The notes under the pieces: model-generated
Databases searched by the model: none
What the model saw: the letters and a program-made list of their open reading frames with translations, nothing else
Told to the model about the DNA's origin: nothing
Assembly: GCA_038214755.1 (NCBI GenBank)
Contig: JBBQRQ010000089.1
Location: 1-20,919 of the forward strand
Direction: 5' to 3'
Source of the DNA: Verrucomicrobiota bacterium
GTDB lineage: Bacteria > Verrucomicrobiota > Verrucomicrobiia > Limisphaerales > CANJXF01
Length of the DNA: 20,919 nucleotides
Program-made: the position numbers and the translations under genes
Part shown: positions 1 through 20,919 of the stretch, in pieces
How positions within the stretch are numbered: the first letter of the stretch is position 1
Layout of the letters: the number at the start of each line of letters is the position of its first letter

Positions 1-222
1 AAAGCGGCCTTTGGCTGCGAGCCGATCCTGATGCGAGAAGGCGGCTCGATTCCAATCGTAACTGATTTCAAAAAAATATTAGACGCGGATACTTTGCTCC
101 TCGGCCTGGCTTTGCCCGATGACAACGCGCATTCGCCCAATGAAAAGTTCGATCTGGATTGTTTCGCCAAAGGAATGGAAATGAGCGCGCACCTTTGGCA
201 GGAATTGGCGAAAATAAAATAG
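1..222 (+). CDS. M20 family dipeptidase (ArgE/DapE/Dug1-like), C-terminal part, truncated by window edge
   Basis: Frame open from base 1: KAAFGCEPILMREGGSIPIV...LPDDNAHSPNEKF; EGGSIP and AHSPNE are M20 dipeptidase C-terminal motifs. Confidence 0.9.
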   Translation, partial: KAAFGCEPILMREGGSIPIVTDFKKILDADTLLLGLALPDDNAHSPNEKFDLDCFAKGMEMSAHLWQELAKIK

Positions 223-258
223 TTAATTGGAAAAACGATTTTTGCCAGCGGGTCGGTG

Positions 259-329
259 CCCTTCTTGGGTAATCAACGAATCACTGCCGAATTCGTCAGG
301 AGAGTTTTCGACAATTTTAAAATTTGGTT
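259..329 (-). repeat. Truncated fourth copy of the head-gene C-terminal segment (array right boundary)
   Basis: Minus strand reads NQILKLSKTLLTNSA(-1 nt)DSLITQEG versus head gene NQILKLSKTLLVNYVGDLLITQEG (2713-2783). Confidence 0.85.
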
Positions 330-949
330 GAAGCGGTCGCGCGTTTCCGAAATTGTCTCAGGCAAGCAAAGATTCCGATTCCCATCGAGAGCAACGCGAT
401 TGAAGACGGTTCTGGCACGATGCCTTCGCGAAACCAGAGGTCGCTACCAGGATTCGGCACTCCTTGAAAGAAAAGAGTTCCGTTTGGATAATTAAAGTTG
501 TTATAGGCACCAATTCCCCACGCGTCGCCGGATTGAACGACCGGCTGAAAATAATAGGTCGTTCCCGGGGTCACTGCCACCGCTGCTGGGAAAAAAAAGT
601 TGGCAACACCATTGCTGCCGCGTCCAAAATTATCCGGAAAAGGTACAGGATCCGTTGAGCCCAAAATCGGCCCAGTGATTGAATCGGACCGCAGATTCAC
701 ATAAACGGTCGCCCCAAGATTATTATTCTGGGTGCCATCGTAGAGGAGGGGTCGAATAAAGCGTACTGAAGAAAAAGACGGGATAAAAGATTGACCGACA
801 GGCTGGCTGGATTGAATCCCTCCTCCCGAGCCGGCACTCTGAGCGTCGTTAGTAACAGACTGTTGATCAAAAATGAAAGTGCTTTGCCCATAGCCCGACA
901 TGGAAAATAAAAGCAGGGCGTAGAACTGTTTCATTAAGTTGGCTTTCAT
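317..949 (-). CDS. PEP-CTERM sorting-domain surface protein, cassette 3 (predicted beta-sandwich, possibly choice-of-anchor R-like)
   Basis: N-terminal signal peptide; C-terminal VPEPSS + hydrophobic helix + RQFRKR; paralog of 1133-1764 and 1948-2586. Confidence 0.92.
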   Translation of the reverse strand: MKANLMKQFYALLLFSMSGYGQSTFIFDQQSVTNDAQSAGSGGGIQSSQPVGQSFIPSFSSVRFIRPLLYDGTQNNNLGATVYVNLRSDSITGPILGSTDPVPFPDNFGRGSNGVANFFFPAAVAVTPGTTYYFQPVVQSGDAWGIGAYNNFNYPNGTLFFQGVPNPGSDLWFREGIVPEPSSIALLSMGIGIFACLRQFRKRATASTKF

Positions 950-1145
950 AAATTTGGAATGTCAATGGGTGCAAACGTGAGGTGCTCAAATTCATCAGAG
1001 CCAACAATCCCTCTTTTCACAAAGTTTGTTCCGTCCCAGTGGACAATAAAAAGTTTTGGCGCGCCAAAGAAAGCGCCCTCTTGGATAATTAGCAGGTCAA
1101 CACATGCTTCGTAAGCCGACTCTCCGACACTTTCAAAATTTTGTT
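946..1145 (-). pseudogene. Orphan C-terminal fragment of the head gene (copy A)
   Basis: NKILKVSESRLTKHV(-1 nt)DLLIIQEGAFFGAPKLFIVHWDGTNFVKRGIVGSDEFEHLTFAPIDIPNL*; its TGA overlaps the ATG of 317-949 (ATGA); no start codon or RBS in frame. Confidence 0.92.
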
Positions 1146-1764
1146 GAAGCGTTGGCGCGCTTCCGAAATTGACTCAGGCAGGCCAAGACTCCGATTCCCA
1201 ACGAGAACAACGCGATTGACGACGGTTCCGGCACGATGCCTTCGCGGAACCAGAGATCACTGCTTGGATTCGGGACGCCTTGAAAAAAAAGAGTGCCACC
1301 TACGTAATTGTAATTATAACCGACTATTGCCCACGTATCACCGGATTGGACAATCGGCTGAAAATAATAAGGTGTTCCAGGTGTTACCGCGACTGGAGTT
1401 GCAAAGAAAAAGTCGGTAAACCCGCGATTACCAAGGCCAAAATTATCCGGCATGGACACTGCGACACTCGAAGCCGAATGGGTCCCATGATGGAATCGGA
1501 GCGCAAGTTCACAAAAACGGTTGCGCCCAAATTATTGTTTGGGGTTCCATCGCCGAACCATAACCGTATGAATCCGATGGAGGAAAACGTCGGGGTGAAA
1601 GATTGTCCGATTGGTTGATTTTGTTGAATCGCTGCCGCTGCACCGCCAGCAGCGACATTCTCATCTGATGATTCCTGGTCATAGATAAAGTTACCTTGGG
1701 CGTGAGCGGAGAGTGACAACAGAAACAATAGTACGCCGAGTTTGCCGAAGAGGTAGCTTTTCAT
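1133..1764 (-). pseudogene. PEP-CTERM surface protein, cassette 2, 1-nt frameshift near 1476
   Basis: ORF 1384-1764 gives the N-half up to SDSIMGPI and ORF 1133-1459 the C-half with VPEPSS; restoring one base gives GPILASSVAVSMPDNF, collinear with the paralogs. Confidence 0.88.
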
Positions 1765-1960
1765 AAGTTAGGAATGGTAATTGGAGCAAACGTAACGTGT
1801 TCAAATTCGTTGGAATAAACGATGCCCCTTTTTACGAAACCTGGGCCATTCCAATGGACAATAAAAAGTTTTGGCGCGCCAAAGAAAGCGCCCTCTTGGA
1901 TAATTAGCAGGTCAACACATGCTTCGTAAGCCGGCTCTCCGACACTTTCAAAATTTTGTT
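1761..1960 (-). pseudogene. Orphan C-terminal fragment of the head gene (copy B)
   Basis: NKILKVSESRLTKHV(-1 nt)DLLIIQEGAFFGAPKLFIVHWNGPGFVKRGIVYSNEFEHVTFAPITIPNL*; ATGA overlap with 1133-1764. Confidence 0.92.
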
Positions 1961-2586
1961 GAAGCGTTGGCGGGTTTCCGAAATTGACTCAGGCAAGCAA
2001 AGACTCCGATTCCCAACGAGAGCAACGCGATTGACGATGGTTCGGGAACGACACCTTCGCGAAACCACAGATCATCAGACAGGAACGGGTTTCCTTGCGA
2101 GTATGCGGTGCCGCCGGGATAATTATAATGGTAGGAAACAAGTCCCCAAGTATCGCCAGATTGGACAACGGGCTGAAAATAATATGGAGTCCCGGGACTC
2201 ACCGATATGGGATTGAAAAAATAAAAATCAATATAGGCAGGAGTGCCGAATCTCCCAAGACCATCAGGCAAGGAAACGGAGCCGCTTGATCCCAGGACGG
2301 TTCCTGTAATTGAACCAGATCGCAAATTGACGTAAAGCGTAGCCCCTAAATTGTTAGATGGGCTGCCATCAAAAAGGTCTAATCGGATGAAACCCACGAA
2401 CGGAAAGCTAGGGGTAAAAGATTGACCGATTGGTTGGTTGGATTGAATAGTGACTGCCGAACCGCCACCGGTGGTCTCAGTCGCTGATTGCTGATCATAA
2501 ATAAATGTCCCTTGGCCGTTAGCACAAATACAAATACTGAATGCCAAAAAGGCAATCGAAGACCAGCCGACCAAGTTTGTTTTCAT
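1948..2586 (-). CDS. PEP-CTERM surface protein, cassette 1 (cognate of the head gene)
   Basis: Signal peptide, VPEPSS + TM helix + basic tail; ATG overlaps the head gene TGA (2583-2586). Confidence 0.92.
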   Translation of the reverse strand: MKTNLVGWSSIAFLAFSICICANGQGTFIYDQQSATETTGGGSAVTIQSNQPIGQSFTPSFPFVGFIRLDLFDGSPSNNLGATLYVNLRSGSITGTVLGSSGSVSLPDGLGRFGTPAYIDFYFFNPISVSPGTPYYFQPVVQSGDTWGLVSYHYNYPGGTAYSQGNPFLSDDLWFREGVVPEPSSIALLSLGIGVFACLSQFRKPANASTKF

Positions 2587-4433
2587 AAATTTGGAATGTT
2601 GATCGGTGCAAAGGTGATATGCTCAAATTCATCGGAGCCAGCGATCCCTCTTTTCACAAAGTTCGTTCCGTCCCAGTGAACAATAAAAAGTTTTGGCTTC
2701 CCAAAGGAGGCACCCTCTTGGGTAATTAGCAGATCACCCACATAGTTCACAAGCAAGGTTTTCGATAATTTTAAAATTTGATTATTGCTTTGATCAACAC
2801 AGTAGAGATCTTGATTGGCGGGAATGATCTCGAAATCTTCTGGAGCAATGCCAAGATCATCATATGAGGTGATAATTCCATTCGTGCTGACGGTATAAAT
2901 GAGAGGAGGAGTTTTGGCTTCGGCACCTGTAATAATTTTCCCCGCCCAAGGCCCCCATTTCTGCACATCGTTAGTGAGCGTAATAACGCCTTCCAGATGA
3001 GTGAAAGGAATATCCCCCACCCTACTCGCAGAGCCTGTTGAATTGATTCGCCATACGCCGCCGCCTGTAAACGAATCAGCACCCGTTACCGCGATCAAAT
3101 CGCCGCCAAAGTTGCCGCTCTGATCCACGTGCAGGCTGCCTCGTAACAAAGTTTCGTTCGGGAGCGTGACCCAGTTGGTGAGGCCTATCGTTCCATCAGC
3201 AGACAGCCGTCCAATTTCACCTTCCGTGCCTGTGCAAAAAACATTTCCCCGTTGGTAAAGCCATTAACCGTTGCTTTCGCTGTGGCAATTTTAATTTCTT
3301 CTGGCAATCCAGAGATGGCCGACCAGTTCGTCACAAAGCCGTTCGTGTCAATCCGGGCGAAGTTGTTGGGTTGACCGCTATCATAATTGTAAGAAACCAG
3401 CAGCGAATTACTCGGCGAATGATAATCAATACCAACTGGATGAGACAAATTAGTGGCAACGACCGTAAATATATTTGTCGGAAAATAATCCTCAATCGTG
3501 ACTGTTGCCGTTGAGTTGGAGCAGGGGAAATATCCATTGGTGCGGATCAACGTCAGCGTCACCGTTTCTTCAAACTCAATTAAATTATCTTCCAAAGGTC
3601 CGATGAGTAAATTTGTGGACGTATTGCCGGCTGGAACCGTGATGTAGGAAAAAATGTTGGTGTAATCAACTCCATTGCTCGCGGTGCCGCTAATTCTATA
3701 ATGCACCGTCAAATCGGAAGCCGTCGAACCGGTGCGGGAAAAGGTAAATATCCCGTTCACCGCCGCGACGCTGTTGCTCGCGTTAGGTTCTTGGGCAATG
3801 TCCAGGCCAAACCTGCCGTTGTTGTCAATACAGACCACGACATCCGGCTGAACCGCCTCGAAAAATTTCATCGGCGTGGTAATAGGAAACGGAGAGAGCG
3901 GCGTCACGTCAGCCAGCCCATAAAAATCGCGATCAAAAATCCATTCTGAAATTATTCAAGTCGGATTTGCTGAGAATTTGATAATACAAATTTGCCTCGG
4001 TGCCATGTGCGGTGAGATAAATCAGATTGTTGGTCTCTTCAATTGAAAGCCAAAGTCCGGAGGTGTAATGGTAGGCCGGTCCGGGAACGGGCGGATTGTC
4101 ATACTCGCCGCCCTCGCCTTCGCCGGGAGAGGGTGCTCCGCTTTCATTGGATAAGCTCATCAAAAATTTCATCAATGCCCTTTCTTCTTTCAAAGCATCG
4201 TAATTCACGGCGCGGTCATCGAATACTAGAACGTCTCCCCAGGAAAAAACATTTAGCTCTGGCCACGGATTCATCGGAAATGGAGGTTGATTGGTAAGCT
4301 GAAGAGAGAAAAATGTTCCCGAGGCGGGAGGAGCCGAAACGAATTTCAACTCTTGCGCCTGGACGCACCAGACGAGATTTAATCCAATGAGAAGGAGAAG
4401 CGGTTTCGCAGTTAAGGGGTGTGAGGTTTTCAT
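2583..4433 (-). pseudogene. Secreted ~616-aa protein with Calx-beta-like domain and probable C-terminal beta-propeller; two 1-nt frameshifts (about 3949, +1; about 3234, -1)
   Basis: Signal peptide MKTSHPLTAKPLLLLIGLNLVWCVQA; three ORFs join as ...SKSDLNNSEWIFDRDFYGLADVTPLS... and ...GEMFFGTGTEGEIGRLSADG...TLLRGSLHVDQ; Calx-beta-like FTFSRTG..DLTVHY.ISGTASNGVDY...DNLIEFEETVTLTL; propeller-like PVGIDY, RGSLHVD, LEGVI, PEDFEI, FEHITFAP repeats. Confidence 0.8.
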
Positions 4434-4465
4434 GTTTTTTGATTCATATCCCAGTGGGGGTGCCA

Positions 4466-4494
4466 ACCATGAATCCGAACTACCGGAAGCGCAA
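4466..4494 (-). promoter_or_regulatory. Candidate sigma70 promoter for the head gene
   Basis: Minus strand TTGCGC-17 nt-CATGGT, ending 32 nt upstream of the ATG at 4433. Confidence 0.4.
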
Positions 4495-4565
4495 GCACAA
4501 TATCGGAAATGACATAAAGTATACCTGATGGATCGTTACAGGGGTTCCTGCTCTGTTAGCCGCTC

Positions 4566-4787
4566 GTGCCGGCTATCCCGCAACATCGCAAAAGTTTGGG
4601 CGAACGAATTCGCGCGAGGCGTACCAAGGCCAAATTAACGCAAGAGAAGTTGGCTGAAAAAGCTGACCTTTCGACGGTTTATATCAGCGACCTTGAGCGC
4701 GGGAGAGAGAATGTTTCGGTTGATTCCCTGTTAAGAATTGCAAAGGCTTTACAGGTCCGCGTTCGCGACTTCATCCGTGACTTTTAG
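4566..4787 (+). CDS. XRE-family helix-turn-helix transcriptional regulator
   Basis: LGERIRARR..LTQEKLAEKADLSTVYISDLERGRENVSVDSLLRIAKAL is a canonical HTH_3; divergent from the head gene. Confidence 0.93.
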   Translation: MPAIPQHRKSLGERIRARRTKAKLTQEKLAEKADLSTVYISDLERGRENVSVDSLLRIAKALQVRVRDFIRDF

Positions 4788-4900
4788 ATCAGTCGCCCTT
4801 CACAGTTTGGAGCAGCCAAGGCCTCTATTGCGTTGCCGGAAACTTTTCGCCTTTTGTTTTCGTTACGCTAACTTTTGATCGGTTTTGGAATTTGCTCATC

Positions 4901-5899
4901 ATGGCTCTGGGAAAATCAAATGACGCATTAAAAGCTTCCTGGATTTTATTTCTGGCCACGGTTTTTTGGGGATTCAGTTTTCTGGGAATGAAAGCACTGG
5001 GCCTGACTCAGAAAAAAATTCTGCCCGAAGGAAGCAGTTGGTTTTTCGCGTCGCTTTCACTCGCCGTCCGCTTCGGTTTTTCCGCGCTGATTTTATTGTT
5101 GTGGTCTCTCCGGACTTTGCGCGACCTCACCCGTCGGGAGTTTGAACAAGGCGCAGGACTGGGTCTCGTCGGCGGCGTCGGCCTTCTTTTTCAAATGGAC
5201 GGAGTCAATTACACGTCAGCATCCACCGCCGCATTTTTGACGCAATGCTATTGCTTGTTCATCCCAATCGTTGTCGCGTTCCGCAAAAAATCGTGGCCGG
5301 CCAAAACACTTTTATTCAGTTGCGCCATGGTGGTCACGGGCGCGGCGATTCTGTCGAACGTCAATTGGCGGGAACTGCGCCTCGGTCGCGGTGAATTGGA
5401 AGTGATCGCCGCCTCGATTTTTTTTACCGCGCAAATTCTGTGGCTGGAGAATCCAAAATATTCCGGCAACAATGTCAACCACGTCACCGTCATCATGTTT
5501 GTGGTCAACCTTCTTTCCATCCTGCCGACACTTTTTCTCACAAGACCCTCGTGGCCCGCGGTTGTGGCGGTCTGTCAATCCACGCCAGTCCTGGTGCTTT
5601 ACGCTCTGCTCACTCTTTTTTGCACCTTGGCCGCTTACACCATGATGAATTATTGGCAGCCGCATATTGATGCCACTCGCGCTGGATTGATCTATTGCGC
5701 TGAACCGGTGTTCGCCAGCGTGTTCGCGCTCTTTCTGCCCCGCTTGCTTTCGGATTTTGCCGCGATCAATTATCCCAACGAAGAACTCACCATCAATCTG
5801 TTCATCGGCGGCGCGTTGATCACCGCAGCAAACATTTTGCTTTTGCTGAATGCAGCGTGGTTGGCCAAAAATCCAAAAGGCGAATTCAAAACACTGTGA
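4901..5899 (+). CDS. DMT/EamA family transporter
   Basis: About 10 hydrophobic segments, FWGFSF start motif, TSASTAAFLT, AGLIYCAEPVFA; ATG at 4901 preferred. Confidence 0.9.
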   Translation: MALGKSNDALKASWILFLATVFWGFSFLGMKALGLTQKKILPEGSSWFFASLSLAVRFGFSALILLLWSLRTLRDLTRREFEQGAGLGLVGGVGLLFQMDGVNYTSASTAAFLTQCYCLFIPIVVAFRKKSWPAKTLLFSCAMVVTGAAILSNVNWRELRLGRGELEVIAASIFFTAQILWLENPKYSGNNVNHVTVIMFVVNLLSILPTLFLTRPSWPAVVAVCQSTPVLVLYALLTLFCTLAAYTMMNYWQPHIDATRAGLIYCAEPVFASVFALFLPRLLSDFAAINYPNEELTINLFIGGALITAANILLLLNAAWLAKNPKGEFKTL

Positions 5900-7131
5900 A
5901 AATATTTTCCCTTTTGTTGATTGTCGGCGTGGGCGTGTCACCTCTTTTTGCCGGAGAAGATTGGCCGCAATTTCGCGGGCCGGACGGGCAAGGGCGTTCG
6001 GATTCCGAAAACGTTCCGGTGCGCTGGAGCGAAACTGAAAACGTGAAATGGAAAACGACGATTCCCGGCCAGGGTTGGTCGTCGCCGGTCCTTCTCGGAA
6101 AACAGATTTGGCTGACCACCGCTCTGGAAAATGGGAAATCATTGCGAGCCGTTTGGGTGGATCGTGAGACGGGAAAAATTTTGCAAAACGTGGAGGTGTT
6201 TGCCATGGAAGCGCCCGATTTCAAACATGAGTTGAACAGCTATGCCTCGCCGACTCCGGTCATTGAACCCGGTCGCGTTTTCGTTCATTTCGGAACTTAC
6301 GGCACAGCCTGTCTGTCCACCGGCGACGGGAAAATTCTCTGGAAAAATCAGGAGCTGAAGTTGCAACACGAGAATGGGCCGGGCAGCTCGCCCATTTTGT
6401 TACGCGATAAATTGATCATCCCCTGCGACGGAATGGATGTCCGTTATTTGATCGCGTTGAATAAGTTGACCGGGAAAACCATTTGGAAAACCGAGCGTTC
6501 TGGCGTGATCAACAAAGCGCCTCCCTTTCGCAAAGCCTACAGCACGCCTCTGGTGATCCACGTCAACGGTCGCGAACAAATCGTCAGTGCGGCCGCTGAT
6601 TATGTATTCGGTTACGAGCCGGACAGCGGCAAAGAAATCTGGCGCGCGCATTATGAAGGTTACTCCAACGTGCCACGCCCGGTTTACGGCGGCGGATTAC
6701 TTTTCATCTGCACGGGGTTTGACAAACCGCAACTTTGGGCGATTCGCCCCGATGGAACTGGCGACGTCACCTCCTCGCATGTGGTGTGGAAATATCTCAA
6801 ACAAGTTCCGCTCAAACCATCGCCGCTTTTCGTGGATGGCAGACTTTATTTCGTCAGCGACAACGGAATTGCGACGTGCCTCGAAGGACAATCCGGCAAG
6901 GAAATCTGGCAGGAGCGGCTCAGCGGAGAACATTCGGCATCCCCGGTTTATGTGGGTGGAAAAATTTATTTCTTCAGCCAGGAGGGGACAAGCGTCGTTC
7001 TGGAGCCGGGGCCTATTTTCAAACCCATCGCCACCAACCAACTTGGCACGGGCTTCATGGCCTCACCCGCGATTTCGGGCAATGCATTCTATCTGCGCAG
7101 TAAAACCCACCTTTACCGGACTGAGAAATAA
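5896..7131 (+). CDS. PQQ-like beta-propeller repeat protein (BamB-like family expanded in PVC bacteria)
   Basis: Signal peptide then EDWPQFRGPDGQG, WSSPV, YASPTP, YSTP, SASPV, MASPA; GTG start overlaps upstream TGA (GTGA). Confidence 0.92.
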   Translation: MKIFSLLLIVGVGVSPLFAGEDWPQFRGPDGQGRSDSENVPVRWSETENVKWKTTIPGQGWSSPVLLGKQIWLTTALENGKSLRAVWVDRETGKILQNVEVFAMEAPDFKHELNSYASPTPVIEPGRVFVHFGTYGTACLSTGDGKILWKNQELKLQHENGPGSSPILLRDKLIIPCDGMDVRYLIALNKLTGKTIWKTERSGVINKAPPFRKAYSTPLVIHVNGREQIVSAAADYVFGYEPDSGKEIWRAHYEGYSNVPRPVYGGGLLFICTGFDKPQLWAIRPDGTGDVTSSHVVWKYLKQVPLKPSPLFVDGRLYFVSDNGIATCLEGQSGKEIWQERLSGEHSASPVYVGGKIYFFSQEGTSVVLEPGPIFKPIATNQLGTGFMASPAISGNAFYLRSKTHLYRTEK

Positions 7132-7173
7132 GTTTCGCCCTGCGACGAATATAGGATATTGCTTTATTTGAAG

Positions 7174-7191
7174 TATCTTGACATGAAGGTA
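7174..7191. promoter_or_regulatory. Imperfect palindrome containing TTGACA; candidate MarR operator/promoter
   Basis: TATCTTGACATGAAGGTA (12/18 self-complementary) upstream of marR. Confidence 0.5.
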
Positions 7192-7213
7192 TCTATTGAA
7201 CAAGTTGGTGGGC

Positions 7214-7306
7214 GTTGAATCGTGAATGGTTGAATGGTTGAATCGCTGAATCGTGAAACGTGAAACGTGAGGCCCGGATTTACGGTTCAACGCTTTAACG
7301 ATTCAC
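7214..7306. repeat. 7-8-mer tandem array with an inverted counter-array
   Basis: GTTGAATC GTGAATG GTTGAATG GTTGAATC GCTGAATC GTGAAAC GTGAAAC ... TTTACG GTTCAACG CTTTAACG ATTCAC. Confidence 0.8.
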
Positions 7307-7316
7307 AAAAGCGCGC

Positions 7317-7829
7317 ATGGCAAAAATGGATACAAGCGGTGTGCATGTCTGGCTGGTCTTGTGGAAAGCGACCAGTGCGATTGAAGCTCATGCGCTCGAA
7401 AGCATCGGTGCCCTCGGCATGGGGCAATCGGACTTTGCCGTTTTAGAAGCGTTGCTGCACAAGGGGCCGCTGCCAGTGAACGCCATTGGCAAAAAAGTTT
7501 TGCTCACCAGCGGTTCCAGCACAACGGCGGTGGACCGCTTGGAGAAACGCAATTTCGTTGAGCGAAAGTGGGGCCATCGCGATCGACGGGTTTGCCTGGT
7601 TCAGCTGACCGCTTCCGGTCGTCGTCTGATCAGCACAGCATTTGCCGACCACGCAAAAACAATGGAACGGGCGGCGGAAGGTTTGACTCGGCGAGAGCGG
7701 AAAACCTTTCTCATCCTGCTAAAAAAACTCGGACTGCGCGCCCAGGATTTACTGAGCGAAAACGCAAACCAAAACAAAAATGCAGAAAGGAAACCGTATG
7801 ATAAAAAAACTATTCAAAACAAACGATGA
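7317..7829 (+). CDS. MarR family regulator (MhqR-like)
   Basis: DFAVLEALLHKGPLPVNAIGKKVLLTSGS.TTAVDRLE...DRRV..VQLTASG winged HTH. Confidence 0.93.
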   Translation: MAKMDTSGVHVWLVLWKATSAIEAHALESIGALGMGQSDFAVLEALLHKGPLPVNAIGKKVLLTSGSSTTAVDRLEKRNFVERKWGHRDRRVCLVQLTASGRRLISTAFADHAKTMERAAEGLTRRERKTFLILLKKLGLRAQDLLSENANQNKNAERKPYDKKTIQNKR

Positions 7830-8274
7830 GGTCGCGCCATTGATCCTGCGGGTTCTATTGGCGGTGGTGTTTTTTCCGCATGGCGCGCAAAAGGTGCTGG
7901 GCTGGTTTGGCGGCCATGGCTTTTCCGGGACGATGAAATTTTTCACGGAAGGCGCTCACATTCCTGCGCCGCTGGCTTTCCTGGCAATTCTGGCGGAGTT
8001 CGGCGGAGCGATCGCGCTATTTTTCGGATTGCTCACCCGCGTTTCGGCTTTCGGTATCGGCACTGTGATGGCGGTGGCGATCATCAAGGTGCATGCGGTT
8101 AACGGATTTTTCATGAACTGGGAAGGCAAACAGTTGGCCGAAGGTTTTGAATATCACCTGTTGGCTCTGGCCATCGCTCTTGCCTTGATGGCGCAAGGCG
8201 GCGGAAAATTATCTTTGGATTCACTGATTTACCGGAAGCTAAACATTCCGGCAACTCCTCCCACCAACGGCTAA
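7798..8274 (+). CDS. DoxX family membrane protein
   Basis: LILRVLLAVVFFPHGAQKVLGWFGG, AEFGG, GLLTR, GFEYHLL; RBS-like GAAAGGA before ATG 7798. Confidence 0.93.
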   Translation: MIKKLFKTNDEVAPLILRVLLAVVFFPHGAQKVLGWFGGHGFSGTMKFFTEGAHIPAPLAFLAILAEFGGAIALFFGLLTRVSAFGIGTVMAVAIIKVHAVNGFFMNWEGKQLAEGFEYHLLALAIALALMAQGGGKLSLDSLIYRKLNIPATPPTNG

Positions 8275-8298
8275 CTCAACCCTGAAAAAGGAACAACT

Positions 8299-8751
8299 AT
8301 GAATGCTGAAAAAATTAAATTGCTGGCGAAAGATTTGACCAAAGAATATCCGCGCGGGCCGCGTGAATTATTGGCTGGATACGTTTTGGCCGCGCGCTGT
8401 TTGGATAAGTGCCGGGGCGTGCTCAACAAAACGGAGGGCGAATATCATTACAATTGTCCGTTGGACCAACGCTTCTTGAAGTTCGCACAGATCGACCCGA
8501 AAAAATTGAAAAACTTCGTCGCGACCGGGGCCACGGATTCCGAAGTCGCGGATTGGATCACGGCCAACGCGAAGAAGCGCAAGCGGATGGAAATCATCCA
8601 GTGGAACAATCAACAACGCGACGCGCGCTTGAGCGATCTGCCCCCTGAGACGCAGGAATTCATGGAGGATTACATCCAGAAATTTATTCCGCGCAATCGC
8701 CCGATTTATCAGTGGTTCGACGTTTACGACATCGAAGAGCAAAGGATTTGA
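8299..8751 (+). CDS. DUF5069 domain protein
   Basis: DLTKEYPRGPRELLAGY...RCLDKCR...GEYHYNCPLDQRFL...WFDVYDIEE; RBS AAAGGAA. Confidence 0.85.
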   Translation: MNAEKIKLLAKDLTKEYPRGPRELLAGYVLAARCLDKCRGVLNKTEGEYHYNCPLDQRFLKFAQIDPKKLKNFVATGATDSEVADWITANAKKRKRMEIIQWNNQQRDARLSDLPPETQEFMEDYIQKFIPRNRPIYQWFDVYDIEEQRI

Positions 8752-8752
8752 A

Positions 8753-9448
8753 ATGAGCAAAGTTCGAAAATCAGAAGAACGCGGTCACGTTAAAATCGAT
8801 TGGCTAGACAGCCGCCATACTTTTTCATTCGGCGATTACTACGACCCGGCGCACATGTCTTTCCATTCGTTGAGAGTGATCAACGAAGACCACGTCGCGC
8901 CCGGTTCGGGGTTCGGCGCGCATCCGCATCGCGACATGGAAATCGTGACTTACGTTTTGCAGGGCGTGCTCGAACACAAAGACAACATGGGGAACGGCTC
9001 GCTGATTCATCCCGGCGAAATCCAGCGCATGTCGGCTGGCACCGGAATCGTTCATAGCGAATTCAATCACTCCAAAACGGAGCCGGTCCATCTTTTGCAA
9101 ATCTGGATCACGCCGGAGCGCAGCGGAATTCGCCCAGGCTACGAACAGCGAAAATTTTCCGTGGAACAAAAGCGCAATAAATTCTGTTTGCTGGCCTCGC
9201 CTGATAGTCGGGACGGCTCGGTGAAAATTCATCAGGACGCGGAAATCTGGGCCACCGTTCTGGAGGAAAAGCGTGAGTTGATTTACGAGCCGCGTCCCCA
9301 CCGTCATCTCTGGGTTCAAGTGGTGCGAGGGTCGATCCAATTAAATGAAGAAAATTTAAACGCGGGGGACGCTGCTGCTGTCGAAGACGAGACACTTCGC
9401 CTTCAGGCAAAAATTGAAAGCGAAATTCTCATTTTTGATTTGGGCTGA
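8753..9448 (+). CDS. Pirin family protein (YhhW-like)
   Basis: WLDSRHTFSFGDYYDP, FGAHPHRDMEIVTYV, SAGTGIVHSE, LLQIWI metal-binding cupin motifs. Confidence 0.96.
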   Translation: MSKVRKSEERGHVKIDWLDSRHTFSFGDYYDPAHMSFHSLRVINEDHVAPGSGFGAHPHRDMEIVTYVLQGVLEHKDNMGNGSLIHPGEIQRMSAGTGIVHSEFNHSKTEPVHLLQIWITPERSGIRPGYEQRKFSVEQKRNKFCLLASPDSRDGSVKIHQDAEIWATVLEEKRELIYEPRPHRHLWVQVVRGSIQLNEENLNAGDAAAVEDETLRLQAKIESEILIFDLG

Positions 9449-9520
9449 GAAAATTACCGCGTGGCTCTGATGCTGCCAGACTGGTGGCTAAATAAGTTTG
9501 CAAAGAAACCTCGGGCAATT

Positions 9521-9589
9521 GGAACGCCGAACTCCGGTTCGGCTCGTCGCACTGTTCGACGCCGGGACCCCTCGGGAAATCGGCGTTCC
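9521..9589. repeat. Degenerate REP doublet (REPIN-like)
   Basis: Terminal 10-bp inverted repeat GGAACGCCGA...TCGGCGTTCC; left arm has internal hairpin GCCGAA-CTCCGG-TTCGGC. Confidence 0.6.
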
Positions 9590-9695
9590 TATCCGGAAAT
9601 TTGTTTCAGCATTGGAGCTAATCCAATCCAGCACCGAAGAATCGGGCGCAATTGGGTTGCGAGAAGAATCTGTAAACTCAAATTTAAATCGAATT

Positions 9696-10736
9696 ATGGC
9701 TCTCAAAATTCAACCCAAAAAAAATGGAGCGCGGCGACCTCTCCGGGGTAAAACTAAGCGGCGAAAAATTGTTTCTTTGGCGCGGTCGCATCGGGGCAGC
9801 TTGCGTTCGCCTCTCGCAAAGCCCGTCAAACTCAAACGCGTGGAATTGTCTGAACCGGAAGTTCAGCGCGAGTTGCCGCCGATTCCAATCCCGGAACGAG
9901 ATCGCAGTCCCTACGACGGAGACACTGCCATCAAACTTTACCTTCGCGAAATCGGTCAGGTGAAACTCCTCACCCCGCAAGAGGAGATTGTGCTCGCCGC
10001 CAAAATAAAAAAAGGGGACAAAAAAGCGCGCGAACTGATGATCAAAGCCAACCTGCGGCTGGTCGTAAAAATCGCCCATGACTACGAAAACTTCGGACTG
10101 CCGCTGCTCGATTTGATCAACGAGGGCAACATCGGTTTAATGAAAGCGGTGGAACGTTTTGATCCGGCCAAGGGCGGCAAACTTTCCACTTACGGCTCAT
10201 GGTGGATCAAACAATCGATCAAACGCGCGTTGGCCAATCAGTCGAAAACAATTCGGCTTCCGGTTCATCTGGTGGACAAAATTTCCAAAATGCGGCGGAC
10301 CGCCATGAAGCTGCAGGAAATTTTCGGACGCGAACCGACCGACGAAGAATTGGCCGAAGAAATGGGCATGACCGCCTCGCGCGTCGCGCAAATGCGCACC
10401 GCCGCGATTCGCCCCGCCTCGCTCGACGCTCCGATTGGCGACGACGATTCCAATAGCTTTTCCGAAGTGGTGGAGGACGAAAATGCCGACACGCCCTACG
10501 AACAACTCGAAGACAAAACCGTCACGAGAATGTTGCAGGAGATGGTCAAGACGCTGGATTCGCGTGAGGCGACAATTTTGCGTTATCGCTTCGGACTCGA
10601 CGGCGGCAACGAAAAAACTTTGGAAGAAGTCGGCCAAAAATTTGGCGTCACTCGCGAGCGAGTCCGGCAAATTCAAAACATCGCGCTAAACAAGCTTCGC
10701 AAGATGATCGAGAAGCTCGAAGCGGTTCAGAAATAA
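9696..10736 (+). CDS. RNA polymerase sigma-70 factor, RpoD/RpoS family
   Basis: Region 1.2 DTAIKLYLREIG, region 2 ANLRLVV..DLINEGNIGLMKAVERFD..STYGSWWIKQSI, region 4 TLEEVGQKFGVTRERVRQIQ; basic N-terminal extension; ATG 9696 preferred. Confidence 0.96.
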   Translation: MALKIQPKKNGARRPLRGKTKRRKIVSLARSHRGSLRSPLAKPVKLKRVELSEPEVQRELPPIPIPERDRSPYDGDTAIKLYLREIGQVKLLTPQEEIVLAAKIKKGDKKARELMIKANLRLVVKIAHDYENFGLPLLDLINEGNIGLMKAVERFDPAKGGKLSTYGSWWIKQSIKRALANQSKTIRLPVHLVDKISKMRRTAMKLQEIFGREPTDEELAEEMGMTASRVAQMRTAAIRPASLDAPIGDDDSNSFSEVVEDENADTPYEQLEDKTVTRMLQEMVKTLDSREATILRYRFGLDGGNEKTLEEVGQKFGVTRERVRQIQNIALNKLRKMIEKLEAVQK

Positions 10737-10849
10737 TTTTGGAGCGGCGCGTCTGTTACCGCCGCATTTTTTCTGTTGGGGTCCCGCCGGTTTGGCTCGC
10801 AGAAAATCTCCTAGCCGATTTTCCACCCGTCGCCATAATTCCCACCGTC

Positions 10850-11011
10850 ATGAAAACAACGAACCCGTCGCGGAAAGACTTGGAGCAAGCCATCCGGAAC
10901 GTCCCTGATTTCCCAAAGCCCGGAATTCAATTCAAAACACCTCAAGTCGTTGCTCCCCCTTGCCGGTTATGCGCCAAAGTAATCGATGCGAAGATTCGGG
11001 AGTTTCGGTGA
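10850..11011 (+). pseudogene. apt: 5' fragment of adenine phosphoribosyltransferase (apt')
   Basis: First 29 codons match 11851-11937 at 28/29 aa; degenerate in-register similarity continues (RLCAKVID vs RLFAKCID) to TGA at 11011. Confidence 0.9.
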
Positions 11012-11042
11012 GATAGCTGAACTTTGGCCGGCTCTTCAACGC

Positions 11043-11071
11043 TTGTTTCGGGCGTATTTCAGCAGTAGTTT
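11043..11071 (+). promoter_or_regulatory. Candidate leaderless sigma70 promoter of the TA operon
   Basis: TTGTTT-17 nt-TAGTTT, 6 nt before ATG 11078; no Shine-Dalgarno. Confidence 0.5.
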
Positions 11072-11077
11072 CCAGCC

Positions 11078-11350
11078 ATGACGCGCGAAGAAATCATCCG
11101 GGATATTCACGGGTTGGACGAAGAGTTGGCGGCCTTGGAAAAACAATACGGCTTGCTCTCGCCTGACTTATATCATTTCTACCGTGCTGGAGAACTGGAG
11201 CAGAGCCGGGACTTCATCCGCTGGGCCGCCTGTTACGAAGCCAAGTTGGATCGCGAATCGAGCTATCGCCAACTTATTTACGAACATCTGCGAGAACTTC
11301 GGCGGCAAGCCGGCTTGGGAGCATTGCTGTTGGTTCCACAAGGCGCATGA
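11078..11350 (+). CDS. Putative antitoxin, TumA-like
   Basis: 90 aa helical protein with L..LEKQYGL.S..LY..YRAGELE...DFIRWA..Y pattern; ATGA overlap with the downstream DUF6516-like gene. Confidence 0.7.
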   Translation: MTREEIIRDIHGLDEELAALEKQYGLLSPDLYHFYRAGELEQSRDFIRWAACYEAKLDRESSYRQLIYEHLRELRRQAGLGALLLVPQGA

Positions 11351-11769
11351 GTCTTTCGCTGGGTGACTTCAAAAGTTATAGCGTTTTTATCTACACGTTG
11401 TCGGAGCGACATTCGTTTATAATCAATTCCACTCTCGCGTTGGCCGCCATCGGAGCCGCGTTGGCCAAACTCGAAGGGCGGATTGAGTGCCAAAAAGAAA
11501 TTCATCTCGAGATTTGGGAATTGATCGATTTCGAATCACAGCGAATTCGCGCTTACAGCTATGAGGTCTACCAACGTGGCGAAAAGATCTTTTGGTATGA
11601 CCATTGGGAGCACCCGGAAATTTCCTCACTCGCCGCCACTTTTCCCCATCACAAACATGTGCTTCCCGATCTTCGTGAAAATCGCGTGCCCGCGCACGGC
11701 TTGAGTTTTGAGTCACCCAATTTGGATATTGTGCTTGAGGACGTGCGCCACGAATGTCTCGCAACCTAA
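11347..11769 (+). CDS. Putative toxin, DUF6516/TumE family
   Basis: YSYE...GEKIFWYD..EHPE...ATFPHHKH motif typical of DUF6516. Confidence 0.8.
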   Translation: MSLSLGDFKSYSVFIYTLSERHSFIINSTLALAAIGAALAKLEGRIECQKEIHLEIWELIDFESQRIRAYSYEVYQRGEKIFWYDHWEHPEISSLAATFPHHKHVLPDLRENRVPAHGLSFESPNLDIVLEDVRHECLAT

Positions 11770-11850
11770 TCGAACAGCCGCGCACTTTCACCGCCTGCGG
11801 AAAAAATTCTCGCAGCGCTCTTTCGCTATCCACATACTCCGCCCGATTTT

Positions 11851-12387
11851 ATGAAAACAACGAACCCGTCGCTTAAAGATTTGGAACAAGCTATCCGCAA
11901 CGTCCCGGATTTTCCCAAGCCTGGAATCCAATTCAAAGACATCACGCCACTCCTGGCCAATGGACGGCTCTTCGCAAAATGCATCGACCAGCTCTGCGGA
12001 GATTTTACTCCGGGCGACGTGGACGCCATCGTCGGAATCGATGCGCGCGGATTTATTTTTGCAGCGGCCGCGGCGCTGAAGTTGCAGTGCGGTTTTGTTC
12101 CCGTGCGCAAACAGGGCAAGCTCCCCTTCACCACTTACGAACAAAATTACGAGCTCGAATACGGCTCGAACACCATCGCCATTCACACCGATTCCATTCG
12201 ACACGGCAGCCGTGTCTTGCTCATCGACGACCTTCTCGCCACTGGCGGAACCGCCGCCGCCGCCGCCGAACTTCTAAAAAAAGTGGGCGCGAACATTTTG
12301 GAAATCACCTTCTTCATCGAACTCAGTTTTCTGAATGGCCGCGACAAATTGAAAAATTTTCCGGTGCGTTCACTGGTAGTTTATTGA
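11851..12387 (+). CDS. apt: Adenine phosphoribosyltransferase
   Basis: IRNVPDFPKPGIQFKDITPLL, GIDARGFIF, VRKQGKLP, YELEYG, PRPP motif LLIDDLLATGGT. Confidence 0.98.
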   Translation: MKTTNPSLKDLEQAIRNVPDFPKPGIQFKDITPLLANGRLFAKCIDQLCGDFTPGDVDAIVGIDARGFIFAAAAALKLQCGFVPVRKQGKLPFTTYEQNYELEYGSNTIAIHTDSIRHGSRVLLIDDLLATGGTAAAAAELLKKVGANILEITFFIELSFLNGRDKLKNFPVRSLVVY

Positions 12388-12404
12388 CGCGAACTCGATC
12401 GCAT

Positions 12405-12474
12405 GATTTATGATTTGCGATTGACGCGTCGCTTCGTATTCCGCGCGTAAATCTCAAATCGTAAATCGTCAATC
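12405..12474. repeat. Inverted heptamer arrays
   Basis: GATTTAT GATTTGC GATTGAC ... GTAAATC TCAAATC GTAAATC GTCAATC. Confidence 0.8.
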
Positions 12475-12476
12475 CC

Positions 12477-14813
12477 ATGTCCTGGCTCCATTCAATCGAC
12501 GCCGCCGTTTTCCATTTTATCAACGGCACGCTGAGCAATCCCATTTTTGATGAGGTCATGCCGTTTCTCAGCGGAAATTTTTTTTTCATTCCCGCGCTGC
12601 TTCTCATCGGCGTGGCGCTCATTTGGAAAGGTGGAAAACGCGGGCGAATATTTCTGCTGCTTATTTTGCTCGTCGTCGCGCTGGGTGATGGATGGATTTG
12701 CAACACGATAAAAAAAGCGGTGGCGCGACCTCGGCCATTTTACGAATTTCCCAGCGCTCATTTGCTCGTGGGAAAAGGGAAAGCCTTCAGCATGCCCTCG
12801 TCCCACGCTGCCAATTGGTTCGCCGCCACGACGGTCGCTTTTATTTTTTATCGGCGCAGTTGGCGATTCATGGTGCCGTTGGGGTTGCTCGTCAGCTTCT
12901 CGCGGGTTTATAACGGGGCGCATTATCCCAGCGACATTTTGGTCAGCGCAATTCTCGGCACGGGATACGCCATCGCCTTTGTCTGGTTGGCGAACTCGAT
13001 TTGGCAATTCATCGGCCAACGTTGGTTTCCCCTTTGGTGGAAAATTTCGCCATCGCTGATAAATCCAAATCCACCCATTGATCCCCAAAATTCCGCGTTC
13101 CGCGTTCCGCCTTCCGCGTTCGATTCGCATTTTCTCCGTCTCGGTTACATTCTTATTTTCGCGCTCCTCGCCTTCCGTCTTTTTTATCTCGCATCGCCGG
13201 CGATTGAACTGAGTGAAGATGAAGCTTACCAATGGATTTGGTCGAAGCACCTCGCGCTGTCCTATTTCAGCAAGCCGCCGCTCATCGCCTATGCCCAATT
13301 TCTTGGGACCACCATTTGGGGCGACACGGAATTCGGCGTCCGGTTTTTCTCGCCCGCCATCGCCGCAATTCTGTCGCTTCTCCTTCTTCGATTTCTCACG
13401 CGCGAAATCAACGCGCGTGTTGGCCTCGCTCTCGTCGCGATTCTCACCGCCACGCCGCTGGCCGCAGTCGGCTCAATTCTGATGACCATCGATCCGTTGT
13501 CCGTTTTATTTTGGACCGCGGCGATGCTTGTTGGATGGCGGGCTGTGCAACCCGACGGAACCACTCGCCACTGGCTTTGGGTCGGTCTCTGGATGGGCCT
13601 GGGTTTTCTCAGCAAGTACACCAATCTTTTTCAACTGCTTTGCTGGCTGATTTTTTTTCTTCTCTGGCCACCCGCGCGAAAACATCTTCGCCGTTCGGGT
13701 CCATACCTTGCGCTCTTGCTCGTCGCGATCAGTCTCACACCTGTCCTCCTCTGGAATTCTCAACACGGTTGGGCCACGCTCGATCACATCGCCAACAATG
13801 GCGGGTTGGGCAATGACTGGCATCCCACCTTGCGTTACGCCATCGATTTTCTCATCAATGAATCTCTTCTGCTCAATCCAATTTTTTTCATCGGGATGCT
13901 GGCAGGCGTAGCGCAGGTTTTTAACCTGCTGTATCGCAGGTTTTCAACCTGCAGAATGTCTCCCGTACGAGGCGGCGCCGGTTTTAAACCGGCGATACAG
14001 CAGGTTAAAAACCTGCGCTACGATTCCGTGACGAAATCCGGGTTGAACATTTTTCTTTTCAGCATGGGCGCGCCGCTCTTTTTATTTTATTTCGCTTACA
14101 GTTTTCATTCGCGCATTTTGCCCAACTGGATTGCTCCCTCCATCGTCCCGCTCTTTTGCTTGATGACGATTTATTTTCATAGCCAATGGCCGACTCATCG
14201 TCGGATTTTAAAACCGTTGTTCATCGCCGGTTTGACGCTTGGGTTTCCAATGATCGCTCCGCTGCACGAGACCGACCTCATCCCAAAATTTCTCAAACGC
14301 ACTTTGCCCGCGCAAGCCGACCCGTTGCGCCGCGTCCGCAATTGGCGCGAGACGAGCAGGGCGGTGGAACGAGCGCGGGAGAAACTGGCCACGGAAGGAA
14401 AGCCGACGTTCATTATTGGCGATCATTATGGAATCACCGGCGAAATTTCTTTTTATCTGCCCGAGGCGCAAAGACAGATTCGCGAAAACCCGATTGTTTT
14501 TTTCCGCTCCAGTTCGCATCCAAAAAACCAATTTTATTTTTGGCCAGGCTACGAGTCGCGGACAGGGCAAAATGCGATTTACGTCCAGCAAGTCGATTTG
14601 CCGAAATTGCCAAACGGGTGGATTGGGAAATGGCTTCGAGGCGGAAAGGATTTAACCGCCGCCGCGCCCAAGCCAAATCCTTCAGCGCCAGAAATTTTAG
14701 AACAATTCGCATCGGTCACTGATCTCGGCGTCATGGAGATTTTTTACGGCGAACGAGTATTTCGCAGAATTCAACTTTTTGAATGCCGCAACTTGCGCGA
14801 TGCGCCCCGATGA
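12477..14813 (+). CDS. Fusion of PAP2 phosphatase and GT83/ArnT-like (PMT_2) glycosyltransferase
   Basis: PAP2 motifs KKAVARPRP, PSSH, SRVYNGAHYPSD; then DEAYQWIWSKHLALSYFSKPPL, FGVR, TID, GLGFLSKY, P.LLWN, NW.AP of ArnT-like proteins. Confidence 0.92.
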   Translation: MSWLHSIDAAVFHFINGTLSNPIFDEVMPFLSGNFFFIPALLLIGVALIWKGGKRGRIFLLLILLVVALGDGWICNTIKKAVARPRPFYEFPSAHLLVGKGKAFSMPSSHAANWFAATTVAFIFYRRSWRFMVPLGLLVSFSRVYNGAHYPSDILVSAILGTGYAIAFVWLANSIWQFIGQRWFPLWWKISPSLINPNPPIDPQNSAFRVPPSAFDSHFLRLGYILIFALLAFRLFYLASPAIELSEDEAYQWIWSKHLALSYFSKPPLIAYAQFLGTTIWGDTEFGVRFFSPAIAAILSLLLLRFLTREINARVGLALVAILTATPLAAVGSILMTIDPLSVLFWTAAMLVGWRAVQPDGTTRHWLWVGLWMGLGFLSKYTNLFQLLCWLIFFLLWPPARKHLRRSGPYLALLLVAISLTPVLLWNSQHGWATLDHIANNGGLGNDWHPTLRYAIDFLINESLLLNPIFFIGMLAGVAQVFNLLYRRFSTCRMSPVRGGAGFKPAIQQVKNLRYDSVTKSGLNIFLFSMGAPLFLFYFAYSFHSRILPNWIAPSIVPLFCLMTIYFHSQWPTHRRILKPLFIAGLTLGFPMIAPLHETDLIPKFLKRTLPAQADPLRRVRNWRETSRAVERAREKLATEGKPTFIIGDHYGITGEISFYLPEAQRQIRENPIVFFRSSSHPKNQFYFWPGYESRTGQNAIYVQQVDLPKLPNGWIGKWLRGGKDLTAAAPKPNPSAPEILEQFASVTDLGVMEIFYGERVFRRIQLFECRNLRDAPR
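13091..13121 (+). repeat. Heptamer tandem (TTCCGCG x4) in the PAP2-GT83 interdomain linker
   Basis: TTCCGCG TTCCGCG TTCCGCC TTCCGCG TTC. Confidence 0.8.
13908..14021. mobile_element. GTAG-type REPIN/MITE lying in frame within the PAP2-GT83 CDS
   Basis: Perfect 30-bp terminal inverted repeat GTAGCGCAGGTTTTTAACCTGCTGTATCGC; 114 bp = 38 codons; homolog at 16942-17091. Confidence 0.92.
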
Positions 14814-15700
14814 CTGCCAAAACTTCGATCAAGACATTTTCAGTCGCTGACTACGATCTCGGAGCGACTCTGATTTCCGGTCAGGCCTTTCGCTGGCAGC
14901 TTCACTCTGAGGGATGGGAAAGTGTCTTGGACTCCCGCTGGGTTCGTTTGCGCCAGTGTGGAAAAAAAATCATCGCGGAGACCGTCCTGCCACAAGGCGA
15001 TTGGTCTTGGTTGAAAAATTATTTGCAACTCGAAGTCAATTTGTCGGAAGTGATTTCCACTTTCCCAGATGACCCGCCGATGCGCTCGGCGGTCGAGGCG
15101 TGTCGCGGCCTGCGGCTCCTGCGCCAAAACCCGTGGGAATGTCTGGCGTCATTCATTCTTTCTTCCACAAAACAAATCGTGCAAATCCAGCAGATCATCG
15201 CGCTGCTTTGCCAAAGATTTGGCGAACGAGTTTTGGTTCCGGCCGGGCACGAACCGGCTTTTGCGTTTCCAACTTTTGAAAAGATTGCTGAACTCAACGA
15301 GGACGACCTCCGTGCCTGCAAAATGGGATTTCGCGCGCCGTATCTGCTGGCCACTGCGACGATGCTCGCGCGAAAAGAAATTGATCTGGAAAATTTGCAT
15401 CGTTGCTCAGTCGAAGAGGCGCGCCGCGAGTTGCTGAAATTTCCCGGTGTTGGGAATAAAATCGCCGACTGCGTTTTGCTTTTTGCCTATGGATTCCAAG
15501 CCGCGTTTCCCGTGGACGTCTGGGTGATGAAAGCGTTGCGCCAACTTTATTTTCCAAAACGCCGCGCAAAATTGAAACGGCTTCACAAGTTTTCTCAGAC
15601 ACATTTTGGTCTCAACGCGGGTTATGCCCAGCAATATTTATTTCATTACATGCGCACGAAGATCGTTCAAAGTTTAATGTTCAAAGTTCAAAGTAAATGA
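14810..15700 (+). CDS. ogg: 8-oxoguanine DNA glycosylase/AP lyase (OGG1-type, HhH-GPD)
   Basis: DLGATLISGQAFRW, GLRLLRQNPWECLASFILS, GFRAPY, HhH FPGVGNKIADC, FPVDVW, AGYAQQYLF; ATGA overlap with upstream gene. Confidence 0.92.
   Translation: MTAKTSIKTFSVADYDLGATLISGQAFRWQLHSEGWESVLDSRWVRLRQCGKKIIAETVLPQGDWSWLKNYLQLEVNLSEVISTFPDDPPMRSAVEACRGLRLLRQNPWECLASFILSSTKQIVQIQQIIALLCQRFGERVLVPAGHEPAFAFPTFEKIAELNEDDLRACKMGFRAPYLLATATMLARKEIDLENLHRCSVEEARRELLKFPGVGNKIADCVLLFAYGFQAAFPVDVWVMKALRQLYFPKRRAKLKRLHKFSQTHFGLNAGYAQQYLFHYMRTKIVQSLMFKVQSK
15665..15694 (+). repeat. Heptamer tandem (GTTCAAA) forming the 3' end of ogg
   Basis: GTTCAAA GTTTAAT GTTCAAA GTTCAAA GT. Confidence 0.75.
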
Positions 15701-15815
15701 TGCCGCGTCTCGTGAGAGTGCGGAGCGAGACGGCGGAAAACGCCCGCGCTCTTCGGCGTAACCATACCGAAGACTCCTAACGCAAAGACACAGCGCGGCG
15801 AAGTGGCATCCACAT

Positions 15816-15885
15816 CGGAGCGCCGGTTTGCAACCGGCTTTGTCTCGGCGCGTTGACTCAAAGCCGGTGGCAAACCGGCGCTCCG
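15816..15885. repeat. GGAG-type REP doublet
   Basis: 27-bp inverted repeat with 1 mismatch, CGGAGCGCCGGTTTGCAACCGGCTTTG; each arm has an internal GCCGGT..ACCGGC hairpin. Confidence 0.88.
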
Positions 15886-15913
15886 TTACGGGAAAAATTT
15901 TGTCGAAAATGCG

Positions 15914-16039
15914 TTGGACTGCGGTGGCATGACGCCGCGTTTCCTGCACGCCTCGCTGACCGATGAAGCTCTCGAACTGGCTGAACCGCTCTCTTTTTCC
16001 ACCGTGCAGCCAAAGCGGGGACGTGTCCCCGCACTCCAA
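15914..16039. repeat. TTGGA(G/C)TGCGG...CCGCACTCCAA type REP doublet
   Basis: Ends TTGGACTGCGG / CCGCACTCCAA; internal hairpins GCGGTGGCATGACGCCGC and GCGGGGACGTGTCCCCGC. Confidence 0.8.
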
Positions 16040-16108
16040 AGACACCGCGGTGTTCCACAACTTTGCTTGCGGCTCGGCCTCGCTCCGACAAATTGGGAAA
16101 TAAATTTT

Positions 16109-16864
16109 ATGCCCACAACCCTTGAAGTTTTATTTTCGCCGGCGGAATTCTCCACATTGAAACAACGTGATTTGCGCGATTCCACCTGTGTCGTGTTCGA
16201 TATTTTGCGCGCTACGACGACGATGATGACCGCGCTGGCCAACGGCGCGGAAAAAATTATTCCCGTCACAGAAATTTCCGAGGCGATTGCGCTTCGCAAA
16301 AATAATCCTTCGGTTCTTCTCGCCGGGGAACGCGACGGTCAGCGCATCCTCGCCGCGCAAACAGGCGGGATTGATTTTGATTTGGGAAATTCTCCGCGCG
16401 AATTCATTCCGGAAAAAGTTCGCGGCAAAACGATTGTCATGACGACGACGAACGGAACGCGCGCGCTGCAAGCGTGCGTTGGCGCGAAAACCATTTTGAT
16501 CGGTTCGTTTTTAAATTTGAAGGCGCTGGCGCGTTGGCTGGCGAAGCACGAAAAGCCGGCCCAATTGATTTTCGTTTGCGCTGGAACATTTGAGCAGACC
16601 GCGTTTGAGGACGTGCTTGCGGCAGGAGTTTTGGGCCAAGAGCTTTACAAAAGGTTTCGATATGAAATTTCAGATTCCGGGCAAATCGCCTGGCAAATCG
16701 CGCAACGAACTGGAAGAAATTTGCTCCATGCAACTCAATCCTCTCGCAACGCGCGCCGGCTTTTGCGGATGCCGGATTTGGCTGAAGACGTGGTGGTTTG
16801 TTTTCAGCGCGACACCATAAATTTCGTCGCGAAGATGGAAGAGGGGGTGGTGAAGAAAGCGTAG
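16109..16864 (+). CDS. comB: 2-phosphosulfolactate phosphatase family (ComB-like)
   Basis: VVFDILRATTT, LLAGER.G, FDLGNSPRE, MTTTNGTRAL, VCAG, EDVLAAG; ATG 16109 preferred. Confidence 0.92.
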   Translation: MPTTLEVLFSPAEFSTLKQRDLRDSTCVVFDILRATTTMMTALANGAEKIIPVTEISEAIALRKNNPSVLLAGERDGQRILAAQTGGIDFDLGNSPREFIPEKVRGKTIVMTTTNGTRALQACVGAKTILIGSFLNLKALARWLAKHEKPAQLIFVCAGTFEQTAFEDVLAAGVLGQELYKRFRYEISDSGQIAWQIAQRTGRNLLHATQSSRNARRLLRMPDLAEDVVVCFQRDTINFVAKMEEGVVKKA

Positions 16865-16941
16865 TTTGATTTTGAATTTTTGATTAACAACGGCTGAGGT
16901 TGCTTTGGGGGTGATTCAAACTGGCGGTCAGTTGGTCAGTT

Positions 16942-17091
16942 GTAGCGCAGGATTGCATCCTGCCGTATCGCAGGTTTTCAACCTGCGTGATGTCCCAGAA
17001 CGGGAAACCTTCGGGAACCAGAGACTTTTTATTGTTGCGACCTTCAGCCGGTTTCCAACCGGCGATACGGCAGGATGCAATCCTGCGCTAC
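16942..17091. mobile_element. GTAG-type REPIN/MITE, intergenic
   Basis: Perfect 30-bp terminal inverted repeat GTAGCGCAGGATTGCATCCTGCCGTATCGC; two hairpins per arm; same family as 13908-14021. Confidence 0.92.
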
Positions 17092-17114
17092 GTGTCGGCC
17101 CAGGCAAATCCGCT

Positions 17115-17143
17115 TTGACACCCGCTCCTGGCGCGGGCAATTT
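17115..17143 (+). promoter_or_regulatory. Candidate sigma70 promoter for the phosphofructokinase gene
   Basis: TTGACA-17 nt-CAATTT, 14 nt before ATG 17158. Confidence 0.6.
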
Positions 17144-17157
17144 TGCGATTCAAAATT

Positions 17158-18432
17158 ATGGCTGAACTAATAGGAAATCTTTTGGTAGCGCAATCCGGCG
17201 GCCCGACGGCGGTGATTAACGCGAGCGTGGCGGGCGTCATTCAGGAAGCGGGCAAACATCCCGATCAAATTGTAGAAATTTACGGCGGATTAAACGGCAT
17301 CCTCGGAATTCTCAACGAGGAATTAATCGATGTTCAGGAAGAAAAAAGCACAACGATCCAAGCCTTGAAGCACACGCCCTCCGCTGCGCTGGGAACGTGC
17401 CGCTACAAAATTGACTTCAAGAAAAAACCGGAAAAAGCAGCGCGTGACATGGATCGTTTGTTTGAGGTTTTTCAAGCGCACAACATTCGCTATTTTTTTT
17501 ATGCGGGCGGAAACGATTCGCAGGACACGGCGAATAAAATTCACGAGCGGGCGACTCAACGCGGCTACGAACTGCGCGTCATCGGCGTCCCCAAAACCAT
17601 CGATAACGATTTGCCGCACACCGACCACTGCCCCGGTTTTGGCTCCGTCGCGAAATACAACGCGACGACCGTGATGGAAGTGGCGGATGATGTTTGCAGC
17701 ATGGCGACGGATGATGGCGCGTGTTGCATCATCGAAGTGATGGGACGCGGCGCGGGCTGGATTGCGGCGAGCGCAGTCCTCGCGAAACGTGCGCCCGATG
17801 AAGCGCCGCATATCATTTTGCTGCCGGAGATTCCCTACAACGAAGAACTTTTTTTGGCGCGCGTCAAAGAGACGGTTGAGAAATTAAATTACTGCGTGGT
17901 CGTCGTGGGCGAAGGTTTGAAAAAAGCGGACGGCACGGAATTCAGCGCGCATGCGGAGCGGCTGGATGCATTTGGTCATCCGCTATTGGCGGGCGCGGCG
18001 GAACGGCTCGCGGAAATTGTCACGGGCAAGTTGAACACGAAAACGCGCACCATCAAACTGGGCTACGCGCAACGTTGCGCGGCGCATTACGCGAGCGCGA
18101 CGGACGCCGAGGAAGCGGTGGCGTGCGGCGTCGCGGCAGTGCGCGCGGCGGTCGGCGGCCAGAGCGGTTTCATGGTGAAGATTGTCCGCACGAAAAATAC
18201 TCCGTATCGCTGGACGACGGGTTTGCAACCGCTCGGCGACATTGCGAATCAGGAAAAACTGATTCCGCGTGACTGGTTGAGCGAAGACGGTTTGATGCCG
18301 AACGAAAAATTTGTGGAATATTGCCGTCCGCTGATCGAAGGCGAAGTCAAAGTTCCCACGGAAGGCGGCTTGCCGAAATACGCGGTGCTGGAAAAAATTG
18401 CTGTGGAAAAGAAATTGGCGGCGCGGGTTTAA
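17158..18432 (+). CDS. pfp: 6-phosphofructokinase, probably pyrophosphate-dependent
   Basis: QSGGPTAVIN, GTCR, GGNDS (Asp at donor-specificity position), PKTIDND (Lys), EVMGRGAGW, GYAQR. Confidence 0.93.
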   Translation: MAELIGNLLVAQSGGPTAVINASVAGVIQEAGKHPDQIVEIYGGLNGILGILNEELIDVQEEKSTTIQALKHTPSAALGTCRYKIDFKKKPEKAARDMDRLFEVFQAHNIRYFFYAGGNDSQDTANKIHERATQRGYELRVIGVPKTIDNDLPHTDHCPGFGSVAKYNATTVMEVADDVCSMATDDGACCIIEVMGRGAGWIAASAVLAKRAPDEAPHIILLPEIPYNEELFLARVKETVEKLNYCVVVVGEGLKKADGTEFSAHAERLDAFGHPLLAGAAERLAEIVTGKLNTKTRTIKLGYAQRCAAHYASATDAEEAVACGVAAVRAAVGGQSGFMVKIVRTKNTPYRWTTGLQPLGDIANQEKLIPRDWLSEDGLMPNEKFVEYCRPLIEGEVKVPTEGGLPKYAVLEKIAVEKKLAARV

Positions 18433-19244
18433 GGTTTACCCGCTTCTTTCAATCGCTTATCAAAAAGCAAATGGCTGAAGACGCGAGTTACTTTCCCATT
18501 TTCAAATACTGCGGACACCCATGAAAACCGCGCGGACGGATTGATTCGTAGCGGAACATCCGAGCCATAAATCTGAACCCATTCGCCAGGAGAAATTTCT
18601 TTTGTCCGAAAGGGCGTTCCGAAAACTGCTTCTAAATCTTTTGGGCTGGAACCTAACTTCACTTTTAGAGGATCGAACTTTTCGGCGAATTGTTTGTTGC
18701 GCCGATAATCCTGGTTGATCTCGCCCGCTTTCAAAGCAAAAAGCGGGGCAAGTATAATAAAAGCGGGGAGTATGTTCAAAGATTCTTTCCCCTTCGGAAT
18801 CGCGTTACGCATTCGATCTTCGATTTCAGTCTTCGAGAGGTCATTGGCGGTTAAAACACTTTGCATTTGATTCTCAGAATCCACCGGCTTTGGAATTTCT
18901 CTGAAGCTTCCTTTGTAAGGCACTCTGTCAAATTCTGTCTTGGGCCGATCTACTACAGCTTTCAAATGATTATTTGTGAAAATCAAATAAAAGCTCACCC
19001 GTGGTTCATCGAATAAAAAATACCGGCAAAGGTATTCCAGATTTTCATGGAGAGCCGTGAATTGATGTTCGCCCGGTGACTTTAGTAATTGTTGAACTTC
19101 ATTGACTGAAATCCCGCGCCGCATATTGGAGAATGCGCTCAAGGAAACATGGTTTGTTTGGACAAATTTTGTCTCCGCGATGCTGGAATGAATGGCCGTC
19201 AGAAAACACGCGACAATCAAAACTTTTGCCAATCTGTTCTTCAT
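18429..19244 (-). CDS. Hypothetical exported protein with two SmpA/BamE-like repeats
   Basis: 271-aa ORF, signal peptide; repeats RGISVNEVQQLLKSP...LIFTNNHL and KLGSSPKDLEAVFGTP...AVFENGKV; visibly more AT-rich than pfp. Confidence 0.8.
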   Translation of the reverse strand: MKNRLAKVLIVACFLTAIHSSIAETKFVQTNHVSLSAFSNMRRGISVNEVQQLLKSPGEHQFTALHENLEYLCRYFLFDEPRVSFYLIFTNNHLKAVVDRPKTEFDRVPYKGSFREIPKPVDSENQMQSVLTANDLSKTEIEDRMRNAIPKGKESLNILPAFIILAPLFALKAGEINQDYRRNKQFAEKFDPLKVKLGSSPKDLEAVFGTPFRTKEISPGEWVQIYGSDVPLRINPSARFSWVSAVFENGKVTRVFSHLLFDKRLKEAGKP

Positions 19245-19339
19245 AAACTCGCACCAAAATGAGAGCCTTTAATCACAGAGTCAAATAGTCATCCAGCATT
19301 TTGATGCGTGCCATCCTGCGTCATGCTAGGCTTTCGTCC

Positions 19340-19441
19340 GTGGACGTTTTGGATTTCGAGCGGGTGTTGACGGAAGGACGCGCATTGCAGGCGCGTCTGG
19401 CTGATTTGTCTCCAGTCGCGGTGGGAGGGACTGCGGCAGCC
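19340..19441 (+). pseudogene. N-terminal fragment of an AbiEii-like nucleotidyltransferase
   Basis: VDVLDFERVLTEGRALQARLADLSPVAVGGTAAA has the GGTA NTase motif, but the expected HRxSxD continuation is absent; TGC-TAGGCT extended -10 lies 7 nt upstream. Confidence 0.55.
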
Positions 19442-19707
19442 GGACCTGCTCGCGTCCGCCCGCCTGTGGAAGTTTCTATTGGAAGACCTGCATCCCGGCC
19501 TTCAGGTTTCATTGGACGAAACGCGGCGCGACCTCGGCGTTTGATACCGCTCCGACGCACCAAAGATCGGCCCGTTACCCGGTGTTCCAAACAAATCCAT
19601 CTGCGGCGGCGGGGCGAGTGGCTTGAGTTTGTCGCCAACCCGCTGGCGTCGCAGTTGACCCACGCCGTCTTCCGGCCTTGAGATGGCGGCTTGGTCCCGA
19701 TTTTCTC

Positions 19708-19840
19708 AGAGCGTGTTTTAACAACCGGTTTTTACTGTAGGAGCCGAGGTGACGAGGCTCAAATTTTTTGGGAAAATCGGCTCTCTTGGAGCGAGAAATG
19801 AGCCTCGTTGCCTCGGCTCCTACAATTTTAGGCACGCTCT
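19708..19840. mobile_element. Nested element: GTAG REP doublet (19736-19824) inside short outer inverted repeats
   Basis: Inner 26-bp IR with 2 mismatches, TGTAGGAGCCGAGGTGACGAGGCTCA; outer AGAGCGTG...CACGCTCT. Confidence 0.8.
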
Positions 19841-19919
19841 AACCGCCGGCCAACTCGCCAGTGCCCCCAAAAGAGAATTCGCTCTCGCTGGATTCCGTGG
19901 GGTTCCGTATTCTTTATCT

Positions 19920-20289
19920 GTGTTCGAGCAAGCCCAACGACCCGTTAATACGTTTGCCACCACGCACTGGAGTGTCGTGGTGCTGGCCGGACAGGAGCAT
20001 TCGCAGCCGTCCGCGGCCGCGCTAGAGCAACTTTGCCGGGCTTACTGGTATCCGCTTTACGCCTTTGTCCGGGCCAGCGGAAAGCCGCGCGAAGAGGCCC
20101 TCGATTTGACGCAGGAGTTTTTTGCCCGTCTGCTGGAAAAGAAATGGCTTGCCCATGCCGACCCGACCCGCGGGCGGTTCCGCACTTTTCTCCTCACGGC
20201 GCTCAAGTATTTCCTCGTCAACGAATGGCATCGCGACCAGTGCCTCAAGCGCGGCGGTGGGCGGGAATTCATCGAACTGGATGCGCTCC
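19920..20289 (+). pseudogene. ECF sigma factor, region 2 only; 3' half deleted
   Basis: FATTHWSVV...ALEQLCRAYWYPLYAFVR...DLTQEFFARLL...RGRFRTFLL...KRGGG; after ELDAL the frame reads antisense of the opposing gene; no region 4. Confidence 0.85.
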
Positions 20290-20510
20290 AATCGCGCATT
20301 CAAATCAAACCCAAGCTCTTTCAAAGCGGGAATGATTCGTTGGCAGTTTTCTTTGTTCCGCGCCGGGAAAACATCCACGTCCTGAGTCGTGCCCGGGTAG
20401 CCGAGAAGGATCGCCGCACTCTTGCCGAGAAAAAGATATTCAACGCCCCTCCGGTTGAAGGCTTGAGCCAACTCTTGGGCTTGCTCGAAGTGGAAAACGG
20501 GACTCCTCAT
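20284..20510 (-). pseudogene. Nucleotidyltransferase-fold protein, 3'-truncated
   Basis: FNRRGVEYLFLGKSAAILLGYPGTTQDVDVF (DxD motif)...ALKELGFDL; beyond about 20284 the ORF is antisense of the ECF gene. Confidence 0.75.
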
Positions 20511-20736
20511 AAAGCGGCCGGCTTAAACCCCAAATATTCGGGCAGGTTTTCCGCGCACCATTTGCGATATTCTTCCATGATATCGAACGAATGCCAGGGC
20601 GCGTCATCCAGCACAGGTTTGTAAACATAATTACATAATTAAACCCATATTTCATTCGCGCGGAAAGCGGACGCTCCATTTGTCGCTGGCATTGTTCACG
20701 CCATTGCCTGTCTGCCTCGAGATCTTTCTGGTTCAT
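20507..20736 (-). pseudogene. Small (73-aa) protein coupled to the NTase gene, frameshifted by an 8-nt duplication
   Basis: ACATAATT repeated at 20625-20640; removing one copy gives MNQKDLEA...YGFNYVYKPVLDDAPWHSFDIMEEYRKWCAENLPEYLGFKPAAL*, whose TGA overlaps the NTase ATG. Confidence 0.8.
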
Positions 20737-20832
20737 ACTCGAATTTATATATCCATCGCGCGGTAATTTTTCCAAGGCATCTGCGAACTCGATTGGAAAT
20801 TTCAGCGAGCACTCAAAGCAATGAGCCATCGG

Positions 20833-20919
20833 CTAAATTTTATCGCCCACAAATCTTGGGACGGGCGGATTTTCTTTGAACCAGACGCGGTCAACCCAAT
20901 CCCCAAAACGTTCGCAGTC
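20833..20919 (-). CDS. Possible 3' end of a gene entering from beyond the window
   Basis: Open frame DCERFGDWVDRVWFKENPPVPRFVGDKI*; short, no family recognised. Confidence 0.3.
   Translation of the reverse strand, partial: DCERFGDWVDRVWFKENPPVPRFVGDKI

What the first reader, a model, noticed from the sequence alone, without database searches (positions are those of the whole stretch)
10811..12009. Toxin-antitoxin cassette bracketed by a duplicated apt 5' end, with no integrase: homology-arm insertion
Seen: the apt start occurs twice, 1001 bp apart. In the first 29 codons the copies differ at 9 synonymous codons and 1 non-synonymous codon (76/87 nt identical). After IQFK the upstream copy decays abruptly but stays in register (RLCAKVID..EF vs RLFAKCID..DF). 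Both copies have a -10-like hexamer (CATAAT 10834, CATACT 11833). Established: integrative elements that insert in genes often carry a replacement fragment. Inference: both 5' ends were recently functional apt alleles from different lineages. The cassette can spread by recombination using the apt fragment as a homology arm, which refreshes its proximal part. The PEP-CTERM array shows the same 'fresh part + decayed part' signature, suggesting a shared additive gene-capture mechanism.
Basis: partly seen in the sequence, partly recalled or inferred. Interest (0 to 1): 0.75.

Follow-up and report, generated by a model that had tools for sequence, protein, structure and literature searches.

The report
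Toxin-antitoxin pair between duplicated apt starts
A small predicted toxin-antitoxin gene pair sits between a dead copy and a working copy of the start of a housekeeping gene (apt), and the layered differences between the two copies suggest that the cell's own recombination, not an integrase, likely inserted it and later likely moved it again between related species; this kind of scar is already known and is common in this genome.

Summary
The first 87 nt of apt occur twice, 1001 bp apart (76/87 identical; 9 synonymous codons and 1 non-synonymous), around a TumA-like/TumE pair. A second assembly of what may be the source sample spans both junctions.

The locus is a mosaic. The stub carries the genus-type promoter and a recently coding allele, as far from apt as another species' allele. 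Behind it lies an older in-register relic. The working apt has genus-type coding sequence behind a foreign-type promoter. This fits an old insertion with long target duplication, later re-joined to a relative's empty site inside the stub.

The PEP-CTERM array shows the mirror pattern. Genome-wide, 63 of 74 gene-end repeats have this geometry, but only 3-4 of 56 show a second layer. None of 109 other apt loci carries the cassette or a stub, so spread is inferred from one mosaic, not observed. There is no tyrosine recombinase on the contig.

The kind of event is known (Furuta 2010; sequential displacement in T6SS arrays). The scan found it before in this genome and in others.

The parts
9696..10736 (+). 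Sigma-70 family factor (RpoD/RpoS-like, below the equivalog cut-offs; start codon uncertain); conserved upstream neighbour of apt
   Evidence: Pfam Sigma70 r1.2, r2, r3, r4; NCBIfam; within 205 bp of apt in 90 of 93 loci where the gap could be measured
10737..10772 (+). Half of a multicopy palindromic (REP-like) repeat right after the sigma stop; also present at the empty site of relative G003
   Evidence: Many genome hits, 120 matches at up to 3 mismatches; G003 interval
10811..10839 (+). Genus-type apt promoter: CTAGCC, 17 nt, CATAAT; now in front of the stub
   Evidence: Same layout before apt in 7 of 8 genus relatives; alignment scores 46-68 to those 7, 34 to G001, 24 to G009; coordinates. 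Promoter activity inferred.
10850..10936 (+). Fresh apt stub, codons 1-29; first 22 nt identical to apt, the rest a different species-level allele
   Evidence: matches TIGR01090 apt weakly
10937..10990 (+). Older decayed apt relic, codons 30-47, in register, with compensating +1/-1 indels; the stub frame ends at TGA 11009-11011
   Evidence: In-register score p = 5/20000 in two nulls; 37/56 identical to the G003 allele
11041..11071 (+). The pair's own promoter-like leader (GCTTGT..., TAGTTT at 11066); left edge of the travelling module
   Evidence: A GCTTGT/ACTTGT motif at about the same distance from the start codon in 6 of 7 close homologous pairs from unrelated sites, shifted or weaker in the seventh. 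Activity inferred.
11078..11350 (+). Predicted antitoxin, 90 aa, TumA-like; stop overlaps the toxin start (ATGA)
   Evidence: NF045776 E 1.5e-4, below cut-off; 217 homologues, no Pfam; complex model with TumE 0.82 against best control 0.23
11347..11769 (+). TumE (DUF6516) family toxin, 140 aa
   Evidence: PF20126 above cut-off; NF045777 below cut-off; W83, Y84, W87, H89, P100-H102, H104 invariant in 65 homologues
11776..11797 (+). Decayed REP-like half after the toxin stop
   Evidence: 3 genome matches at up to 3 edits, one a REP variant on C12; weak
11796..11850 (+). Foreign-type promoter region of the working apt (CATACT at 11833)
   Evidence: 36/55 ungapped identity to the apt leader of sister-genus genome G009 (unpublished), 0 of 5000 shuffles as high; scores 24-40 to genus leaders, 53 to G009
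11851..12387 (+). Intact apt, adenine phosphoribosyltransferase, genus-type coding sequence
   Evidence: TIGR01090 217 bits, cut-off 186; 91-95% aa to 8 genus relatives, 88% to G009; no excess sharing with G009
12477..14813 (+). PAP2 plus PMT_2 membrane protein, conserved downstream neighbour
   Evidence: Pfam; 79-110 bp behind apt in all 9 family relatives
2583..2783 (-). 3' end of an unnamed gene (ORF 2583-3149), parent of the stubs in the PEP-CTERM array
   Evidence: no Pfam match
1761..1960 (-). Stub A of that 3' end: decayed part (71/95, mismatches 7/7/10, 1-nt deletion) then coding-like part (75/106, mismatches 6/4/21)
946..1145 (-). Stub B: same decayed part (104/105 identical to stub A) then a different fresh allele (95/106 to the parent, mismatches 2/1/8)
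317..2586 (-). Three PEP-CTERM genes (317-949, 1133-1764 frameshifted, 1948-2586), each starting at the stop of the parent gene or of a stub
   Evidence: Pfam PF07589 for the first and third; alignment; ORFs

Best explanation
A predicted TumA/TumE toxin-antitoxin pair lies between a dead and a working copy of the apt start with no recombinase beside it, and it likely got there in two rounds of the host's own recombination. Round 1 (inferred, old): DNA from another lineage carrying the pair, its own apt promoter and apt entered apt and left a stub of about 47-53 codons upstream; that stub decayed into the relic. Round 2 (inferred, more recent): DNA of a cassette-bearing lineage and of an empty-site relative recombined, with a long homologous arm on one side and a join inside the stub on the other, placed in register because the relic still resembles apt. 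This put a recently working promoter and codons 1-29 in front of the relic and leaves relic + pair + foreign promoter as the core with no counterpart at an empty site. Incoming linear DNA by natural transformation is the likely vehicle. Which partner was the recipient cannot be told. apt stays intact, so the insertion is likely cheap, and the toxin would penalise loss of the cassette by recombination with empty-site DNA. Shown: the duplication, the two layers, the promoter mosaic, empty and differently filled sites in relatives. Inferred: the order of events, the vehicle, toxicity and addiction.
For: Synonymous bias and species-level distance of the stub. Sharp step from 1/41 to 24/44 changed invariant sites at codon 29/30 (ungapped count, inflated by the frameshift; 9/26 in codons 39-53), with the first indel at the step. 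Stub promoter is genus-type while the working promoter is foreign-type and the working coding sequence genus-type, which needs at least two joins (the foreign match rests on unpublished G009). Empty sites in G001 and G003. Mirror case in the PEP-CTERM array: one shared relic followed by two different fresh alleles. Genome-wide, 63 of 74 low-copy gene-end repeats have the stub on the far side of the cargo (p 3e-10 against 50%); 56 kept pairs have pooled mismatches 195/133/545 by codon position and none lies within 5 kb of a tyrosine recombinase. A second clear two-layer stub on C23. More distant TumE loci are often bracketed too, at other genes: 7 of 20 in the order against 20 of 250 random small ORFs of this genome; 9 of 16 inspected brackets overlap a first or last codon of a long frame. 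ComEC-type and DprA genes are present (weak, they ring in 10 and 11 of 14 controls). Pair model 0.82 against best control 0.23; that mark was reached by 116 of 157 solved complexes and 2 of 215 mismatched pairs, runs agree in at least 96% of contacts, partner pLDDT at least 83. Precedents: PMC2853133, PMC5361080 (passages).
Against: No second genome with this cassette at apt: 0 of 109 other apt loci, 0 of 76 other TumE loci next to apt or the sigma gene. The 9 closest TumE pairs (63-71% identity) are not bracketed by any repeat in the flanks held. Only 3 of 56 stubs pass p<0.02 at protein level and 4 of 56 pass p<0.01 by either test; no gradient inside the repeats (17 against 16 of 36, p 0.42). 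HFIR usually leaves a deletion, not a duplication, and is rare (PMC3240628, introduction). The 22-nt identical run exceeds all 66 allele pairs (best 20 of 21) and needs an extra conversion or a crossover there. Trees do not resolve donors. Competence is untested.
Confidence: 0.5

Rival explanations
1. Same two layers, but the vehicle is a circle. Recombination between the two apt starts pops out a 1001-bp circle (apt start, relic, pair, foreign promoter), which re-enters an empty site by a single crossover in the first codons and regenerates the duplication.
For: Explains a native upstream promoter, a genus-type working apt and the 22-nt identical run (crossover with conversion) in one step. 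In E. coli 56 of 60 clones selected for HFIR gave the PCR product that marks a partial gene duplication; 14 sequenced ones had 109-950 bp duplicated, which the authors ascribe to single crossover of a circle (PMC3240628, passages). Furuta et al. propose such a cycle for restriction systems (PMC2853133).
Against: 87 bp at 83-87% identity is a short, diverged substrate (own knowledge of RecA needs). No excision joint in the contigs of run X1 (contigs drop rare forms, so weak). Furuta et al. state that release and re-infection have no experimental evidence.
Confidence: 0.22
2. One local tandem duplication of the apt start, followed by uneven decay of the upstream copy and an unrelated later insertion of the pair.
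For: The first 22 nt are identical, with a Lys2 codon seen in none of the 9 family relatives; a REP-like half precedes both promoters.
Against: Ten of 11 mismatches are third-position (p 0.006 even if the working copy also drifted). The working copy, not the dead one, has the promoter that departs from the genus, and it matches another lineage. A step change in decay at codon 29 is not expected from neutral decay.
Confidence: 0.13
3. Remnant of an integrase- or integron-driven island that targeted apt and supplied a replacement 5' end.
For: The interval is a hotspot: 5 of 8 genus relatives hold other cargo there, three with recombination-site-like ends, and the genome has an integron integrase on another contig. 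The intervals of G005 and G008 contain assembly gaps.
Against: That cargo lies upstream of the apt promoter and duplicates no part of apt; its bounding motif is absent at this locus. No tyrosine recombinase on this contig or on the matching contigs of G004, G005, G007, G008. The antitoxin has no relative among 86 candidate stretches in viral contigs. The same geometry occurs at dozens of unrelated genes.
Confidence: 0.06
4. Chimeric assembly of two related organisms.
For: Metagenome-derived genome; related organisms are present in the same run at low depth.
Against: One contig from a second assembly spans 10346-12500 at even depth with no difference; the decayed relic cannot arise from joining two intact alleles; genome contamination 0.96%.
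Confidence: 0.03

Closest known systems
Insertion with long target duplication (Furuta, Abe and Kobayashi 2010, PMC2853133, passages read; Nobusato et al. 2000 seen only as a reference)
   Same: Small selfish gene set, no mobility gene, flanked by direct repeats over 30 bp, empty site in a relative; the paper notes that repeats often span a translation start or stop and leave the target gene intact, mostly in naturally competent species.
   Different: Cargo is a TumE-type toxin-antitoxin pair, not a restriction system. The repeats are 87% alike with synonymous bias (their tabulated repeats that I saw are 93-100% alike), and there is a second, older layer and a foreign promoter.
Sequential displacement at T6SS effector-immunity arrays and rhs C-terminal displacement, by homology-facilitated illegitimate recombination (Kirchberger et al. 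2017, PMC5361080, passages read)
   Same: One homologous anchor, resident gene end pushed aside and kept, arrays built by repetition and later exchanged by ordinary recombination. The PEP-CTERM array matches this closely.
   Different: Here the anchor is a housekeeping gene, the displaced piece is a 5' end, and the second join is in register with a relic rather than at an arbitrary microhomology.
Single-crossover (Campbell-type) integration of a circle with partial homology (PMC3240628, introduction and passages read)
   Same: Gives a partial gene duplication around foreign DNA, RecA-dependent, no integrase.
   Different: Shown for plasmids in E. coli with identical homology; no circle is shown here.
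TumE-TumA toxin-antitoxin superfamily (Durairaj et al. 2023, PMC10584680, passages read)
   Same: DUF6516/TumE gene downstream of a small partner in a two-gene unit; predicted complex.
   Different: Distant subfamily: both proteins fall below the NCBIfam equivalog cut-offs; toxicity was tested only for six gammaproteobacterial pairs.
Integrative elements that supply a replacement gene fragment (prophages, genomic islands; own knowledge)
   Same: Target gene is restored by a fragment brought with the insert.
   Different: No integrase, no short att core, 1 kb in size, and no fixed target: TumE pairs sit at many different genes.

Membership tests
Insertion with long target duplication | Direct repeat longer than 30 bp on both sides of the insert | tested here: met
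   87 nt, 76 identical
Insertion with long target duplication | Empty site with one copy in a related genome | tested here: met
   G001 (98 bp) and G003 (137 bp) intervals; these are other species, not strains
Insertion with long target duplication | No other mobile element; insert under 20 kb; repeat unique in the genome | tested here: met
   914 bp between the copies
Insertion with long target duplication | Restriction and modification genes as cargo (a search criterion of PMC2853133) | tested here: not met
   Cargo is a TumE pair; so it works like that class but is not one of its restriction-modification cases
Homology-facilitated illegitimate recombination | One homologous arm and a 3-10 bp microhomology at the other junction | tested here: inconclusive
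   The junction at codon 29/30 is in register and the donor sequence is unknown, so no microhomology can be read
Homology-facilitated illegitimate recombination | Insertion coupled with a deletion of resident DNA | tested here: not met
   Nothing is missing against the empty sites; there is a duplication instead
Homology-facilitated illegitimate recombination | Natural competence and RecA dependence | not testable with these tools
   ComEC-type and DprA genes present but widespread in controls
TumE-TumA toxin-antitoxin system | TumE (DUF6516) domain | tested here: met
   PF20126 47.5 bits, cut-off 23.4; NF045777 equivalog cut-off not reached
TumE-TumA toxin-antitoxin system | Conserved small upstream partner in a two-gene unit | tested here: met
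   Partner at 76-81% identity beside TumE in 9 of the 9 closest loci; ATGA overlap
TumE-TumA toxin-antitoxin system | Partner binds the toxin | tested here: inconclusive
   Model supports binding, 0.82 against best control 0.23 (mark reached by 116 of 157 solved and 2 of 215 mismatched pairs); a model, not a measurement
TumE-TumA toxin-antitoxin system | Toxicity, translation block and neutralisation | not testable with these tools
   Shown for other members only (PMC10584680)
Integrase-driven genomic island | Integrase next to an attachment site | tested here: not met
   No tyrosine recombinase on C89; serine recombinases and transposases were checked only through Pfam scans of 29 window ORFs
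Integron gene cassette | attC-type site at the cassette end, no own promoter | tested here: inconclusive
   No attC model was run. By eye no core/inverse-core pair; the relatives' bounding motif is absent here and the pair has its own promoter-like leader

The most novel reading that the evidence does not exclude
The dead gene stub is a self-renewing landing arm. Relic + toxin-antitoxin pair + foreign promoter is a recombinase-free mobile unit that hops between species of the genus by host recombination at apt, possibly as a 1001-bp circle, renews its own arm at each hop and is held by toxin addiction. With the PEP-CTERM array and the C23 stub, this would be the sequence record of the release-and-reinvasion step that the long-target-duplication model predicts and that had no experimental support in PMC2853133.
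Probability: 0.25. Interest if true: 0.65.

Novelty: new member of a known kind. Interest (0 to 1): 0.36.

Why it matters
If right, any small gene set that once landed in the end of a conserved gene can keep moving among related species with no mobility gene, because the dead stub guides the next join and the host gene stays whole. That would help explain how toxin-antitoxin and defence genes come to sit inside housekeeping operons in genomes like this one, where some 56 such scars were counted. The class of event is known. What this locus adds is an unusually readable two-layer record and a concrete 1-kb substrate for a transformation test.

Tried and rejected
Trees of apt (14 rows) and of the 87-nt segment (13 rows) were star-like and named no donor; segment identities to 9 family genomes gave no consistent nearest relative. 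The idea that the working apt coding sequence comes from the G009 lineage was rejected: 108 mismatches against 101-135 for the others, 8 shared minority sites against 3-16. Weak similarity to apt beyond codon 47 appeared in local alignments but overlaps the pair's own leader and was not tested against a null, so it is not claimed. A gradient of decay inside the genome-wide repeats was not found (36 pairs of 80 nt or more). The donor was not found: no TumE locus beside apt in 401 order genomes (22 with a match, own included) or in 53 loci from the genome collection; the DNA around the two closest antitoxins (87-88%) could not be obtained. Viral contigs gave no relative of the antitoxin. No excision joint in run X1, which is held as contigs only. 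No RNA holder was listed. The sigma-70 consensus scan found 1 site against 1.3 expected and missed both apt promoters. No earlier finding on look-alike stretches in other genomes. Six paper searches showed no listing on a two-layer stub around a toxin-antitoxin pair; subscription journals are mostly not covered, Prudhomme et al. 2002 was not held, and the supplements of PMC2853133, which may show gene-start cases, were not opened.

Full report
Setting. The window is a whole contig (C89) of a 5.1-Mb genome in 175 contigs, 97% complete. PEP-CTERM genes, a close TumE relative in a record titled Pedosphaera and earlier notes of the scan point to Verrucomicrobiota; this placement is inferred. The order is sigma-70 gene, apt stub, 90-aa gene, TumE, apt, PAP2/PMT membrane protein.

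The observation. The two copies, their spacing, the 9 + 1 codon differences and both hexamers are as described. Mismatches fall 0/1/10 on codon positions. The relic is real: the in-register segment score was reached by 5 of 20000 shuffles and 5 of 20000 random genome stretches, and a +1/-1 pair of indels explains the scrambled codons 30-38. A second assembly of run X1 spans both junctions with no difference; the run may be the source sample and is held as contigs only.

The cargo. The 140-aa protein passes the Pfam TumE cut-off. The 90-aa protein has only a weak TumA match but sits beside TumE in all 9 closest loci. The complex model scores 0.82 against a best control of 0.23; the mark was reached by 116 of 157 solved complexes and 2 of 215 mismatched pairs, the runs agree in at least 96% of contacts and the partner's pLDDT is at least 83. 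This supports binding but does not show it. TumE-TumA pairs were validated as translation-targeting systems for six gammaproteobacterial examples (PMC10584680, passages). The pair brings its own promoter-like leader, conserved in homologues at unrelated sites, which puts its left edge near 11041.

Which copy is which. The stub's leader has the CTAGCC-17-CATAAT layout found before apt in 7 of 8 genus relatives, and follows the same repeat half as the empty site of G003. The working apt's leader departs from the genus and aligns without gaps to that of G009, a sister-genus genome (36/55; 0 of 5000 shuffles). G009 is flagged unpublished; this match, and the statement that its apt is not next to the sigma gene, rest on it. 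The working coding sequence is genus-type, 80-85% to genus alleles in codons 30-178 and with no excess sharing with G009. Codons 8-29 of the two copies differ at 11 of 66 sites, the mean distance between species of the genus, and the stub changes only 1 of 41 invariant sites. So the locus reads: native promoter, fresh allele, old relic, pair, foreign promoter, native-type apt. A single duplication with neutral decay does not give this. One feature is unexplained by a single linear transfer: the first 22 nt are identical, more than any of 66 allele pairs (best 20 of 21).

Relatives. Of 110 apt loci (30 from genomes, 80 from metagenomes; flanks vary and many are short), only the window's own has a second apt start or the pair. 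The sigma-apt gap could be measured in 93 and is 205 bp or less in 90; the others are this genome (1114), G007 (706) and G004 (699). Among 8 genus relatives, 2 are empty, 5 carry other small cargo (G006 about 1.3 kb by contig overlap; G005 and G008 with assembly gaps) and G002 gave no orthologous sigma hit. That cargo lies upstream of the apt promoter, has its own bounding motif and duplicates no apt sequence. No tyrosine recombinase lies on those contigs in the four relatives searched.

Genome-wide. From 672 nearby direct repeats, 74 rows were low-copy, non-paralogous and at a gene end; 63 had the stub beyond the cargo (43 3' stubs downstream, 20 5' stubs upstream). I dropped 7 rows as paralogue or wrong-strand calls and kept 56. 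Genes were called as long ORFs, so labels are rough. Median repeat 92 nt, 88% identity, cargo 744 bp; pooled mismatches 195/133/545; third position highest in 46 of 56. None is within 5 kb of a tyrosine recombinase. A decayed in-register extension toward the cargo passed p<0.02 at protein level in 3 of 56 (this one, C23, C36) and p<0.01 by either test in 4; about one is expected by chance. Inside the repeats there was no gradient. Two layers are therefore a minority state.

The PEP-CTERM array. It is not a plain tandem of three genes. Each gene starts at the stop of the upstream gene or of a 200-nt copy of that gene's 3' end. The two full stubs share a decayed part (104/105 identical to each other, about 74% to the parent, even mismatches, one shared deletion) and then carry different coding-like alleles (75/106 and 95/106 to the parent, third-position biased).

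TumE elsewhere. Of 77 TumE loci, 62 had 1 kb on both sides and 23 of those were bracketed by a repeat of 35 nt or more (own locus included; L131 and L197 may be one record). In the order it was 7 of 20, against 20 of 250 random small ORFs in this genome (different genomes, so an imperfect control). Nine of 16 inspected brackets overlap the first or last codons of a long frame, each at a different gene. The 9 closest pairs were not bracketed. The pair is thus a promiscuous passenger, not an apt-specific element.

Mechanism. The best reading is an old insertion with long target duplication and a later re-joining to an empty-site relative inside the stub, by linear DNA with one long arm (0.5). 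A pop-out circle re-entering by single crossover gives the same layers and explains the identical 22 nt (0.22); partial duplications by that route were seen in E. coli, whereas HFIR usually deletes (PMC3240628, introduction and passages). The sequence cannot separate the two. Local duplication with uneven decay (0.13), an integrase remnant (0.06) and a chimera (0.03) fit worse. Addiction by the toxin is inference from the family.

Known or new. Furuta et al. define the class, note repeats that span start or stop sites and leave the gene intact, and propose an invasion cycle whose release step lacked evidence (PMC2853133, passages). Kirchberger et al. give the displacement model and later exchange by ordinary recombination (PMC5361080, passages). 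Earlier agents of this scan reported the same scars in this genome and several others; I took the first two papers and the circle rival as leads from them and checked the passages and counts myself. Verdict: a real, well-preserved new member of a known kind, with a toxin-antitoxin cargo and a readable second layer. Interest 0.36.

Noticed in passing
L004:880-1415, L175, L173, L003, L006 (sigma-apt interval of G007, G005, G008); G000 contigs C18, C22, C97: Small one-gene cassettes bounded by a repeated GATAGGCTGCAA motif, the left copy followed by a palindromic CTAA-N5/6-TTAGGC site that recalls an integron or dif-type simple site (resemblance recalled). G005 has an attC-like stretch inside. 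The genome's integron integrase lies on C31, far from them.
   Followed up: partly
window 230-330 (- strand): A third, shorter stub of the PEP-CTERM parent gene's 3' end follows the last PEP-CTERM gene; it lacks the deletion shared by the other two.
   Followed up: partly
window 1133-1764 (- strand): The middle PEP-CTERM gene is split by a 1-nt deletion relative to its neighbours.
   Followed up: no
window 2583-4466 (- strand): Three consecutive ORFs (3933-4466, 3185-3907 with a Calx-beta match, 2583-3149) may be pieces of one broken surface-protein gene, next to an HTH_3 gene at 4566-4787.
   Followed up: no
window 19749-20829: An ECF sigma factor frame on the + strand matches only over its middle and is overlapped by two small unnamed ORFs on the - strand (20022-20510, 20440-20829); it looks like another small cassette that cut a gene.
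   Followed up: no
window 13903-14024, 15816-15885, 16937-17092, 19736-19824: Long palindromic repeat pairs of several families; the one at 13903-14024 lies in frame inside the PAP2/PMT gene.
   Followed up: no
G000 C23:17397-21540: A 3' stub with two layers, the older one a diverged but coding-like allele of the same gene (a serine hydroxymethyltransferase by recall), 4 kb of cargo between.
   Followed up: partly
L143:1048-1812: In a cable-bacterium record the first 52 nt of the small gene before TumE recur as the start of the downstream TatD-like gene (label recalled), so the duplicated start is used by both genes.
   Followed up: no
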